A DNA stretch of 64,000 nt. Origin: a virus. The notes below the pieces were generated by a model, which was not told the origin of the DNA, made no database searches, and saw nothing but the letters and a program-made list of their open reading frames with translations. Positions 1-64,000 of this stretch are shown piece by piece. The first letter of the stretch is position 1. Every line of letters begins with the position of its first letter. The DNA lies in the IMG/VR virus record IMGVR_UViG_3300035698_010295, positions 13,668 through 77,667 of that record, one strand, 5' to 3'. Position numbers and translations under genes: made by a program.

Positions 1-253
1 GTCTCTGTATAAAACATTGTGACCATCATTGTGTACTCTTTGTGATTGTAAATAAGCTAGCGGCATACGTCCCCAAACTATGTTATGATCCCCTGGGCAA
101 CACCTAAGACCATTATAAGGCTCTAGCTTATCAAAATTTGTAAACAAAAAATTAGCATGTGATCTATTAAAACATTTAGATTCAACACTAAGTTCTTTGA
201 AAATATAACCTCTGTAGCTAGTTCTCAAACTAGTCTTACATATTTTGAATCCA

Positions 254-1654
254 CTATTTGTTCTTGCATGCCGTAGGCAGGGCACTAGTATCGACACCCC
301 CAGACCTACTATCCCCATCACTAGTACTAGTTCCAACAAAGTAAAGGCACTTTTTCGCTCTTGTGTATGCCACATATTTAATGTTTTCTTCCTGGGGGCC
401 ACCCAAAGGATGCGGCATGAGGTCAGGCCGCAAAATCCAAACCACATTACACTCTAAACCCTTAGCCTTGTGCACCGTGCTAAAAGTGATAGTAAGATCA
501 TCCGATGTATCACTAAACAAATCTTCAATCCTAGCGTAGATAGCATCAAGTGTATCGCAACCTTCAGCTAATACTTTGACAGTTTCGATTTTATCATTGA
601 GAACAAGTGCCTTTTCGGGATCACGTGGTAAGGTAATGTTATCTAAGCAAGTAAGTAAACACTCAATATCAGAAGAATTTAAATCCTTTATAAAAGCACT
701 AAGACCATCACCTATATCACGCCCTCGAACCTTAGCGGGGACCCCTAATCTTATCTGATCTAGGCAAGCTCCAATTAAAGGTGCTGTTGTACGACATAGG
801 ACAAACTCCCCTACTTTTGGGTCAAAAGGTCGAGTCTCTATAGTACCTTCTTCCTGAGACTCAAAAGGCTCTATCTCAGGTACAAACTGCTTAACGTACT
901 CTACGATAGATTTAGGACATCTATAACATATACTTAAGGGTAGCTTAGTAGCCTTAAAAATGCGTTCTGCGGACTCCATAGCCTTAGTGTCGGCTCCCCG
1001 GAAAGCATAGATAGCCTGCTTAGTATCACCAACAAGGATGCAGCGACCACCTAATCTATATACAAAATCTATTTGTACCGGCGATAAATCCTGTGATTCA
1101 TCAACGAAAACAAAATCATACTGTGGGAAAGTTAGACTTTTATATATAGGCTGCCAAACCATATCATCGAAATCTATAGTTTGCTTTTTTAACAGTGCAT
1201 CCCAAAGTGGGCGTCCGTGTGACCAATCATCACACTTAATATTGTATGCATCAGCAATTTCTTCAGGATCACGCCACGCAAGATATCCTAAACTCTTCAT
1301 TAAAGAGATCATTTTAATATAAGCATTAACATTCTTTTTAATACCTAAATCATAATAGAGTGTAGTGAACACTTTATTTTGTTTAACAAAGACTTTTCTT
1401 TCATTACGGATAATCTGCAAACCTAAACTGTGTATTGTTCTAGCTTCTGCTCCTAATGGTACTATATCAGCTAGATTATCAGCAATATGTTTGTTGAACG
1501 CTATGAAAATACACCTAGCACTACTAGGGACGTAATTCATAGCATCAAGTATGGTGGTAGTCTTACCACTACCAGCGACAGCTTCAATAATGGCGTTGCC
1601 GGTGCTGTTTTTAACAAAATCATAAATTGCTAGTTGATACTTGCTTGGCTTCAT
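254..1654 (-). CDS. UvrD/Rep-family superfamily 1 helicase
   Basis: Walker A AVAGSGKTT, Walker B VDESQD, VGDTKQAIYAFRGA, CYRCP, STVHKAKGLE, YVAYTRAK. Confidence 0.92.
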   Translation of the reverse strand: MKPSKYQLAIYDFVKNSTGNAIIEAVAGSGKTTTILDAMNYVPSSARCIFIAFNKHIADNLADIVPLGAEARTIHSLGLQIIRNERKVFVKQNKVFTTLYYDLGIKKNVNAYIKMISLMKSLGYLAWRDPEEIADAYNIKCDDWSHGRPLWDALLKKQTIDFDDMVWQPIYKSLTFPQYDFVFVDESQDLSPVQIDFVYRLGGRCILVGDTKQAIYAFRGADTKAMESAERIFKATKLPLSICYRCPKSIVEYVKQFVPEIEPFESQEEGTIETRPFDPKVGEFVLCRTTAPLIGACLDQIRLGVPAKVRGRDIGDGLSAFIKDLNSSDIECLLTCLDNITLPRDPEKALVLNDKIETVKVLAEGCDTLDAIYARIEDLFSDTSDDLTITFSTVHKAKGLECNVVWILRPDLMPHPLGGPQEENIKYVAYTRAKKCLYFVGTSTSDGDSRSGGVDTSALPTACKNK

Positions 1655-1872
1655 TTTATCTCCATAGTTGTATATGTTGACCCATTAAATTCTCTAGTGA
1701 CCATTGCAAATTTAAGGTGCGGGAACATCATAGTCAACCAATTCAGTAGAGCAACATTGCTTCTGCAACGTCCGCGAACGTGTTTCATTAACTTAACTAG
1801 TACCTTCATTTGTTCAACATTGATCTCGCCAAAAGCATCATTAAACTCTATTGGGTTTTCAACCTTAATCAT
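1651..1872 (-). CDS. hypothetical protein
   Basis: 73 aa ORF with 4-nt start/stop overlaps to neighbours. Confidence 0.6.
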   Translation of the reverse strand: MIKVENPIEFNDAFGEINVEQMKVLVKLMKHVRGRCRSNVALLNWLTMMFPHLKFAMVTREFNGSTYTTMEIK

Positions 1873-2075
1873 ACTTTAAACCCTTTCTCTCTAGCTATTG
1901 CTTTAAGAGACTCTAAAAAAGTTCTCTTTAAATCACACATTACCTTCAGAACCAATATGTCAGTTGCATTCGTAGCAATTGGTTCAAACTCATCCCACAT
2001 CTCATTAAGCTTGTCATTGAGCTTATTTATTAATACTAATTTTCCAATGGTTGGATCATAATTAACACCCTTCAA
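1869..2075 (-). CDS. hypothetical protein
   Basis: 68 aa ORF packed in operon. Confidence 0.55.
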   Translation of the reverse strand: MKGVNYDPTIGKLVLINKLNDKLNEMWDEFEPIATNATDILVLKVMCDLKRTFLESLKAIAREKGFKV

Positions 2076-2295
2076 TGTTGTTAATAACTTCTTGAATCAT
2101 TGCACCAGCATGAAAAAGTAACCTATCACCTTGCTCAAGCGATTTTAGTATTGATCTCAAGTTCTCAAGATCAGTTGCACGTTTATAAGTAAAGCCTGTG
2201 ACATTAACTTCACTGCCGCAGTGTATGCAAACTGGTTTAACTACAACAGAATTACGATCACATTTTTTACAATAGTAACTGTTCATCCTTGCCAT
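2062..2295 (-). CDS. small zinc-ribbon protein
   Basis: CKKC...CIHCG motif. Confidence 0.55.
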   Translation of the reverse strand: MARMNSYYCKKCDRNSVVVKPVCIHCGSEVNVTGFTYKRATDLENLRSILKSLEQGDRLLFHAGAMIQEVINNIEGC

Positions 2296-2522
2296 CCAAA
2301 TCCTATAGCTAGTGTTTCGGCCATATCAAGTACAAAGTTATTTGTAATTGTCCATTTACCTCTGAATTTGATTCGATGAATCCCATCAAACCTATCAAAA
2401 AGAATAGGACCTTCCGGGGTAAAGAAGTAATCAAACTTCCATTCTTTATTTTTTACTAACCAGTGTTTGAAAAAGTCTTTAGCGGCTCGTGGACAGAAGC
2501 AAGTCATTCTAACTGGTTGCAT
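2283..2522 (-). CDS. hypothetical protein
   Basis: 79 aa ORF, upstream AAGGA. Confidence 0.55.
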   Translation of the reverse strand: MQPVRMTCFCPRAAKDFFKHWLVKNKEWKFDYFFTPEGPILFDRFDGIHRIKFRGKWTITNNFVLDMAETLAIGFGWQG

Positions 2523-2534
2523 AATATTTCCTTT

Positions 2535-2966
2535 TTAAGAAAATTGGCTCACGTATATTAAATCTTCATAATATTTATAAAGATGGTACCAATCTTGCGT
2601 AAAGCTATTGGCTACACGATCACCATAAATAATTTCAGTGGCACCAACCTGTATAATACCCCGCAAACAATCAGGGCAAGGTGGTCCTGTGACATAGAAT
2701 ATTGATTTCTTAAGCGATATACCTATTCTAGCAGCATTATAAATAGCATTACGCTCTGCATGCTCCATGTGTAAGTATTTTTCTGGTCTGGTTTGTGGTA
2801 TCTTTGAATCTAGTGCACCACGTACAGGGCCATTATAACCTATACTTAGAACTTCACTTTCCTCACCAATAACTACACACCCATGATGCGTACTTTCGTC
2901 TTTTGAAAGCTCGGCTATTTTAAAAGCCAGTTCCATGTAAATTTTATCCTTCTGCATATCGCTCAT
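2535..2966 (-). CDS. dCMP deaminase (ComEB-like)
   Basis: GYNG, HAERNA and PCPDC zinc motifs; start moved to MSDMQK at 2966 behind an AAGGAG RBS. Confidence 0.9.
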   Translation of the reverse strand: MSDMQKDKIYMELAFKIAELSKDESTHHGCVVIGEESEVLSIGYNGPVRGALDSKIPQTRPEKYLHMEHAERNAIYNAARIGISLKKSIFYVTGPPCPDCLRGIIQVGATEIIYGDRVANSFTQDWYHLYKYYEDLIYVSQFS

Positions 2967-3315
2967 GCCATGCTCTCCTTGATACCTCGATAATTGCGTT
3001 TGGGTATTTTTCACAAGCTGCTAGATATTTTTTCAACCAAGGTAAGAAATCATTATAGCTTCCCCAACCATTGTCTGGATTGAAACTTATGTAGTACTTT
3101 GGATCAGCTTCCATTGCCTGAATACCGGCTTTTAAAGGACCAATGATTTGGCTGGCTTTGGTAATGTCTAGTTCTTCAGGTCGCCAGATGATTTTATAAA
3201 TCTTGGCTTCATCTGCCATGGGTGTTAAGTTGTGTGTCAGACCAGAATCAAAGACCTTATCAGATCGTCCGCAACACTCACAAAAATTGTCTTTCAAGTG
3301 CACATTTAAACCCAT
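2944..3315 (-). CDS. hypothetical phage protein
   Basis: 123 aa ORF in operon. Confidence 0.6.
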   Translation of the reverse strand: MGLNVHLKDNFCECCGRSDKVFDSGLTHNLTPMADEAKIYKIIWRPEELDITKASQIIGPLKAGIQAMEADPKYYISFNPDNGWGSYNDFLPWLKKYLAACEKYPNAIIEVSRRAWHERYAEG

Positions 3316-3503
3316 TAGTCTACCCTCACAATCTTGTCATTCTTCATGTGTACAGTAGCATACCAAGATCTTTTTTCATTAGTAACATTAAAATAACCAT
3401 TAGCATTATACTCTGGACCAAAGAAACTAGTTTCTTGAAACTTTAGTTTTTGTCCAAGGGCTGCTTTTAGGTCTTTTTTGTATTGGTACTGTACTATAAT
3501 CAC
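3315..3503 (-). CDS. hypothetical protein
   Basis: 62 aa ORF coupled to downstream gene. Confidence 0.5.
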   Translation of the reverse strand: MIIVQYQYKKDLKAALGQKLKFQETSFFGPEYNANGYFNVTNEKRSWYATVHMKNDKIVRVD

Positions 3504-3999
3504 AATATTTTCTCCTTATAATTGTTTTGATTCGATGGATCCACTGATGTGTGTATAGTAATAACTCACCTATTTGACGATCATTATACCCTTGTAAACT
3601 CATTAATAAAACAGTAAATTCTATTGGATTTAAATGCAACTGATTGATTGTTTCAATTATTTCTAAGTAACTTTTATCTTTGTAATATGGTTCAATATTT
3701 TTTGTTGGTCTATAATTAAAGTCACCATTAGTTAATTTCTTTTTTAATGTGTTAGGTGCTAAGGGTATTGTTCTATCAAATGCCCAATAATTAACACAAA
3801 CACGTCTTATAATGTAAACTAAATATGCTTTTCTTTTTTGATCTGTAAAATCTATTAATTCATCTATATTTTCACATAATGCTAATAATGACTCTGACTC
3901 TAAATCTTGTTTATTATATGGATATTTGTCAGCAAATCTTTTACTCAACATTATAACAAATGGTTTATATTCTTCTATTAACTCATTTTTTGATCTCAT
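3427..3999 (-). CDS. sigma-70-like RNA polymerase sigma factor
   Basis: Region 2-like LIEEYKPFV...DLESESLLAL; region 4-like HTH LQGYNDRQIGELL; GGAG upstream. Confidence 0.7.
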   Translation of the reverse strand: MRSKNELIEEYKPFVIMLSKRFADKYPYNKQDLESESLLALCENIDELIDFTDQKRKAYLVYIIRRVCVNYWAFDRTIPLAPNTLKKKLTNGDFNYRPTKNIEPYYKDKSYLEIIETINQLHLNPIEFTVLLMSLQGYNDRQIGELLLYTHQWIHRIKTIIRRKYCDYSTVPIQKRPKSSPWTKTKVSRN

Positions 4000-4021
4000 A
4001 AATCACTGGCTCCTTCCACTG

Positions 4022-4035
4022 TTAAATCAAATCAA
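4022..4035. promoter_or_regulatory. TTAAATCAAATCAA motif copy upstream of the sigma factor gene
   Basis: Exact 14-mer also at 4167-4180, 26476-26489 and (reverse complement) 26768-26781. Confidence 0.5.
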
Positions 4036-4166
4036 GGTCGACATGACCTTTCGCTCCGTGCATCTTTATATTACAGGATAACCGACCGACACTCAAGACA
4101 ATTATCGGGCCGACCAGATAATAAGGTTCACGCGTGTTCTATTTTATAGGTAATTCCAGAATACTA

Positions 4167-4586
4167 TTAAATCAAATCAAAAATTAGGATTTTGATTTCA
4201 GGCATCAAATTCTTATAATCATATACTTTACCCTTGGGGTCAAAGATTTTATCTCCATGATAAGCTACAGCATGATCTTTTAAAATTAGAACACCTGTCT
4301 CTGAACACGGGAAATCTTCTTGCTCAAAATAAATAAGATGTTCATCATCGTGGCCTAAAACGATGTTTCTATAAATAGGTACACACATCTTACAATGAGC
4401 ATACGCTACAATCATACACTCTTGTAGGTGCCAACCTCTATAACACTTAGGATTGGGTAGATCAGGCCAAGCTATATTATAACCTTGTTTACCGAGTAAT
4501 TGGATAAAGTCATTAGGCTCCACATCACAAGCCATAGCAAAGGCGTATGGTAGACAATCATTGTTGTTGGATTTCTGTAATCTCAT
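4167..4586 (-). CDS. putative C39-like (papain-fold) peptidase
   Basis: N-terminal Q-x5-DC motif (QKSNNNDC); later HAVAY...FDP. Confidence 0.45.
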   Translation of the reverse strand: MRLQKSNNNDCLPYAFAMACDVEPNDFIQLLGKQGYNIAWPDLPNPKCYRGWHLQECMIVAYAHCKMCVPIYRNIVLGHDDEHLIYFEQEDFPCSETGVLILKDHAVAYHGDKIFDPKGKVYDYKNLMPEIKILIFDLI

Positions 4587-4597
4587 TTAGAGTCTCC

Positions 4598-4876
4598 TTA
4601 CCATCGTATTTCCCATTGTGACCAGTCATAAGGATTTGGTGGTCCCTTATATTCATTAAACACAACGTCAAAGCCATCTTGTTGTAGCTGTTGGACAACT
4701 GCCTGTTCTAGTTCTTTAGATGGGGGTTGATCTAATCCGCGAAATGGGCCATAGTAACAACGTCGTCCTTTTTCTGCATAAGTTTTGATCTTATCATAGA
4801 TAGATTTAAGAATAGGATTTATCAGTGACCTTGATAAAGTACTTCTGGTTATTCTTCTGGCTTCTTCAGCATTCAT
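4598..4876 (-). CDS. hypothetical protein
   Basis: 92 aa ORF in operon. Confidence 0.6.
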   Translation of the reverse strand: MNAEEARRITRSTLSRSLINPILKSIYDKIKTYAEKGRRCYYGPFRGLDQPPSKELEQAVVQQLQQDGFDVVFNEYKGPPNPYDWSQWEIRW

Positions 4877-5175
4877 TTTGCTTTACCCAGTATTAGTTTA
4901 GTTGATTGTTGAATCTCAGTGAGCAGAGTTTCGAAATCAAAACTATTATCTGTCGATAGCATATCTATCGTTTCATTTATAACATGCAGTCGTAATGTTG
5001 GTGACATTTTAGCATAAGGTACGCAATGTAAGGCTCGCAGTGCATTGTATATTTTCTGGTCTGGAATAGTGCATGTGATTTTCAAACATGCATCAATGGT
5101 ACAGATAGAAAAAGACTGATTGTCAAACATCTGTTTGATAGCAACTGTAACAGCTTCTCGTTCAAAATTATTCAT
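4873..5175 (-). CDS. hypothetical protein
   Basis: 100 aa ORF, 4-nt overlap with neighbour. Confidence 0.6.
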   Translation of the reverse strand: MNNFEREAVTVAIKQMFDNQSFSICTIDACLKITCTIPDQKIYNALRALHCVPYAKMSPTLRLHVINETIDMLSTDNSFDFETLLTEIQQSTKLILGKAK

Positions 5176-5185
5176 AACTCACTTT

Positions 5186-5425
5186 TCAAGCAAAACTGAG
5201 ATCATTTGGGTTTGTTGCCGCTGCTGTATATTCATTGAAGCGGTGCCACTCACCAGCACAATTATAAACGACAAAAATCCATTTGTCGTTCCAGCTTTTT
5301 ATCCTTCCTCGTTCTGGTTCTCCAACACAAGGATGATAGTTAACCCAGCGACCTATATCATCTGCTGTTAGTTCTTGTATTTTTAGTTTATTGTCTTTAA
5401 TTAACTTCCGCAATCCGTTTGCCAT
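5186..5425 (-). CDS. hypothetical protein
   Basis: 79 aa ORF. Confidence 0.55.
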   Translation of the reverse strand: MANGLRKLIKDNKLKIQELTADDIGRWVNYHPCVGEPERGRIKSWNDKWIFVVYNCAGEWHRFNEYTAAATNPNDLSFA

Positions 5426-5743
5426 TTCACTCGCCGCCTTTCAATTTTCGTATCGCCATCTCCATAGACATAATGACAAAACCGCCCAAATTGCCCAACC
5501 AAACCCATATTCAAAATTAGTTGCAATGCCAACCTTTGCACTAATACCAGCTAGGCCTAATACCACAATAGCACCTGCAATGTTATATGTTTTCATGTAT
5601 CTGTCCTGCTTCCTATAGGCGGCTAATTCCGCTGCTTCAGCCACCACCACAACACCAATCCTAAAATCCACTTATGCATAACGTTCACCTACTTTCTGCC
5701 CTACGGGGCAATTCGTTCTTCGAGTTCTTCTAACCAAAACATT

Positions 5744-5992
5744 TCAATCACCGCCTTTTGCTGAATATCTACCTTTCGCCAACGCCCACCATGCATCCCA
5801 CGCCATAAGAAAAGTAATTACACTGAATCCAATTAATATTAGACATATTAGAATTTGTGCTATCTTGAAAGATAAATTTATATCAACAATGTGTAACATA
5901 GGTACAATACCATACCGATTGCAGAAGATAAACAGGGAACACAGGGCCGTCGATATAAGTGCATTGCATAATGTTTGTATTCGTTTAGTCAT
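5744..5992 (-). CDS. small membrane protein
   Basis: Two hydrophobic segments; AAGGAG RBS. Confidence 0.55.
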   Translation of the reverse strand: MTKRIQTLCNALISTALCSLFIFCNRYGIVPMLHIVDINLSFKIAQILICLILIGFSVITFLMAWDAWWALAKGRYSAKGGD

Positions 5993-6020
5993 ACTTTGTC
6001 TCCTTAACTACAACCTTGCA

Positions 6021-6356
6021 TCACTGGGAATTTTCATTGTTTCTTATCGCTTCACCAAGTTGTGCATTTAATGCTATGACATCAGGTTCTGTACAGAAAG
6101 CATAACTAAGGGCACTGGATGCGGTAGAACCAACACCTAAAACCCGCTCTGTACCTAATTTAGGTCGCCGTCGCACTACAATATATTCCTGGCCATGCTC
6201 TCTACCGTCAAACGTATCCCGCAGTATAAGCTCACAACGAAAGTCATCCAATTTTTGCAGTCGTAGCACGATTAATTTATTTGTTAAATCTTCAACCGTA
6301 TTGTATTCTGTGGTTACTGTTTTGCTCACCAGTTTCCTTTCACTGCTTAGAGGCAT
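6021..6356 (-). CDS. hypothetical protein
   Basis: 111 aa ORF. Confidence 0.55.
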   Translation of the reverse strand: MPLSSERKLVSKTVTTEYNTVEDLTNKLIVLRLQKLDDFRCELILRDTFDGREHGQEYIVVRRRPKLGTERVLGVGSTASSALSYAFCTEPDVIALNAQLGEAIRNNENSQ

Positions 6357-6661
6357 ATGTCACAAATTAAATTAGTCACCTTTCTGACAGCAGCCCTACC
6401 ACAAACACACTGTATCCATGTAAAGCCAGGCAAGATGCCTGAATAATCATAATACAGTATCTTATCGCAAACGCACGTGACCTCACAATCAAGAGGCCGT
6501 GCGGTTTTACGGATGATCGAACCACCGCATGACGGACAGAACTGAAAATTATTTGCCGTTACACTGAATTTTGTGTCACAGCAGCCGGGCCGCCAATACA
6601 CTCCATACGTCCAATCAGGATTGTTAATTCTTTGCCAGACGCAAAAACGTGCATCCATCAT
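6347..6661 (-). CDS. Cys-rich hypothetical protein
   Basis: CPSCG and multiple Cys pairs. Confidence 0.5.
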   Translation of the reverse strand: MMDARFCVWQRINNPDWTYGVYWRPGCCDTKFSVTANNFQFCPSCGGSIIRKTARPLDCEVTCVCDKILYYDYSGILPGFTWIQCVCGRAAVRKVTNLICDICL

Positions 6662-6960
6662 TTTGCCACCTTAGATTCAGCCATGTCTTTAGTTTTCTGC
6701 CATCTTTCAGCAAACGCCAATCGCCATATATTGATAGCTCCCAATCCGACACATAAACCAATTGCGAGTAGTGATACACCCTTCAAAACTGACTCTTTCA
6801 CAAAATAGCCACCGAGAAATATCTCAGACGCTGACACAAATGAGAATAGAGTCGCAAAATTATTAATTGTATCTTGTAACCCATCAATTACCGCCTTATT
6901 CCTTATCAAAAGGTAATGATCTACATTGAAAACCAGCTGCGGATTTATGGCCACCACCAC
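6658..6960 (-). CDS. hypothetical membrane protein
   Basis: Hydrophobic segments; start uncertain. Confidence 0.4.
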   Translation of the reverse strand: MVVAINPQLVFNVDHYLLIRNKAVIDGLQDTINNFATLFSFVSASEIFLGGYFVKESVLKGVSLLAIGLCVGLGAINIWRLAFAERWQKTKDMAESKVAK

Positions 6961-7705
6961 CCCTATTCTTAGCTATAAAAGCAACATCAATTTTATTAGA
7001 TCGTAAACTAACTGTCCAATTAGAGCCATCATTATAATAAAAAATCACAATATCATAATTATCAATACGACCCTCTATCCGATTACTACTAATCATAGGA
7101 CGATTTACTGCCCAACAGTTATTACCCTCAAAAACACAATCAAACCCTATTTTATTTAAGAGTTTGTCTTCCTGTGCCTTATATTGCTCTATAATTTTTC
7201 CTTGTTCTACTAGTTCATCAATATTGATTTGATACATATACTTTAACCAAAACTCAGATGTTGGTGATGTATCATACAATTGACTACCGGCGAAAAAATA
7301 TTTAGTTTCATCACCAAAATCCCATTTCCATATATCACGATCTGCTACTAAGTTTATTGATTTAGGTACTACTTTATTGGGATAAATATACCTCCATGTT
7401 AAGATACAAGCTGCATCTTCTATTGATCTTACTCCATCAATTTCTTTGGGGAAACCAACATATTTTTCAAGAGCCGTTTTATGGTGATCAATCCAAACAA
7501 CGTTTGTTGTTATTTCCAAGAGTTTTAACATTTCTGATGGTTCGATAGAGTAATCTACGATCCATATTTTTTCGTTTGGTTCTATGGCTTCAAATGGAAA
7601 TGGTGTTCCATAATTGATCTCTCGCATCTCACATTCATGGTACTGGTCATAGACACAAAATCCAGATGCTTGTCCATCTAGATCATCATGGTGAAAACAC
7701 TTCAT
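6896..7705 (-). CDS. DHH/DHHA1-family phosphoesterase
   Basis: HHDDLDG, VDYS, WIDHH, SLRS, GGGGHKSAAG. Confidence 0.9.
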   Translation of the reverse strand: MKCFHHDDLDGQASGFCVYDQYHECEMREINYGTPFPFEAIEPNEKIWIVDYSIEPSEMLKLLEITTNVVWIDHHKTALEKYVGFPKEIDGVRSIEDAACILTWRYIYPNKVVPKSINLVADRDIWKWDFGDETKYFFAGSQLYDTSPTSEFWLKYMYQINIDELVEQGKIIEQYKAQEDKLLNKIGFDCVFEGNNCWAVNRPMISSNRIEGRIDNYDIVIFYYNDGSNWTVSLRSNKIDVAFIAKNRGGGGHKSAAGFQCRSLPFDKE

Positions 7706-8040
7706 AATATATTCTCCAATTTTCTTACGATAGCCTCAGCTTCATCACTAATTTCAAGGGATGTTATGTATCTGCGTTGTGCTAATGTACATAATCTCGC
7801 TAATAGTAAATGTGTGGCCTCATGTTTTGCTATTAATTTTGGATCTCTATGATCGTTATACACAGAAGAAAAATAAACTGAAGCACATTTGCCAGATTCA
7901 TCAATATGAATCTCAGCATAATTATCTTCTAATGGTTCAAAATTAAAATCTATACAATATTCTTGTAAACCTAGTTTATTTGCTAATTCTTTAAATGTCT
8001 TTTTAAATAATACAAAGTCTTTTTTAGGTACTTTCTTCAT
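7702..8040 (-). CDS. HExxH putative metallopeptidase
   Basis: KHEATHLLL with downstream EAE. Confidence 0.5.
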   Translation of the reverse strand: MKKVPKKDFVLFKKTFKELANKLGLQEYCIDFNFEPLEDNYAEIHIDESGKCASVYFSSVYNDHRDPKLIAKHEATHLLLARLCTLAQRRYITSLEISDEAEAIVRKLENIL

Positions 8041-8512
8041 TTAGAACCTTAGTTTCAAGTTGTTCAGCGGTAATTTCAATGGTAGCATTAGCTACATTAC
8101 GCAGTTCATTACAAACACCACACGCAATAATCATAACTTTTTTATCTAATTCTTTAAGGTAAGTTACCAATGGAACAAGATCTCTACTAGCTGAACCTAG
8201 GATAACCTGATCCAATGCATCAAGATTACGAATAATATCCACTGCAATATTAACACCTAAAGTTGTGTTTCTATTCCTAGTAGTGTGTATAAACTTTGTT
8301 GAAAATCCAAGAGCATTGAGTCTTCTTATGAAAGCTTTAGCTTCATTGTCTATTTTTACACCAAAAGCTCGACAAACTGTTATTTCACCACCTTCAGGTA
8401 GTTCTTCACAAACAGTATTTAAATATTTTGAATAATCAATCTTTTGTTCTTCAAAAGCACGACCTACACAATAATAAAGATTTGATACATCAACAAATAA
8501 ACCTACTCGCAT
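8024..8512 (-). CDS. NYN/LabA-DUF88 PIN-like domain protein (degenerate)
   Basis: VGLFVDVSNLY N-terminal motif, LGSASRDLVPLV, ELRNVAN. Confidence 0.75.
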   Translation of the reverse strand: MRVGLFVDVSNLYYCVGRAFEEQKIDYSKYLNTVCEELPEGGEITVCRAFGVKIDNEAKAFIRRLNALGFSTKFIHTTRNRNTTLGVNIAVDIIRNLDALDQVILGSASRDLVPLVTYLKELDKKVMIIACGVCNELRNVANATIEITAEQLETKVLNEEST

Positions 8513-8524
8513 AATAATTTTCCT

Positions 8525-10411
8525 TTACTTAACTGGGCAACCACCTTTGGAGCACTCAGTTCCTTCAATAATATCACCAGACTCTATCCCACTGTAAATT
8601 GTTTCTTTATTTATTTCATTATATTTTTCCTCTGTTATTTCTTCCATAGGTGCTTGTATAAAACCATGATCACTTTTTAAAACAAATGAGAGTGTTTTAA
8701 TTTCAAAGTAATTTTGTTGTAACCATTTTTGTATAATAGGTAATTCCCAAGGTTCATAATATATTGTACATGATACACTATTATCTGACCAGTGACGTTG
8801 AAGCCAAAGAGCATTTTCCAATTGATCAGTAACACTTAACTCTGAAGCACAGATAGCATCAGTTTTAATCGGGAATGATATTACCATAACATTAAGGTCT
8901 TGGTTACCATTTAAATCAATCTGTGGTTCAATATGATAACCATGTTTTCGACAAATTTCTACAACAGGATCATTAGAAGCCATACGTACTCTTCTAATAT
9001 AGTAAGGTGCAAAAGCGGGATGTGCACCTGGTGTTACACCTGCAAGAAGTGAAACTGTGCCTGATGGTTTGACTGTGGTTAATTTAATACTAGGTAAAAC
9101 ACCAAGTAACCTAGAAAAGTTAGCATCTTCATACTCTAAATTATTATATACATTAGAAAACAAATCACTATCAAGTCTAAAGTTAGATTGCATAAATCCA
9201 GTTACGGAAAGACCAAGTCTATGGTTTCTGGTCACGACTTCGGTTGTCTCTGGATAAAGGAACGGTAGTGTACTTATGATTTTACAAGCTTTCATCATTA
9301 GTACAGAAACCTTTTTAAATTCACCTTCAGTACGTATATTAGGTAAGAATATCTCACCTAAGTTGCAAGCCTCATAGGATTCAAGCGTAATTTCAGCACA
9401 AGGATTAACACCAGTCACACGTTCATCTGTTCTATAGTTGAAGCCATCTACAACCCTACCATATTGACGACAATTCTTTAAATTTATCAAACCGTAAGGT
9501 TCTCCCTCACCATTATAACCATCCCAGAAGTCAGGTGATATATCTTCATAATCATTACAAACTATACTATTGTTTGACATGCTCCGCCAACTAGGGATAC
9601 TGTGCTTACCCCAATTTTTAGCATCTAAGAAATCTTGATCATGTGAATCACCTAATGCTAGTTCAGCTGAACGTCTCACATTTCCAGATACCACTATTTG
9701 TCCAATGATATTTAATATATCCAATGAATCAATAGGGCGTAATTTTTGTCCATATCTCTTAGACAAAACACCACATATTTGTGTTAAGCCTATTACAAGT
9801 TCTTCACTACCAGAAGCTACACCTCCGAACGTTATAATTTTTGTTCCTTTGGGGCGTATGCAAGATGTATTATATTTAATATCTTTTCCAGTAAAGAAAA
9901 ATGCTTTTAGGATTTTACCAAGTATATTTACCCAACCTTCTCTATTGTCAGGTACAACATAATCGCAATCGAAATCATTAACCCTAGTGACAGTAGGGTC
10001 GAAGCAAACTGTTGGGATTTCATAAACAAATTCCGGGCAAATATTAAAACCAACACCGCCGCCAAGCATAAGTTCATTAAATGTAAAACAAAATGGTTTA
10101 ATTGCTTCTCGTATGGCGACTTGCCAACAATTTTGTAAACTATCACCCCCGAAACGATGAACATTATTAGTGCCAAGCTGCCACAAAGCACGTCCAGAGA
10201 AACTGCATCTGAGGTTAAATACGTGATCATATAGTTGCTCCTGCTCATCTCTTGTGAGGATATCAGCTATTTCAGCTAAACCATTAATACAACGTTCTAC
10301 AGTTTGATACCACTCTTCATCTCTGGAATATGTTCTTTTATAGATTATGTAACCTATTGGACCCCAAGGCGGTCTTTTATTTCTATAACGATTTATGAAA
10401 TCTTTTCTCAT
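8525..10411 (-). CDS. nrdJ: adenosylcobalamin-dependent (class II) ribonucleotide reductase
   Basis: SGR, LQNC, GGGVG, GNVRRSA, NPCAEI, TTVKPSGT, C-terminal CSKGGCPVK; no beta subunit in the window. Confidence 0.9.
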   Translation of the reverse strand: MRKDFINRYRNKRPPWGPIGYIIYKRTYSRDEEWYQTVERCINGLAEIADILTRDEQEQLYDHVFNLRCSFSGRALWQLGTNNVHRFGGDSLQNCWQVAIREAIKPFCFTFNELMLGGGVGFNICPEFVYEIPTVCFDPTVTRVNDFDCDYVVPDNREGWVNILGKILKAFFFTGKDIKYNTSCIRPKGTKIITFGGVASGSEELVIGLTQICGVLSKRYGQKLRPIDSLDILNIIGQIVVSGNVRRSAELALGDSHDQDFLDAKNWGKHSIPSWRSMSNNSIVCNDYEDISPDFWDGYNGEGEPYGLINLKNCRQYGRVVDGFNYRTDERVTGVNPCAEITLESYEACNLGEIFLPNIRTEGEFKKVSVLMMKACKIISTLPFLYPETTEVVTRNHRLGLSVTGFMQSNFRLDSDLFSNVYNNLEYEDANFSRLLGVLPSIKLTTVKPSGTVSLLAGVTPGAHPAFAPYYIRRVRMASNDPVVEICRKHGYHIEPQIDLNGNQDLNVMVISFPIKTDAICASELSVTDQLENALWLQRHWSDNSVSCTIYYEPWELPIIQKWLQQNYFEIKTLSFVLKSDHGFIQAPMEEITEEKYNEINKETIYSGIESGDIIEGTECSKGGCPVK

Positions 10412-10435
10412 TTTTGTTCCTTAAAACGAAATTAG

Positions 10436-10849
10436 TCATGATAAGTACCTCGCAAATCTTTTAGCTGCTGTTTTAGCCTGGCCAAGTGTTTTAATTGTTA
10501 TAGTGCCGTGTTCACCAAACGGTGTTATGATCTTATTGCCTTTAAATGTAGATGAAAATAACTTATCACCAATTGAGAAACCAAAAATACCACGATGACT
10601 CCAACCAAACCAAGCTTGTAAAGATTCACTAAATCCTATTTGAGCAACAGTCCCCAATATATCCGCAGATTGCAGTTGACGTAAGTCACGCTTTTTACAT
10701 AGTGCTCTAGCCACATTAGATGAGCCAATATAAGACCCATCTAAATCTGAATAGCAACTAACCAATTCATAGCTACTCTTACCTGATTTAATAATCTCTC
10801 TACGGTAAAAGTAACCAGGGTAATGGCGTTCAAATTTAATTTTTTTCAT
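10436..10849 (-). CDS. hypothetical phage protein
   Basis: 137 aa, WFGWSHRG motif. Confidence 0.6.
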   Translation of the reverse strand: MKKIKFERHYPGYFYRREIIKSGKSSYELVSCYSDLDGSYIGSSNVARALCKKRDLRQLQSADILGTVAQIGFSESLQAWFGWSHRGIFGFSIGDKLFSSTFKGNKIITPFGEHGTITIKTLGQAKTAAKRFARYLS

Positions 10850-11136
10850 TCTTGTTCCATCATAATAAGGTAAAATAGTGCGTAGTTAATGACATCTTTC
10901 ATTGTATCTTTGATTGATTCATCTTTAACTTCTAGAGCACCTTTTTTATGTAATTGTTTTAGCCTACAGATTTTATCACTGAGCCTAACAGCGATACCTA
11001 GCAGACCATAATCTCTAAGGTTCTCAAAGACATCTTCATTAGATGAATAATCATGGCCTTTAGCAAGCCGTAATACTTTTAGTTCTTCTAATAAAGTATC
11101 AATATCATTTTCGCGTTGTTCTTTAGTGTAAATTAT
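10846..11136 (-). CDS. DUF1599/nucleotide-modification-associated domain-like protein with non-ATG (ATA) start; missing from the ORF track
   Basis: 96-codon frame IIYTKEQ...KGHDYS...GIAVRLSDKICRL...DESIKDTMKDVINYA; GGAGA 6 nt upstream; stop overlaps the next ATG (ATGA). Confidence 0.7.
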   Translation of the reverse strand: MIYTKEQRENDIDTLLEELKVLRLAKGHDYSSNEDVFENLRDYGLLGIAVRLSDKICRLKQLHKKGALEVKDESIKDTMKDVINYALFYLIMMEQE

Positions 11137-11201
11137 TTAAATTCTCCAAAGAAAATGCCAAGCAGACAGTAGATGGATGAGTATAAGATGTGATTAACTG
11201 C

Positions 11202-11600
11202 CTACCTGACATCAAAAATTCTATTGTAGTGATCTTCTAACTTATCCCAAACTGCTTCAATACCAAAACTAAGTAGTGTCTTCAATAATTCCTCAGCTAT
11301 ATAATAAGCTAAGTCTCGGTAATAACAGTTGCCTTTTAGGTATAAACAATCTTTGTTGTAATTTGATCCAGGTAGCTGCTTTCTTGAGTGAATAATTATA
11401 CAAGCTGCCCACGGTGGTCTATTGAAACTATTATCTAAATGCCAAATAGTAAATATTTTAAATTCTATTACTGCTTCATCACAGTGTAAGAGCATGTTTA
11501 AATCACAGCAGTGCATACCTATATTTGTTTCTGGGCTGTCGGTGCGTTTATCCCAAGCTGGTGAAATCTTAATTTCTCTTTTAAATTCTTGGTTATTCAT
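11202..11600 (-). CDS. hypothetical protein
   Basis: 132 aa ORF. Confidence 0.6.
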   Translation of the reverse strand: MNNQEFKREIKISPAWDKRTDSPETNIGMHCCDLNMLLHCDEAVIEFKIFTIWHLDNSFNRPPWAACIIIHSRKQLPGSNYNKDCLYLKGNCYYRDLAYYIAEELLKTLLSFGIEAVWDKLEDHYNRIFDVR

Positions 11601-11604
11601 TTAA

Positions 11605-12480
11605 TCAACCTTCAACATGTTTAACAATACAAGTTTTATCGGCTATAATTTTACACATATCATAAACTTTTATTTTACACTTATCAAATACTTTTACAAT
11701 ACAAGCATCTTTAACAGTTAACGTACATGAATCATAAGCTTTTACACGACAAGCTTTACAAGCATGTATTTTACAAGAATTCTTAGCGTATATTCTACAA
11801 GAGCCACTAGCAGACACTTCACACTTATTGTAAGCATTAATAATGCCTGAACCATTAGCATGTAGTTTACATATATCATGAACATTTACAGTACAATTAT
11901 CCCCCACCCGCACGTGACAATTATTAAATCCATTTACCACACATAAATCATATGCTAATATCTCACAAGCATCATAAGCTGTAACCATACACATTTGACA
12001 AAGTTCAACTTTACAATTATTATGAGCATATACTTTACACTTATCAGAAGCATTAACTTTACAAGCATCGTAAGCATATATAAGACAAGAATCATTAGCT
12101 AGTATAGTACATTTACCGTGAGCTCTTATAAAGCATTTTCCATATGCGTATATATTTTGATCATCCTTAATTTCTATTTCTTCATTAATAAAGACTTTAC
12201 TTTTAAACCAATCTGGTAATACAAATCTAACGCGTCTCTCAACATCTTTAGAATCATACCAATCTGGTCTTAAATCTTGATCTAAATTATATTTCCAATT
12301 AGTTGTGGGGCTACTTAAATCACCATCTGGTGGTGATATTTCTATTCTAACAAAAGTTGGATCTCCACGCACATCTAACTCTTTTAACTTAAATTCCTCA
12401 ATAATATCTTCATGGCTATCAGTTTTAGTTGACCAGTAAACTTTTTTCTTAGTAACAATCATACTTGCAGGTTCACACAT
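11605..12480 (-). CDS. beta-helix-like repeat protein
   Basis: About 20 eight-residue repeats of type AYDxCxVx in the C-terminal two thirds; AAGGAG RBS. Confidence 0.65.
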   Translation of the reverse strand: MCEPASMIVTKKKVYWSTKTDSHEDIIEEFKLKELDVRGDPTFVRIEISPPDGDLSSPTTNWKYNLDQDLRPDWYDSKDVERRVRFVLPDWFKSKVFINEEIEIKDDQNIYAYGKCFIRAHGKCTILANDSCLIYAYDACKVNASDKCKVYAHNNCKVELCQMCMVTAYDACEILAYDLCVVNGFNNCHVRVGDNCTVNVHDICKLHANGSGIINAYNKCEVSASGSCRIYAKNSCKIHACKACRVKAYDSCTLTVKDACIVKVFDKCKIKVYDMCKIIADKTCIVKHVEG

Positions 12481-12502
12481 TAATAATCTCCTTTAAATAG
12501 TA

Positions 12503-12587
12503 TGCCCGAAGTGGGAGTCGAACCCACACGAGAGTTAATCTCAAGGGATCTTAAATCCCTTGTGTCTGCCAATTCCACCATTCGGGC
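12503..12587 (-). tRNA. tRNA-Leu(UAA)
   Basis: GCCCGAA/TTCGGGC acceptor stem, AGGGA-TTTAAGA-TCCCT anticodon arm, long variable arm, GTGGG-TTCGACT-CCCAC T arm, discriminator A, no encoded CCA. Confidence 0.93.
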
Positions 12588-12936
12588 TATTAGCTTCTTT
12601 TAATAATTCATCTAATTCTTTAAAAGTTGGATCAGTTTGTTTAAGATGATCTATATACTTAGTATTATCTTTAATAGCACACTGTATCTTATTTGTAATA
12701 TTAACATCTTTAATAGTTTGTTGTATGATTCTATCTTGAAGCTCACCAATTATATCACGTAATGCATGAGATAACATGGTATTAACTTCTTCTTCAATAT
12801 GATCTGTGTTTCTGATACAACAAGCAGATGTACTAGTTAAATGTTTACCATCAATACTAGCATTAACTATGAGTTTGACTGTAATATCATAATTAATCTC
12901 AAAACATAATTGGTGTTCTATTTCTATATTAATCAC
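12541..12936 (-). CDS. hypothetical protein (3' end runs into the tRNA)
   Basis: 131 aa, 4-nt overlap with the Ro60 stop. Confidence 0.55.
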   Translation of the reverse strand: MINIEIEHQLCFEINYDITVKLIVNASIDGKHLTSTSACCIRNTDHIEEEVNTMLSHALRDIIGELQDRIIQQTIKDVNITNKIQCAIKDNTKYIDHLKQTDPTFKELDELLKEANSPNGGIGRHKGFKIP

Positions 12937-14492
12937 TTTGAAAACTCCGATATTACATTGGGGGTGGCAGTATCAAAACCCACAACATCTAACATACCAG
13001 GATCGCTTGGATCAGCTATTGAAAACTCAGTGGGTTCCATAGACACTACAATTAATTTAGCATAGATACCTGTTTTCTTGCGATACTTTAATAAAGCTTG
13101 TACTGGGTGAATACCACCACACCAAGTTTCATTATCGGTATAGATAACAAACGTGTCTACACTTATATTGTGTTCTAAAGCATAGATCATTGGTAATGAG
13201 CAGTCTGTCCTACCAAAAGGTAAACCTTTTACCGTTTTTACAACATCATCAAGTCTTTGTCTAGGAGATATATTTAATGTTGTTAATCTACTTGTAAAAG
13301 CTGTAATCACATAATTAGGCTCCACACTAGCAGTGATTAGAGCCATAGCTGCTGTGCCAATCCGTGGTGAAATACCAGTCATACCTGCAAGATCAGTGTG
13401 ACTCATTGAACTTGATACATCTAAGGCTAACATTGTACGTTTACACGTTGGTTTAACAGTGTCAAAAGAAAGATAGAAAGCTTGATCGAGTGCATCAATA
13501 ATACTGGTGTTTGGACTCCAAGATAATGAGCCTTTAAAACCATGTCCCTTAGTGTATGTGTTTAGTGCCACAAGTATAGAGAGTGGATGTACTCTAGCCT
13601 TTTTGAGTTGATCTTTGTCTGTTAATCTTTGAACTATTAGATTAGCAGACATTGGACCTATAGTACCGACAGATGTCATTTTGCCAAGGTTGCGAATCAT
13701 AGCAGTCAGTGGCATTTTTTCTAGCAGAGCATCCCAGATATTTTTGTTGTTTAGCATCTCAGTAGGGATAGCTTCACGAGGTAAATTGTATGCCCTGATC
13801 ATGTTATATAGGATTTCTGACTCACAAATTTGTGCATCTTCATACGCTCGTACTATGGCAGGTGCAGTTGGTGTAAGTTTGCCTTGTGTTATCCAGTGAT
13901 ACAAAGATTGATATGTTGAATTTGGTGGTATGGGATGACTCTTACGTAGAGCATCTCTATGTGACCAGCCATCTCTTTGTCGATATTTTATACATTGGTA
14001 AGCTAAAGCATCTACATCCTTGTCATTATACCAATTAGCTACAGCAGTACGTAATAAGCGACCCCACCCGCGGAATTGTTGAACAAATTCCAAGAAATGA
14101 AATAGATGTGTACCTATTCTGGCAACCTTGGGCAACTGAGCCAAGGCGTAGTTCTTTTCATCACCAATACTAGCTGCCATAGCCAAAGCAAAAAGGCAAG
14201 GGTCATTTTTAGGTGCCCTGCCTTCAGTACTAATCTCAGTGATTTTGTCAATCGTTCTTTTAGCATCCAAATCTAAGCAACGTAAAACACACTTAGCATT
14301 ATCGCTGGTGAGCTTATGTTCTTTAACATAGTAAGTGCCACCCTCTGAGCCTAGGATTAAGAATCTCTCAAGACGGTACCAATCACTAATTGACCAGACA
14401 AAGCCTCCGGCATTGTTGCCAACCTGGTTAGAACCAGGGATTGCCTCCGATTGTGGTGTTACTAGTGTGCTAAAATTCTGGTAAGTCTTCAT
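12933..14492 (-). CDS. rsr: Ro60/TROVE-domain RNA-binding protein
   Basis: NNAGGF, RFLILGSEGGTYY, KYRQRDGWSHRD, AMIRNLGKM, vWA MIDAS DVSSSM, YTDNETW, MLDVVGFD. Confidence 0.95.
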   Translation of the reverse strand: MKTYQNFSTLVTPQSEAIPGSNQVGNNAGGFVWSISDWYRLERFLILGSEGGTYYVKEHKLTSDNAKCVLRCLDLDAKRTIDKITEISTEGRAPKNDPCLFALAMAASIGDEKNYALAQLPKVARIGTHLFHFLEFVQQFRGWGRLLRTAVANWYNDKDVDALAYQCIKYRQRDGWSHRDALRKSHPIPPNSTYQSLYHWITQGKLTPTAPAIVRAYEDAQICESEILYNMIRAYNLPREAIPTEMLNNKNIWDALLEKMPLTAMIRNLGKMTSVGTIGPMSANLIVQRLTDKDQLKKARVHPLSILVALNTYTKGHGFKGSLSWSPNTSIIDALDQAFYLSFDTVKPTCKRTMLALDVSSSMSHTDLAGMTGISPRIGTAAMALITASVEPNYVITAFTSRLTTLNISPRQRLDDVVKTVKGLPFGRTDCSLPMIYALEHNISVDTFVIYTDNETWCGGIHPVQALLKYRKKTGIYAKLIVVSMEPTEFSIADPSDPGMLDVVGFDTATPNVISEFSK

Positions 14493-14511
14493 AATAGTCT
14501 CCTAAATAAAA

Positions 14512-14582
14512 TGGATAAGTTGTGTTAATAGATATGCGTGGGTACGAACCCACTATCTTGGTAACCTATTAACTTCGACCCA
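14512..14582 (-). ncRNA. Y RNA-like element with an apical T-arm hairpin
   Basis: TGGGTCGAAGTTAATAGGTTACC...GTGGG-TTCGTA-CCCAC...CTATTAAC-ACAACTTATCCA; bulged-C Ro stem, directly 5' of ro60. Confidence 0.8.
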
Positions 14583-14584
14583 AA

Positions 14585-14707
14585 CCAGAGGGCAGGACTC
14601 GAACCTGCGACCACGCTATTAAAATTAGATAACCAACAATTGCCGACCCAAAAGGATAAGTTATTAACTGTCGAGTTTACGTGCTCTGCCAACTGAGCTA
14701 CCTCTGG
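14585..14707 (-). ncRNA. tRNA-Y RNA chimera 1 (tRNA body with anticodon loop replaced by a Ro-binding stem)
   Basis: CCAGAGG/CCTCTGG acceptor, TAGCTCAGTTGGCAGAGC D arm, GCAGG-TTCGAGT-CCTGC T arm; insert ...AACTTATCC-TTTT-GGGTCGGCAATTGTTGGTTATC... Confidence 0.8.
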
Positions 14708-14711
14708 TAAT

Positions 14712-14835
14712 GTGCGGGGTGGGAGTCGAACCCACTATCTTCAGACCCTAGATAATCAATAACCTTCGACCCTATTGGGTTAGTTTATGGCTATCGAGTG
14801 TTTATTCTGACGCTCAACCGTTGAGCTTCCCGCAC
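14712..14835 (-). ncRNA. tRNA-Y RNA chimera 2
   Basis: GTGCGGG/CCCGCAC acceptor, GCTC/GAGC D stem, TCAGA/TCTGA anticodon stem enclosing a 60-nt insert ...AACTAACCC-AATA-GGGTCGAAGGTTATTGATTATC..., GTGGG-TTCGACT-CCCAC T arm. Confidence 0.8.
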
Positions 14836-14839
14836 TACA

Positions 14840-14899
14840 GACGAGCAAGTTATTGTTCTGGGGATTCTTAAGCAGATAACCCAGAACATTCGGCTCGTC
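14840..14899 (-). ncRNA. minimal Y RNA-like hairpin
   Basis: GACGAGC-CGAA-TGTTCTGGG-TTATC...CCCAGAACA-ATAACTT-GCTCGTC. Confidence 0.75.
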
Positions 14900-14912
14900 A
14901 CAATTTAATCAA

Positions 14913-15152
14913 TCATAGGTTTAATAGGGTATTGATTATAACTTCTTTGACTTTTTCATCAAGTGCTTCAACTTCTGCTAATAAGGCAGCAGGAAAGATA
15001 ATTTCTTTATCACTACTGTAAGTGCTTGAGTTAAAAGTTTCTGTAGCTACAATTTTATCACCCAATTTAACAGAGTAAGTGCCCATCAACTTTTTTTTAT
15101 TAGTGTCTTTTTCTTCATAACGCCATGATTTTGTTTCAATAGTTAGATTCAT
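14913..15152 (-). CDS. hypothetical protein
   Basis: 79 aa ORF within the RNA array. Confidence 0.6.
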   Translation of the reverse strand: MNLTIETKSWRYEEKDTNKKKLMGTYSVKLGDKIVATETFNSSTYSSDKEIIFPAALLAEVEALDEKVKEVIINTLLNL

Positions 15153-15463
15153 CTTCCCTCACAATCTGAACAAGCACAACCAACACTGTGATTTGAGTCC
15201 GCTGTTAATATTACTCCAATATGTTTTAAAAGTTTGTTTAGTTGATCATCTGTGTGATCATACCAAGGTGGATTAATTATTAGTCGATCATCTTTAACAA
15301 ACACATGAAATTTACATGATCGCCCTTTTACGTAATCCATGTGTATTGATTTATCAGGTTGAATAAACGCTAATGCTTCGTCAGCTGTAAGTTGATCACC
15401 CTGTTGAAAGTGTAGTAGACCCAATCCTAGTGGTTTAGAAAGGTCATACACTTTTTTAATCAT
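15149..15463 (-). CDS. hypothetical protein
   Basis: 104 aa, DYVKGR motif, C-terminal HxxxCxCxxC. Confidence 0.6.
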   Translation of the reverse strand: MIKKVYDLSKPLGLGLLHFQQGDQLTADEALAFIQPDKSIHMDYVKGRSCKFHVFVKDDRLIINPPWYDHTDDQLNKLLKHIGVILTADSNHSVGCACSDCEGR

Positions 15464-15513
15464 TTGATTTGGTCAACATTTGTAACATCAATCATAATAG
15501 TTTCCTTTAATAA

Positions 15514-15621
15514 TTATTCTTCGTCATCATCACCAATTAACAATGAATCCAAACACACCACACAGTAATTTGGATCATCAAATTCATCTAACTCACAATC
15601 ACAAATTTGACAATTTGCCAT
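15514..15621 (-). CDS. 35-aa acidic zinc-finger microprotein; missing from the ORF track
   Basis: MANCQICDCELDEFDDPNYCVVCLDSLLIGDDDEE; AAGGAG RBS. Confidence 0.55.
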   Translation of the reverse strand: MANCQICDCELDEFDDPNYCVVCLDSLLIGDDDEE

Positions 15622-15670
15622 AACTATCTCCTTAATATTTAATAAAACAGTGACCATTGAAAACAAAATA

Positions 15671-15729
15671 AGGGCAAGTGATTTATTGTGGGAGAAATCA
15701 CCTAAAGATAACCCACAACATTCGGCCCT
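15671..15729 (-). ncRNA. minimal Y RNA-like hairpin
   Basis: AGGGC-CGAA-TGTTGTGGG-TTATC...CCCACAATA-AATCACTT-GCCCT. Confidence 0.75.
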
Positions 15730-15732
15730 AAC

Positions 15733-15796
15733 GGCCCCTTGTGGTGTAGCTCCACTATAGCGTATATTTTCATATACATTGGTTCAACCAGGGGCC
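15733..15796 (-). ncRNA. candidate degenerate cloverleaf / multi-stem RNA
   Basis: 7-bp closing stem GGCCCCT/AGGGGCC enclosing GTATAT-GAAA-ATATAC and GTGG-AGCTACA-CCAC hairpins; lies between two Y-like elements. Confidence 0.4.
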
Positions 15797-15805
15797 TTAA
15801 AAAAG

Positions 15806-15883
15806 TAGGGCAAAATTATGTCAATTGGTAATTGAGATTAGCTTTAAAAACTGTTATGTGATAACCAACTAACTTCGGCCCTA
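15806..15883 (-). ncRNA. Y RNA-like hairpin
   Basis: TAGGGC-CGAA-GTTAGTTGG-TTATC...CCAATTGAC-ATAATTTT-GCCCTA. Confidence 0.7.
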
Positions 15884-15913
15884 ACATTTAACTTGGTTCC
15901 CCCAAACAGAACA

Positions 15914-16081
15914 TCACCCCTTATTCTTTTCGGACATAGCTACTACGTCAATACCCTGTTGGCGTACCATTTCTTCCTTAGTGATTCTGCGAGCAATGAT
16001 GTTGACCTCAAGATCTGCGTCAATATTTACACCATCTTCATTAAAATACTTGTTTGTTTGTTCGATTCTGTGAGTAGACAT
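15914..16081 (-). CDS. 55-aa hypothetical protein; missing from the ORF track
   Basis: MSTHRIEQTNKYFNEDG...KNKG; AAGG upstream. Confidence 0.5.
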   Translation of the reverse strand: MSTHRIEQTNKYFNEDGVNIDADLEVNIIARRITKEEMVRQQGIDVVAMSEKNKG

Positions 16082-16096
16082 AATTAATACCTTTAA

Positions 16097-16435
16097 TTAG
16101 AGTTTTAAAAATTGCCACCAATTACATGATTTGAATAATTTTTCATACTCAGCATCAGTTGCGTCCGTCAAAATCCATATACCTGAACCGTTTGCTACAA
16201 TTTGGGGGAACCATTCTAACTGTGCTGGTGTAAATTGATAATTTGTCAGGTTCTTAACTTCAACCCAACGTGGTCCATATCTTCTGTGTGTACAAAATAA
16301 ATCTGGGAAACCACTCTGGAACATTGAGCCATGAGTGGGTTTAACTAACCATTCCCGGATTCTGAGATATTCAATAATAGATTTTTGAATATAGTACTCA
16401 GGTCCGTGCTTTTTCTTTGCTTGGAATGATTTCAT
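16097..16435 (-). CDS. VRR-NUC (PD-(D/E)XK) nuclease
   Basis: E-x2-IQ, SGFPDL, WVEVK, TPAQ. Confidence 0.8.
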   Translation of the reverse strand: MKSFQAKKKHGPEYYIQKSIIEYLRIREWLVKPTHGSMFQSGFPDLFCTHRRYGPRWVEVKNLTNYQFTPAQLEWFPQIVANGSGIWILTDATDAEYEKLFKSCNWWQFLKL

Positions 16436-16814
16436 TTAAAAGGAACCTTGCGTATGTTACATAAATCAAGGACCAATAGCTAGAGTCAATGTCTATAGCC
16501 TTCCATATAAAATATTGTGGTTCTTTGATTATACTTGTTATTGTACAAGAACTGATCTCTGAAATCACTGAAGCGATATTTTTTTGAGTGTGATTGCCAT
16601 TCAATAAGCTATAGATCATAAATCTACTAGCACTGCGTAAAGTTCCATAAGCACGAGCAGTTTGAAACTTACACAATTCTTCCCTGGCCCTACATTGGAA
16701 ATAATCGCTTGAGCTATTCAGGATTATCTGATTTGTCGGTGCTTTCAGTTGGAGGTCCACCCTCTTCAACAGTCGTGATGCCACTCTTTTGTTGTAATTT
16801 TGTTTTGATTTCAT
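16398..16814 (-). CDS. hypothetical protein
   Basis: 138 aa ORF; start uncertain. Confidence 0.45.
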   Translation of the reverse strand: MKSKQNYNKRVASRLLKRVDLQLKAPTNQIILNSSSDYFQCRAREELCKFQTARAYGTLRSASRFMIYSLLNGNHTQKNIASVISEISSCTITSIIKEPQYFIWKAIDIDSSYWSLIYVTYARFLLNEIIPSKEKART

Positions 16815-17016
16815 TTTGAGTTATAATACCTTTCTCTATAAGGATGTCTAATACCACATTAAAAATTATATTTGCTTGTTTTAGTTGTTTAATATCTTTT
16901 TCTGTTTCATTGGCAAAATCTCCTACACCCTCAAAGGCACGAGTGACCTCCTTAAATTGGTTGATAATTGTAGGATGTACTTTAAGGGCTTTTCTTTTTA
17001 ATTGTCGTTTTGCCAT
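16714..17016 (-). CDS. hypothetical protein
   Basis: 100 aa, AAGGAAG RBS. Confidence 0.55.
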   Translation of the reverse strand: MAKRQLKRKALKVHPTIINQFKEVTRAFEGVGDFANETEKDIKQLKQANIIFNVVLDILIEKGIITQNEIKTKLQQKSGITTVEEGGPPTESTDKSDNPE

Positions 17017-17365
17017 AAATCTTCCTTGAAAATTTAGGTAATTTTTTCCACTCTTCTTTAAAATCTTTAAGTGCTCGATTAAGAATGATTTGTTCAGCTA
17101 ATCCTTCGACATCCATCATAGTATAAAACGCCCAAGTTTCCGGTTTAACAAGTGAGTAGGCCTGTTGAAACTCACTATAAATATTGCCTGAAATATGTAT
17201 CAAGCAAGTATGAACATCAGTGACGTAAACTGATTTTACATCTTCGCGGTCCAGTCTTTTAATAATTTGTTTAATAACATTTTCACTAATTTTAGCAGTT
17301 TTCAACATGAGTCCAAGTTCTTGAATAAGTCTTATGCAATCTTTTGCTCTTTCATCTCTTGTCAT
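16982..17365 (-). CDS. hypothetical protein
   Basis: 127 aa, GAGG RBS. Confidence 0.55.
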   Translation of the reverse strand: MTRDERAKDCIRLIQELGLMLKTAKISENVIKQIIKRLDREDVKSVYVTDVHTCLIHISGNIYSEFQQAYSLVKPETWAFYTMMDVEGLAEQIILNRALKDFKEEWKKLPKFSRKIYGKTTIKKKSP

Positions 17366-17664
17366 AATAACCTCTTAATATGTATTATTAGTGCATCTTT
17401 ATGCATCTTACTAAAATAAGCTATACCTAATTGTGATGCCATAGATCTTAATTCAGCCACTGAGTAATCTTCTAATTCATTTTTTAGCCTATCATGAATC
17501 ACCTTTCTTAAATTTTTTAAATCACATTTATCTATTAGTTCTTCTATGTTGGGTATCAATTTCCATGTTTGTTCAAATCTATACGAATTTACAAGATAAT
17601 CTAAATTACGTAAGGATAGTAATTTATATTTGACTTGTGCTTTCATCTGAGTCAAGGTTGTCAT
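17362..17664 (-). CDS. protein with a C-terminal Rho-N-like (HeH) domain
   Basis: YSVAELRSMASQLGIAYFSKMHKDALI. Confidence 0.55.
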   Translation of the reverse strand: MTTLTQMKAQVKYKLLSLRNLDYLVNSYRFEQTWKLIPNIEELIDKCDLKNLRKVIHDRLKNELEDYSVAELRSMASQLGIAYFSKMHKDALIIHIKRLL

Positions 17665-17839
17665 TCAGCATATCCTCATCAATTTTATTGGAAGCCATTT
17701 TACACATTTTTTCTAGTGCAACACAACAAGAGGAGTACATTGTTAATTCAAAATTGTGAAGAGGACAATACCTAGACTTATCTCCAAAATAAAGTATAAT
17801 ATCTTGAACTTTAATCCAAAAAGCCACTTCTATTGACAT
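17624..17839 (-). CDS. hypothetical protein
   Basis: 71 aa, AGGAG RBS. Confidence 0.5.
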   Translation of the reverse strand: MSIEVAFWIKVQDIILYFGDKSRYCPLHNFELTMYSSCCVALEKMCKMASNKIDEDMLNDNLDSDESTSQI

Positions 17840-17847
17840 TGAAACTC

Positions 17848-20079
17848 CTATTTATCAGCCCACGATTTTAAATTTTTATGCCATTCAATGTTAATCAACG
17901 GTATGATAGGTCTGTATTTTTCTATTGTTTGATTAACAACTTTCGCAACGTTATCAGCAATCTCTGGGACACAAGGACACATGATTTCATCATGTATATT
18001 CATGGGCATTACTTTCCAAGTTGTTACACCGGATGGTTGTAAATCCCAGATGGCACATTCAACATTTTTAGTAATCTGAGCACCAGTGCTCTGAATGCGG
18101 TGATTAGCAGCTGCTCGCATATTAGCAGCTTGAATAGCAAAAGCTGCCCCAAAAAGTGCAGAACGAACTGCTCCACTAGCCGTTTGTTGACGATCACGAC
18201 GGACAACTTTTATTTTTATATCACACCATTCTTTAGGTGGTTGTTCTGCTAAATCAAATAAAATTTTACAAATTCTATTTTCAAGTTCAAAATACCTTTT
18301 AAAACCAAGCATTGATTCTATGAATATTGCTGGCTCATGCCACTCAACACGAGTACCGATGCCTCCTGGCTGCTTCATTGAACAAAATTTAGCAAAGACT
18401 TTACTACGAGCCTTACCAATTTCTGGGTACATTTTAATGATTTCTTGATAAGCATCTTCTGCACTATTAATAGGAATACCTACTCTATTAGAAAGTGTAT
18501 TAGCTTCACCACCATAAATTAAAGCAAAGACACCTTGTTTACTTTTATGATATCTATCATCTTCTTGACCTTGGGTTTCTAGTATTTCATCATAGCTCAT
18601 ATCAGGGTAGAAACATTGGCCCAGAAGAGCATGAATCTTTTTTCCACTCTCCAAGTCTTTCCGGAGTCGTGGATCATTATATTCAGCATCTGCAAGTGTT
18701 ATTTCGAAACTAATAAAATCACCACCAGAGAGATTCATACCTTCTGGGGCCAATGGAAAACAGCTTCTTAATTCCTTTTCATGTCCTATACCTTGAGCAT
18801 TAAGGCCATCGGCTCCCGACATTCTAGAACTTAGAGTTCCTATGACTTTAAAAGATGCATGAAATCTACCAGCTTGTAAAAGTTTATCTATAACTTCTAT
18901 TTTCTTTTTTGCTTTTCTAGCTTCTAAAATTTCTTTAGCTGCGGCTGCGGCTGGGTGATCATCCCAAGTTAATATCTCTTCGAGAATTTGTCTTTTAGTA
19001 GATTCACGAATACATAATTGTTCAGTTTCATTCATTTTTGACATTAAGTATTTTTTAGCAATATGTGGCGTAGTTGCAAGAGTCATTTTTTCTTTAAGTA
19101 ATTCTTGAGATTTTAGTTTTAAATTTTGTAGTTTATCAAGGTCTAATCTGTAGCCTTTCCAGCGTACAGCACCCACCATACAAGCTAGAATAGAATCGTC
19201 GTCATTAGCTAGTGTATGATACTCTGGTGCCCAATCATCACTATTAGCATATTGCCTTGGGTTTGAGCGTTTAGCCTCTAACCAACAAAAATACTTATAC
19301 AAATTTCTAGTGTATCTTACATCATCCTTAGCATATTCTATAGCTAGTCTATTATACATCCAAAAGCTCAGATGTTCAGTCAACATATCAGGCCAATATC
19401 CCCAGCCTTTACCCGCAAAGGGTGCCCAACCTTTTTCTTCAACTTTAGCTCCACATTGTAGATCATCGAACTTGCGTACTTCTAAACCAAGAGCATCAAC
19501 AGCTAGTGCTTTTAAAGCAGAAGATGGCTTAAATCCTAAAACAACATCTTTAAAGTTAGGATCAATATCACCTAAATCATTTTTTACATCGAAGACTTTC
19601 CACCGCTCTGTTGGGTCTTGTTTCCTAGCAAAGTAGATGTCATTGAATGGGATTTTTCTGCCAAGCTCTGAAGCCAACATCCAAGCAAGAGGAGTTGGCA
19701 CACGTTTAATACGTACATCGCTCCTATCCATTGTAGATTGGTATGGACCTTTTCTTGCATGGAGCATAAGATCAAAAGCACCGATAGGCTTGATACAAAA
19801 GCCATCGCGGGAAGCCAACTCTCCTTTAGCAATTTCCGATATATCAGGAATACCAATGTGGTTGACAAAAAGATTATACAACTTACAAATATGAAACCAA
19901 TCAAAAGCCAAATTAAAACCAACGATAGTGTCATTGCAAAATTCCTCTATAAGAGATAGTGTTTCGGATATTGGTTCTTCCCATGGGTAATATAGTTGTA
20001 TAGGTCCATCATCTTTAGCATATTGAATCAAACATATTACACCATGAAAACCACAGGTTTCAGTATCAAGGAAGATCAT
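17848..20079 (-). CDS. polA: family A DNA polymerase with 3'-5' exonuclease domain
   Basis: Exo DTET, GFNLAFD, YAKDD; polymerase motif A GDFISFE, motif B KQGVFALIYG, IQSTGA, motif C IHDEI. Confidence 0.88.
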   Translation of the reverse strand: MIFLDTETCGFHGVICLIQYAKDDGPIQLYYPWEEPISETLSLIEEFCNDTIVGFNLAFDWFHICKLYNLFVNHIGIPDISEIAKGELASRDGFCIKPIGAFDLMLHARKGPYQSTMDRSDVRIKRVPTPLAWMLASELGRKIPFNDIYFARKQDPTERWKVFDVKNDLGDIDPNFKDVVLGFKPSSALKALAVDALGLEVRKFDDLQCGAKVEEKGWAPFAGKGWGYWPDMLTEHLSFWMYNRLAIEYAKDDVRYTRNLYKYFCWLEAKRSNPRQYANSDDWAPEYHTLANDDDSILACMVGAVRWKGYRLDLDKLQNLKLKSQELLKEKMTLATTPHIAKKYLMSKMNETEQLCIRESTKRQILEEILTWDDHPAAAAAKEILEARKAKKKIEVIDKLLQAGRFHASFKVIGTLSSRMSGADGLNAQGIGHEKELRSCFPLAPEGMNLSGGDFISFEITLADAEYNDPRLRKDLESGKKIHALLGQCFYPDMSYDEILETQGQEDDRYHKSKQGVFALIYGGEANTLSNRVGIPINSAEDAYQEIIKMYPEIGKARSKVFAKFCSMKQPGGIGTRVEWHEPAIFIESMLGFKRYFELENRICKILFDLAEQPPKEWCDIKIKVVRRDRQQTASGAVRSALFGAAFAIQAANMRAAANHRIQSTGAQITKNVECAIWDLQPSGVTTWKVMPMNIHDEIMCPCVPEIADNVAKVVNQTIEKYRPIIPLINIEWHKNLKSWADK

Positions 20080-20080
20080 G

Positions 20081-20935
20081 TTACACCTTTTTGCTATAGT
20101 CTAATCCTTCTCTTGGTATTATATATGATGGATCCAACTCATTCAGATCCAAGAAAACATCCATATCCGTTATTTCACCAGCGGCCCAAGCTAAAACACG
20201 GGTTGCTATACCTTCATTGTTGGTATTTAGTAGGTGCTCAATCATTACGAAACATTCTTTACGATTCCGTGCATGTTTAACTTGCGATGGTTTCTTTGGT
20301 AAATAACCTTTTTCACGTTTCTTTATATTATAAGCTTCACCACGTAATTTAGCTTCTTTAGCTTTTTTAACCTCACCATAAATAACTTCTGGTGGTGCAC
20401 CCTTGTGTAACAGGCTGTAAATATCTCTAACCTGTGTCTGATTTATTAAACCAGCTGCACACTCATCTTGAATGTCTTTAGGTAATTTAAGTAATAAACA
20501 ACGAACCTGCACCCAACCTCTAGATGTCGAAGTTAATTTATTAGCAATGTCAGTCTCTGTAAGACCTAAATCAAAAAGTGGTTTAATAGCAAAAGCTTCT
20601 TCCAATACATTTAAATCTTTACGTGCGAGATTTTCATTAAGATTAAGTATACGAGCATCAACATCATTTAGGTCAGTTCTAATTATGCAATGTATTTTAC
20701 TAAATTTAATGTCATCATTAGCTAAAATCATATGTGCTTTAAAACGACGATGACCAGCTATTACCTTATATTGTTTTACACCTTGAACCGATGGTACAAT
20801 GACAATAGGTTGAATAAGACCTTGTTCTTGTATTGATTTAGCTAAATCAATAACTTGTGTGAACTGTATTTGGTCACGAGAATTAAATTCTTCATCCATC
20901 CAAATATTTGTTAACTCTATATCTACTATTTGCAT
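20081..20935 (-). CDS. ParB/Spo0J-like protein
   Basis: LAKSIQEQGLIQPI, IAGHRRFKA, ENLARKDL, HTH. Confidence 0.88.
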   Translation of the reverse strand: MQIVDIELTNIWMDEEFNSRDQIQFTQVIDLAKSIQEQGLIQPIVIVPSVQGVKQYKVIAGHRRFKAHMILANDDIKFSKIHCIIRTDLNDVDARILNLNENLARKDLNVLEEAFAIKPLFDLGLTETDIANKLTSTSRGWVQVRCLLLKLPKDIQDECAAGLINQTQVRDIYSLLHKGAPPEVIYGEVKKAKEAKLRGEAYNIKKREKGYLPKKPSQVKHARNRKECFVMIEHLLNTNNEGIATRVLAWAAGEITDMDVFLDLNELDPSYIIPREGLDYSKKV

Positions 20936-21111
20936 AATTTTCCTATGATTTTATCCCCACAAGTTATTATCCCGTTCGTATTTTGAAACCAAGCACAAAC
21001 TTTTGTACACTGGATAAAGTCTTCATTGCCTTTGTCCTTTAAAGGACAAGTCACTAGCCAATTATCCTCAGACGTTAAAAAGCCATTTTCATTAATCTTT
21101 ATCACTCTCAT
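20926..21111 (-). CDS. small Cys-rich protein
   Basis: CP...CTKVCAWF...C...IIG. Confidence 0.55.
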   Translation of the reverse strand: MRVIKINENGFLTSEDNWLVTCPLKDKGNEDFIQCTKVCAWFQNTNGIITCGDKIIGKLCK

Positions 21112-21306
21112 TTTGGCACCACAGTTTGCTCCATAGCATCTTTGATGCCTTCAAAAAATTGATTTAATAAACCAATTTTGACACCTTTACAAAAGATGAA
21201 ATTTTCATTTTTATCAAACCAAGCACACCTTGTAATGACAAACTTTTTTTGAGTTAAAAGGGAAATCAAAGCCATGACTACAATTTATCTTTACTCCATC
21301 AATCAT
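21108..21306 (-). pseudogene. frameshifted tandem paralog of 20926..21111
   Basis: MIDGVKINCSHGF...KVCHY in one frame, CAWFDKNENFIFCKGVKIG in another. Confidence 0.4.
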
Positions 21307-24190
21307 TACTTTTTTCATCCAACACCTTTATAATATTACCTAAACTCAAACTTTGTAATTGTTTCTTTTGCTTCAAATTATCCAGTACGTATTTATCAGT
21401 AGGTAAGTGAAAAAGATCAATAATAGTGGCACCTCTATTATTATCCATACCAGGACGATGTATCCTGTCTTCAGATTGAAGCCTATACATGCCATTGAAA
21501 TCATTACTATAGTATACAATAGATGGTGAGGCTGTAAAAGTAAGACCTTCAGATCCAGAAGCAGGGTGACCAATAACACACAACAAAGGAAAAGCATTAC
21601 GAAATTCATTGTATTTTGGATGCGATAAATCCATAGCTTGTAAGGCTTCATTAAGGTCATAACTATTTCCCTCTTTATCGGAAACAGTCCATCCTTGGCC
21701 GTCAATCCTTATTACGATCCAGCCAGCTTCTTTAACCATTTTACAAAGATGATCTATAGATGCTGTAAAACCGGCATAGAAAACGAGTCTAGCGACTTCC
21801 ATATGTTCATCAAGTAAATTAAGTACAACATCATTTTTAGGGCAGTCAATAAAGGTTGAGTCACGCTCATAAATAGATTGAATTCCAGTGCTACCACAAT
21901 TTGGACATGGAATTTCTTCATATTCAAGAGGATCAGTGTCTGGCTTAGGATGTTGTATTGTTTTGTTCCCGAGACAAAGACTACATGTTTCGGTTCCAGT
22001 TTTGACTTTAGTATATTGAAAACCATCACTTAACTCTCGTAAGAGTGTTAGTGCTTTAATTGTGCTTGATGCTGTATTAGCGAGTGTTCTAGCAACATTT
22101 AAAATCGATTGTGTTGGTTTCACCTCAATTATGCGATACTGTTTATCCGGAAGATCAAAACAATCTTTTTTAAATTGGACTAAAACAAGTCCTTTAAGTC
22201 GTTTACTTAATTTTGAAACTTCATTTATTGATCTTGTAAACTCGTGATACCCTGGCTCAGTTAGATTGTGATTTATTGCATCTTTAAACTGACCACAAAT
22301 TTTACATTTATTATCATCATCCCACCATGTAATTAGCTTTGGATATGATCCACCATATTGTGCTTCACACATCTCTGTGAGACACAATCTATTACGAAAT
22401 TTAGCTTCAGTTCCCTCTCTTAAAAAACCGGGCATTGCTACTTCACAATTATGTGCGATAAATCCATTAGCAGAAAATTTATGTATACCTGGAACTTCTA
22501 TATCATAGACATCTTCTATAGAATCTTGTTCAACAGATTCTACTGTTGCTACTGGTGTGCTGGTCCAATTATGTCTATTTTTGATTCTCTTAATCAAGCG
22601 TTCTTTTTTCTTTGTTTGATTAAAATCAATAATATATTGAAATTTAATAGCTTCAGTATTTATTATTTGAATTTCATAACAAAAATCTGATGTATTAATT
22701 TTGCGTCCATCAATATATGATATACCTACATTTTTTTTAATTCTTATCTTACAATAAATACCTAAAGACTGCAATAATAATTGAATTTTATAGATTCTAT
22801 CTTTATCTACTTGTGCTAATGTTATTCTTAAAGTATCTTTAGAAACACTACCATCAGCATCAAACATACCTCTTAAAAATCCAATAATAAAACTACTAGA
22901 TGCAGTCATTATATTGTGGTCAATAATCTTTTTTGGTGTGATACCCCACTCACGAACAATATCATTAATTCTACCACCATGAATTATAAGGGCTTCACCA
23001 CTAGAAGTAATATTATCTTGTTCAAGTATTTTACATACTTCTGGTATCAAGCAAAAATCACCCTCAAAAAATTGAAGGCGACTATAGTAACCACTTTCTT
23101 TTTTAGTAACATTACCATCACCAAACAACAACCCTAAAATGTAACCTTCATTTTCTGATCCTGTTCCCTCCCAGTGATTGTATGATTCTGGCGTTGAAAT
23201 TTTGATTTCATCACCAATTTCTAGCTCACATAATTTTCTCCAAAGCTTTAAGCCATCATAATTAACAAGGAATTTTTGATCTTCTGTAGCTCTTACAGAA
23301 TACCCTTCATTAGTGTTAATCTTATAAAGTTGCTTAGTTCCAGTTTTAAAGAAACCATTAGTCTTTACTTTGTGGTTATCAACTAATATATTAGTCTTTT
23401 GATGAATTAACTCTTTAATTTGTTTTAGACCTTGATCCGTAGTTATCCAAGTATCATCAGAAAAGCATTGCCAAAACCAATCAGTTGGGGCCTTTGGGGC
23501 AGGTGTTCCTGTTAAACAGATAACAAACCCTTTTTCTTTGTGTTCTAATCGTACACTATTAGCCAAGTGTGATGCTGCTTGTGAACGTTGTGAAGTGGAA
23601 TTTTTAATTCGAGCACTTTCATCAAACACAACACCTTGTGGGGCAACTCCATCCCATGACTCTAAATCAATACGAAACTTATCATAAGTTAAGAGTCGCG
23701 GTTTTACCCGCGACTCCCACTTCAACAATTCCAACTCAACACTTTTAAGGGCTGATTTAGGAGCTATGTACCACCAGTCTTTTAGACCAGATTGCTCCAT
23801 AACTTCAATAGCTGCAAGTGATTTTCCAACACCCATCTCACCAGCAAACATACAATAGTGTCTGGTTAGTATGTGCCTTACTGCTTCAACTTGATGTTTA
23901 AACAATGGGCGGTCAGTGACACAATTTAATAAATCAGCATCATAAGGAGCATATGGATTTTCATTTTTAAGGTATTTTAATTGGAAAACATTTCTCGGTG
24001 TAAGAGGTGCACTCCAAATTTTACGTGGATTATTATCAAAGCCATGCCATTTTGCACCTGACATATTTTTGATTTCATCCATCAACTTGCGATTAAAACG
24101 AAACTTAAAATATATTCTACCATCTTCAACAGCAACTTGAGCAGGTATTAAACGATTTTCTGCTCGTAACTTCATCATTTGATAATCCAT
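21299..24190 (-). CDS. SNF2-like superfamily 2 helicase with intein
   Basis: EMGVGKS, VFDES, LTGTP, EGLTFT, QSEDRIHRPG. Confidence 0.9.
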   Translation of the reverse strand: MDYQMMKLRAENRLIPAQVAVEDGRIYFKFRFNRKLMDEIKNMSGAKWHGFDNNPRKIWSAPLTPRNVFQLKYLKNENPYAPYDADLLNCVTDRPLFKHQVEAVRHILTRHYCMFAGEMGVGKSLAAIEVMEQSGLKDWWYIAPKSALKSVELELLKWESRVKPRLLTYDKFRIDLESWDGVAPQGVVFDESARIKNSTSQRSQAASHLANSVRLEHKEKGFVICLTGTPAPKAPTDWFWQCFSDDTWITTDQGLKQIKELIHQKTNILVDNHKVKTNGFFKTGTKQLYKINTNEGYSVRATEDQKFLVNYDGLKLWRKLCELEIGDEIKISTPESYNHWEGTGSENEGYILGLLFGDGNVTKKESGYYSRLQFFEGDFCLIPEVCKILEQDNITSSGEALIIHGGRINDIVREWGITPKKIIDHNIMTASSSFIIGFLRGMFDADGSVSKDTLRITLAQVDKDRIYKIQLLLQSLGIYCKIRIKKNVGISYIDGRKINTSDFCYEIQIINTEAIKFQYIIDFNQTKKKERLIKRIKNRHNWTSTPVATVESVEQDSIEDVYDIEVPGIHKFSANGFIAHNCEVAMPGFLREGTEAKFRNRLCLTEMCEAQYGGSYPKLITWWDDDNKCKICGQFKDAINHNLTEPGYHEFTRSINEVSKLSKRLKGLVLVQFKKDCFDLPDKQYRIIEVKPTQSILNVARTLANTASSTIKALTLLRELSDGFQYTKVKTGTETCSLCLGNKTIQHPKPDTDPLEYEEIPCPNCGSTGIQSIYERDSTFIDCPKNDVVLNLLDEHMEVARLVFYAGFTASIDHLCKMVKEAGWIVIRIDGQGWTVSDKEGNSYDLNEALQAMDLSHPKYNEFRNAFPLLCVIGHPASGSEGLTFTASPSIVYYSNDFNGMYRLQSEDRIHRPGMDNNRGATIIDLFHLPTDKYVLDNLKQKKQLQSLSLGNIIKVLDEKSND
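22448..23467 (-). mobile_element. 340-aa intein with LAGLIDADG homing endonuclease
   Basis: Junctions WQ|CFSDDT and VYDIEVPGIHKFSANGFIAHN|C; block B ATEDQ; motifs LGLLFGDG and LRGMFDADG. Confidence 0.92.
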
Positions 24191-24690
24191 TATGCTCTTT
24201 CCATAATCAATGTTTTATCAGACAGTTGTTTAACATTATAATTTTTCCATAATGTTGTTAATTTAGTTTTCTTTATAATGGTATAAATTTGCATAAATAT
24301 AATTCTAGTTGCTTTAGTTCTTTGTTTGTTAAGCATGGCGGGTAAAGTATAAAACCATTCTAAAATAGTGCCAGACAATATTAATATGTTCTTGCTAATT
24401 AAACAACCTTTTAAGAGACTAGCATACATAAGTATTTCTTCAGGTTGTTCTACAAATACAGCAAAAGTCATATTCGAATGATTCAATAAATCGACATCTA
24501 GTTCAGTTGTCCAAGGATTGTGTACGGGGTTTCTTAAGCTCTGTAAACTATACAGAAAACTAAAAGGACAATTGAGATCTAATTCATTGGAGTCTAAATT
24601 TCGAGTTGGTGATACATCTAAATGTTCTGTGATAAAATCTATATACCCCGACCAATTAACTTTAGGTGCAACTAGAGCTATTACATTCAT
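24190..24690 (-). CDS. hypothetical protein (weak ThyX-like motifs)
   Basis: LLNHSNMTF and ILSGTILEW. Confidence 0.45.
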   Translation of the reverse strand: MNVIALVAPKVNWSGYIDFITEHLDVSPTRNLDSNELDLNCPFSFLYSLQSLRNPVHNPWTTELDVDLLNHSNMTFAVFVEQPEEILMYASLLKGCLISKNILILSGTILEWFYTLPAMLNKQRTKATRIIFMQIYTIIKKTKLTTLWKNYNVKQLSDKTLIMERA

Positions 24691-25355
24691 CTGTCTCGAT
24701 TATCCTCTTCAACAGTTTCCACTTCATTTTTAGGTGGATTTTGGAATTTAGTAATAGCTTTAATAAAAGTCTCTGCATCCGGAAAATCAAAGGGTGTTGT
24801 ACAATCTTGAATAACTGACACATGCCAACTATATTTCTTATTTGATACTAACTTAACCCCTAATGTAGCAGGCCCAGGTGTGTTTGTTTCTTCATTCATT
24901 TTGAGCCGAAGATTTGGTGCTACACGTCTAGCTGATTTACTGTACATATAAAATGTTGCAAACTGGTTTTCAGTTGGCAACCAAAGTAAAAAATCAAGAC
25001 CACACATACAACCGGAATTTGAATCAGAAGATGTTTCTCTGATACGTGTAAATTCAGCATCCTTTGGATCATACACGTTAGTAATTTCATTGTCATCGGT
25101 TATTTGCATGGCCTTTACTCTCATACTACAAACAAGAACATCAATTTGATTACCTAAATCTTTCATTGTTTCTTTGTCTGTTACAAGAGCATAAACACCC
25201 ATACCTACTATGCCTTTTTTTGTAGCATCAGAATTAGACCCCATAAGTTGGAGTCTTTTAAGATACTCAGAAGAAGTAGCAACGGATGTAATATCATCAG
25301 ATGTAAGTGTTGGTGAAATTAAATTCATGTTTAAATTTGAGAGTTCATTAGTCAT
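24687..25355 (-). CDS. hypothetical replication protein (possible ssDNA-binding protein)
   Basis: Position in the replication module, acidic C-terminus. Confidence 0.4.
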   Translation of the reverse strand: MTNELSNLNMNLISPTLTSDDITSVATSSEYLKRLQLMGSNSDATKKGIVGMGVYALVTDKETMKDLGNQIDVLVCSMRVKAMQITDDNEITNVYDPKDAEFTRIRETSSDSNSGCMCGLDFLLWLPTENQFATFYMYSKSARRVAPNLRLKMNEETNTPGPATLGVKLVSNKKYSWHVSVIQDCTTPFDFPDAETFIKAITKFQNPPKNEVETVEEDNRDR

Positions 25356-25437
25356 TATTTAACCTTATTATTTGATTATTTAATTTAAATAAGGTTTTGC
25401 ATATTTAACAACATATAATATAATTTTTAAATTAAAG

Positions 25438-25462
25438 TGGTGGGGTGCGTGACACCCCACCA
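25438..25462 (-). terminator. intrinsic terminator-like hairpin after the ParB-like gene
   Basis: 10-bp stem TGGTGGGGTG/CACCCCACCA followed by a T-rich tract on the minus strand. Confidence 0.7.
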
Positions 25463-25483
25463 TGGAGCGAAGGAGAAGAAGAG

Positions 25484-26425
25484 TTAACTGGAAACAGATG
25501 CAGCGAGTTCTGCTGTTTCTTTGGCTTTCTTAGCGTCTAGATCAGCTTTACGTTTCGCCTTATTTGCAGCGATTTCAGCTTGACGTTGGTCATACTTTGC
25601 CTTGGCCAACGCAATAGAATCTGGATCTATCCGTAATGCCCACTTCAAGGTAAGTTTAGCTACCTCATTTAAATCTTTAGTGCCAGACTCTTTCACAATT
25701 ATAGGAATGCTATCGGGTTTTTCGAGTTCAGCAAGAAGTTCAGAACGCTTCCTAAGACGTGCTTGAGGTTCAAATTCCGCTTTACTAACTGATTTACCTG
25801 ACCGTAGTGCTTCGCGGATTTCTTTAACTCTAGCTGAAACACGAGGTACAAATTCTGCTGGTTGCTCAGATGATGCAGATGCGACAAAATTCTTTTGTTC
25901 TTCAACAGGTAGCTTGGATAATGCGTAAGCGTTAGTCAAAGGAATCTTACCAGAGTCAACGAGTCCTGCAATCTTGTCATCCAATTTAAGAAGACCAAGA
26001 CGCTCACTAATCCAACCAGGAGACATTGACAAATCAGTTGCAAGTTGACTGATAGTAAGCATTTGTTTACCAGCTAAGATTCGTTGAATCTGTTTTGCAA
26101 ACTCAACTGGTTTAGTCTTAACTGTATGTGCATTAGCAATCAATTGTGCTTCAAGAACCTGAGCATCTTCCATGGAGAAAATCTGGGCTGGTAATTCTGT
26201 TAAACCAATCACTAATCCAGCAATAAATCGATGTAGACCATCAATTATCTCATAAGGCTTTTCAGCCCCGGCTTTTGAGTTTCGAACATTGATAGGATTT
26301 AATATTCCTATTGATACAATTGAATCTCGAAGATTTATGAAATCTTCACTTTGTTGATCCACGTTTCTAAGTGCCACTTGGTTTTGTGCGATGTCACTGA
26401 TGGGAATATTTTTCAATTCGGCCAT
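25484..26425 (-). CDS. second ParB/Spo0J-like protein
   Basis: LRDSIVSIGILNPI, IIDGLHRF, HTH LTISQLATDLSMSPGWISERL. Confidence 0.85.
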   Translation of the reverse strand: MAELKNIPISDIAQNQVALRNVDQQSEDFINLRDSIVSIGILNPINVRNSKAGAEKPYEIIDGLHRFIAGLVIGLTELPAQIFSMEDAQVLEAQLIANAHTVKTKPVEFAKQIQRILAGKQMLTISQLATDLSMSPGWISERLGLLKLDDKIAGLVDSGKIPLTNAYALSKLPVEEQKNFVASASSEQPAEFVPRVSARVKEIREALRSGKSVSKAEFEPQARLRKRSELLAELEKPDSIPIIVKESGTKDLNEVAKLTLKWALRIDPDSIALAKAKYDQRQAEIAANKAKRKADLDAKKAKETAELAASVSS

Positions 26426-26871
26426 TTACAATACCTTTCCTTGATTCAGTAAATTAAATTGTCCCGTACACTGGATTAAATCAAATCAATATCGGCACAA
26501 TATCGATTCGACTACCAATACAACCCTATATCGTCAGACAGGGCCAAAAAATAAACTAAAAGAATAAAAGCGTATATAGATAGAACGCGTGTATGATTTG
26601 ATTTTTCCTACTTACTACAATTATGAAACCATAACCCTATAGCGTTTTTTTCTCTTTTTTTGTTCTATATAGGTTAGGGTTAAAATTTTAGTAAAATGGT
26701 AACTCTTTTGGTAGCATATATTTAACGTAATGACGATAATAATAATAGTAGTAAGTAACTAAATATTTTGATTTGATTTAATTGTAACACAAAGTAACCC
26801 ATTATTTGTGACAATTTAATTTGATTTAATGATAAATCAAATCGTTGATTTACTAAGTTAAGGATTAATAA
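26426..26871. promoter_or_regulatory. divergent promoter region / candidate replication origin
   Basis: Non-coding, AT-rich, transcription diverges here; several (T)AAATCAAATC repeats in both orientations. Confidence 0.55.
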
Positions 26872-27147
26872 ATGGTAACATTAGAAATTAAAACACTATA
26901 TAAAAAAGAACCTGATACTGTAAAGGTTTTCAAACACGATGACCATCAAATAAGATTAACAATAGAAGATGGTTATGCTATGACAACAGTTTATATGTCA
27001 GAATTGGAAACAGATTTACTTGTCAGGATATTAACCAATGCTAAAAACGGTGTCAATAAAGTCCTTTCTAACGGTAAACACGCATCAAGATTTGGCGAAT
27101 CTTTATGCGACAAACATGGAATGTCAGGTCAATGTCGCACAGGATGA
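26872..27147 (+). CDS. hypothetical protein
   Basis: AAGGA RBS; first gene of the plus-strand operon. Confidence 0.55.
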   Translation: MVTLEIKTLYKKEPDTVKVFKHDDHQIRLTIEDGYAMTTVYMSELETDLLVRILTNAKNGVNKVLSNGKHASRFGESLCDKHGMSGQCRTG

Positions 27148-29683
27148 TGGAGAACGTGTTGAAGGTGACTATAAAGGTAAACAATGGCATGGTTGGACTA
27201 ATGGTTTAGAAACATGGAAATCTTTTAGAATACCTTGGAATGCAAATAAAGAACCAACATATAAAGATTCAGATATTAAATTTAACTTCGGTAAGCATGT
27301 AGAAGGTATTGGTATGACTGGGTGGGATTGGGAGAATTGTAGTTCTAAATGGGTAGCTTTTGATTTTGATAGTTTAATTAATCATGCTTCAGGTCTTACT
27401 GTTCAAGAATTAAATGATCTTATTGAAAAAGCTGAACAAATAGACTGGGTAACACTTAGAAAATCAACATCTGGTACAGGTGTGCATTTATATGTATTTT
27501 TAGATTCTATAGAAACTAAAACACATAGTGAACATGCAGCACTTGCAAGAGCTATACTTGGTCAATTATCAGCTATGACTGGTTATGATTTTCAAAGTAA
27601 AGTAGATGCTTGTGGTGGTAATATGTGGGTCTGGCATCGTAAGATGAAAGATGATGGATTAAATCTTATTAAAGCAGGAAGTATTTTACGTGACCCCCCA
27701 GTTAATTGGCCAGATCACCTTAAAGTTATAAAGGGTATTAGAAAAAAGAATCTACCACAATTTATTAAAGAGCCAGATCTCTTTGAAGAGCTTACAGGCC
27801 AACGTGCTACCACACCATTAGATGCTGGTCACAAGCAACTTATAGATTATCTTAAAGAAAATAATGCTCTTTGGTGGTGGGATAATGATCACCACATGCT
27901 GGTTACACATACTGTATGGTTACACAAAGCATATGAAAATCTTAATTTTTCTGGTATATATAAAACTAAAAGTTCTGGTAGTAATTTAAATGAACAAAAT
28001 TGTTTTTGTTTTCCTTTAAAACACGGGGCATGGGTTATCAGACGTTTTACCCGTGGTGTTCAGGAAGAAGATTCATGGGATCAAGATGAAAATGGTTGGA
28101 CACGTTGTTTCTATAATAAACAACCTGATCTTACCATAGCATCTAGAACATTTTCAGGTATAGAACATGAAAAAGGGGGTTTTATTTTTGCACAAGCTGA
28201 GATGGCTATGAAAGCAGCATCTATATTAGGAACACATGTTAATATACCTAACTGGGCTTCACAACGTAAAACTAAATTAAAACGCCATAAGGATAGCAGA
28301 TTAATTATAGAAATCATAAAAGAAGAAACTGATAGAGCAGATGATATGCAAGGTTGGTTAGCAGAAAAAAATGTATGGAAAAGAATATTTAACACACAAG
28401 TACAAGATATAGCAGAACCGGAGGTAGCACAATATGACGATTTCATCCGACACTTGGTCACTGAAACTGGTAATGATTATGGTTGGGCAATTAAAACTGA
28501 CACTGTCTGGAGAACTGAGCCTCTGCCACACATTAGATTATCACTTAAATCAATGGGATACGCCGCAAAGGATGCCGACGCCATCCTTGGAAATTCAGTC
28601 CTTAAATGCTGGACTCTTGTTCAACGGCCATTTCAACCTGAATATCCGGGAAATAGGGGATGGAATCGCAATGCAGCTCAACTTAAATTTTTGCCAGGAG
28701 ATAATCTGGACATACTTAAATACCCCAGCTGGAGTAGAATACTGCAACATTGCGGCGAAGGACTCAATGAATCTATTAAAACAAATGATTGGTGCCGATC
28801 AAACGGGATTGTGTGTGGAGCGGATTACCTCAAATGTTGGATTGCCTCAATCTTCCAGGAACCCTTGGAACCATTGCCGTATCTATTTTTTCACGGGCCG
28901 CAAAATTCAGGTAAGTCGAGCTTTCATGAGGCGATTAGTCTCTTGTTAACACGTGGCTACATAAGAGCAGATCACGCAGTAGAAAATCCATCAGGCTTTA
29001 ATGGAGAACTTGAAAATGCAATTGTTTGTATCATTGAAGAAACTAATTTGTCAAAATCTAGAACGGCTTATAATAGGATTAAAGACTGGGTTACGAGCCG
29101 TCATCTTAATATTCGTAAGTTATATCATAGTCCTTATCACATTCCTAATTCTACTCACTGGATTCAGTGTGCTAATGATCCTTCTTATTGCCCTATTTTT
29201 AGTGGCGATACTCGTATTACCATGTGTTATGTTGATCTTATTGATAATATAATCCCGAAAAAAGTATTAATACCTTCACTTGAAAAAGAAGCACCAGATT
29301 TTATAGCTTCACTTTTACATCTAGAATTACCAAAGAGTCTTGACCGATTAAATTTACCAGTAATAGAAACCAGTGATAAAGAAACTATACAAACTAGAAA
29401 TGAATCTCCACTAGAAACTTTTATTAGAGAAAATGTATTTAAAGTTGATGGTGAGGTGATTACCGTTAAAGATTTTTACTCTACATTTGTAGCATGGTTA
29501 GATCAAGATGAAGCTCTCAATTGGAGTAAAATAAGAATGGGTAAAGAAATGCCAGCCATATTCCCCAAGGGTCGGCGTAAGGATGATTCTTTTTGGTGTT
29601 ATGGAAATATTTCTTTTGTTATAAAAGATTCAGATAAATCAAAACTCATAGTTAAAAATGGAAAATTAATTCATACGACATGA
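27038..29683 (+). CDS. primase-helicase (AEP/prim-pol-like N-terminus plus P-loop helicase)
   Basis: AFDFD, STSGTGVHLY, Walker A GPQNSGKS, IIEE, CAN, GDTR. Confidence 0.8.
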   Translation: MLKTVSIKSFLTVNTHQDLANLYATNMECQVNVAQDDGERVEGDYKGKQWHGWTNGLETWKSFRIPWNANKEPTYKDSDIKFNFGKHVEGIGMTGWDWENCSSKWVAFDFDSLINHASGLTVQELNDLIEKAEQIDWVTLRKSTSGTGVHLYVFLDSIETKTHSEHAALARAILGQLSAMTGYDFQSKVDACGGNMWVWHRKMKDDGLNLIKAGSILRDPPVNWPDHLKVIKGIRKKNLPQFIKEPDLFEELTGQRATTPLDAGHKQLIDYLKENNALWWWDNDHHMLVTHTVWLHKAYENLNFSGIYKTKSSGSNLNEQNCFCFPLKHGAWVIRRFTRGVQEEDSWDQDENGWTRCFYNKQPDLTIASRTFSGIEHEKGGFIFAQAEMAMKAASILGTHVNIPNWASQRKTKLKRHKDSRLIIEIIKEETDRADDMQGWLAEKNVWKRIFNTQVQDIAEPEVAQYDDFIRHLVTETGNDYGWAIKTDTVWRTEPLPHIRLSLKSMGYAAKDADAILGNSVLKCWTLVQRPFQPEYPGNRGWNRNAAQLKFLPGDNLDILKYPSWSRILQHCGEGLNESIKTNDWCRSNGIVCGADYLKCWIASIFQEPLEPLPYLFFHGPQNSGKSSFHEAISLLLTRGYIRADHAVENPSGFNGELENAIVCIIEETNLSKSRTAYNRIKDWVTSRHLNIRKLYHSPYHIPNSTHWIQCANDPSYCPIFSGDTRITMCYVDLIDNIIPKKVLIPSLEKEAPDFIASLLHLELPKSLDRLNLPVIETSDKETIQTRNESPLETFIRENVFKVDGEVITVKDFYSTFVAWLDQDEALNWSKIRMGKEMPAIFPKGRRKDDSFWCYGNISFVIKDSDKSKLIVKNGKLIHTT

Positions 29684-29889
29684 AAGGATTCAAAATGACA
29701 TTACCGAATGAAGAAAAAGCGGCATTACTTAGAACTAAAATATTTCTTAGGTCACTACTTGACCCAAAGAAAACACCTAGAGTACCGAAAGATATTAGGG
29801 ATCAAGCTTGTCATTGTTTGAGACATTTTCCTTTTATGTGTGTAATAAATCAATTGTGGAAGACAAGAATTAAAGAAGATAAAATATGA
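29680..29889 (+). CDS. small conserved phage protein
   Basis: PKKTPRVPK...LRHFP; coupled to both neighbours. Confidence 0.6.
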   Translation: MKGFKMTLPNEEKAALLRTKIFLRSLLDPKKTPRVPKDIRDQACHCLRHFPFMCVINQLWKTRIKEDKI

Positions 29890-30761
29890 CTGATTTGTTA
29901 AAATTGTTTAATGAACTTGATGATTTAAGTCACCAAAAAATAAAGCGTGATGAAACAGTTAGAGCACCATTTTCTTGGGCAGGCGGTAAAACTAAAAGTT
30001 TAAAATATTTATTATCTTATTTACCATATAGAACGGGTTACATTGAACCCTTTGGAGGTTCAGGAGCTGTACTTCTAGCTAGGCAGCCCAGTAATTTTGA
30101 AGTCTTTAATGATCGTCATGCTGGGATTGTGGCGTTTTACAGGTGTGTACATGATGATGATTTATGTAACAAATTAATAAAAAGATTATCAACAATAATA
30201 TATTCCAGAGAAGAATGGGTCTGGTGTGCAAGGACCTGGAATAATTGTACTGATGATGTTGAGCGTGCTGCAAGATGGTGGTATATGCTTATTAGTTCAT
30301 TTGGATCTCTTGGTCGTAATTTTGGACGGGCGATTAAAGAAAATACACAAATGGCATTTAAAATGGCTAACCATGTACTTGATTTTACTAAAATACACAA
30401 CCGTTTGAAAAATGTGTTAATTGAAAATCAAGACTTTAAACCTATGCTAAAAGATTTTGACAATGATGATGTAGTGTATTATTTAGATCCACCTTATTTA
30501 GATGTGCACAAAGGTACTTTCACACATGAAATGACCGAAAACGATCACGTATTAATGTTAAATATGATTTTTAATATGAAAGCTTTTGTCGCAGTTTCTG
30601 GTTACACTAATGAATTATATGATAGTTATAAATGGGACCATAAATATGAGTGGAATACACCATGCTCTATTAAAGCTATGGCATTTAGAAAAGAAAATTT
30701 TAAAGAAGATGCAACCACAAACCGAGAGAGTGTTACAGAGGTACTCTGGATAAAGGAATAA
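29886..30761 (+). CDS. D12-class (Dam-like) DNA adenine methyltransferase
   Basis: WAGGK, EPFGGSG, VFND, YLDPPY. Confidence 0.9.
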   Translation: MTDLLKLFNELDDLSHQKIKRDETVRAPFSWAGGKTKSLKYLLSYLPYRTGYIEPFGGSGAVLLARQPSNFEVFNDRHAGIVAFYRCVHDDDLCNKLIKRLSTIIYSREEWVWCARTWNNCTDDVERAARWWYMLISSFGSLGRNFGRAIKENTQMAFKMANHVLDFTKIHNRLKNVLIENQDFKPMLKDFDNDDVVYYLDPPYLDVHKGTFTHEMTENDHVLMLNMIFNMKAFVAVSGYTNELYDSYKWDHKYEWNTPCSIKAMAFRKENFKEDATTNRESVTEVLWIKE

Positions 30762-30762
30762 A

Positions 30763-31371
30763 ATGACAGATATGATCCACCTTAACGGTAATAAGCTTTG
30801 TGCAGTAGATTGTAAAACTACTGGACCTGATCCAACAAATCATGAGATCATAGAAATAGCAATTATAGTTCTAGATTCTTTTGTGCAGCCTACAGGAGAA
30901 ATTTTTCATATTTATAAAATACCAGAATACCCACATAACATGGATGAAAAGACAATTAAAAAATTACACCTTAAGAAAGTAGATATAATGACAAGGGGCA
31001 TTGATAATTATAGGGCTATTGATGCTTTTGAAAATTGGTTTAACTCACTTAATTTAAGACCAATGAAAAGAATAGCCCCGATAGGACATAGTTTTAATTT
31101 TGATCGAGATTTTTTAAGGGCTTGGTTAGGTCTTAATGCTTATGATACTTTTTTTGATCCCTATATTAGAGACACAGCAGTGTTAGCAACCTTTATGAAT
31201 GATCGGGCTGATTTTCGTTGTGATCAATATCCATATCCAAAACAGACTCTTCAGTATCTATGCAATCAGGTTCAGGTTGAAAACCCCTCGAGATATACTG
31301 CTCTCGGTGATGCTGTTTCAACCGCTGAAGTGTATCGGCAATTTTTGATCTCTGGTCCACTGACTCTATAG
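30763..31371 (+). CDS. DEDD-family 3'-5' exonuclease-like protein (degenerate)
   Basis: VDCKTTG, HEIIEIA, GHSFNFD, RDT, ALGDA. Confidence 0.75.
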   Translation: MTDMIHLNGNKLCAVDCKTTGPDPTNHEIIEIAIIVLDSFVQPTGEIFHIYKIPEYPHNMDEKTIKKLHLKKVDIMTRGIDNYRAIDAFENWFNSLNLRPMKRIAPIGHSFNFDRDFLRAWLGLNAYDTFFDPYIRDTAVLATFMNDRADFRCDQYPYPKQTLQYLCNQVQVENPSRYTALGDAVSTAEVYRQFLISGPLTL

Positions 31372-32068
31372 GTACATGTTCAAAAGGCATACTAAGATGA
31401 CCAGTTATTAATGGTCCGTGAGCTTTAAATCTTTCTAAAGCACCACCGGCTTTAGAACTACGACCGATGACTTTGGCATACTCACAATCACCACCAAAAG
31501 CACCTTCAAAACCTGTAAATATTACAGGTTGACAACCCATAGCTTTGGCTGATAAAGCAGCTATTAAACCACTGGGTGCTAAACGTGGTACAAATAAACC
31601 AGCTTCAATTTGTGTTATAATTATAGTGTTGTTATCACTTTCTGTGTAAAATTGGGCACAGGCATCTGTACAAATGATGTCTGTGCCTTTTTCTTTGTAT
31701 AAATCTTTTAAGGTATAATCACACTGACAACCATATAATTGATTAGGTAAATTCATAGATTGCATCTTAAATAAAGCTTCATTACAAGCAAAAATAATAA
31801 TATCTTCTGGAATCATTTTTGATGTTAAAAAATCTAATGAAGGCCCTTTACCAACAATAAGTGCGGGTCTGTTTTGGTATTTATTTGCGTGAAAATTTAA
31901 TAATGTGGCGTTACCCAATAAAAACCACACAGGTTTCCATGGATTTTTACGTGCGACTAGTGGATTATTATCCATCCAAGCTATTTCAGCAGGCATGTCA
32001 TCACGCGGGCAAAAGAATATTTTACCATTTTTTAAAACACGGATTTGATGAGGCATATTTTCTAACAT
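31193..32068 (-). CDS. MAF_flag10/MptE-like Rossmannoid transferase
   Basis: ALIVGKGPSL, FACNEA, AMGC..VIFTGFE. Confidence 0.6.
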   Translation of the reverse strand: MLENMPHQIRVLKNGKIFFCPRDDMPAEIAWMDNNPLVARKNPWKPVWFLLGNATLLNFHANKYQNRPALIVGKGPSLDFLTSKMIPEDIIIFACNEALFKMQSMNLPNQLYGCQCDYTLKDLYKEKGTDIICTDACAQFYTESDNNTIIITQIEAGLFVPRLAPSGLIAALSAKAMGCQPVIFTGFEGAFGGDCEYAKVIGRSSKAGGALERFKAHGPLITGHLSMPFEHVPIESVDQRSKIADTLQRLKQHHREQYISRGFQPEPDCIDTEESVLDMDIDHNENQPDHS

Positions 32069-32811
32069 TTTATTTCCTTACCATCAGGCATAATTGTACA
32101 ATTATCTTCTATTAAAACTGGGTAAACAGTATAACTTTTAGTACCTACAAAAGCCACCCAGAAACCATGTACCCACTCAGTGGGTTTACCATCATGCATA
32201 TACATAGGTTGTTGCTTACAAAGGCAACCTACACTCATAGCAAATATTGATTTACTTGTCCAGGGATCTCTACCATAGGATGTTTGCATCCGATGGGTGT
32301 GATTAAATATAATAGATTTTGATTTGGTTAAATCAAGATGTCTGGCTGATGCGTGTTTACAGTATGACCAGCCATGCACACAATACAAATTACGATGCAA
32401 CTTAACATAACCTTTTGTGATATAGTGAAAATTCTTTCTGTCAGCAGATAAATTTCTTTTTAAAGAAACTATATTATGGATTGACTGACCAGCTGATCCT
32501 AATCTAGAACACCATCTTTCTATCCAGTTATCATGATTACCAGGAAGGAAAAATGTTTCTTTAGTATTAAGCTGGATACAGTTTATAAAGTCATTGGCCG
32601 GTTCAATTTCATCAAGTTGCCAGTCGTTAGTGATTGACTCAGTTATAGTTGATATAGGCCAACGTGTAAATGGTGTACAATTTATAAGATCATTGCCTAT
32701 AATTGTACAATCAGGTTGAAAATATTTATGGGCTTTTAATGCTATTTCAACAGCATTTTTATCCTGATCAGGTATGTGCATGTCTGGAAAACCAAACCAT
32801 TTTTTAGTCAT
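32062..32811 (-). CDS. calcineurin-like metallophosphoesterase
   Basis: DMH, GND, GNHD, HG, HTHR, GCLC. Confidence 0.85.
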   Translation of the reverse strand: MTKKWFGFPDMHIPDQDKNAVEIALKAHKYFQPDCTIIGNDLINCTPFTRWPISTITESITNDWQLDEIEPANDFINCIQLNTKETFFLPGNHDNWIERWCSRLGSAGQSIHNIVSLKRNLSADRKNFHYITKGYVKLHRNLYCVHGWSYCKHASARHLDLTKSKSIIFNHTHRMQTSYGRDPWTSKSIFAMSVGCLCKQQPMYMHDGKPTEWVHGFWVAFVGTKSYTVYPVLIEDNCTIMPDGKEIKC

Positions 32812-33020
32812 TAAGGCTCACATTCACTTAGCTTGTAATCTATTGCAGCTAAATCCTCTCTTGGTATGCAAACATAATTGGTACAGGGATCTTCATACCA
32901 ATCCCCAGACCTATTTTGTTTTACGCATGATCCTATCCCGTAAAGTGCCAACAGAATCACGCTTAGTTTTATCAGATTCTTTTTGAGCATAATTCCGTTC
33001 CTTTTTACTAAAATAATCAA
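32811..33020 (-). CDS. small membrane protein or lipoprotein (spanin-like candidate)
   Basis: Hydrophobic signal ending GIGSC. Confidence 0.4.
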   Translation of the reverse strand: MIILVKRNGIMLKKNLIKLSVILLALYGIGSCVKQNRSGDWYEDPCTNYVCIPREDLAAIDYKLSECEP

Positions 33021-33235
33021 TTAGTATTTTTAGGAGTTTCAGTAGTAATTTTAGCATCTTTAATACCTTCCATAATTATGTAGATACTAGGTACTGCTAA
33101 AAGCATAATCTCTGTAGTTGTATTAACTATTTTTTGTGTTTCATCTTCACTTCCTGGTTTAAGAATGCCAATAGCAGCAACAACCAGAGCACCTAAAGCC
33201 ACAAGAAATTTACGTGAGAAAAATTTACCAATCAC
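33017..33235 (-). CDS. putative holin
   Basis: SRKFLVAL start, two TM segments, 72 aa. Confidence 0.55.
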   Translation of the reverse strand: MIGKFFSRKFLVALGALVVAAIGILKPGSEDETQKIVNTTTEIMLLAVPSIYIIMEGIKDAKITTETPKNTN

Positions 33236-33236
33236 A

Positions 33237-33584
33237 TTATATTCCTATCAGTATTAAAACTACTTGTATCAGAGCACGAAGCACCGCACTTTGTGCTGCA
33301 TTCACAACTTTAAGAAATTCTACATTTTCTGCATTTAGCTTTTTCCATTTAGCTAAATTAGTTTCCCATTCAGTTGCAAATTCACTATTGGTTAATCTAT
33401 TAACTATTGTTTTATATGCTAATTCTGTATTGCCTTGTGTTATAAGTTCTAACCATTGCCATAATTCATCATAAGTCATTGCTAAGAGTGAAGGTCCATA
33501 TGTTGTGACCACACCTTGCAAGGGTTCTGGAATTTGTTCCAGAAGCTTTTCAATTGTTACACCTTGTTCTTTAAGAGTTGCCAT
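33237..33584 (-). CDS. hypothetical protein
   Basis: 115 aa, hydrophobic C-terminus. Confidence 0.55.
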   Translation of the reverse strand: MATLKEQGVTIEKLLEQIPEPLQGVVTTYGPSLLAMTYDELWQWLELITQGNTELAYKTIVNRLTNSEFATEWETNLAKWKKLNAENVEFLKVVNAAQSAVLRALIQVVLILIGI

Positions 33585-33847
33585 TATTCACTTCTCCCAT
33601 CACGAGCATCCTGAAAAGCTTTCCAAGTTTCGGCTTGAATTTCGGAGATTTGTACAACAGTGCTCCAATCACAAGGGTCATTCATTTTAAGGCAATTGAT
33701 GCCTTCACATGTTGGATTGACTCGATCAGCAAATATTCTGCTTAATGTAGCAGTGTCATCTAGCCTTTTGGAATATTGTGAACTCATCCAGACTTTACAA
33801 CCTGCTAGTGTTAACACTAATACTAGTAATAACATTATCTTTTTCAT
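33584..33847 (-). CDS. lipoprotein
   Basis: MKK-hydrophobic-LAGC lipobox. Confidence 0.7.
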   Translation of the reverse strand: MKKIMLLLVLVLTLAGCKVWMSSQYSKRLDDTATLSRIFADRVNPTCEGINCLKMNDPCDWSTVVQISEIQAETWKAFQDARDGRSE

Positions 33848-34848
33848 TGTTCTTTCCTTGCGTAAATGTTGGGTATGCCTAAGTACTGCATCATAGCTAA
33901 TCTGTGATAACCATCTTTGAGATCTAACATATCTTTGTTGTTTACAACAAAACTACGTTGTGTTATAGGTAATTTCTGACCATTATCTCTAATATCTACT
34001 ATAAATTTTTTCCAATTTACTGGTCTTTTAATAGCACTAGGACCTCGTTTAACATGATCTATCATTCCTGGTGTCATTAATGCTTTATATAGTTCTTCAT
34101 CCTGAACATCATCAACTCTACCAGCTAAAACACGTTCACAAAATAATTTGAAATAATTGTTAAATTCCTTATCATGATGATCAGAAAGATTGACCATAAT
34201 ATTAAATTCTTTAGCCGTTGATAAAGAGTATAAATTTTTATTTTTAAACAAATAGGATGTTAAATTTCTAACACCTTTGCCTTTAAACTTTGTTTTGATA
34301 CAATCTACAAGATTCCAGTCTTTAAATTTTTGTGTAACGCCATTATAACTATCTTTATGTTCATCAGAAACTATAATAATATAAATAGCTTTTTGTTTAA
34401 GTTTATTTAAGTAAATAGCCAAAATAGGATTTGGAATACAATAGTGTAAGTTACTCATAACTAGAACATCAACCATAGGTTCATCATCAGTGTCGAAGCT
34501 ACCATCTAAAACATCACGTCTGATGGTTAAATTAGCTTCTGTGTAATAAGCTTTAGTGAAAGATAATTGTTTAAAAAAGCCTTCTTGCTCTTCAATACCA
34601 TAGAGATGTTGAAAACCCATTTTATGGGCTTCAATGAGGTATTGACCAGCGTTGCAACCCATCTCATAAAATTTAAATCTCTCTGGAACTTTGTTTAGCA
34701 AAGGCTTAATATAGTAATTAAATTTACCAAGCCCATAAGAATCAGGATGCTGTTGACCATCATATTTACAAGGTACTTGATAATCACCGTAAATCATTGG
34801 CTGATACCACCAACCACCTATAGCTTTAATTTCATTTCTAACATCCAT
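33844..34848 (-). CDS. SAM-dependent methyltransferase fused to a C-terminal ParB-N/Srx-like domain
   Basis: WWYQ, EMGCNAG, GIE; C-terminal DIRDNGQKLPI...DGYHRL. Confidence 0.7.
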   Translation of the reverse strand: MDVRNEIKAIGGWWYQPMIYGDYQVPCKYDGQQHPDSYGLGKFNYYIKPLLNKVPERFKFYEMGCNAGQYLIEAHKMGFQHLYGIEEQEGFFKQLSFTKAYYTEANLTIRRDVLDGSFDTDDEPMVDVLVMSNLHYCIPNPILAIYLNKLKQKAIYIIIVSDEHKDSYNGVTQKFKDWNLVDCIKTKFKGKGVRNLTSYLFKNKNLYSLSTAKEFNIMVNLSDHHDKEFNNYFKLFCERVLAGRVDDVQDEELYKALMTPGMIDHVKRGPSAIKRPVNWKKFIVDIRDNGQKLPITQRSFVVNNKDMLDLKDGYHRLAMMQYLGIPNIYARKEQ

Positions 34849-35315
34849 TATTTTCTCACAATAAATACATCATTTAATTTTGGTGTTGTTGTGTGCTCTT
34901 TAACACTTTTAAATTTTGCTAGTATAGACTTAAATAATTTTGGATCTAAACCCCAAGGCTTTTTAAATTCATAACAATGGCGATCATCAATAACTATTAA
35001 ATCATCATATTTCCTAGTTAAAAGAAATTCTAGCTCTTGAACTATGGGTGTTGTTGCATATGCATGAGCATCAAGGAATATAAAACAAGGATAATTTGGA
35101 ATTATTTGAGGTAAAACAATGGCACTATCACCATGATAAATTATTACTTTAGGTTGATCTTCAAATCGATCATTAATTGTATATTTTTCTATAGAAATAA
35201 TTCTATCAAAACCACAATCCAAAGCAGTTTGAACACCGTCGCCTTTATCATAGCCTGTTTCAATATAGATGTTACTTTCCTTCAATGAAGTTAAATATTC
35301 TACACTTAATGGCAT
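34848..35315 (-). CDS. class I methyltransferase-like protein
   Basis: YIETG, SIE, HGDS, FLDAH, VIDD. Confidence 0.65.
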   Translation of the reverse strand: MPLSVEYLTSLKESNIYIETGYDKGDGVQTALDCGFDRIISIEKYTINDRFEDQPKVIIYHGDSAIVLPQIIPNYPCFIFLDAHAYATTPIVQELEFLLTRKYDDLIVIDDRHCYEFKKPWGLDPKLFKSILAKFKSVKEHTTTPKLNDVFIVRK

Positions 35316-36181
35316 TCAAATAATCCTTTCAATTGTTGTAGTCTGTGTTTTATAAGATGCCTTGATCTTATTAGTTCACGACCTGCTTTGCGTATATTCA
35401 TATAAGATTCTGGGTCTTTTAAGTATTTTAAACATATTGATTCAAAATTATTCATACTAAAAAGAACACAATTTGATTTGTCAAATCCTAATAATTCAGT
35501 ATCCTGGTACTCTTGAGCAAATAACAAACAACCTAAAGCTGGTGTTTCAAAATATTTTGGTGTTGTGTATGGATTTTGTATAGAATATGCTGCTATTGAA
35601 GCATCAAAGCTTTTAACAAGATTGTAGTAATCTTCTTCTGAATGGTGGGTTTTTGTATTGCGAACATGTGGGACTCTTTTTACGAATGGATATTTTGAAC
35701 ATGCTATTCTATCACAATACACTTTACTACCAGTAGTACCAAATAAAGATATGTAATCTTGATTGTGAAACACAATAGCATCTTTAAGCATGTGCTCAGG
35801 TATGGCAAAAGGAAAATGTATTAATCTGCTTGCAAACTCAGGAAAGTGTTTGATGGTTGGGTGGTAATAGTCAGCTAAAATATAATCCAAATTTTTAGCA
35901 TAAGTTGGATAAGTCGCTTGTTCTACTCTGCCATGTGGATCTCCAACTCTAAAATATGTAACTTGTTTTCCGGTATATTTTATCCTAGGTCCACCGTAAG
36001 AGTTAATAAAAATATGTGTAAGTTGATCTTTGTGTCGATCATAATCTCTCTGTGTAAATAACAATACAGGATTAAATTCTTCTATAAATTTAGTATAAAA
36101 ATATTTAAACAGATTACAGCACCAAATATCTCCCATATAATAATCTTTTTTTATTGCTAACCCAATCATTTTGTACCTCAA
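35306..36181 (-). CDS. CgeB-like (GT-B) glycosyltransferase
   Basis: KYFETPALGCLL, IRKAGRELIRSRH. Confidence 0.7.
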   Translation of the reverse strand: MRYKMIGLAIKKDYYMGDIWCCNLFKYFYTKFIEEFNPVLLFTQRDYDRHKDQLTHIFINSYGGPRIKYTGKQVTYFRVGDPHGRVEQATYPTYAKNLDYILADYYHPTIKHFPEFASRLIHFPFAIPEHMLKDAIVFHNQDYISLFGTTGSKVYCDRIACSKYPFVKRVPHVRNTKTHHSEEDYYNLVKSFDASIAAYSIQNPYTTPKYFETPALGCLLFAQEYQDTELLGFDKSNCVLFSMNNFESICLKYLKDPESYMNIRKAGRELIRSRHLIKHRLQQLKGLFECH

Positions 36182-36783
36182 AAATAATTAATAGTTTTAG
36201 AGTTTTCAAAATTCATTAATTCTTTTAGAATTATAGTTTCAGGTACACTGAATGACCAACTCCAAGCTTGATGCTTTTGATAAATTGCTTTTGTTCGATT
36301 CAAAAAATCCTTATCAAGCTGATAAGTTCTACCAGTTGCTTCTTTAATATATCTTGGCTTATAACTATAATGACAATTAGAATTAAAAGCATCACCATAA
36401 ATAACATTAGTGCAGAGTTCAGCCACAATTCTAAATGTTAAAATATGATCACCGTGACCATATTCACCATTAGGATTGTGTGTAAAATAATAATCATACC
36501 CCTTGGGTATGTTGCTTTTAATAAAATTAACAGCGTGCATTAAGGTGTGTTCTGTAAAACGTGTGGGTCGTCTATAAAATTCACTTTCTAGACAAAGACA
36601 ATTCAATAATCTTATACCCTCAGAATCGCACACCTCTTCAAGGGCTTTTAAAGCTCGATCTTTTCTACTAGTATGATTATCACTAACAATAAGTAGATGA
36701 CGTTCTATGCTTTTATCTTGCATAATTGGCCAGCCCCAAATAATCTCGTCATCAGGATGTGCAAATATGCTTAGTATTTTCAT
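36178..36783 (-). CDS. PIG-L/LmbE-family N-deacetylase
   Basis: AHPDDE, THNPNGEYGHGDH. Confidence 0.85.
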   Translation of the reverse strand: MKILSIFAHPDDEIIWGWPIMQDKSIERHLLIVSDNHTSRKDRALKALEEVCDSEGIRLLNCLCLESEFYRRPTRFTEHTLMHAVNFIKSNIPKGYDYYFTHNPNGEYGHGDHILTFRIVAELCTNVIYGDAFNSNCHYSYKPRYIKEATGRTYQLDKDFLNRTKAIYQKHQAWSWSFSVPETIILKELMNFENSKTINYF

Positions 36784-36832
36784 TTTTCAAATACACCTAA
36801 AAAATAGAAACTAAATCGTTTTTTCATAATAT
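36757..36832. repeat. 76-bp direct repeat, copy 1
   Basis: Identical to 38964-39039. Confidence 0.9.
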
Positions 36833-37070
36833 TTTCCAGTAAAAAAATTTCATTATCTTTTTTGTAGTGTTCACTATAATCTATTGTATCTACATGATAA
36901 ACTTTGTCATAAGTGAAATAATCCATATATCGTGGACCTTTACTATGTACAAATTCACCATCAATTATACAATCACCATCTTCACAACAACCAAGATTAG
37001 CTACCATTGGATAGTGTTTATCTTTAAATAATTCCTTTAACCAAGCATTATATTTTATTCTTAGATTCAT
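36780..37070 (-). pseudogene. truncated/chimeric methyltransferase
   Basis: N-terminus resembles 40302..40862 (HYPMVANLGC vs HFPVVANIGC); last 16 aa identical to the end of 38987..39559. Confidence 0.6.
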
Positions 37071-37966
37071 ATAAACTCCACGTGATTAGGCTCATTTTTT
37101 AAATTGTGGACAAACAAATTGTAATTATTAAAGGAACAAGCATTACAAATAGATCCATCGAATGTACTATTTAAATCAAACTCAGTCCAATGACACATAC
37201 GCATAACAGTTGGCATTTTACGCATCGCAACAATAGCATGTTGCATGGCACAGCAAGGGTATACATAACCGTCAGCTGATACTTGGGGTTTGAGTTTTGA
37301 AATATAACAAGGATTCATACCTTTAGTAGGTTCATTTTTTTTAATAAGGGCTATTGGACTATCATCAACAATCTGTTTAACTTCATTAATAGCATTAAAT
37401 TTAGTGCTAAATAAATCTTGAACAAAGCGTACATGTGTTAAATTAGGTATTTTGAGATTAGCTACCTGTTTTATTAAATCAAAATTAGGTTCATCAATAA
37501 CTGTAAAACTAATTCCTACATCAACATTTGGAATTAAATTACAAAATCTAATAATTTTAGCAACGTCATATTTTAAGACATTTGTAATTGACAATCTAAC
37601 CCAGGTACATGTAGACTTAATAATTTTAAAAGTATTTTTAATACTAAGACCATTAGTTATTAAACCTATTTTAGATGGTATATAAAACATCAATTCTTCA
37701 AAATTAGGGTGAATAGTAGGTTCTCCACCACCAGTTACAGTTACTCCTACAGTACCTAATTTATGAAAATGATCTATTATATCTTTAAGTTCTTGGATCG
37801 AAAATTCTAAACTACGGTCCACATCTTTACAAGAACACCATGAACAATTTGCATTGCACTTGTATGTTGGCATTAATTGTAGGTGCAAAGGCTTTAATAT
37901 TGTTAAATCATGGTGTAATAATTTCCAAGGTACAGCATTAGCTGATGTATAACTTTCTTTAAGCAT
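37067..37966 (-). CDS. radical SAM protein with SPASM/twitch-like C-terminus
   Basis: CNANCSWC, TGGGEP, ITNG, DGYVYPCC, CNAC. Confidence 0.88.
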   Translation of the reverse strand: MLKESYTSANAVPWKLLHHDLTILKPLHLQLMPTYKCNANCSWCSCKDVDRSLEFSIQELKDIIDHFHKLGTVGVTVTGGGEPTIHPNFEELMFYIPSKIGLITNGLSIKNTFKIIKSTCTWVRLSITNVLKYDVAKIIRFCNLIPNVDVGISFTVIDEPNFDLIKQVANLKIPNLTHVRFVQDLFSTKFNAINEVKQIVDDSPIALIKKNEPTKGMNPCYISKLKPQVSADGYVYPCCAMQHAIVAMRKMPTVMRMCHWTEFDLNSTFDGSICNACSFNNYNLFVHNLKNEPNHVEFI

Positions 37967-38639
37967 TTAAAACACCCCAATCTTTACCCACATTGCGTTG
38001 TATAGTACCCAAACGTTCTCTATATAACTTACCATTGGCTTTATAATCTGATTTTTTGTGCCCTAGATAAACTCGTTTATGATAAAGATGAAGACACCTC
38101 ATATTAGTTTGATATAATTGACACCCATTATCTAGTAGTCTATGTGACAAGTCAGTATCTTCAAAACCTCTACCAATAAAATCCTCATCATATCCACCTA
38201 TATCCATAAAGTCTGATCGACGTAATCCCCATAACCATGGTAAAATAGGACTTAAAAGTTCTAAATTCTCATTATAAATATTTACACCATCAGCACAATC
38301 TTGACAGTTAACAGTGGCTATAATTTTAGTGTCTATCACTTTAAACATAGCTGTTAGACAATCATCAATATGATATGTTTCAGGATTACTAAAAAATATA
38401 ATTTCTGAATCAATTTGTTTAACACCTATATTAAAAGCAAATCCAGGTACTCTCCATAATCTTGATTTTTTAGTCATAAGATAATCAGCATTAAACTGTT
38501 TACATATATCTTTAGTCTCATCATTAGCATTTTCATCTAAAATCAAAATGTGTATATCTGAGTATCTACGTATTGATTTTAAACCTTTAATTAATAAATT
38601 ATTTCTATTAAAAGTTGGTATTAGTAATGTGGCTTTCAA
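37959..38639 (-). CDS. GT2-family glycosyltransferase
   Basis: LIPTFNR, FNIGVK, IGGYDEDF, GFEDTDL, HLYH. Confidence 0.85.
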   Translation of the reverse strand: MKATLLIPTFNRNNLLIKGLKSIRRYSDIHILILDENANDETKDICKQFNADYLMTKKSRLWRVPGFAFNIGVKQIDSEIIFFSNPETYHIDDCLTAMFKVIDTKIIATVNCQDCADGVNIYNENLELLSPILPWLWGLRRSDFMDIGGYDEDFIGRGFEDTDLSHRLLDNGCQLYQTNMRCLHLYHKRVYLGHKKSDYKANGKLYRERLGTIQRNVGKDWGVLNA

Positions 38640-38679
38640 ACTATTTTCCTATCTAACGTATTATACATTAATAATTCCT

Positions 38680-39003
38680 TTAACCTTTAAGTCTACCAAG
38701 TTTACCCTTATAGGATATAATATTAGAGTATCCTAAATGTTCGAGTATAGTTAATCTATGATAACCATCTAAAAATTGATTAGTTTCATAAAATTTTATT
38801 GGCACTTTCATACCATCTTTTTTAATGTCTAAATATAACAATCTCCACTTCTCTGCATAAACTATTGCAACATCTTTTTCAAATCTTGATTGTGTGGGGT
38901 TTCTATTTTGTAGGTAATCAACATAAGAATTATTTAAATAATCACCATTTTTATCAATACAATATGTGCAAATATGCTTAGTATTTTCATTTTTCAAATA
39001 CAC
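38680..39003 (-). pseudogene. ParB-N-like C-terminal fragment
   Basis: DIKKDGMKVPI...DGYHRL resembles the C-terminus of 33844..34848; N-terminus supplied by the repeat. Confidence 0.5.
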
Positions 39004-39039
39004 CTAAAAAATAGAAACTAAATCGTTTTTTCATAATAT
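38964..39039. repeat. 76-bp direct repeat, copy 2
   Basis: Identical to 36757-36832. Confidence 0.9.
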
Positions 39040-39559
39040 GTTTAATTTTAATAAAATCAAATATCTCTTTGTTAATAAATAAATGCTCTGGGTGTGGTCT
39101 TTTTCTTCTTGGATGAGCTATAAACCACCTACCACCTGGTTTCAAAATTCTTTCACATTCTTCAAAACTTTGTACTAATTGATGAGTTGATGTGGCATGG
39201 TCAAAAGCTTCTAAAGAAAAAATACAATTTACTGATTCATTTTCAAATGGTAAACTATCAAAATTACCTTGGATAGGTGTTACTCCTGGTAGCATTTTAT
39301 ATAATTTTGAAAAATCATCCATAAGGAAATCATAAGCTATTTTCTTTTTACCGTCTTTTAAAGCTAAAAATATACCCCCATAAGGACCACTAGCTATATC
39401 AACAATAACATCATTAGGGTTTGGTTTTAATTTTTCATACTCTAAAGCTTTTAATAGATTTTTTTGACTTAATATATGCTCTTTTTTATCATAAGTAGTC
39501 CAATGTACATGTGCAAATTCTGGGTTCCAATCACTTGTTTGTTGTCTTATATCTTTCAT
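38987..39559 (-). CDS. class I SAM methyltransferase
   Basis: VDIASGP, LPFENESV, RILKPGG. Confidence 0.85.
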   Translation of the reverse strand: MKDIRQQTSDWNPEFAHVHWTTYDKKEHILSQKNLLKALEYEKLKPNPNDVIVDIASGPYGGIFLALKDGKKKIAYDFLMDDFSKLYKMLPGVTPIQGNFDSLPFENESVNCIFSLEAFDHATSTHQLVQSFEECERILKPGGRWFIAHPRRKRPHPEHLFINKEIFDFIKIKHIMKKRFSFYFLGVFEK

Positions 39560-40302
39560 TAAACTATCCTTTGACTACCATCAGTTTTACCAATCCAAGA
39601 AGGGTTAGGACATTTTGTACTCTTAGACATTTTTAATTCTTTCTGAAATTTCCTATAATTATTAAATCTATTACCACGATGTGCTGACCAAATGTAAGAA
39701 CCTCTCTTAAATTTTCCATCCATATATCCTTCTGAAATATTTATAAATTTTAAAGTATCTTTATATTTCATATAAGATAAATACAATTGCCGTTGATCAT
39801 CATAATAAACAACATAACCTTTATCCCACATCATATTATAATGATTTAAAAAATCACTTATATCTGAATTACAATCAGTGCAATTAACACCTATGATACC
39901 ATTAGATATTTGAGGGGGTTCTTGCTTTAAATGATCATCATTGATAATTAAACAAACATCACCAATTTTAATTTGTTCTTTGAGTTGATCGAGATTCTTT
40001 AAAAAAAGAACATCAGCGTTCATTACAAATATAAAATCATCTAATTGTTGCTCATAAACTTCAAGAAGAACTTTTGACACTCTGCACTGCATTTGCCTAC
40101 GCCAAATTGTATTGGGCATAGGAGCAATTTCATGATTTTTAATTATAACTTGTGGGTGTATTTTATTTAATCTTTTTATTTGACGTTGGGACAAACAAGC
40201 ACCTGAAATATAAACTTTTTCATCCGGCATAACTTTCTTTAATGAGATAAGAAATAATTCACCCCATTCAACATAATTATAATCTAAATGTGTGACTATC
40301 AT
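39559..40302 (-). CDS. GT-A glycosyltransferase-like protein
   Basis: VMNADVLF, SNGI, DDQ, WSAH. Confidence 0.6.
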   Translation of the reverse strand: MIVTHLDYNYVEWGELFLISLKKVMPDEKVYISGACLSQRQIKRLNKIHPQVIIKNHEIAPMPNTIWRRQMQCRVSKVLLEVYEQQLDDFIFVMNADVLFLKNLDQLKEQIKIGDVCLIINDDHLKQEPPQISNGIIGVNCTDCNSDISDFLNHYNMMWDKGYVVYYDDQRQLYLSYMKYKDTLKFINISEGYMDGKFKRGSYIWSAHRGNRFNNYRKFQKELKMSKSTKCPNPSWIGKTDGSQRIV

Positions 40303-40862
40303 TATTTAAAATCTCCAAAAATAACATAACCTTTGCAACCTAAAGTATCTATACCTTTGACATATTGGAACATTGCACTTTGCTCAATATTAATATATTT
40401 TTCTATTAGTGGATTAATTTTAGTGTGACTCACATTATCTTTATTTCTACCGTCATAACTAATTAAAATCTTACCATTGGGTTTTAAAATTCTTTTAAAT
40501 TCTGACAAAGCTTTATCATGATTTATTCTTGAATATTGGATAGCCCAACCACTAAAAATAAAGTCTATACTATTGGTCAGCAGTGAAAGATTTTCCATAT
40601 TTTCACATAAAAATTCTACATTTTTACCTACATAGGCGGATAAAATAACACTTCTAAATTGCTCATCTTTATCAATACAATACATTTTATCGAAACCAAA
40701 ATAACTACCATATCTATTACCCCCGGTCATCTCATATTCACCCAACACTTCACTATCTATATCAGTAGCACAACCTATATTAGCAACTACAGGAAAGTGT
40801 CTACCACGTAATAAGTCATGTATAAAATGATTAGATCTTATTCTAACTCTTAACCTGTTCAT
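40302..40862 (-). CDS. class I SAM methyltransferase
   Basis: NIGC, SIDFIFS, EFKRILKPNG. Confidence 0.8.
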   Translation of the reverse strand: MNRLRVRIRSNHFIHDLLRGRHFPVVANIGCATDIDSEVLGEYEMTGGNRYGSYFGFDKMYCIDKDEQFRSVILSAYVGKNVEFLCENMENLSLLTNSIDFIFSGWAIQYSRINHDKALSEFKRILKPNGKILISYDGRNKDNVSHTKINPLIEKYINIEQSAMFQYVKGIDTLGCKGYVIFGDFK

Positions 40863-41508
40863 AATACTCCTGAACTTTCTTGTGACCCCAATGTAAAATT
40901 ATTGGATTTTCAATCCCAATATTTTCTTTACAAACACACCATTGCGGTGCTAAAGTGTATAGTGGAATACATGCTTCTTTTTCAGCAAACCATAAAGACA
41001 TTGTACCACGAGTTGGTTTTTCAATAATTTGTTTACAGAAACTATCAATAAAATTTTGACACTTATTCTTATAATAAATTAATGGCGACGTATTATGTGC
41101 TGTAGCGTTTGTAAATTTTGTTTCATGTTTTTGTGAATTTCTGCCTATTAAATCATCTTTACCTACTAGTAATCTAGGACTTATAGGAGCACAAATTTTA
41201 AATTTCTCTGCTAAATCAAAACCTTGTGACCAATTATCATTCACAATACGCATGTCATCATCAAGGTAGAAAATAAGATCTTCTGTTAATTGTTCAGAAC
41301 CTTTAAGTCGCCAGTAATTAGATGCAGTCCAATTCTTATATGTACCTTGAAAAAAATTATCAACAACAATAGTTTTAGCTTCAGGGTGGGAGTTTTCCTC
41401 AAGGTCAGAAAATATATAGATTGGTAAATCTGTATATTTTCTAATGTTAATTATAAAAGATTTTAAATTTCTAATACCAAAAGCTGTTGTTATTATACAT
41501 CTTTGCAT
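40843..41508 (-). CDS. GT-A glycosyltransferase-like protein (paralog B)
   Basis: IYIFSD, YLDDDM, IILH; highly similar to 41508..42179. Confidence 0.65.
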   Translation of the reverse strand: MQRCIITTAFGIRNLKSFIINIRKYTDLPIYIFSDLEENSHPEAKTIVVDNFFQGTYKNWTASNYWRLKGSEQLTEDLIFYLDDDMRIVNDNWSQGFDLAEKFKICAPISPRLLVGKDDLIGRNSQKHETKFTNATAHNTSPLIYYKNKCQNFIDSFCKQIIEKPTRGTMSLWFAEKEACIPLYTLAPQWCVCKENIGIENPIILHWGHKKVQEYYEQVKS

Positions 41509-42179
41509 TAAATCAAGTTCTTATAATATGTTAAAACTTCCAAATGACCAGCATGTAAGATTATGGGATTTTCTATCCCAATATCTGACTCACAAACACA
41601 CCATTGTGGTGCTAAAGTGTAAATATTGTATTGAGTTACCTTTTGTGCAAACCACAAAGCCATAGGTCCTCTACAAGGGTTCTTGAGAAATAGTTCACAA
41701 TACTCTTTTATAAATACTAAATCTTTTTTATATATCAGAGGTGACATATTATGGATAGTAGCACATGGAAATCGTTTTTCGTGGTATTGTACATCTTGTC
41801 CTTTTAAATCATCTTTATACACTAACAATCTAGGACTTATTGGAATACAAAGGTTAAATTTTTCTGCTAGATCAAAACCTTGTACCCAATCATCATTTAC
41901 AATACGCATGTCATCATCAAGATAAAAAATAAGATCTTCTTCAAGTTGTTCAGAACCTTTAAATCGCCAGTAATCAGAAGCTCTGTAATTTCTATGTATA
42001 CCATAAAATTGATTATGAACAATGATAGTTTTAGCTTCAGGATGACTGTTAGCATCTATATCAGAAAATATATAAATCGGTAAACCAGAATATTTTCTAA
42101 TGTTAGTAATTAAAGGCTTAACATCACGAGGACCATAAGCTGTTGTTACAAAGCATTTTTGCATTTTTGCCAATTCCAT
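41508..42179 (-). CDS. GT-A glycosyltransferase-like protein (paralog A)
   Basis: IYIFSD, YLDDDM, IILH. Confidence 0.65.
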   Translation of the reverse strand: MELAKMQKCFVTTAYGPRDVKPLITNIRKYSGLPIYIFSDIDANSHPEAKTIIVHNQFYGIHRNYRASDYWRFKGSEQLEEDLIFYLDDDMRIVNDDWVQGFDLAEKFNLCIPISPRLLVYKDDLKGQDVQYHEKRFPCATIHNMSPLIYKKDLVFIKEYCELFLKNPCRGPMALWFAQKVTQYNIYTLAPQWCVCESDIGIENPIILHAGHLEVLTYYKNLI

Positions 42180-42871
42180 ATTTCAGTTGGGTTATTACAA
42201 ATTGCATCGGGCAGCCAACCTTCATAGATCAATAGTTTCAAGCGGCTTTTAAGATGTAAGACAATAGCTTTATTTTCAAGATAAGCTTCCTTCATTAGTT
42301 TTGCTGATTCTGTGCAATAATTATACTTCTCACCAACGTCCACAATTTTAAGGTCTATTTCATGACGATCAATCCAACAAGCATTAAGAAAATCTTGATC
42401 CACCATCCAATCATGACCATATTTATGTTTGCTTAGTTTTCTAAATGCTAACCATGATGGTCTATTAATTTGATTAAGTTCTTCTTGAATTAGTGATCTA
42501 GTTTTCTTAGAATTACATAAAAAGAAAATTCCACCATTAACTGGTTTCCGGTGTTTTCGTATCGTAATACCAAGATCAAAGTTGTTATTAAAAGCAGTGA
42601 AAGGATCAGCAAGAAAATACAAGTCAACATCAGCTACTAAAATCTGATCCCAATCTTTTAATGAACACATAAAATCATAAAGACATTCTATTTTACAAAG
42701 CATACGTCTGCCTGTAATTTGAGTGTCTTTAATTCTGTGACTATGTTCAAAATTATCGGTGTCAGAATACACATGAATCTCAGCATCAGAATATTTTTTT
42801 AATGTGTTAATAGCTGTTTCTATATTATCATTATTAGTGACCCGACTATAAAACATAAAACAATAATTCAT
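42146..42871 (-). CDS. nucleotide-diphospho-sugar transferase (GT8/GT77-like)
   Basis: ADVDLYF, VNGG, DQDFLN, YN, LHLK. Confidence 0.75.
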   Translation of the reverse strand: MNYCFMFYSRVTNNDNIETAINTLKKYSDAEIHVYSDTDNFEHSHRIKDTQITGRRMLCKIECLYDFMCSLKDWDQILVADVDLYFLADPFTAFNNNFDLGITIRKHRKPVNGGIFFLCNSKKTRSLIQEELNQINRPSWLAFRKLSKHKYGHDWMVDQDFLNACWIDRHEIDLKIVDVGEKYNYCTESAKLMKEAYLENKAIVLHLKSRLKLLIYEGWLPDAICNNPTEIWNWQKCKNAL

Positions 42872-43467
42872 AAATTTAATTTCCTTGCTGCTCTGCTAGC
42901 TTGAAAATGCTCAATGATTGGTGTTTTAACATCCATTAAATCAAAGATTTTACAATATTCCGGTGGTAGTTTATATTGTGTAATTTCAGCGTGATCTTTA
43001 ATCATAGAATTAAACACTAAAGCAGATCTTCTAGATTCAATCTTACAACGGGTACGCCATTCTTTCATAAGTTCTATTGTATTAATATTTTTTCTAATAA
43101 AAAATGTACCCATTAAAGTTTCTTTATTTTTAAACAAATGATAAGCTATATCTTCTTGTATCTCATTAAAAATTTCTGGAAAACTATATACACGTGCATC
43201 AGCATCCAGACTTAATAGTGGCTCATCAAACTTTTCAAACATATCTAAAATAAACTGTGGCCTATACTTAGCACAAGCTTTCCAACTACCTAACCTGGAA
43301 ATTTTGCGTATGGAAAATTTCATATCTAATTTTTTGAGGTCATCTATTAATAATTGCACTTGCTTACTATAAAGCTTATCATCAGTATAATAACACACAA
43401 CTCTAAATTGCTGATCATCTCTTGGCATCATATCTCCCAAAAGTTGAAGCACTTGTATCAATAACAC
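42868..43467 (-). CDS. GT-A glycosyltransferase
   Basis: LDADA, LPPEYC, IEHFQASR. Confidence 0.7.
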   Translation of the reverse strand: MLLIQVLQLLGDMMPRDDQQFRVVCYYTDDKLYSKQVQLLIDDLKKLDMKFSIRKISRLGSWKACAKYRPQFILDMFEKFDEPLLSLDADARVYSFPEIFNEIQEDIAYHLFKNKETLMGTFFIRKNINTIELMKEWRTRCKIESRRSALVFNSMIKDHAEITQYKLPPEYCKIFDLMDVKTPIIEHFQASRAARKLNL

Positions 43468-44299
43468 AATTATTAACTGCTTCAGTATAATTTATAGTTG
43501 GTAAAGATTCACTCAATCTTGTACCTTGAGCATCAAAAAGTTGAAGACCTACTTTTTTTAACTCTGGTTGAATATCTTTAAAAAATTTAAGCAGTTTACT
43601 AAATGATGTATTATTAGTTTTAACAGAGCCAGTACCTTTAATCTCAGAAAAACAGTAGGGTTGTCTAGGGTTCATTTCAAAATCTGCACCAATAATATAT
43701 ATTGTGCGGAATCCTAAGACATAGAGAATATGTATAGCAGCTAACATTGAGCAACGAGTATTACCACATTCTTTAGTTGTGTTCCAACCTATATCATCAT
43801 CATTAAACCAACCATCAAGTTCTGCCCTAACATTTCGTTTAATGTATATAACGTTAGGGCTAGTGTGTACTAAATGAGTTGAACTATCATGATCATTAAA
43901 ATATGGTTTACTAATATGCCTTAAATTCACAAATTTCATTATTTTAGGATCTTTAAAAATTGATGACATAAATTTTCTAGGGCTATCCATTGCCGTCCAA
44001 AAATTAGACCTAAATGAATGACCACCATTATTAATAGTCATAGTCATAACTCCAGGTTGATACAATAAATCAAGATTTAGTGTGTTACGGCTGGGGCCAT
44101 TACATAATAGAAAGACTTTTTGGTCTTTCCAAAGATCTGTTAAATCGATTATTTCTACCTTATTTCGATAAAATTTCATTGATGTTATCCATAGATTGTC
44201 GGGACATTGGTTTAGTTTGTCTACACGGCCAGCTAATAAACAATATAAGTTAGCTCTTTTAATATAAGATTTAGTACAATCACCACAATTCATCATCAC
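43415..44299 (-). CDS. MAF_flag10/MptE-like Rossmannoid transferase
   Basis: LLCNGPS, TINN, LGFRTIYIIGADF. Confidence 0.6.
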   Translation of the reverse strand: MMMNCGDCTKSYIKRANLYCLLAGRVDKLNQCPDNLWITSMKFYRNKVEIIDLTDLWKDQKVFLLCNGPSRNTLNLDLLYQPGVMTMTINNGGHSFRSNFWTAMDSPRKFMSSIFKDPKIMKFVNLRHISKPYFNDHDSSTHLVHTSPNVIYIKRNVRAELDGWFNDDDIGWNTTKECGNTRCSMLAAIHILYVLGFRTIYIIGADFEMNPRQPYCFSEIKGTGSVKTNNTSFSKLLKFFKDIQPELKKVGLQLFDAQGTRLSESLPTINYTEAVNNCVIDTSASTFGRYDAKR

Positions 44300-44447
44300 A
44301 CTCGGCTTGTTTAAATAAACACTTAAGCATCATAAAACAATGACACTCTTTACAAAAGTAACCTGAACATTTTTTACAAATTCTTAGTCTTTTAAGATAA
44401 ACTTGTACATTACTAAAAGGGTCTAAATTTAGTATAGCATGATACAT
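44280..44447 (-). CDS. small Cys-rich protein
   Basis: RLRICKKC...CKECHCFM..K...C; start reassigned to MYHAIL. Confidence 0.5.
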   Translation of the reverse strand: MYHAILNLDPFSNVQVYLKRLRICKKCSGYFCKECHCFMMLKCLFKQAECDDELW

Positions 44448-44451
44448 AAAC

Positions 44452-47400
44452 CTAAACAGTTGGTTTACGATAGTTATAATAATCACAATATATTTCCCAA
44501 GGCTCTTCAGTTGGAGCAACAGATGTTTTACGACCATTGTACTTACCATAATTAGGTGGACTAGCACTATCTTTTGTTCTCATTTTATAAGTATACAATC
44601 TCATTGGGTCTAAACTAAAATTATAATCACTGAGTACTCTGAGTTTGGTAACAGTAGGTATGTATTTTGCAGGTGTTTCATTTGAATCATAATTAAGCCT
44701 AACTTGAACAACAATAGCTGATGCATAAGTACAAACACCAACCCTCCATTTAGCATTAACATCATAAAGTTCTACAATATCACCCCATGCAATTTCAGAG
44801 TTTGTACAACTAAAATCTACTTGTGTGTCACTATAGAAAGCTTGTGAACTAACAGACAACCATGGACCAAAAAAGTGTTGTATTGGTAAATTAGCAGCCG
44901 TTACTGTTTGACTTTTTGATGTGGTAGCAGATTGGACAACATCATTTATAGTTGACGTATACCACACTGGTGGATTACCACCAACATCCTCACAACTTAC
45001 TACTTCCATACTAGCTTTAAGTTCAAATCGTGAACCAGTATATTCCCAATAATACCAAGGTAATACTCGCCATGGCGGTGGATTGGGTATTGGTGGCCAA
45101 ATATCGTCAAACGGATTTGTGGGTGGTTCTATAGCGTTCCATGTATCACGAGTCCATACATCTTCTGGTACAAGTTCCCAGTCAATTTCAAAAATAAAAT
45201 GATCATTATTGGATACAGTGCAATTAAATATCTCTTGCATTAGACACTGTGTTGATGTGACAGTTCCCATACCACCAGCTAATGAACCTGTGTTTGTTGC
45301 ACTAAAGTCCATAAATGGCCATTCTGGGATATATAACCTATAAAATTGTGAGCTACCTACTTCCATTCCAACGTAGGCATAATATTCTATTGGTGTATCA
45401 GTCGTATCTCCTGTCGCAAATCCATGATTAGTTGTAGCACCATGGGAGTCATTCCAAGCTCCCGTTCCTTCGGTATCCCAATACTTCAGCTTAATAAGTA
45501 TTGATTCTGAATTTAGTGCCTCAGCAACATGCTGAGCGGCCCGCACCGCAGTTTGATATTCAAATGCTTGCGCCCAGGGCATCCAATATGGTGGCCAACC
45601 AAGACCAACATATTGCCCCACAGCATAAGAAAAATCGTGTGTATGCGATGGTGTATATGCAATCCAATATCCTCTTTGCTGTTTAGTATGTGATGGTGAA
45701 TGCCATGCTCCTGTATAAATATGACTAAAATCAGCAGGAGGGGTATACGAATCCCAATCATCAGGATTAGATGGGAACATTGTTGTGAGGATTTTAGATG
45801 AATTATGATGTGCTGTAGGTTCTACAGGTGTTGATCCATTAAAATTATTTACAATAACCAATGAACGACTCTCTAGTCCAACATCATATTTCTGCCATTT
45901 TGCTAGCTTTAGAAGTTCATGCATCTCTTGGACTAATTCAACTTTTAAAGTATAAACATCATGTCTAGTGTAAGTATCATCATCTTCATCATGTTCATAA
46001 ACTATCTCAATAGGATCATGACGCTGTGAAAGATGATGACTGCCTGACAGTTTAATGTTAGGAACATTAAGTCCACCACCATTAGATATATAATCTAAAC
46101 CAGATTCATCAAGATTAACATTAACTTTAACATAGGTATAACCTAAAGCAAAAAAAGTTTGAGAAGTATCTGGTGGCACAGTATCTTGATACCAGACATC
46201 TATAACATCCACAGCGTCAGCAGAAACCATCCGTTTCCAACCACTGTGTGATAGAAAGACTACACCGCCCTTTAAGATATAATTTGTTTTATCACCGCTT
46301 ATTTTAACTACACAATAGGCTGTCTCATATATAACCTTATCTGTATCTAATACTTTTATATGCCCTTTAGCTTTTCCAATATAATAAACATCATAAGACC
46401 ACTCTGTGAAATATGTTATATGTAGTGCATTTTCAGTGAACCAATCACCATCTTGATACCAAGCATAATAAATACTAGTATCTGGGCTGGCAGCATGATT
46501 TTCTGTGTATCTACCAGCATAACCGGCTGTATCAACATAATCATCACCATCAGGTGGTGCACCTAACTCATAAGGACGCATATATTTACGTGAAACTCTA
46601 CCCAAAGAATTTTGCCATGTTGGCCTCCAACATGCGACTGGTTTAGGTAGGGCTGTATCCACAGCATCTGTATCGGCAGGATTCCAACTAGAGGCATTAG
46701 CCCTAAGACTAACATTACCAATACCATAACTTCTGGCATCAGCACGACCTGCCACTGTGCCCCAGGCTGTATATGGTTTTGCGGTGTCGAAGTACCAATC
46801 ATGCTTATAAGTATAACCTGACCCTACTGTATAGGAAGCTGATTGTTTATATGCTAACATTGCTTCAAAACCACTTTCATGATATCCAAGTAATGGGCTT
46901 TTAATATCAATAAGATTTTCCCAGGCTGAATTTTGTGAAGTCCAATTTTCGGAAGAATTCTTACAAAACAATTGATACTGTTCATAATTATTACCATAAT
47001 TAGACCAGTCATTGCTTCCAGATGTACTTATTGGCAACCTAAGTGAAAGTGTGCTTAATATAGCTTCAATGTGGTTTTGATAACCGCCATACATTTTAGG
47101 ATTCCACAAACCTTGAAAAAGTTCGGGTTCTGGATTTCCTGTTTGTCCATTTAATTTACCATGTTGACCACCATATCCAGCAGAATAATTACTTTGCCCA
47201 GAAGAAGAATGACCATATTGATTTGCGTACACTTGCTGACTCTGATGAAACTTTAATATTGAATCACCAGAAACTGCAATATTAGTGCGTGTCCATCCAG
47301 ACCTAAAATCAAAAACAGGTCCAAGATAATCTGGGTCTGTTATTATTTTAGAATCAAATGGTATTTTTTCTTTATATTGCCAGTGTGGAATGTTAACATC

Positions 47401-47997
47401 ATCAAGATAAACTATTGGCCTAAAATTTTCAATAGCTTCAACCTGTGTTGGTAAACTTTCACTAGCTGAAGCAAAATATTCATGTATTGCTGGGTCTTCA
47501 TCACCATAAGTTGTAGTGTCTCTGGCACAACGCATAGCTTGACTATTAACATCACTATGATGATACTTATTATTACTAGCCCATAATGACCACCAACCTC
47601 TAGCAGATACCCATTGACTAGGTCCTGTATGATATATTCCAGGTGGTGATTTAGTTGGATCAGTAGATTGTTCTTCATCAACATCCTTATTATTTATCCA
47701 ACGCTGTTTTATATCAGGTACAATGTAGTCTATACCATATCTAACAAGCTTACTACCACAACCCCATCTCAATTGATCAGAATCTGGATCAGCATCTATA
47801 ACTGGTGTCCACAAATCTGCATCGTCCCAATCATCATAATGACCAGCACCGGGATTACAAAGTAACCACAGTCTTTTTCGTAAATCCTCAAAAAAATCTG
47901 CAGAAATTGGCCTTTGCTCAGTATCAGTACCAGCAATATAATCATCAAGCCAAGTCCAATCAGCTTTTTCCCAATCTAATTGTACATATGTTACCAT
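44452..47997 (-). CDS. large virion/tail-associated protein
   Basis: 1181 aa, W/Y/D/G-rich, last gene of the tail module. Confidence 0.55.
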   Translation of the reverse strand: MVTYVQLDWEKADWTWLDDYIAGTDTEQRPISADFFEDLRKRLWLLCNPGAGHYDDWDDADLWTPVIDADPDSDQLRWGCGSKLVRYGIDYIVPDIKQRWINNKDVDEEQSTDPTKSPPGIYHTGPSQWVSARGWWSLWASNNKYHHSDVNSQAMRCARDTTTYGDEDPAIHEYFASASESLPTQVEAIENFRPIVYLDDVNIPHWQYKEKIPFDSKIITDPDYLGPVFDFRSGWTRTNIAVSGDSILKFHQSQQVYANQYGHSSSGQSNYSAGYGGQHGKLNGQTGNPEPELFQGLWNPKMYGGYQNHIEAILSTLSLRLPISTSGSNDWSNYGNNYEQYQLFCKNSSENWTSQNSAWENLIDIKSPLLGYHESGFEAMLAYKQSASYTVGSGYTYKHDWYFDTAKPYTAWGTVAGRADARSYGIGNVSLRANASSWNPADTDAVDTALPKPVACWRPTWQNSLGRVSRKYMRPYELGAPPDGDDYVDTAGYAGRYTENHAASPDTSIYYAWYQDGDWFTENALHITYFTEWSYDVYYIGKAKGHIKVLDTDKVIYETAYCVVKISGDKTNYILKGGVVFLSHSGWKRMVSADAVDVIDVWYQDTVPPDTSQTFFALGYTYVKVNVNLDESGLDYISNGGGLNVPNIKLSGSHHLSQRHDPIEIVYEHDEDDDTYTRHDVYTLKVELVQEMHELLKLAKWQKYDVGLESRSLVIVNNFNGSTPVEPTAHHNSSKILTTMFPSNPDDWDSYTPPADFSHIYTGAWHSPSHTKQQRGYWIAYTPSHTHDFSYAVGQYVGLGWPPYWMPWAQAFEYQTAVRAAQHVAEALNSESILIKLKYWDTEGTGAWNDSHGATTNHGFATGDTTDTPIEYYAYVGMEVGSSQFYRLYIPEWPFMDFSATNTGSLAGGMGTVTSTQCLMQEIFNCTVSNNDHFIFEIDWELVPEDVWTRDTWNAIEPPTNPFDDIWPPIPNPPPWRVLPWYYWEYTGSRFELKASMEVVSCEDVGGNPPVWYTSTINDVVQSATTSKSQTVTAANLPIQHFFGPWLSVSSQAFYSDTQVDFSCTNSEIAWGDIVELYDVNAKWRVGVCTYASAIVVQVRLNYDSNETPAKYIPTVTKLRVLSDYNFSLDPMRLYTYKMRTKDSASPPNYGKYNGRKTSVAPTEEPWEIYCDYYNYRKPTV

Positions 47998-49061
47998 GTA
48001 ATACTCTCATTATCAGGTGTTGTTATAGTACCACCACCATAACCAATAATATCACTACCTGTGTCGATGCTTATGTTTTGACCACCATTGTTAAATTTGG
48101 CTTGACCTGTATTCCATACTTCACTGGTTGTATCAACACCGATTTCTTTAGCACCATCAGCATTAGTAGCACCAGACGCATCTAAAATACCACCATTCCA
48201 AACTTCAAATTTATCAACGATTGATGTAACCGCATCCTTAACCTGCCAATAGAATGTACCACCAAAAATACGTAGTAAAGCACAATCCATATCAGCTTCA
48301 CCAGCATTATCTTCTGTACCCCAATAGAATGTACCACCTGTCATCAGTAATGGTGTATCTGTACTATTACTTAATGGGCTATCACAATAACAAGTACCAG
48401 CAAACATCCAAATCTCACCTGGGAGATCTGGGTCTTCATCAACATTAATACAACCTGTACCTATAGTAACTATGGCTGTTGAACCAATAATTTCCATTTT
48501 TGTAAAACAAGTATCATTTGATAATTGTAGTGCACCAGCTGCAACTTGTATTAAAGTCCAATCTGCTTTATAATCAGCAGTATTTGTATCACTGGAAATG
48601 ATTAAAGCACCGGCTGTTGAACCTATGTTCACTATTAAACGTGTGCAAGCAGCTTCTGTACCAAGATTATCTGCTAATTCAATATAACCATAACCCGTTC
48701 CTTCATAGATAATTTTAGAGTCTGCACTATTGCTACAGCCTAATCCTATAGGTGTGCCTACAAGACCAAAAGCACCATCATAAGTACTATGCACATGGAG
48801 AGTTTCAAGATTAGGTTGGTCAGTGCTATCACCACCAGTGACAGCTTGATAAGTATTATCATCAACGTTAAAATATGCTCGACTATCAAAGTGTACAGTA
48901 TCGCCATCTGCTGGCTTTATACAACCGACTCCAGTACTTACAAGCCGCCAATTACTGTTTGTATATGGAGAACCGTCATCAAAATCCCATTCACTATTCA
49001 AATCACCTGTTTGTTCAGTATCATCATTACCACCATTACCATGCCAATACATTTCTGTCAT
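47991..49061 (-). CDS. virion protein, beta-helix-like
   Basis: G/T/D-rich repeats, SNW and GDTVHFD motifs, tail module. Confidence 0.55.
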   Translation of the reverse strand: MTEMYWHGNGGNDDTEQTGDLNSEWDFDDGSPYTNSNWRLVSTGVGCIKPADGDTVHFDSRAYFNVDDNTYQAVTGGDSTDQPNLETLHVHSTYDGAFGLVGTPIGLGCSNSADSKIIYEGTGYGYIELADNLGTEAACTRLIVNIGSTAGALIISSDTNTADYKADWTLIQVAAGALQLSNDTCFTKMEIIGSTAIVTIGTGCINVDEDPDLPGEIWMFAGTCYCDSPLSNSTDTPLLMTGGTFYWGTEDNAGEADMDCALLRIFGGTFYWQVKDAVTSIVDKFEVWNGGILDASGATNADGAKEIGVDTTSEVWNTGQAKFNNGGQNISIDTGSDIIGYGGGTITTPDNESITW

Positions 49062-49069
49062 TAGTCACC

Positions 49070-51883
49070 TCACATGAAAACTGCTTGTACCTTAGTGTCA
49101 GCAACATTCCATCTTAAAGTGGAGGCTGACGGTGAACCTGCATAAGTTATTGTTTGAAGAAAATAATACACACCATCTTCTAAAATGATAGGTACTGTAT
49201 CACCACGTTCATACCACGGAAAACAATCTCTAAGATCACTATCGCCCATGCCTATAGCTTTTGAAATTATTACTTCATCTGTTAAAGCCCAAATTAATGA
49301 TACATTAGCTGCAATAGGTGCTTTGCCCACAATATCATTGTTGGGATGATCAACCCAATTAGTTGCTGTATAAATATCACCATTATATGTGCAAGTAGCA
49401 CCTGCTGCATAATCTGTTGTTGATGACCAGTCATCAGGCTCTGATGCTATTCTTACAGTATACCAACTTTTACCAGTAGGCATTGTTGAACTTAATGGAT
49501 CTGGTGCTGTGATCGGGCGAATCACTTCACACCACAATATTTCAGTTGCGGTAGTTGTTGGTTCTTCTGGTTCGGTTTCGGTATCTGGAAGTTCAGTTAG
49601 TGTTACTTCCTCAGTATCTTCTTCATGTGTGGGGGAGTGATCAGTTCCTGAACTTGTGGCAGTACCATCTTGTAGTTGATCAACAACATAATCTTTTGTT
49701 GCTAATCCTGTTGTTAAATCATCAGACACTGCCGACAGTGTGGCATAAGCATAACCACTGGCTGTAACAGTACCAGCCTCAATAGGTAACCAAGCTTCAA
49801 TAGAAATTTTACCTGTAAGGGTATCATGACTAATGTCTCTTATCATACAAATTATTGAGTCAGTACCCAGGAGATCATCTGTTAAGTCTAAAGTGAAGTG
49901 GTCAAAAATTTCTAATGGTAGTGCATTTAAATATGTTCTAAAATTTATAATACGCCATGATCTAGAGAATCTTCCTAACCAAAAATTAGACATCTCTTGA
50001 ACAAGAGCTTGACTATTATGCGTCCACCAAGTTTCTTGCAAAGGAATTTGACCATATGTATCTGTATTAAATTCAGTAATTAATTTACTTGGTTCTTTAG
50101 AATAGTCTAAATAATACTCAACCTCTAACCTAGTTAATATGTCTAAATAATTAGTTTGTGATATTTCAATTGAATCTATATCTATAACAGTATCATCTAA
50201 TGTAACATCTTGTGTTTCATCGGGTTCATCAAAAAGTGCTCTTATATAAATAGTATCATAATCTATAACTAACGCACAACCTGATTGATAAGCTATCTCT
50301 CTGCAAACTTCAAGGGCATTACGCTTTTCATTAATGACAAAGTTTATTTCTTGATTTGTTATTAAAGCAGAAACATCACCAAAGGTATCAGTGTCAATAT
50401 TTATTTCGGTATAATTATCAATAATGTATTCTATAGCGTCAGTAGCATCACCTGATTCTTGACAAACCATTGAAACATAAATACCAGAATCTTCCCAACC
50501 TTCTTGATCATAAAAAGATAAAGCATAATCTAATGTTATTAAAACGCAAGATGTTGGTTTAGTTAATTCTGTTGGCTCATCAAATGATGATGCAAAATCA
50601 TCACTAGGATCATATGTTTTATCTATAGTGTAATAAGATGAAGGGATAGGTGCTAGAAAACGTTTACCATTAACAGTGCGATAAGCTGAAACACCAACAA
50701 CATCAGTACTACTGCCCCCTGCTATGTTGGCAATATATTTTATATTAGCATCATGACTATCAATATATATCGTTGAACCTGAATCTATAGTTTGATCTGT
50801 ATTTATTACAATTTTATATGTAGTCAACATATATTCATAGTCGCGACCTATATTACTTGAACCCCAATCAGAAACACCAACAATTGATGTTGCATCAAGT
50901 GTAGATTCAGAGCCTAGTAAATCTGGCCAAGCATACTTGAAATAGCATCTAGTGCCTTTTTGAGCTATACATTTGTTGACCCAAGGTAAATCTTGATAAG
51001 TCATTTTACACCAGTGACCAACTAATCTAACACCATTAGCATAAGATGTTGAATCTAGCCACAAGTAGTGATAACTACCATAACCTGGATCATCAGAATC
51101 TCTAGCACCGAGGGTTACACTGGTAAATTTAGGTAACACAGTGCTAGAAAGTGTTAAATCATCATTGCTGAATGATCCTGTAAAATCAAGACCATCAATA
51201 ACTAAATCAAGTTGTGTGCTTTGTGGAAAGTATCTACCATTAGTCACACTGATTGTAGGATATCCAACACTAGCTAAATCAATAGGCTCTTGAAGAGTAC
51301 CTTTAAGTAAACCTGAAATTTGAAGTGCAGGAACATTAACAACTTTACCAAAACAAAGTGGCCAAACTTGATCATCAAAATCAGGTGTGGTATAATCAAA
51401 TTGTAGATGAGTTGTTGAGAAACCTACTTCAGATTCATCTAATTTAGTTTCAACAGAAAAAGAAATTGTTCTTTCATCTTCAGACCACGTAATAGGTGAT
51501 TTAATATCACCTTTAAGAATTTCTATTGTATCTGAAATACTTGTGTAACCTTGATATAAAGTACAAGGTATATTGTAAAAAGACTCATCCTGTAATTTAT
51601 CAAGAAAAGTAATATAATCAGTTTCAGTATCTTCAGTGTCAATTAATTTTACTGAGAAACTATTGGTATGTGCCTGATTTATAGAATCTAATCTTGAAGA
51701 TATTGCACCTATCTGTAAAATTGTACCAATAGCATTAGCGGCTGAGGAACCATCACCATCACCCAATGATTTATCAGCATAAAATAAAGTACCAGCATCC
51801 CATTCAATTTTTAAAATATTAATGGGTTCTGTACCATAATTAGTTGTAGAAAGAGTTTCTAAATCGGTTGGTAGTGTTCTCAT
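49070..51883 (-). CDS. tail tip/hub protein with a CBM5/12-like module
   Basis: Position after distal tail genes; WPLCFG; WSSTTDYAAGATCTYNGDIYTA. Confidence 0.65.
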   Translation of the reverse strand: MRTLPTDLETLSTTNYGTEPINILKIEWDAGTLFYADKSLGDGDGSSAANAIGTILQIGAISSRLDSINQAHTNSFSVKLIDTEDTETDYITFLDKLQDESFYNIPCTLYQGYTSISDTIEILKGDIKSPITWSEDERTISFSVETKLDESEVGFSTTHLQFDYTTPDFDDQVWPLCFGKVVNVPALQISGLLKGTLQEPIDLASVGYPTISVTNGRYFPQSTQLDLVIDGLDFTGSFSNDDLTLSSTVLPKFTSVTLGARDSDDPGYGSYHYLWLDSTSYANGVRLVGHWCKMTYQDLPWVNKCIAQKGTRCYFKYAWPDLLGSESTLDATSIVGVSDWGSSNIGRDYEYMLTTYKIVINTDQTIDSGSTIYIDSHDANIKYIANIAGGSSTDVVGVSAYRTVNGKRFLAPIPSSYYTIDKTYDPSDDFASSFDEPTELTKPTSCVLITLDYALSFYDQEGWEDSGIYVSMVCQESGDATDAIEYIIDNYTEINIDTDTFGDVSALITNQEINFVINEKRNALEVCREIAYQSGCALVIDYDTIYIRALFDEPDETQDVTLDDTVIDIDSIEISQTNYLDILTRLEVEYYLDYSKEPSKLITEFNTDTYGQIPLQETWWTHNSQALVQEMSNFWLGRFSRSWRIINFRTYLNALPLEIFDHFTLDLTDDLLGTDSIICMIRDISHDTLTGKISIEAWLPIEAGTVTASGYAYATLSAVSDDLTTGLATKDYVVDQLQDGTATSSGTDHSPTHEEDTEEVTLTELPDTETEPEEPTTTATEILWCEVIRPITAPDPLSSTMPTGKSWYTVRIASEPDDWSSTTDYAAGATCTYNGDIYTATNWVDHPNNDIVGKAPIAANVSLIWALTDEVIISKAIGMGDSDLRDCFPWYERGDTVPIILEDGVYYFLQTITYAGSPSASTLRWNVADTKVQAVFM

Positions 51884-52251
51884 GCTGGCACTCCTTCAAA
51901 CTCTAAAGTTATCTCATAACCTTCTGTTTGATAAAGTGTATCACATTTCCGATACTTAGCTGTCATTTCAAAAGGATTAGTTAACAGTCTTACATCAGTC
52001 CAAACATTATCATCCCAATCTGTTATGTCTATTTCTTGGTGCATGGCTGTTTTTAATGTGTCAAAAAGATCTTTAAGATCTTCATAAGCATTATAACCTA
52101 AAGTAAAATGGATGGTTTCCAATGTTGATGTTCTTTTGTATACTTGTATTGTCGAACCATCCCTAGCGTGATGAATAATAGGTTCTTGAGTGTTAGATCG
52201 TTGCTCATTACCCCAATCCGGATTTTTTAATGTAACTCCATTTATTATCAT
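51880..52251 (-). CDS. minor tail protein
   Basis: Synteny; resembles neighbour (TDWDDNVW, LEFEGV). Confidence 0.55.
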   Translation of the reverse strand: MIINGVTLKNPDWGNEQRSNTQEPIIHHARDGSTIQVYKRTSTLETIHFTLGYNAYEDLKDLFDTLKTAMHQEIDITDWDDNVWTDVRLLTNPFEMTAKYRKCDTLYQTEGYEITLEFEGVPA

Positions 52252-52712
52252 AATGCACCCTCTAAATACAATACACCTTCAAAGTCAACAGAAAATCCCC
52301 ATTTATCTGTACCATGTTGCACTAAAGGATTATTTGGCGTAGTTATAAGGCCACGCCAAATATCACCTCTTTGATCTGTGTAATCAACTTGATATCCAAC
52401 ACAAGCTTTAAGAAAAGCTAAAACAATGTCTTTAGTAGCATAACCATCTAGTGGACTATTATCTTCATAAATATTATTAAACGTTAAATTTTGATAATAA
52501 TATTCTTTGCCACCTGTAAGAGCATGTAAACGCCCTCCACGGCTTCTAGCCATTTTACCTTGACCTTGCATCCTAATACTATTCCCTAAAAGTGGTGGTT
52601 TTAAGGTTAAAATATTTGCAGAAAATCCTATTGGGTGGAACTGGACATAATTGGCCTGTTCAACGCCCCAGCCCCAACCTAACAACCAAGAAAATATATC
52701 AGGATAACCCAT
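52248..52712 (-). CDS. distal/minor tail protein
   Basis: Directly downstream of the tape measure gene; TDQRGDIW, VDFEGV. Confidence 0.55.
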   Translation of the reverse strand: MGYPDIFSWLLGWGWGVEQANYVQFHPIGFSANILTLKPPLLGNSIRMQGQGKMARSRGGRLHALTGGKEYYYQNLTFNNIYEDNSPLDGYATKDIVLAFLKACVGYQVDYTDQRGDIWRGLITTPNNPLVQHGTDKWGFSVDFEGVLYLEGAL

Positions 52713-52713
52713 T

Positions 52714-55700
52714 TTAATGCCTCATCATTCCATGTCTTAATTCTGATTTTAAAGCATATGCTATATCACGAGCCGTCATTCTGCTTGTATCACCACCACT
52801 AACATTGACGTTAATATCACCAATATTTGTGCTATTGTTACTAGTATATGGATCATGGTGTCCATAATTCATAGGGACTAAGCGTCCGAACATTTGTTGT
52901 GTGGCAGCCTTATTAACGACAAATTCACCTGGCGTTAGCATAGCTGGTACTATATCAGTACTTTTTGGTACAAACATACCAGCACTAGCATGTATTATAC
53001 CGCCTTTAGATTTGGTTGCCCCTTGAGACTCTATTTTAGCTTTATAAGCATTTAACCAAGCATCAAAGTCCTTTAAAAATTGCAAAAAAGCTTGAGCTTT
53101 TTCTGGTACAGATTCAAAATAGCTGGTCATTAACTGTTTCCATTTAATATGTTGAATTTCATATCGTGTTGCTAATTCTTCTTCATTTTGTGCCGCTGTT
53201 TTAGCTAATTTTTGAGCTTCTATTATTTTTTCTTTGTAGTTAATTAATTTTTTAGCATTTTGAATCATAACATCGAAACCATGAGCTTCAAGTAAATTTT
53301 CAGATCCGCCCAGTTGTATTCTAGATGTTCTTAATTCAATTAAATTTCTTATGTAATTTGAATTACTCAATTCCTCTAAGGCTAAATCAACTGCTTCTTC
53401 AGATGTAGCTAAAAGCAATTGGGCCATAGCCAGTTTAGCTGGTTCAAAATCTTCTGAACTCAGTGTTTTAAGAACAATACGTCTAACATCTGGGTCAATT
53501 TCTAATTCCATTAACTCATTTAGTGGTATTATAGCTCCAAGTGCTTCTTTACTTGCTAATCGCCTGTTATCATTTGCCCAGAATTTTGAAATTGTCATCT
53601 TAGCTATATCTTGTTGAACTTGATTTTGAAGTTCAGTGCCTTTTGTTATTACATCAGTTAAATTTGATTGTGCTTCAACAGTTATACTGTTGAATTCTTT
53701 CATCATTTGTGTTATAGTTGTAAAAAAAGTTTCAATTAATTTTATGGTTGGTTTTAATTGATCTTCTTCTAATTTTTTAGGTCCTAATATTTCTTCTTTG
53801 TTACGAATAGCCATTATATTGGCTAAGGCGTCTGGTTTATTTGAATCTATTATCTTAAATAGATCTGGCACTCCTAGCATTGCAGTCTGTAAGGCTAAAG
53901 TTATATTATCTTTTAATTTGTCAAATTTTAACTTGCCTAACTCTTCTTGGAATTTTAAAGGTGCTTCTGATACAAAGAAATCCCTAAGCAATTTCATATT
54001 ATCAATAGCTGTTTCATTTGCTTTTATTAATTGTTTAAGATTTTCTTGATCTTTCTTATAGAGTTCAGTTAATTTCTTTTGTGCTGCTTCAAGACCTAAA
54101 ATTTGATTGCTAAAATCAGCAACTTCCTCTGGTCTATTAGCAATAGGCTCAATTAAATTTTTTCTATCTTTAAGTTCTTTTATTTCTAATTTATTTTTTT
54201 CTTTTCGTCTATTAAGACTTTTTAAATCTGCTTCACTACTTTTCTTTGTTTTTTCTATTATATCAGCTTGAATTTGGTTCTTTTGTATATTTAAATCTTT
54301 GAGTCTTTTCTCAATTTTTATTATTTCTTCTTCAGCTTTTTCTTTTTCTTTATTTTTACTTTCTACACTTTTTTGTATATCAGTCGTTACTTGATCAGTT
54401 AACCTTTTGAATCTAGTATTAAGTTCCTCAGCCTTCTTAGAATCAACTGACGCTAACAACTTAATTTCCAACTCAGCAAGACGTTTTGCTCTTTGCTCTA
54501 TTTTCTCTTGACCACTTAATTTTTTATCCTGAATTTTGGCTATTAAGTCAACTGAACTGGTAGTTGATTTTCTGATTTTATCATCTAACTTTTCTATATC
54601 TTTAATAAAATCTTGAATCTCATCTCTGGCTTGTTTAACTACTTGTGCCATTAACTGTATAACATCAGTCATAACTGAACCAGTTGTATCTTGTAGATTT
54701 TTTATATCATTTTCTACTAATTCAATTTGCTCTTTAAGGTCTGTATAATATAAGTTTAAATCACCAACGCTAGCAGCAATAGCTTGTTGCATTTGTCTTG
54801 AAGCTTCTTTTAATCTATTTACTGATGCTGTTATATCTTCCAAAGCTATTTTTGCTCTTTGAGCTTGAATAAATTCAGCCCCCATATCTCTTATAGCTTG
54901 ATTTACAGCTTCAATCTCTGCGTGAGCATTCATTACACTAACAATTACATACGTTACCATTGCCGTGTAAAAAGTCATAGCACCGGCTCGCCAATTTAAA
55001 ATGGATGAACCAGCTCGACTGAAGTGTGTCTTTAGAGATATAGCTATTTTTTCTAACCCCTTAAAAGCTATATATAAAGAACCTCCCACCATCAAATATT
55101 TAGCTAATGATTCAACAATTCTAACTATTCCAGACACCTCTGTTGTAACACCTTGTGCATTTACTCTTGTCGTATTAAATCCAGACGACAATTTCATTAT
55201 ACTTTCAACAAAACCAGAAGCAAATTTACTAACAAACATATTCTTCATCTGATTCATGGTTTTAGTTAACTTTTCACCAGATGTTTGAAACTGTATCATT
55301 CTTGCAACATCATATGCTTTATCAGCAGATTCACCCATTTTATCTAAATTATCAGTGTACCTATCCAATTGGTTAATAAGAGCAGACATACCCATTGTAG
55401 GTCTTATGCGACCAAATAATTGAGCTAACTCTGTGTTTGTACCTTTAGTTTCCTCATAAAGTATTTTAAATGCGTCAGCTAAACCATAAACTTGTATCAG
55501 CTGCTCACCACTAGTTATGCCGAGTTTATCAAACAGTTCTTTCATTTTGTCAGTTGGTTTGGCTAACTTCATCATAATACCACGCAAAAGTGTTTGAGCT
55601 TCAGTGGCTTTAACACCCTGTATAGTGATGGTAGCTAACATTGCACCTAATTCTTCTAGGCTAACACCTAACTGAGAAGATACAACAGCTGAACGTCCTA

Positions 55701-56544
55701 GTGTATTGGCTAAATCTTTAGATTGTACGCGACCCAACTCAATAGTACGGAATAAAATAGCGGCTACACGTTCGACATCATGAGCTTCATACCCAAAAGC
55801 ATTGATTGCTGCTGTTAATAAATTAACTGACTCCATAGCCGTTGACCTGGTTATTTTAGCAAAAGCAAAAGCTGATTCTCCAAATCTTTCAACCTCTTGT
55901 CTACTACTTGCAACCTGATTTGAAAGAATTTGATATGCAGCTGCGGCAGCATCAACTAAATCCACAGCCCAAGCATTAGAAAGTCTAATTAGGGAATCTG
56001 CCCATTGATTTACTGTGGATCCAGCCTTTTGTGAAATGGTTTTAATCTCAGAGATTGCTGAATGGAATTCTTTCAGTGTTTGAATACCTTCACTAACTTT
56101 AGCCAGTAAAGCATATAATGCTCGTCTAATTAAAAAGAATGCAGCAACACGTTCTAGCTGACGGAGCATTAATTTAAGACCACTAAGAGATTTCTTAAGT
56201 CCCTCTGTATTTTGTACAGTCTTTTTTAACTGTTTCTCCATAGACATGAAGTTGCGTGTAGCTTTTCTTGTAGAGTTACTAACCTCTTTTACACCATGGT
56301 CTTGCTTTTGAAGCGTGAAAGTTAATTTCTCACCAATAGCGTTCATAGCTGTCATTTGATGAACAGCCACTGACACCATCTTATTGTTTTCACCTAATAC
56401 TTTAATATTCTTGTTGACAACTTGAGTAAATTTTGCACCAACTAGACCATATTTTTTTTCCAATTTGTCAAGATGTTTAGCTGCACTTACAGCCTGGGAG
56501 GCGTCAAACCCCATAGAGATTAAATTTTCTTGATTTGTCGCCAT
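52714..56544 (-). CDS. tail tape measure protein (TP901-like core)
   Basis: 1276 aa helical/coiled-coil, LGVSLEEL core, C-terminal DIVPAMLTPGEFVV. Confidence 0.9.
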   Translation of the reverse strand: MATNQENLISMGFDASQAVSAAKHLDKLEKKYGLVGAKFTQVVNKNIKVLGENNKMVSVAVHQMTAMNAIGEKLTFTLQKQDHGVKEVSNSTRKATRNFMSMEKQLKKTVQNTEGLKKSLSGLKLMLRQLERVAAFFLIRRALYALLAKVSEGIQTLKEFHSAISEIKTISQKAGSTVNQWADSLIRLSNAWAVDLVDAAAAAYQILSNQVASSRQEVERFGESAFAFAKITRSTAMESVNLLTAAINAFGYEAHDVERVAAILFRTIELGRVQSKDLANTLGRSAVVSSQLGVSLEELGAMLATITIQGVKATEAQTLLRGIMMKLAKPTDKMKELFDKLGITSGEQLIQVYGLADAFKILYEETKGTNTELAQLFGRIRPTMGMSALINQLDRYTDNLDKMGESADKAYDVARMIQFQTSGEKLTKTMNQMKNMFVSKFASGFVESIMKLSSGFNTTRVNAQGVTTEVSGIVRIVESLAKYLMVGGSLYIAFKGLEKIAISLKTHFSRAGSSILNWRAGAMTFYTAMVTYVIVSVMNAHAEIEAVNQAIRDMGAEFIQAQRAKIALEDITASVNRLKEASRQMQQAIAASVGDLNLYYTDLKEQIELVENDIKNLQDTTGSVMTDVIQLMAQVVKQARDEIQDFIKDIEKLDDKIRKSTTSSVDLIAKIQDKKLSGQEKIEQRAKRLAELEIKLLASVDSKKAEELNTRFKRLTDQVTTDIQKSVESKNKEKEKAEEEIIKIEKRLKDLNIQKNQIQADIIEKTKKSSEADLKSLNRRKEKNKLEIKELKDRKNLIEPIANRPEEVADFSNQILGLEAAQKKLTELYKKDQENLKQLIKANETAIDNMKLLRDFFVSEAPLKFQEELGKLKFDKLKDNITLALQTAMLGVPDLFKIIDSNKPDALANIMAIRNKEEILGPKKLEEDQLKPTIKLIETFFTTITQMMKEFNSITVEAQSNLTDVITKGTELQNQVQQDIAKMTISKFWANDNRRLASKEALGAIIPLNELMELEIDPDVRRIVLKTLSSEDFEPAKLAMAQLLLATSEEAVDLALEELSNSNYIRNLIELRTSRIQLGGSENLLEAHGFDVMIQNAKKLINYKEKIIEAQKLAKTAAQNEEELATRYEIQHIKWKQLMTSYFESVPEKAQAFLQFLKDFDAWLNAYKAKIESQGATKSKGGIIHASAGMFVPKSTDIVPAMLTPGEFVVNKAATQQMFGRLVPMNYGHHDPYTSNNSTNIGDINVNVSGGDTSRMTARDIAYALKSELRHGMMRH

Positions 56545-57090
56545 TTATTTGTACCTCGGAGAGTGGTAAAATCTACTGGAAATTTTAAAATATTTACCCA
56601 TATTTGGTTTACGTCGTTTTAACTCTGCAATCATCACTTCTTTACCTGCATCCCCCGCTATTTTAAAAGCTCGCCAAGGAGCACTACTTCTTAGATGAAT
56701 ACCCCACCTACTTGGGTCAATTTGATCATTAATATTAAAATGTTTCACACCTGATTTAAAATAGAAATAATATAGACCACCTTTTTCTCTAAATTCTGCT
56801 ACTGTATTTTTCTTACCTTCTCTAACTCTGCTCTTTAATTTATTGCCTCTATTATCTGTTGTTGGGCTAACAGACCAATGCATACCTACAGCTTGGCCCG
56901 CGACTAACAATGAGCCGTGGGCCATACCTGTATATACTGGAACAATTTCTTTGGCTTTACGAACAAAGACTTTAGCACCTTCTTTAACAGACATATGTAC
57001 AGCTTTCTTCAAAGATGCACTAAATCCTTTTTTATCAAAATTTATCTTTCTGAATTTAAATGTCATTGAAACTAATGGCGGTGCAATCAT
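56545..57090 (-). CDS. HK97 gp10-like tail component
   Basis: Basic; AKEIVPVYTG motif; tail operon. Confidence 0.5.
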   Translation of the reverse strand: MIAPPLVSMTFKFRKINFDKKGFSASLKKAVHMSVKEGAKVFVRKAKEIVPVYTGMAHGSLLVAGQAVGMHWSVSPTTDNRGNKLKSRVREGKKNTVAEFREKGGLYYFYFKSGVKHFNINDQIDPSRWGIHLRSSAPWRAFKIAGDAGKEVMIAELKRRKPNMGKYFKISSRFYHSPRYK

Positions 57091-57305
57091 AGTTTTAGTC
57101 CTGCCAATTGTATTTCTTCGTAATCTCGTATTTGGTTATAAGCAATGAGTTTACATTGTGCCCAAACACCACAATCGTCCCAGGAATCTTTAACACCTGG
57201 AGGTTTCATACTAAAACGTTCACAAATTCGCCAAATAGTATAGTCTAATGTGCGGCCATCGGGGAGCTTTCGTTTTGTTGTCCCTCCGACCTCGTAACTA
57301 AAAAA
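57087..57305 (-). CDS. -1 frameshift extension of the tail assembly chaperone (gpGT-like)
   Basis: T-TTT-TTA heptamer at 57305-57299; the -1 frame is open for 72 codons to a TGA overlapping the next ATG. Confidence 0.75.
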   Translation of the reverse strand, partial: FFSYEVGGTTKRKLPDGRTLDYTIWRICERFSMKPPGVKDSWDDCGVWAQCKLIAYNQIRDYEEIQLAGLKL

Positions 57306-57745
57306 CGGGTTCTAGCTTCCTGAATACGTTCTTCATTAAGGCCATGAGCATCCATAACACCTTTAATAAGTTGCAAAATTTGATATGCACTGAATCCACT
57401 GTCTGTAAGTTCTTTTCTATAGAGAATAAAAGTTTCTGGATTTGTAAAATCAACAGACTCCCAAGTAAGACCTTCTGTAGCTAATAGAGATTTTGCTACT
57501 AACCAATCAATCTTTTGGCCAGAATATTTGTCCATTTTTTCTAAGTATTTTGGATCATTTAAAAGGGGAATAGAAATCTTCTCACCTTTACGTATCTTAC
57601 TAGGTGGTGTAGGTTCTGGACATATTAAATCAAATTCATCCATATCAGCAATACAATTTGCTTGAAAAATTATTGTTTCTTCACCCCTAATAACTGGGAT
57701 TATAGTAACATTTGGTCCATTTAAATCAATGCCAGCAATTTTCAT
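57245..57745 (-). CDS. tail assembly chaperone
   Basis: Between major tail and tape measure genes; carries the slippery site. Confidence 0.7.
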   Translation of the reverse strand: MKIAGIDLNGPNVTIIPVIRGEETIIFQANCIADMDEFDLICPEPTPPSKIRKGEKISIPLLNDPKYLEKMDKYSGQKIDWLVAKSLLATEGLTWESVDFTNPETFILYRKELTDSGFSAYQILQLIKGVMDAHGLNEERIQEARTRFLVTRSEGQQNESSPMAAH

Positions 57746-57783
57746 TATAAACTCCGTGCTTTGGGTTAGTTAAGCCAACAAAA

Positions 57784-58269
57784 TTAAGTAATCGTACTAG
57801 TAGTAGCAATTGTAGCACCACTGATATTACATTTACCTGTACAGCTAATAGTTCCTGCACTCAAATCATAAGATAGTTCTTCATACCTAAAGTCAGCCAA
57901 GGTGATAGTTTCCTCACCCGCACATATTGCGTCGCTGACAACAAGTTCAATATCACAAGCATATGGTTCACAGGTACCACCTGTGGTTGTATAACCAGTT
58001 ACACCTTTTAAAATATCAATTATTGAGTCTAAGTCAGTTGTCATAGTATCCGATGAAATCCAATCCCAAACAAAATCAAAACTAACATCAACTGGCTCTT
58101 CATCACCTAAACGAACAGTATCAATAACACCACGATCACGAATATATTCCACAGTTCTGTGTTCAGTAAAGGTAAAATTACCTGAACCAATTTTCACAAC
58201 AACTTCTTCTGGTGCAGCAGTACCGTCGCTTATAGTGATAACGGCATCTCTAAGACCACGTTGTCCCAT
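57784..58269 (-). CDS. major tail (tube) protein
   Basis: 161 aa, acidic T/G-rich, synteny. Confidence 0.65.
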   Translation of the reverse strand: MGQRGLRDAVITISDGTAAPEEVVVKIGSGNFTFTEHRTVEYIRDRGVIDTVRLGDEEPVDVSFDFVWDWISSDTMTTDLDSIIDILKGVTGYTTTGGTCEPYACDIELVVSDAICAGEETITLADFRYEELSYDLSAGTISCTGKCNISGATIATTSTIT

Positions 58270-58278
58270 TATTAACTC

Positions 58279-58746
58279 CTAAACTGTCATTTGAAAATGA
58301 CCTTCAACTGTTGCCTGTAACAAAGTCAAACCTGGTTCAATTTGACCCATATTACTTACTTTAATTTTACCTCGTAACTTATCATAAGGCTCTAATACAA
58401 AACAGCCTACCGTAGATTCATCATCCTCAGTATCTTCACCATACTTAAAGATTTCAAAATTTTGAAAAGCTAAAGAAGCTTTACCAATATTAATGTGATG
58501 TCTAGCAGGTGCTGTTAAATCCATGTGTGTTGCAACTAATAAATTAATTTCACTTTCAATGACATAACAATCTTTTGACACTTCTGAAATATCAGGGCCA
58601 TCAATACGGATTTCAATCCAATCATCTTTATCTTTTGTGTCTCTTTCAGTGCCTTCAACAAATACATCAATATCCGTTATGGAATCAGTAAAATGTTTGG
58701 CTGCTGATAAGAAAACCCATTTTGGCATATCTTCTTTAAGACTCAT
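58279..58746 (-). CDS. tail terminator-like protein
   Basis: Synteny; acidic, 155 aa. Confidence 0.55.
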   Translation of the reverse strand: MSLKEDMPKWVFLSAAKHFTDSITDIDVFVEGTERDTKDKDDWIEIRIDGPDISEVSKDCYVIESEINLLVATHMDLTAPARHHINIGKASLAFQNFEIFKYGEDTEDDESTVGCFVLEPYDKLRGKIKVSNMGQIEPGLTLLQATVEGHFQMTV

Positions 58747-59164
58747 TATTTTGACCCTCTATTTTAGAAGCGACCAAATATACGGCATTACTTTCTTCAA
58801 ACTCATTGAACTCTCGAACACGATAATCTGATCCATCAAATCTTATCCTAGTGTCCAAATCTATTCCAAAAGTACCGATATCCTTGTTATCTATAATCAT
58901 ATCTCTTTGTGTAATATCATAAAAGCCACCATAAGTAAAATTCTTATTAGCTGCCAAGAATGTAATATCATAGTTAAATTTGCGTGTTGCTCTACCGGGT
59001 AAAATAACCGCTCTTTTTATAGATTTTGTCGATGTTGTTCTACCAGAAACAGTGCCATCTGTCCAATCTACGGTTCCCTGTGTAGTTGTTTTATACAGTG
59101 TTATGGGTTGACCATATTGTCTTTTAAGGCTGCGTATTACTGATTTTACAAATCGATAAACCAT
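58736..59164 (-). CDS. head-closure/joining protein
   Basis: YGQPITL, synteny. Confidence 0.55.
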   Translation of the reverse strand: MVYRFVKSVIRSLKRQYGQPITLYKTTTQGTVDWTDGTVSGRTTSTKSIKRAVILPGRATRKFNYDITFLAANKNFTYGGFYDITQRDMIIDNKDIGTFGIDLDTRIRFDGSDYRVREFNEFEESNAVYLVASKIEGQNNES

Positions 59165-59167
59165 TAT

Positions 59168-59482
59168 TTACTCTCTTAAAATTACTTTAACGTCCTTATC
59201 TGTTAAAATTGAATCTCTTTCTAAGTGCTTTTCTATTGCTTTTTGCGTCACATCAATTTTTTGAATATTACGATCTATATTACGTTGTAATCGCCAAAAT
59301 TTGTCATTAGCTTCTAAAATATGTTCATTCGTAGTTTTATTGGAAGTTGTTATAAAATCTTCTAATTTCACAACTGTAGTTAATATTTTATCATTTTGTT
59401 GAGTATATAGAAAAGCTGCTGATGACAAAACAGCAGTCAATAAAACACCTAAAGTTATCTTTATATTACTGTTCCATGTCAT
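59168..59482 (-). CDS. membrane-anchored coiled-coil protein
   Basis: N-terminal TM segment. Confidence 0.55.
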   Translation of the reverse strand: MTWNSNIKITLGVLLTAVLSSAAFLYTQQNDKILTTVVKLEDFITTSNKTTNEHILEANDKFWRLQRNIDRNIQKIDVTQKAIEKHLERDSILTDKDVKVILRE

Positions 59483-59807
59483 GTTATCCTACCTTGTATT
59501 ACACAACTAAATGTCTCAAAGCTAAAACCTTTATATACAATTAAAGCTTTATTTTTTTCTAATACAATATTTAATTTTAGATTTAAATGTTTGGAAAGAT
59601 TTAAATTTTGATATGTGAGGATTTCTCTTTCAAAAGTACCATCATTTAAACCTGAACCAATAATAATATTACCGCTGGTAACATTAAAATTACATTTGTT
59701 ATAATGTACCTTTTATTTGGTAATTGTGTTAATAATACACGTTTTGTGTCGGATGCGAAAACATCACTGACTATAAAACTTTTAGATCCTGTAGAAGTGT
59801 AAATCAT
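59479..59807 (-). pseudogene. frameshifted paralog of 59818..60141
   Basis: MIYTSTGSKSFIV...NKRY in frame 0, ...LEKNKALIV...CVIQGRIT in the -1 frame. Confidence 0.65.
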
Positions 59808-59817
59808 GTTTAGACTC

Positions 59818-60141
59818 CTACTTAATATCACCTTGGATACAAAAAGTTATAACGTCATTAGCTGAGCCAGTTATTACAATAGATTTATTTGCACCTAATC
59901 TCATTTTTTTAACAAAATCAATGTTAAAAGGACCAGTACCAGTAGTAAAAGTCAAAAGTGATTTACTAGCTGTTGCACCCGTACCCTCACTTATTGTGAC
60001 AGTTTGAGCAGCAGAATCAATTGATATACTTTTGATCTCATATCTTTTACTAGCAATTTGATTCATAACAGCAATTGCAGGGGAACAATCCTCTGAGCTA
60101 TTTACAATAAAACTATTAGAGCCTGTATAGTTTAGATTCAT
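59818..60141 (-). CDS. putative virion protein
   Basis: 107 aa after the capsid terminator; AGGAG RBS. Confidence 0.55.
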   Translation of the reverse strand: MNLNYTGSNSFIVNSSEDCSPAIAVMNQIASKRYEIKSISIDSAAQTVTISEGTGATASKSLLTFTTGTGPFNIDFVKKMRLGANKSIVITGSANDVITFCIQGDIK

Positions 60142-60162
60142 TAGAATCTCCTAAAAATGTCA

Positions 60163-60184
60163 GCTAGGGGCCGAAGCCCCTAGC
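60163..60184 (-). terminator. terminator-like hairpin after the major capsid gene
   Basis: GCTAGGGGC-TTCG-GCCCCTAGC (cUUCGg loop), T5 run a few nt downstream. Confidence 0.75.
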
Positions 60185-60197
60185 ACAACAGGCCATA

Positions 60198-61622
60198 CTA
60201 ACCCAACAGCACAGCACCGAGATCGGAATCAAGCACCTTGACACCGCAAAGCAGATCCACAGTCACCAAGTGGCCCTGTTTATTGCCATCATAGGTGATA
60301 ACAACACGAATACCGACACCATCATAATTCGCAACAGCTGCACGAGCACCAGTGCCATCAATAGGCTTGGCTAGTGGTCGCGATACAAGGGACATACAAT
60401 TTCTATGGAAACCCCAAGAGTAGTTACCCGTGGGATAAAGTGATACCAGATAATTAGCAGCTAAAGCTGCATCCAAAGGACGATCTAAAAGAACCTCAGC
60501 ATAACCACTAGAGCTATTCTGAACATCAATGATCGTATACTTGGCATCATCAGCAGTTGGTAACGTAGTACTAGTAGCAAGAGACACTTGCTGGCCAACC
60601 TTAGGATAGTTGGTCGTACCAATACCTGAAATATTAATATAATCATACGTAGCAACAGCTTCAGTAGTTTGAACAGTGGCACTCTCAAACACGGTAACAA
60701 CTGCACCAGTTTCAGCAGCATCTCGCAATCCAGGTGTTATTGTACAAACATCTTCATTTGTTGATGTATCTGTAGCATCAACAATAGTGAGTACACGCTG
60801 AGGCGTCATATCACCAGCAACAAGAAGCATATCACCAGCAGAAACAGTTATAGTAGTACCTGCTAATGTAAGAGTTGTGGCACCAGCAGCATGTGCACCA
60901 TAAAGTGCAGTAGCAGTACCTGTGTCGGCATTAACAAACTCAGACATACTTTGGCACATAAACATATCAAAGCCAAGTTTACGCCCAAGGTGAGCTTCAC
61001 GGAGAGCCGTACCTTCGTCGCCAACCTTTTGTGCTTCTGTGAATGCCTCATCCTTTAGAACCGTACCTTCGGCAGCTGATCCAAAGATCAAATTGCGACC
61101 TTGCATAGGAACTTTATTGGCATTCATTTTGGATCGTAGGTCAATGATAGCTTCACGTGCATTTGAAGAGGACATCTCAGTACAGCCACCAGCATTATTG
61201 CCCATATACTGTACATGCTGACCAAGAACAATCTTATCTACAGTTTGTGCAATAGCTACAATAGCCGGATTCAAATACTCAACAACCAAACTCTTGAATG
61301 ATTTTGATTCTTCACCATCTCTAATTAAGAAGGATACGTGAATATGTTGATTCAAAGGCACTGCAATATTAGTGGATGAAGCATCCTGAACAGTAACTTC
61401 GTCAGTGGTAGTTTTACGTTTACCAGTAAAGGCTGTAGGTTGTCTAGTATTAACAACATCACCAAATTGAGCAATTTCATCCTCAAAATCACGGTGTACC
61501 AAACTAGAGACAACCATATTTTCAATAAGAATGGCTACACTTTCATTAGCCCATACCTCTGGAATCCAAGCATCTAAACTATTAGCATAAATCGGAACAA
61601 AGTAATTAATCGAACGTTTCAT
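60198..61622 (-). CDS. major capsid protein (P22 coat-like HK97 fold) with an inserted domain
   Basis: WIPEVWANE, GDVVN, LGRKLGFDMFMCQ, DLLCGVKVL; follows the scaffold gene. Confidence 0.85.
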   Translation of the reverse strand: MKRSINYFVPIYANSLDAWIPEVWANESVAILIENMVVSSLVHRDFEDEIAQFGDVVNTRQPTAFTGKRKTTTDEVTVQDASSTNIAVPLNQHIHVSFLIRDGEESKSFKSLVVEYLNPAIVAIAQTVDKIVLGQHVQYMGNNAGGCTEMSSSNAREAIIDLRSKMNANKVPMQGRNLIFGSAAEGTVLKDEAFTEAQKVGDEGTALREAHLGRKLGFDMFMCQSMSEFVNADTGTATALYGAHAAGATTLTLAGTTITVSAGDMLLVAGDMTPQRVLTIVDATDTSTNEDVCTITPGLRDAAETGAVVTVFESATVQTTEAVATYDYINISGIGTTNYPKVGQQVSLATSTTLPTADDAKYTIIDVQNSSSGYAEVLLDRPLDAALAANYLVSLYPTGNYSWGFHRNCMSLVSRPLAKPIDGTGARAAVANYDGVGIRVVITYDGNKQGHLVTVDLLCGVKVLDSDLGAVLLG

Positions 61623-61623
61623 T

Positions 61624-62427
61624 TTAAGCCTTTCCTAAACCCAAAGTTTTTCTCTGTTTCATGTAATTGTTGGTATCTTTAAGGTCACCAACCGCACCTG
61701 TACCTCGGGTTGTATTTTGAGCACCGAGTCCGCTCACCGCTGATCCTTTGAAAAGATTAGCGTATTTGGTCATAGTGGCCATACGTTTTACAGCTTCATT
61801 GGGATTTATGTCAAGTTCAATTTCTTTGTCAGCATCATCAACCCCAATGAACTTTGTTCTTGGCTCTAATTTTCCTGTTCGTTTGTTTTCTTCATCTAAA
61901 GAATCAACTAATCTAGTATTGTTTTTTAATAAAGCTACAATTTGCTCAGGTTGAAAAGCTTCATGTTCAACAGAAGCGTTAATGATTGAATTTTCAATAA
62001 CCATAGTGGTATAACGATCACGCCAAACAACTGTTTCTTCATTAGCTGTTGTTAGCTTTGCTTCATATACTTTTTGCTTTTTAGATGATTCTTCAGTAGA
62101 TAATTGTTCTTTTGTTTTGAATTCATTTTGCATATCTTGAATTTCTTGATTCAACCGATCAACTTCAGCACTTGATAGACTGCTATTATCACGGATGCCT
62201 TCAAGAGTCTTTATACGTTTGTCATAAGTCAATTTAAGCTTATTCTTTTCTTTTGCTAAAAAATCATTTACTTGCTTTTGAGTAAATTTTGTCTCATCAG
62301 CAGCAGCAGCAGCAGCAGCAGCTTCAGCTTCAGCAGCAGCAGCTTCAGCAGCAGCAGCAGCTTCAGCTTCAGCATCATCATAAACAGGAATAAACCAATT
62401 CTGGAAAATAAACATAATAAACCTCAC
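61624..62427 (-). CDS. capsid scaffolding protein
   Basis: Ala/Glu linker, FTQKQVN, coiled coil, directly upstream of the capsid gene. Confidence 0.8.
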   Translation of the reverse strand: MRFIMFIFQNWFIPVYDDAEAEAAAAAEAAAAEAEAAAAAAAADETKFTQKQVNDFLAKEKNKLKLTYDKRIKTLEGIRDNSSLSSAEVDRLNQEIQDMQNEFKTKEQLSTEESSKKQKVYEAKLTTANEETVVWRDRYTTMVIENSIINASVEHEAFQPEQIVALLKNNTRLVDSLDEENKRTGKLEPRTKFIGVDDADKEIELDINPNEAVKRMATMTKYANLFKGSAVSGLGAQNTTRGTGAVGDLKDTNNYMKQRKTLGLGKA

Positions 62428-62481
62428 CCTGCATTAAAATTGTATTATTGGGTAGCAGGTAAAATCCAATAACACACCCGC

Positions 62482-63255
62482 TTATGAAACGCGGTCAAAT
62501 CTTAGTACATTAGATTGCCTTAAATATGGCGTCAATAAGTCCCAAGCTTCTGAGCTTGGAATACCTGCCGAAAGATGCGGCAGTACATGTTGATTAAAGG
62601 CTTGTTTAACAGAGCCATAGGCTTGGGAAATAAACCTAGCTTCTTCACGAACATCGTCAACATTAAAACCATCTAAAATTTTAGCTGCACACAAGCAGCA
62701 AGCATCTTGGATAGCTTGTGGGTACGCTGTATCATCATCTCTTGGAAATTCTAGATCTTGATCTTCATCGGTTTTATCACCAGCAAAATTTAATCTATCA
62801 ATACTACTTGTAGACATATTTAAAGCTTGAGTTTTCTCAGTAGTTGTGTAATCTGTCCAATCGGAAATTCGATTAACGAAGTAATCAGCAGCCTCCTGTA
62901 AAGTTACATAGGCTGTAAGTGTTACTTCGTCCGGAGTAACTTCAATAGGTGCCCCAACTTGTCCATAAGTATCAATTAATACAGCTTGATCTTCCCAAAT
63001 CTTTGGGCTAGTTTGATCAATGATTGTTATAACGATTCTAGTTGCTGTTAATTCAGCAGCTGTCAACGTGAGAGAATAAATACCATTACCTTCATGAACA
63101 AAAGCATTTGTGGCTGTAGCAAAATCTCCTTCGTCTAAAGAGATTTTTATATCACCAGCAGCATGTGCTGCTGTTAATATGAAATCAGAGCCACCAAATT
63201 CAATGAATGGAAACAGCACTTTGGTGGCTGTTGCGTATTTTCTTAGTTCTGCCAT
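62482..63255 (-). CDS. virion protein with C-terminal head-tail adaptor/DnaT-like domain
   Basis: AYVTLQEAADYF, QDLEFPR, LLTPYL. Confidence 0.55.
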   Translation of the reverse strand: MAELRKYATATKVLFPFIEFGGSDFILTAAHAAGDIKISLDEGDFATATNAFVHEGNGIYSLTLTAAELTATRIVITIIDQTSPKIWEDQAVLIDTYGQVGAPIEVTPDEVTLTAYVTLQEAADYFVNRISDWTDYTTTEKTQALNMSTSSIDRLNFAGDKTDEDQDLEFPRDDDTAYPQAIQDACCLCAAKILDGFNVDDVREEARFISQAYGSVKQAFNQHVLPHLSAGIPSSEAWDLLTPYLRQSNVLRFDRVS

Positions 63256-63584
63256 TATGCTGTACCTCTATTAAATCCACGACCTGCTTGATTGCTTGCT
63301 ACTGAGAATGTTCCAGTAAATTCTGCACTAGCACCAAAGTCAACATCATCTTCAACTTGTGCTTCAGTTGGCACTACAAAAGTACCAGTAAACTCCGTAC
63401 CTGCTGCACCAAAGGTTACGTCTTTTTCAACATCTGTTATTGCAACGGGTGCATAAGTACCAGTCACACCATTGGTGGTATCAGTAGTTCTCACGTTAGC
63501 AGGTTCTGGATAGTCACCAGATGAAGTTGCAGTAAACATACCGTTTGTTACCATTGCTACTATGTCAGCTTTTTCTATTGCCAT
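63255..63584 (-). CDS. virion protein with short internal repeats
   Basis: VEKDVTFGAAGTEFTGTF / VEDDVDFGASAEFTGTF. Confidence 0.5.
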   Translation of the reverse strand: MAIEKADIVAMVTNGMFTATSSGDYPEPANVRTTDTTNGVTGTYAPVAITDVEKDVTFGAAGTEFTGTFVVPTEAQVEDDVDFGASAEFTGTFSVASNQAGRGFNRGTA

Positions 63585-64000
63585 TATACCACCGTTCTGT
63601 AAGGCGTAGCATCAGCAGGTGTTACTGTATACACAATTGAAGAGTCATCAAAGTCAAGATACTCATAATCACCTGGACTACCACCCTTATCACGAGCATC
63701 ACCGACAGCATTTGTCAGTATCATTTTAACAGCATTAGCGAATGTAGTTGTACCGCCAGCTGTGTAACCAGTTGATGCTTTTAAAGCTGTTACGATTTCT
63801 GTTACAGCATCTGAGTGCATAGCTGCAGCAGTTATGACGTTGGCACCTAAAGCAGTGACAGTTACAGTATCACAAGCAGCATTTAAGCTTGTTTTCTTTA
63901 ATGCACCAAAATCAATATTGTCTTCAGTAACCACGTTCGTACCAATTTGAGCAGTGCTAGTGCTAACAGCAGCACCTGCAATTTTCGTCATGTTAACAGC
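63584..64000 (-). CDS. virion protein (probably 5'-truncated by the window edge)
   Basis: Ala/Thr-rich frame open to the window end. Confidence 0.5.
   Translation of the reverse strand, partial: AVNMTKIAGAAVSTSTAQIGTNVVTEDNIDFGALKKTSLNAACDTVTVTALGANVITAAAMHSDAVTEIVTALKASTGYTAGGTTTFANAVKMILTNAVGDARDKGGSPGDYEYLDFDDSSIVYTVTPADATPYRTVV

What the first reader, a model, noticed from the sequence alone, without database searches (positions are those of the whole stretch)
12933..15883. Phage Ro60 with an array of six diverse Y-RNA-type stems sharing one consensus
Seen: upstream of and co-oriented with ro60 are six elements (14512-14582, two inside the tRNA chimeras, 14840-14899, 15671-15729, 15806-15883). 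They share G(G/A)GYCG(A/G)-[~9 bp stem]-TTA(T/C)C on one strand and an A-rich bulge followed by a ..CTTRYCC-like strand on the other. The 9-bp stems differ in sequence but keep pairing, so covariation is visible within one genome. Apical cargo differs: short loop, T arm, whole tRNA. Known: Ro60 binds the bulged-C helix of Y RNAs, bacterial GNCGAA-type motif; bacterial loci usually have about one or two Y RNAs, and some phages carry Ro60/YrlA. Inference: a modular RNP system in which one protein is directed by many adaptor RNAs. The conserved TTATC next to the stem may be a second protein-binding or pairing determinant.
Basis: partly seen in the sequence, partly recalled or inferred. Interest (0 to 1): 0.85.

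Follow-up and report, generated by a model that had tools for sequence, protein, structure and literature searches.

The report
Phage Ro60 with six Y RNAs
An uncultured salt-lake phage carries a gene for the RNA-binding ring protein Ro60 preceded by six likely partner "Y RNA" genes. Two of them are wired like ordinary tRNAs with the Ro60-docking hairpin where the anticodon should be, a layout common in databases that I could not find described in print.

Summary
The gene at 12933-14492(-) is a true Ro60 (TROVE + Ro60 vWA domains). Upstream on the same strand are exactly six modules with the Ro60-docking helix: GGGY, bulged C, GA, pairing with UU-RYCC. Each also has a 7-9 bp upper stem of different sequence and UUAYC at the loop edge. 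A structural scan and a covariance model find no further copy in the 64 kb window or the rest of the contig.

Four modules are hairpin Y RNAs: D and E have short loops, F a longer loop, A a T-arm-like head. B and C score as tRNAs (43 and 48 bits) but have no anticodon loop. A loop-closed, circularly permuted Y module sits there instead, so they have YrlA's domains in normal tRNA order.

Six is the top of a continuous range, not unique: 54 other phage ro60 loci carry 0-6 modules. tRNA-Y chimeras occur in 18 of 83 phage loci and 42 of 80 bacterial loci, almost never alongside canonical YrlA. UUAUC is the known animal Y RNA/sbRNA motif.

Binding, transcription and processing are untested. This scan has already found the same class on other DNA many times. 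Verdict: a genuine, large Ro60/Y-RNA locus and a new variant of a known kind.

The parts
12933..14492 (-). ro60 gene (519 aa), TROVE + Ro60 vWA domains
   Evidence: Pfam PF05731 1.9e-46 and PF25045 2.5e-62. PDB sequence hits to Xenopus Ro60 1yvp (3.6e-125), D. radiodurans Rsr 2nvo (7.6e-124) and human RO60 9nen.
14508..14587 (-). Y module A: standard-topology Y hairpin with a T-arm-like head (GUGGG-UUCGUAC-CCCAC). A U-rich tail follows, and the module ends about 20 nt before the ro60 start codon.
   Evidence: R1 36.3 bits (seed member). Rfam sbRNA RF01656 31 bits, below gathering. Fold; strands.
14584..14707 (-). tRNA-Y chimera B. It has a 7-bp acceptor stem (CCAGAGG/CCUCUGG), a D arm and a T arm. 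The anticodon loop is replaced by a loop-closed permuted Y module (3' strand 14674-14654, UUUU loop, 5' strand 14649-14628).
   Evidence: Rfam tRNA 43.3 bits with a 64-nt insert. Fold. Found by the chimera scanner.
14711..14835 (-). tRNA-Y chimera C. It has a 7-bp acceptor stem (GUGCGGG/CCCGCAC), a D arm, a 5-bp anticodon-type stem and a T arm. The permuted Y module has its 3' strand at 14797-14777, an AAUA loop and its 5' strand at 14772-14751.
   Evidence: Rfam tRNA 48.3 bits with a 59-nt insert. MFE cloverleaf. Found by the chimera scanner.
14840..14899 (-). Y module D: short-loop hairpin Y RNA, ending 4 nt before position +1 of chimera C
   Evidence: R1 52.1 bits (seed member). Fold -27 kcal/mol.
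15671..15729 (-). Y module E: short-loop hairpin Y RNA with a metazoan-like upper stem (GUGGG/CCCAC) and a U-rich tail
   Evidence: R1 50.4 bits (seed member). Rfam Y_RNA RF00019 24.2 bits, below the gathering score of 38.
15806..15883 (-). Y module F: hairpin Y RNA with a 31-nt head and a UACUUUUUU tail
   Evidence: R1 35.1 bits (seed member). Rfam sbRNA 26.9 bits and Y_RNA 18.8 bits, both below gathering.

Best explanation
The region is a phage Ro60/Y-RNA locus. It has one ro60 gene and six co-oriented small-RNA genes that all present the same Ro60-docking handle: a lower helix with a bulged C, an upper helix, and UUAYC at the loop edge. Each carries a different head.

D, C, B and A are contiguous, with 0-4 nt spacers, and abut the ro60 ribosome-binding site. 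They are most likely made as one precursor with the ro60 mRNA. Host RNase P and tRNA 3'-end enzymes acting on the two tRNA-shaped members B and C would cut it apart. That cutting would also define the 3' end of D and the 5' end of A.

E and F lie 0.8-1.0 kb upstream. Each is followed by a U-rich run that could end transcription.

Each RNA is expected to bind the outer rim of a Ro60 ring through the bulged-C helix. Its head would then gate the ring or tether it to a different host factor, as Y RNA tethers Rsr to PNPase in Deinococcus. B and C supply the tRNA-like head that canonical YrlA supplies elsewhere, but with a free acceptor end.

What is shown: the sequence, structure, covariation, strand and linkage to ro60. 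What is inferred: transcription, processing, Ro60 binding and effector recruitment.
For: - The protein is Ro60.
- There are six modules and no others in 64 kb or the rest of the contig.
- Each module folds into the same handle.
- The 411-nt D-C-B-A precursor keeps four separate modules in its MFE structure.
- The handle covaries on A3, an alignment of 91 distinct sequences. 83% of cells are paired. 302 cells show double-sided change against 113 in shuffles (0 of 500 shuffles reach it), and slid controls give at most 57% paired.
- All 114 model hits in the phage loci lie on the ro60 strand.
- The tRNA stems of 17 aligned chimera candidates (one is a false call) covary at 13 of 16 pairs, including all 7 acceptor pairs.
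- Chimeras and canonical YrlA are nearly mutually exclusive across loci, consistent with the same role.
- Published precedents: Ro60 binds the bulged-C helix; each characterised bacterium has at least 2 Y RNAs, one of them tRNA-like; M. smegmatis YrlA and YrlB come from one precursor, and that YrlA is cut by RNase P and gains CCA (PMC4201824). Thermus phage phiLo Ro60 binds two upstream Yrl RNAs and forms a complex with host PNPase (PMC12135203).
Against: - There is no expression or binding data. No RNA run holds the sequence.
- Promoter-like and terminator-like matches in the region are no more frequent than in shuffled sequence.
- Module B departs from the GNCGAA motif (GUCGGC). Module C has a G-A mismatch beside the bulged C.
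- The phage contig encodes no RtcB or CCA-adding enzyme, and I found no other obvious RNA-repair or nuclease partner, so any partners must come from the host.
- The alignment used for handle covariation was fitted to the model. Acceptor and T-stem pairing were selection criteria for the chimera set.
Confidence: 0.8

Rival explanations
1. The hairpins are only transcription terminators, attenuators or mRNA-stabilising stem-loops of the early operon. On this reading they are not Ro60 ligands.
For: E, F and A are each followed by a U-rich run: UUAUUUUGUUUU, UACUUUUUU and AUUUUAUUU. A sits in what would be the ro60 5' UTR.
Against: - Terminators do not need a conserved bulged-C helix, GNCGAA or UUAYC.
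- These features are conserved, with covarying stems, in over 200 modules linked to ro60 on the same strand in phages and bacteria.
- D, C and B have no U tail.
- The terminator scan found none of the six Y stems as terminators. Its one hit inside the array is the T arm of B, and the hit count does not exceed shuffles.
Confidence: 0.05
2. B and C are decoding tRNAs that carry an intron. The Y-like insert is removed to give functional tRNAs.
For: The Rfam tRNA scores of 43-48 bits exceed the gathering score. A genuine tRNA-Leu lies 350 nt downstream of ro60.
Against: - Removing the Y hairpin leaves an 18-22 nt loop, not a 7-nt anticodon loop (sequence).
- No group I intron features were found in the Rfam search.
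- From general knowledge, bacteria lack the tRNA splicing endonuclease.
- The insert carries the conserved Ro60 handle, and it does so in about 80 such chimeras beside ro60 genes.
Confidence: 0.04
3. The functional RNA is one canonical YrlA read across the C/B junction. Its parts would be the 5' Y strand and T arm of C, then the D arm and 3' Y strand of B, with the tRNA shapes being incidental.
For: Rfam YrlA scores 27.8 bits over 14658-14762. The C 5' strand can pair with the B 3' strand at -9.0 kcal/mol. In 5 of 14 tandem chimera pairs elsewhere, both registers are possible.
Against: - The score is far below the YrlA gathering score of 69.
- The acceptor hairpin this reading needs cannot form: 2 of 7 pairs, -1.1 kcal/mol. 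The two tRNA-type acceptor stems give -12.6 and -11.2 kcal/mol.
- Cis pairing within C is stronger (-12.3 kcal/mol). Three positions differ between the B and C upper stems in a compensatory way within each unit.
- Chen et al. 2014 flagged exactly this T-arm/D-arm artefact for tandem tRNAs (PMC4201824).
Confidence: 0.05
4. The modules act mainly in cis, as Ro60-binding sites on the ro60 transcript that feed back on its translation or stability. On this reading they are not free adaptor RNAs.
For: A ends about 20 nt before the ro60 start codon, and D-C-B-A are contiguous with the mRNA. In the MFE of the precursor, the 5' side of A's lower stem pairs instead with sequence at the ro60 Shine-Dalgarno region.
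Against: E and F are separated from ro60 by three ORFs. The tRNA-shaped units are classical processing signals. In related loci, arrays also lie downstream of ro60, as in L067 and L069. This reading could coexist with the main explanation.
Confidence: 0.06

Closest known systems
YrlA/YrlB with Rsr (S. Typhimurium, M. smegmatis, mycobacteriophages; Rfam RF02553; Chen et al. 2014 PMC4201824; Wang et al. 2018, 10.1101/312249)
   Same: - Y RNAs are encoded next to and co-oriented with ro60.
- They share the GNCGAA-type 5' strand.
- One member has a tRNA-like head with T and D arms and an acceptor stem; another has only a T-arm (M. smegmatis YrlB, like module A).
- Several RNAs are processed from one precursor.
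- M. smegmatis YrlA is opened by RNase P and gains CCA, giving a particle close to what B and C encode directly.
   Different: - YrlA is a circularly permuted tRNA. Its ends lie in the Ro60 stem, its acceptor stem is closed by a loop, and its order is T arm, acceptor, D arm.
- B and C have normal tRNA order with open acceptor ends and a loop-closed Ro60 stem.
- The RF02553 model does not detect them (27.8 bits against 69, and only in a shifted register).
- There are six RNAs here rather than two.
- Both strands of the animal-type helix and UUAUC are present, unlike in Salmonella and M. smegmatis YrlA.
D. radiodurans Yrn1/Yrn2 and the RYPER complex (Rsr-Y RNA-PNPase)
   Same: Both strands of the metazoan-type Ro60 helix are retained, and there are several Y RNAs upstream of rsr. 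This system is the model for a Y RNA acting as tether and gate.
   Different: No PNPase-binding loop can be recognised here by sequence. The partner proteins are unknown, and this is a phage rather than a cell.
Thermus phage phiLo Ro60 with Yrl1/Yrl2 (PMC12135203)
   Same: A phage-encoded Ro60 has CGAA-motif Y-like RNAs directly upstream. Binding and a ternary complex with host PNPase were shown in vitro for that phage.
   Different: That phage has two hairpin Yrls only, and no tRNA-shaped members were reported. phiLo Ro60 is too distant to appear in my PDB sequence search.
Vertebrate Y RNAs and nematode stem-bulge RNAs (Rfam RF00019, RF01656; PMC4726728, PMC4450293)
   Same: They share the lower helix GGUC-C-GA/UU-GACC with a bulged C, and an upper stem ending in GGG followed by UUAUC at the 5' edge of the loop. 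Module E matches the Y_RNA consensus through GUGGGUUAU...CCCAC...CACUUG.
   Different: Scores are below gathering (24 and 31 bits against 38). These are not Pol III genes, and they have no poly-U/La context. In animals UUAUC is tied to DNA-replication activity, which has no evident counterpart here.

Membership tests
Y RNA in the broad sense (Ro60-bound ncRNA) | Helix with a single bulged C and the conserved GGUCCGA / UUGACC-type sequence | tested here: met
   All six have GGGY (GAGC in D), a bulged C, then GA (GG in B) pairing with UU-RYCC. C has one G-A mismatch.
Y RNA in the broad sense (Ro60-bound ncRNA) | Bacterial 5'-strand motif GNCGAAN0-1G (Chen et al. 2014) | tested here: met
   Met in A, C, D, E and F. 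B reads GUCGGCA.
Y RNA in the broad sense (Ro60-bound ncRNA) | Encoded beside a Ro60 gene and co-oriented with it | tested here: met
   The six lie 16-1390 nt upstream on the same strand. The same linkage holds in 114 of 114 phage hits.
Y RNA in the broad sense (Ro60-bound ncRNA) | Physically bound and stabilised by Ro60; accumulates as a discrete small RNA | not testable with these tools
   No RNA sequencing run holds the sequence. Binding requires bench work.
YrlA (RF02553) | Reaches the Rfam gathering score of 69 bits | tested here: not met
   The best hit is 27.8 bits, and it spans the C/B junction in a shifted register.
YrlA (RF02553) | Ro60 stem formed by the RNA's own 5' and 3' ends; acceptor stem closed by a loop (order T arm, acceptor, D arm) | tested here: not met
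   In B and C the Ro60 stem is closed by a tetraloop and the 7-bp acceptor stem joins the ends, in the order D arm, Y module, T arm.
YrlA (RF02553) | tRNA-like head with D arm, T arm and acceptor stem attached to a Ro60-binding stem at the anticodon position | tested here: met
   Cloverleaf folds and tRNA model alignments. The stems covary in 17 aligned chimera candidates.
tRNA (RF00005) | Cloverleaf scoring above the gathering score of 29 bits | tested here: met
   B 43.3 bits, C 48.3 bits.
tRNA (RF00005) | Seven-nucleotide anticodon loop on a 5-bp stem, enabling decoding | tested here: not met
   59- and 64-nt inserts occupy the position. No anticodon loop remains even if the Y hairpin is removed.
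Metazoan Y RNA / sbRNA (RF00019, RF01656) | Reaches the gathering score of 38 bits | tested here: not met
   E scores 24.2 bits on Y_RNA. A and F score 31.0 and 26.9 bits on the sbRNA model.
Metazoan Y RNA / sbRNA (RF00019, RF01656) | UUAUC at the 5' edge of the loop, next to the upper stem | tested here: met
   UUAUC in B-F and UUACC in A. In a scan that did not require the motif, 97 of 227 hits on the ro60 strand carry it, against 2 of 98 on the opposite strand.

The most novel reading that the evidence does not exclude
The tRNA-order Y RNAs (B, C and their roughly 80 relatives) may be the ancestral and still widespread form of the tRNA-like Y RNA, with canonical YrlA arising from tandem copies by a shift of transcript register. 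Their free acceptor ends may be matured like tRNAs by RNase P, 3' trimming and CCA addition, and perhaps charged. Ro60 would then be delivered to tRNA-handling machinery or to tRNA-targeting host defences during infection. The UUAUC shared from phages to animals may be a universal Ro60-RNP determinant rather than a replication-specific one.
Probability: 0.3. Interest if true: 0.85.

Novelty: new variant of a known kind. Interest (0 to 1): 0.6.

Why it matters
Ro60/Y RNPs are conserved from bacteria to humans, and Ro60 is a major lupus and Sjogren autoantigen. What the Y RNA heads do remains largely open.

- **A natural test set.** This locus gives six heads on one handle next to one protein, in a small phage context that could be cloned and tested. 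That makes it a convenient system for asking which head recruits which factor.
- **Missed RNAs.** The tRNA-order members show that a large fraction of Ro60-linked tRNA-like RNAs are missed by the YrlA model. Gene finders can mistake them for intron-bearing tRNAs, and earlier surveys filtered out hits overlapping tandem tRNAs.
- **Origin of YrlA.** Tandem copies elsewhere can be read in either register. This gives concrete material for the published idea that YrlA arose from a dimeric tRNA.
- **UUAUC.** Finding this motif outside animals suggests it belongs to the ancient Ro60-RNP design.

Tried and rejected
- **Expression data.** The look-up of sequencing runs listed four salt-lake DNA runs and no RNA holder. 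Expression could not be examined, and read laying was not used.
- **Automatic alignment.** MAFFT with RNAalifold on the hairpin set recovered only the 4-bp lower stem, because the 3' strands were misaligned. I replaced this with a hand-given structure, a covariance model and re-alignment.
- **tRNA finders.** Default ARAGORN misses B and C. With introns allowed it finds only B and calls it tRNA-Stop, so I rejected it as a detector.
- **Promoter and terminator scan.** There were 17 promoter-like matches against 16.5 expected and 3 terminator-like matches against 2.4. A TTGATG-16-TATAAT match at 14962-14935 upstream of D is therefore only a lead.
- **Flanking ORFs.** The small ORFs (131, 79, 104, 50 and 55 aa) have no Pfam or informative PHROG hits and no counterpart in 83 related phage loci. 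I did not count them as parts of the system.
- **Phage partner enzymes.** RtcB and CCA-adding-enzyme families are absent from the 77.7 kb contig.
- **False chimera.** L012 2679-2801 passed the first chimera scanner but lacks a D arm in alignment A4. I treat it as a false call; a D-arm filter was added in later scans.
- **Reviews not held.** Two Wolin-lab reviews (PMC10870794, PMC6542706) are not in the library. I cannot exclude that the tRNA-order form is mentioned there.


Full report
**1. What is there**

The window has 34.6% G+C. It is part of a 77.7 kb IMG/VR virus record with an estimated completeness of 83%. The same DNA occurs in salt-lake metagenomes.

Genes around the finding run on the minus strand and form an early, nucleotide-metabolism-type module. 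It includes a class II ribonucleotide reductase, a Tad6-family Thoeris inhibitor, family A DNA polymerase, two ParB-like proteins, an intein-bearing SNF2 helicase and a UvrD helicase.

ORF 12933-14492(-) is a true Ro60. Pfam gives TROVE 1.9e-46 and Ro60 vWA 2.5e-62. It is about equally similar to Xenopus Ro60, Deinococcus Rsr and human RO60 among solved structures.

**2. The six elements**

Each has these features:
- a 4-bp lower stem (GGGC/GCCC, GAGC/GCUC, GGGU/ACCC or GGGU/AUCC);
- a bulged C;
- GA (GG in B) opposite UU (UA in C);
- an asymmetric internal loop that is A-rich on the 3' strand;
- a 7-9 bp upper stem;
- UUAUC (UUACC in A) immediately after the upper stem.

The six upper stems have different sequences and show no mismatch in 46 positions. 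A regex for the 5' strand hits six times in 1.4 kb, twice elsewhere on that strand and never on the other. A scanner that also demands the paired 3' strand finds only these six in 64 kb on both strands.

Covariance model R1 was built from 45 hairpin modules, including A, D, E and F. It scores D, E, A and F at 52, 50, 36 and 35 bits, which is by construction. It finds nothing else in the window or the remaining 13.7 kb of the contig.

**3. Three architectures**

D and E are short-loop hairpins. F has a 31-nt head. A has a T-arm-like head, as described for M. smegmatis YrlB (PMC4201824).

B (14584-14707) and C (14711-14835) are different. Rfam's tRNA model scores them at 43.3 and 48.3 bits, with 64- and 59-nt inserts at the anticodon position. 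They fold as cloverleaves with perfect 7-bp acceptor stems, D arms with GG, and GGUUCGA T arms.

The insert is the same Y module in circularly permuted order: the 3' strand first, then a tetraloop (AAUA or UUUU), then the 5' strand with UUAUC. The Ro60 handle therefore becomes a closed hairpin stacked where the anticodon arm should be. There is no anticodon loop, so these RNAs cannot decode.

Published YrlA has the same domains but is a permuted tRNA. Its ends lie in the Ro60 stem and its acceptor stem is loop-closed (10.1101/312249). B and C are therefore the un-permuted wiring of YrlA.

**4. Which register is real**

Rfam YrlA gives a sub-threshold hit (27.8 bits against 69) that spans the T arm of C and the D arm of B. 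Chen et al. warned about this artefact and filtered such hits out (PMC4201824).

In this window the tRNA register wins clearly:
- The two acceptor stems give -12.6 and -11.2 kcal/mol. The hairpin that YrlA would need gives -1.1 kcal/mol, with 2 of 7 pairs.
- The B and C upper stems differ at three positions in a compensatory way within each unit.
- The MFE structure of the whole 411-nt D-C-B-A stretch keeps four separate modules.

**5. Comparative evidence**

IMG/VR holds at least 375 Ro60-encoding stretches. I fetched 83 loci at 44-57% protein identity.

R1 finds 114 modules in the window plus these loci, all on the ro60 strand. On their model-fitted alignment, 83% of cells pair. 302 cells show change on both sides against 113 in shuffles (0 of 500 shuffles reach it), and slid registers give 36-57% paired. 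The caveat is that this alignment was fitted to the structure.

Combining model and scanner hits, 54 full-flank phage loci carry the following numbers of modules:

| Modules per locus | 0 | 1 | 2 | 3 | 4 | 5 | 6 |
|---|---|---|---|---|---|---|---|
| Number of loci | 13 | 7 | 12 | 10 | 7 | 3 | 2 |

Six is therefore the top of a continuous range and not unique. L069 and L081 also have six.

The 80 closest bacterial or MAG ro60 loci are from Chloroflexota, Myxococcota, Gemmatimonadota, Armatimonadota and others. They carry the same modules, with 92 hits.

**6. The tRNA-order class is common**

I wrote a scanner that requires a T arm, a 7-bp acceptor stem joining the ends, and an internal Y 5' strand. 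Its results:
- It finds such chimeras in 18 of 83 phage loci and in none of three shuffled sets.
- With an added D-arm filter, it finds them in 42 of 80 bacterial loci.
- Across all loci plus the window there are 82 chimeras.
- Many are independently reported by Rfam as 98-154 nt tRNA hits.

In an alignment of 17 chimera candidates (one, L012, is a false call), 13 of 16 tRNA-stem pairs show compensatory change, including all seven acceptor pairs. Acceptor and T-stem pairing were selection criteria, so the 100% pairing is partly by construction. The sequence diversity is not.

Canonical YrlA topology occurs in 13 of 78 phage loci and 12 of 80 bacterial loci. It almost never occurs in a locus that has chimeras: one phage locus overlaps (the false call) and two bacterial loci do. 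This fits the two wirings filling the same role. This window has chimeras and no canonical YrlA.

In 5 of 14 tandem chimera pairs elsewhere, the 3' acceptor strand of one unit is fully complementary to the 5' acceptor strand of the next. There, both registers can form. That is the intermediate expected under the dimeric-tRNA origin of YrlA proposed by Wang et al. (10.1101/312249).

Several bacterial loci place ro60 and its chimeras inside long tRNA gene arrays.

**7. UUAUC**

The Rfam consensus lines show it in both families, and module E matches GUGGGUUAU...CCCAC...CACUUG. In a scan that did not ask for the motif, 97 of 227 candidate modules on the ro60 strand carry U(U/C)A(C/U)C at the stem edge. 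On the opposite strand, 2 of 98 do. A full-text search returned no paper linking UUAUC to bacterial or phage Y RNAs.

That review states that bacterial Y RNAs are highly divergent from the vertebrate ones (PMC4726728). These modules are much closer. They retain both strands of the helix, as D. radiodurans Yrn1 does (PMC4201824), and they also have UUAUC.

**8. Likely mechanism**

*Shown:* one Ro60 gene; six co-oriented RNAs sharing a covarying Ro60-type handle with different heads; D, C, B and A contiguous with 0-4 nt spacers; A ending about 20 nt before the ro60 start codon; U-rich runs after E, F and A.

*Inferred:*
- D-C-B-A-ro60 is one transcript.
- RNase P and tRNA 3'-end enzymes cut at B and C, which also frees D and A. 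For precedent, M. smegmatis YrlA and YrlB come from one precursor, and that YrlA is cut by RNase P and receives CCA (PMC4201824).
- Each RNA binds the outer rim of Ro60. Its head then gates the ring or tethers it to host factors, as in RYPER and as shown in vitro for phage phiLo (PMC12135203).
- The contig has no RtcB or CCA-adding enzyme, so any such partners would be host proteins.

I put 0.8 on 'six genuine Ro60-partner RNAs'. I put roughly 0.4-0.5 on the specific idea that the different heads recruit different effectors.

**9. Novelty and prior notes**

Phage Ro60 with Y RNAs is known (PMC4201824, PMC12135203). The parts I found in no paper I could search are:
- the tRNA-order Y RNA;
- the size and frequency of Y arrays;
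- UUAUC outside animals.

There is also no Rfam family that detects the tRNA-order form as a Y RNA. Two relevant reviews were not available.

This scan has already reported the same class and similar arrays of three to eight on other genomes. My survey agrees with those notes.

Noticed in passing
window 10436-10849 (-): A 137-aa protein matches Pfam Tad6, a type I Thoeris inhibitor (4.4e-27). This is an anti-defence gene 2 kb downstream of ro60 in the same early block.
   Followed up: no
window 21299-24190 (-): An SNF2-type helicase is interrupted by an intein with a LAGLIDADG homing endonuclease (Intein_splicing 1.3e-16, LAGLIDADG_3 4.8e-14).
   Followed up: no
window 15735-15797 (-): Between modules F and E lies a G+C-rich multi-hairpin structure closed by GGCCCC/GGGGCC. 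Its MFE is -24.7 kcal/mol, z = -3.2 against shuffles. It has no Y motif and its role is unknown.
   Followed up: partly
window 12503-12587 (-) and 12541-12936 (-): A genuine tRNA-Leu(UAA) scoring 56 bits lies just downstream of ro60. The 131-aa ORF that overlaps the ro60 stop codon by 4 nt runs 47 nt into this tRNA. The ORF has no family hit and no counterpart in related loci, so it may be shorter than called or not a gene.
   Followed up: partly
window 14935-14962 (-): A sigma-70-like match, TTGATG-16-TATAAT (10 of 12), sits about 35 nt upstream of module D inside the end of a 79-aa ORF. It is a possible promoter for D-C-B-A-ro60, but such matches are no more frequent here than in shuffles.
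   Followed up: no
L113 (Chloroflexia MAG contig), about 4748-6555 on the minus strand of the locus: Six tandem tRNA-Y chimeras lie on the strand opposite to ro60. Three are confirmed as 121-154 nt Rfam tRNA hits.
   Followed up: partly
L138, L144, L127, L111 (Myxococcota and Chloroflexia MAG contigs): ro60 and its Y modules are embedded in long arrays of ordinary tRNA genes, with 10-29 Rfam tRNA-model hits within 7.6 kb. This suggests a mobile tRNA-array or prophage context.
   Followed up: no
L002 2903-2960: A sub-threshold type-P1 twister ribozyme match (45.6 bits against 67.2) lies about 1 kb upstream of a related phage's ro60.
   Followed up: no
L111, L113, L117, L126, L129 (tandem chimera pairs): The 3' acceptor strand of one chimera is fully complementary to the 5' acceptor strand of the next. 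The same DNA can therefore fold as two tRNA-order Y RNAs or as one canonical YrlA.
   Followed up: partly

What the first reader, a model, noticed from the sequence alone, without database searches (positions are those of the whole stretch)
14585..14835. Two tRNA-Y RNA chimeras: tRNA bodies whose anticodon loop is replaced by a Ro60-binding stem (permuted YrlA topology)
Seen: two tandem ~123-nt minus-strand elements, each with a perfect 7-bp acceptor stem joining its own 5' and 3' ends, a D arm and a GGTTCGA T arm. Each has a ~60-nt insert at the anticodon position. The insert folds into the same bulged-C stem as the neighbouring Y-like hairpins (GGGTCG...TTATC / ...AACT(T/A)A(T/C)CC). The strand order is swapped and the stem is closed by a 4-nt loop (TTTT or AATA). 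Known: bacterial YrlA RNAs have the Ro stem at the free ends and a closed acceptor stem, so they cannot be charged. Here the topology is inverted. Reading across the two elements as one YrlA fails because CCCGCAC and CCAGAGG do not pair. Inference: these could be RNase P-processed, CCA-added and possibly aminoacylated tRNA mimics that tether phage Ro60. They might be decoys or adaptors against tRNA-targeting defences, or evolutionary intermediates between tRNA and YrlA. I am not aware of this topology being described but cannot verify that.
Basis: partly seen in the sequence, partly recalled or inferred. Interest (0 to 1): 0.95.

Follow-up and report, generated by a model that had tools for sequence, protein, structure and literature searches.

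The report
tRNA-shaped Y RNAs beside phage Ro60
Just upstream of its Ro60 gene, this salt-lake phage encodes two RNAs built like complete tRNAs, each with an extra arm that matches the Ro60 docking helix of Y RNAs. They belong to a large family in phages and bacteria that I could not find described, and it bears on how Y RNAs arose from tRNAs.

Summary
Window 14711-14835(-) and 14584-14707(-) are two tandem tRNA-shaped genes, scoring 48 and 43 bits on the Rfam tRNA model. Each has a perfect 7-bp acceptor stem joining its own ends. Each carries a 59-64-nt insert that is a loop-closed, strand-swapped copy of the Y-RNA module found in four ordinary Y-like hairpins nearby.

The reading needs one correction, because there are two subtypes. 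In element 2 (type A) an anticodon-like stem and 7-nt loop survive, and the Y arm branches from the anticodon stem between nt 28 and 29. In element 1 (type B) a 5-bp anticodon stem encloses the Y module, which makes it an exact permutation of YrlA.

Both types recur with strong covariation. I counted 27 strict copies in 20 viral Ro60 loci and 66 in 42 of 80 bacterial Ro60 loci. In five whole genomes, all 17 long matches lie within about 6.5 kb of a TROVE (Ro60-type) gene.

The anticodon triplet drifts and CCA is rarely encoded, so these are probably Ro60 partner RNAs and not decoding tRNAs. Ro60 binding, the mature ends and charging are all untested.

This scan has already flagged the same class in at least 64 other genomes. 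I found no description of it in the papers I could search, and no Rfam 15 family matches it apart from tRNA and a weak YrlA hit.

The parts
14711..14835 (-). Element 1, a type B tRNA-order Y RNA. Acceptor 14829-14835 pairs with 14712-14718. The D arm is 14812-14826. The 5-bp anticodon-type stem UCAGA/UCUGA is 14806-14810 with 14741-14745. It encloses an A-rich linker, the Y module and UUAUC-UAGGG. The T arm is 14719-14735 and the discriminator A is 14711.
   Evidence: Rfam tRNA 48.3 bits. Model R1, of which it was not a seed, scores it 60.4 bits. Fold z = -4.1. Type B alignment A6 is 96% paired, and all 5 anticodon-stem pairs and all 7 acceptor pairs change on both sides.
14751..14797 (-). Y module of element 1, in swapped strand order. 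It runs: upper-stem 3' strand 14789-14797; A-rich AUAAAC; lower 3' strand UAACCC 14777-14782; loop AAUA 14773-14776; lower 5' strand GGGU[C]GA 14766-14772; upper 5' strand 14756-14764; UUAUC 14751-14755.
   Evidence: Sequence and fold. The same module occurs in normal order in the four neighbouring hairpins. The motif GUCGAAG fits GNCGAAN0-1G of Chen et al. 2014.
14584..14707 (-). Element 2, a type A tRNA-order Y RNA. Acceptor 14701-14707 pairs with 14585-14591. The D arm is 14683-14698. The outer anticodon-stem pairs are C27-G43 and G28-C42 (14680-14681 with 14614-14615). The Y arm is 14629-14679. The inner stem is CUA/UAG (14626-14628 with 14616-14618). The 7-nt loop AUUUUAA is 14619-14625. 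The T arm is 14592-14608 and the discriminator U is 14584.
   Evidence: Rfam tRNA 43.3 bits. Type A alignment A2 (plain MAFFT, not fitted to a model) is 98.3% paired, with 17 of 21 pairs changed on both sides and 0 of 500 shuffles as good. With the insert removed on the computer, ARAGORN calls a canonical tRNA with anticodon UUU.
14629..14679 (-). Y arm of element 2. It runs: linker UAAAC; upper 3' strand 14666-14674; A-rich AAUAAC; lower 3' strand UUAUCC 14654-14659; loop UUUU 14650-14653; lower 5' strand GGGU[C]GG 14643-14649; upper 5' strand 14633-14641; UUAU 14629-14632.
   Evidence: Sequence and fold. The lower-stem pairs covary across the family, for example GC 33 / AU 9 at one pair and CG 34 / UA 6 / UG 3 at another. 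In bacterial loci this helix is 93.7% paired (helix 4).
14838..14902 (-). Minimal Y-like hairpin in normal strand order: GAGC[C]GAAUG, an 8-bp upper stem, GGUUAUC, then AAUAACUUGCUC. It lies 4 nt upstream of element 1.
   Evidence: Fold z = -6.5; sequence.
14508..14583 (-). YrlB-like Y RNA in normal strand order, with a degenerate T arm. It starts directly after element 2 and ends at the ribosome-binding site of ro60.
   Evidence: Fold z = -3.0. Weak match to the nematode stem-bulge (Y-like) RNA family RF01656, 31 bits.
15668..15732 (-). A further Y-like hairpin upstream: AGGGCCGAAU, upper stem, GGUUAUC, then CACUUGCCCU.
Evidence: Fold z = -3.4; sequence.
15803..15886 (-). A further Y-like hairpin upstream: AGGGCCGAAG, upper stem, GGUUAUC, then AAUUUUGCCCU.
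   Evidence: Fold z = -3.5; sequence.
12933..14492 (-). The ro60 gene (519 aa), immediately downstream of the RNA array on the same strand.
   Evidence: Pfam TROVE 1.9e-46 and vWA_Ro60 2.5e-62.
14935..14962 (-). Possible promoter (UUGAUG, 16-nt spacer, UAUAAU) about 30 nt upstream of the array.
   Evidence: It matches the consensus at 10 of 12 positions. The number of such sites in the region is no higher than in shuffled sequence, so this is weak.

Best explanation
Elements 1 and 2 are genes for two paralogous Y RNAs (Ro60 partner RNAs) of a 'tRNA-order' branch of the YrlA family.

They are probably transcribed with the flanking Y-like hairpins as one array upstream of the phage ro60 gene. 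Because each has a true 7-bp acceptor stem, a T arm and a D arm with the elbow nucleotides intact, each is probably cut out by host RNase P at the 5' end and by the tRNA 3'-end enzymes, with CCA then added. Each would fold into an L-shaped tRNA body.

From the anticodon stem projects a long arm. Its tip is the bulged-C helix GGG(U/C)[C]G(A/G) paired with (C)UU(A/G)(U/C)CC, which in Y RNAs docks Ro60. In normal Y RNAs the two RNA ends lie at this tip; here a small loop closes it.

The RNA would then act as YrlA is proposed to: the Y arm holds Ro60, and the tRNA body is the handle for an as yet unknown tRNA-binding factor.

Shown here: the sequence anatomy, conservation and covariation of every helix, two subtypes, and tight genomic linkage to Ro60-type genes. 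Inferred: transcription, processing, CCA addition, Ro60 binding and the tethering role.
For: 1. Both elements match the Rfam tRNA model, each with one long insert.

2. The insert is the same module as the four normal-order Y-like hairpins in the window: lower helix with a bulged C, an 8-9-bp upper stem whose sequence differs in each copy but always pairs, UUA(U/C)C, and an A-rich bulge.

3. The family is conserved.
- Model R1 finds 27 strict copies in 20 viral Ro60 loci and 66 in 42 of 80 bacterial Ro60 loci. 'Strict' means acceptor at least 6 of 7 pairs, D and T stems intact, and lower Y stem at least 5 of 6 pairs.
- Nearly all lie on the Ro60 strand.

4. Covariation is strong.
- On plain MAFFT alignments, type A is 98.3% paired with 17 of 21 pairs changed on both sides.
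- Type B is 96% paired with 20 of 27 pairs changed on both sides. In both cases no shuffle out of 500 reached the observed pairing.
- When each 3' partner is slid by 1-3 columns, pairing falls to 32-49%.
- The type A outer pair 28:42 covaries (UA 6, CG 4, GC 3) across the 50-80-nt insert.

5. The elbow nucleotides U8, A14, G18, G53, U54, C56, A58 and C61 are invariant in type A.

6. Linkage holds genome-wide. In five whole genomes totalling 49 Mb, all 17 chimera-length matches lie within about 6.5 kb of a TROVE gene.

7. There is a precedent. M. smegmatis YrlA is cut by RNase P in its 7-bp acceptor stem, gains CCA, and both halves stay bound to its Ro60 (Rsr) (PMC4201824).
Against: - There are no RNA data. 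No RNA run holds this sequence, so transcription and the mature ends are unknown.
- Ro60 binding rests only on the resemblance to known docking helices and on gene linkage.
- Element 2's motif is GUCGGCA, which is not the exact GNCGAA.
- Element 1 has A8 instead of U8, and no standard 15:48 pair.
- CCA is encoded in only about 13% of family members, and this does not follow whether neighbouring tRNAs encode it.
- The phage record contains no RtcB or CCA-adding enzyme, so every processing step would depend on the host.
- The alignments made by Infernal (A4, A5) are fitted to the model's structure and lean towards it.
Confidence: 0.72

Rival explanations
1. They are working tRNAs that carry a tolerated extra arm or an insert removed after transcription. 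Element 2 would be tRNA-Lys(UUU). They would supply decoding capacity to the phage.
For: Type A members keep a 7-nt loop with U at the second position (tRNA position 33) in 45 of 46 cases, and mostly AA at its end. After the insert is removed on the computer, ARAGORN of 102 as tRNAs. Ro60 loci often sit in tRNA arrays.
Against: - The triplet differs between near-identical relatives: L065 has UGA and L084 has UGU on the same acceptor stem.
- Many bacterial members have 6-nt or otherwise degenerate loops.
- Type B members, including element 1, have no anticodon loop.
- Discriminator bases do not fit the supposed identity. Element 2 has U73, where E. coli tRNA-Lys has A73 (my own knowledge), and C73 is the commonest in the family.
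- The insert sits at nt 28/29, not the usual intron site, and no intron family matched.
- A 50-nt arm on the anticodon stem would probably clash with the 30S subunit (inference).
Confidence: 0.06
2. The real RNA is one ordinary YrlA read across the junction: Y 5' strand and T arm from element 1, then D arm and Y 3' strand from element 2. The tRNA-order reading would then be an artefact of tandem repeats.
For: The Rfam YrlA model aligns over 14658-14762. The Y 5' strand of element 1 can pair with the Y 3' strand of element 2. The mirror case exists: in Gordonia phage Cashline, two tandem canonical YrlAs are weakly cross-read by my model as a 'chimera'.
Against: - The score is 27.8 bits against a gathering score of 69.
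- No acceptor-like stem forms between CCCGCAC and CCAGAGG.
- The fold is no better than shuffles, z = -0.37.
- This reading leaves half of element 1 and half of element 2 as orphans.
- Acceptor stems pair perfectly within each unit and covary.
- Many loci hold a single chimera with no tandem partner, for example L041, L033, L065, L084, L038, L057 and L001.
Confidence: 0.04
3. The tRNA bodies serve mainly as processing signals. RNase P and the 3'-end enzymes cut at them and so release the neighbouring Y RNAs from the polycistronic precursor, as tRNA-like elements do for other small RNAs. The tRNA body would have no effector role of its own.
For: The units are packed with spacers of 0-4 nt. Cutting at the ends of elements 1 and 2 would produce the 3' end of the hairpin at 14838-14902 and the 5' end of the RNA at 14508-14583. 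In M. smegmatis, YrlA and YrlB come from one precursor.
Against: [quoted passage not shown] It also does not explain single chimeras with no Y RNA next to them. It is compatible with the main explanation and does not exclude it.
Confidence: 0.12

Closest known systems
YrlA (Y RNA-like A; Rfam RF02553; Chen et al. 2014, PMC4201824; structure in Wang et al. 2018, 10.1101/312249)
   Same: It is encoded next to ro60/rsr on the same strand. It has a Ro-docking helix with the CGAA-type motif and a 3' strand ending A-rich-CUUG-lower strand. Its tRNA-like D and T arms have nearly the same stem sequences (GCUC/GAGC and GCGGG/CCCGC), and it has a 4-5-bp anticodon-type stem. Type B (element 1) contains every YrlA part.
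   Different: The strand order is rotated. In YrlA the ends lie in the Ro helix, the T arm comes before the D arm, and the acceptor-like stem is a closed hairpin of variable length. Here the ends lie at a true 7-bp acceptor stem, the D arm comes before the T arm, and the Ro helix is closed by a loop. Type A has in addition an anticodon-like hairpin. The Rfam model does not detect either element.
RNase P-cleaved, CCA-tailed YrlA of Mycobacterium smegmatis (PMC4201824, section 8)
   Same: It is a Ro60-bound Y RNA with a 7-bp acceptor stem that is opened and carries CCA, so an open tRNA-like end is compatible with life as a Y RNA.
   Different: It is made as a canonical YrlA and becomes two pieces after cleavage. 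The RNAs here would be one piece, with the Ro helix closed.
Yrn1 of Deinococcus radiodurans
   Same: It is a Y RNA with tRNA-like features in which the D-like arm precedes the T arm (PMC4201824).
   Different: In Yrn1 the Ro-binding stem, with the RNA ends, takes the place of the acceptor stem, and an anticodon-like arm is closed. Here the Ro helix is on the anticodon arm.
Circularly permuted tRNA genes of red algae and two-piece (permuted) tmRNA (own knowledge; the permuted tRNAs are discussed in 10.1101/312249)
   Same: They show that tRNA-type RNAs tolerate rotation of strand order in evolution.
   Different: Those are rotated away from tRNA order and are processed back, or work as two pieces. 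Here the Y RNA family member is in tRNA order.
Canonical tRNA (Rfam RF00005)
   Same: It has an acceptor stem, D arm, T arm, variable loop and elbow nucleotides. Both elements score above the gathering threshold.
   Different: There is a 50-60-nt Ro-type arm in the anticodon arm, the anticodon is drifting or absent, and the genes are linked to ro60.

Membership tests
YrlA (RF02553) | Encoded within about 4 kb of a Ro60/TROVE gene, on the same strand | tested here: met
   The array ends 16 nt before the ro60 start codon, on the same strand. The same holds in related loci.
YrlA (RF02553) | GNCGAAN0-1G motif in the 5' strand of the Ro-binding helix | tested here: inconclusive
   Element 1 has GUCGAAG, which fits. 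Element 2 has GUCGGCA, which fits at 5 of 6 fixed positions. Most family members have G(C/U)CG(A/G).
YrlA (RF02553) | tRNA-like D and T arms with conserved elbow nucleotides | tested here: met
   invariant U8, A14, G18, G53, U54, C56 and A58 in type A. Element 1 has A8.
YrlA (RF02553) | RNA ends in the Ro helix, T arm 5' of the D arm, acceptor-like stem closed by a loop | tested here: not met
   The order here is acceptor 5' strand, D arm, Y arm, T arm, acceptor 3' strand. The Ro helix is closed by AAUA or UUUU.
YrlA (RF02553) | Reaches the Rfam gathering score (69 bits) | tested here: not met
   The only match is the read-across 14658-14762, at 27.8 bits.
Y RNA (functional class) | Bound by Ro60 through a helix with a bulged C | not testable with these tools
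   The helix with a bulged C is present and covaries. Binding needs EMSA or co-immunoprecipitation.
tRNA (RF00005) | Cloverleaf scoring above the gathering score (29 bits) | tested here: met
   48.3 and 43.3 bits.
tRNA (RF00005) | Uninterrupted 5-bp anticodon stem with a 7-nt loop and a conserved anticodon that matches the identity elements | tested here: not met
   Element 1 has no anticodon loop. In element 2 the stem is interrupted between nt 28 and 29. The triplet varies between close relatives, and discriminators do not fit.
tRNA (RF00005) | Aminoacylation and decoding | not testable with these tools
   This needs acid-urea gels and translation assays.
tRNA gene with a group I intron | Self-splicing intron of about 200 nt or more in the anticodon loop | tested here: not met
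   The insert is 50-64 nt, at nt 28/29 in type A. No intron family matched at E up to 10.

The most novel reading that the evidence does not exclude
tRNA-order Y RNAs may be the ancestral form of bacterial Y RNAs: a tRNA that grew a Ro60-docking arm on its anticodon stem, and that is still matured, CCA-tailed and perhaps charged like a tRNA.

Canonical YrlA would then have arisen when a tandem type A / type B pair, like the one in this window, came to be read across its junction. That would give the dimeric-tRNA origin model a living intermediate.

Functionally, the open tRNA end would let Ro60 be delivered to tRNA-handling enzymes. Alternatively, it would let the RNA act as a decoy for anticodon nucleases during infection.
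Probability: 0.2. Interest if true: 0.9.

Novelty: new variant of a known kind. Interest (0 to 1): 0.72.

Why it matters
Y RNAs and Ro60 are conserved from bacteria to humans. What the tRNA-like half of bacterial Y RNAs binds, and how these RNAs arose from tRNA, are both open questions.

A large family of Y RNAs that still have true tRNA ends bears on both.
- It gives the proposed origin from tandem tRNAs a concrete intermediate.
- It predicts that RNase P, the CCA-adding enzyme and possibly other tRNA enzymes act on Ro60-bound RNAs as a rule and not only in M. smegmatis.
- It offers cultured hosts for direct tests, namely Polyangium jinanense SDU13 and Polyangium sp. 15x6.
- It warns that tandem arrays can be misread in either direction by covariance models: chimeras as YrlA, and tandem YrlAs as chimeras.

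In phages the array sits among early, defence-related genes, so a role in conflicts over host tRNAs is worth testing.

Tried and rejected
- **RNA evidence.** No RNA holder is listed for window 14300-15000. There are only three DNA runs from salt-lake metagenomes, so I did not lay reads.
- **Cultured phages.** Streptomyces phage Genie2 gave only ordinary tRNAs and one weak match. Gordonia phage Cashline holds two tandem canonical YrlAs that my model cross-reads at 47 bits with only 4 of 7 acceptor pairs. I rejected that as a chimera after reading the sequence. GMA2, Farewell, Forza and Rizal gave only weak or cross-tRNA matches. A second protein search did not bring up the non-actinobacterial phages.
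- **CCA as a test of a functional 3' end.** It is encoded in about 13% of chimeras against about 20% of neighbouring tRNAs, and agreement per locus is poor, so the test is uninformative.
- **RtcB and CCA-adding enzyme in the phage record.** None was found. The record is only 83% complete.
- **Upper Y stem.** MAFFT does not align it in register, so I left it out of the model and judged it from the folds and by eye.
- **Reviews.** The reviews by Sim and Wolin (2018) and Sim et al. (2020) are not held.
- **Anticodon-loop complementarity between paired A and B units.** I looked by eye and saw no consistent pattern.

Full report
**1. Setting**

The window is part of a 77.7-kb virus record, 83% complete by CheckV's estimate, whose DNA occurs in salt-lake metagenomes. 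The genes around the finding are typical of a phage:
- family A DNA polymerase, 17848-20079
- class II ribonucleotide reductase, 8525-10411
- a Tad6-type Thoeris inhibitor, 10436-10849
- an NYN RNase and a DHH phosphoesterase
- tRNA-Leu(UAA), 12503-12587

The ORF at 12933-14492(-) is Ro60, with TROVE at 1.9e-46 and vWA_Ro60 at 2.5e-62. The finding lies in the 420-nt non-coding stretch directly upstream of it, on the same strand.

**2.

On the minus strand, 14711-14835 (element 1) and 14584-14707 (element 2) each match the Rfam tRNA model from end to end. The scores are 48.3 and 43.3 bits, with 59 and 64 extra bases in the anticodon region.

Each has these features:
- a perfect 7-bp acceptor stem made of its own first and last bases
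- a D arm with the GG of the D loop
- a T arm with GGUUCGA

Each folds better than shuffled sequence, with z = -4.1 and -2.5. The whole 411-nt intergenic RNA folds into four separate modules.

The insert has the parts of a Y RNA in swapped order. It runs: upper-stem 3' strand, A-rich bulge, (C)UUAUCC or UAACCC, a tetraloop, GGGU[C]G(A/G), upper-stem 5' strand, UUAUC.

The same module in normal order forms four ordinary hairpins in the window: 14838-14902, 14508-14583, 15668-15732 and 15803-15886. In all six copies the 8-9-bp upper stems differ in sequence but pair.

**3. The read-across alternative fails here**

The Rfam YrlA model aligns from the T arm of element 1 to the D arm of element 2, but reaches only 27.8 bits against a gathering score of 69. 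Chen et al. warned about exactly this kind of match for tandem tRNAs. The read-across RNA has no acceptor-like stem and folds no better than shuffles, z = -0.37. It would also leave half of each element as an orphan.

The opposite error also exists. In Gordonia phage Cashline, two tandem canonical YrlAs are cross-read by my model as a weak 'chimera' with only 4 of 7 acceptor pairs. I therefore counted only copies with at least 6 of 7 acceptor pairs. Many loci also hold a single copy, where there is no ambiguity.

**4. A conserved family with two subtypes**

I fetched 85 viral loci that encode a Ro60 relative. ARAGORN with introns allowed, a scanner of my own, and covariance model R1 built from five type A sequences all found 100-190-nt tRNA-order units. 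Nearly all are on the Ro60 strand, and most lie within 1 kb upstream of the gene.

*Type A (element 2).* The anticodon stem is composite.
- Pairs 27:43 and 28:42 use the two bases that follow the D arm.
- Next come an A-rich linker, the Y arm and UUAU.
- Then come C29-N-N, a 7-nt loop and bases 39-41.
- The Y arm is therefore a side branch of a continuous anticodon stem, and an anticodon-like loop survives (AUUUUAA in element 2).

On a plain MAFFT alignment of 14 members, 98.3% of cells pair, and 17 of 21 pairs change on both sides. None of 500 shuffles reached that pairing, and slid partners pair at 37-49%. Pair 28:42 covaries (UA 6, CG 4, GC 3) across the whole insert.

*Type B (element 1).* A full 5-bp anticodon-type stem encloses the linker, the Y module and UUAUC-N2-5-GG(G/A)(A). 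This is an exact rotation of the Rfam YrlA consensus, part for part. On a MAFFT alignment of 13 members, 96% of cells pair. All 7 acceptor pairs and all 5 anticodon-stem pairs change on both sides.

Across 48 distinct long rows of the Infernal alignment, 95.5% of cells pair, against 34-50% with slid partners. The lower Y helix covaries, for example GC 33 / AU 9 at one pair and CG 34 / UA 6 / UG 3 at another. That alignment is fitted to the model, so the MAFFT results carry more weight.

**5. Distribution**

By the strict criteria there are 27 copies in 20 viral loci. I then fetched 80 bacterial and archaeal Ro60 loci. Among the best 150 matches there are 66 copies in 42 loci. The host groups include Chloroflexota, Myxococcota, Gemmatimonadota, Armatimonadota and others, among them the isolates Polyangium jinanense SDU13 and Polyangium sp. 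15x6. The family is therefore not phage-specific.

In five whole genomes totalling 49 Mb, all 17 chimera-length matches lie within about 6.5 kb of a TROVE gene. The only other strong match is an ordinary 73-nt tRNA.

All 11 adjacent pairs (gap of 40 nt or less) join a type A unit to a non-A unit. Some of these loci are related to each other, so this is a lead and not a statistic.

**6. Probably not decoding tRNAs**

- Removing the insert between nt 28 and 29 on the computer turns 79 of 102 members into sequences that ARAGORN calls tRNAs. Element 2 becomes 'Lys UUU'. The triplets scatter over at least 18 specificities.
- L065 and L084 share one acceptor stem but have UGA and UGU.
- Many bacterial loops are 6 nt long or otherwise degenerate.
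- The U at the second loop position (tRNA position 33) is kept in 45 of 46 seven-base loops. So the shape of the loop seems to matter, and not its reading.
- The commonest discriminator is C, whereas the tRNAs in the same loci mostly have A. CCA is encoded in about 13% of members.
- Type B has no anticodon loop at all.

**7. How it most likely works**

By analogy with YrlA, the Y arm docks Ro60 and the L-shaped tRNA body is the handle for a tRNA-binding factor.

The open 7-bp acceptor stem makes these RNAs likely substrates of RNase P, the 3'-end enzymes and the CCA-adding enzyme. The closest precedent is M. smegmatis YrlA, which is cut by RNase P in its 7-bp acceptor stem and gains CCA. Both halves stay bound to its Ro60 (Rsr), and YrlA and YrlB come from one precursor.

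With spacers of 0-4 nt, cuts at the tRNA ends would also release the neighbouring Y RNAs. All of this is inference. No RNA run holds the sequence, and the phage record has no RtcB or CCA-adding enzyme of its own.

**8. Evolution**

[quoted passage not shown] A tandem pair of tRNA-order chimeras such as this one already contains a YrlA in rotated register, and the Y strands of the two units can pair across the junction. That makes such pairs plausible intermediates. Which order is ancestral was not tested.

**9. Novelty**

Rfam 15 has no family that covers these RNAs. Four full-text searches found no description of a Y RNA in tRNA order. I also read Chen et al. 2014, Wang et al. 2018, the Thermus phage Ro60 paper, a jumbo-phage survey and a 2026 preprint on tRNA mimics. 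Two reviews were not available.

This scan has flagged the same class in at least 64 other genomes, and none of the earlier follow-up reports shown to me found a paper either. I file it as a new variant of a known kind, the YrlA-type Y RNAs.

Noticed in passing
window 10436-10849 (-): A 137-aa ORF matches Pfam Tad6, a type I Thoeris inhibitor, at 4.4e-27. It lies 2 kb downstream of ro60, so the Ro60/Y RNA array sits near a counter-defence gene.
   Followed up: no
window 21299-24190 (-): An SNF2-type helicase gene is interrupted by an intein with a LAGLIDADG homing endonuclease (Intein_splicing 1.3e-16, LAGLIDADG_3 4.8e-14).
   Followed up: no
window 8024-8512 (-) and 6896-7705 (-): An NYN-domain RNase (1.1e-18) and a DHH/DHHA1 phosphoesterase (PHROG 4771, 1.4e-47) lie between the reductase gene and the window start. 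They may be RNA or nucleotide-signal processing enzymes.
   Followed up: no
L169:1697-1975 (Gordonia phage Cashline, MW534378.1): Two tandem canonical YrlA genes lie directly upstream of the annotated Ro-like gene. They are not annotated in the GenBank record. Their 5' halves are identical over 24 nt.
   Followed up: partly
L088, L090, L093, L101, L161 and other bacterial Ro60 loci: Many bacterial Ro60 genes sit inside arrays of ten or more ordinary tRNA genes on the same strand, with chimeras interspersed.
   Followed up: no
G001:C1:278571-285947 and G002:C11:139926-148510: Both Polyangium genomes have a second, divergent TROVE-domain gene (open frames of 666 and 1174 aa). Three more chimeras lie 5-6 kb from it.
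   Followed up: no
L002:1403-1460: There is a sub-threshold match to the type-P1 twister ribozyme (45.6 bits, gathering score 67.2) about 1 kb upstream of a viral Ro60 gene.
   Followed up: no
window 11605-12480 (-): A 291-aa ORF has a proline-rich repeat region that matches Cornifin/SPRR (3.2e-10) and PHROG 15773. This is probably a composition-driven match.
   Followed up: no
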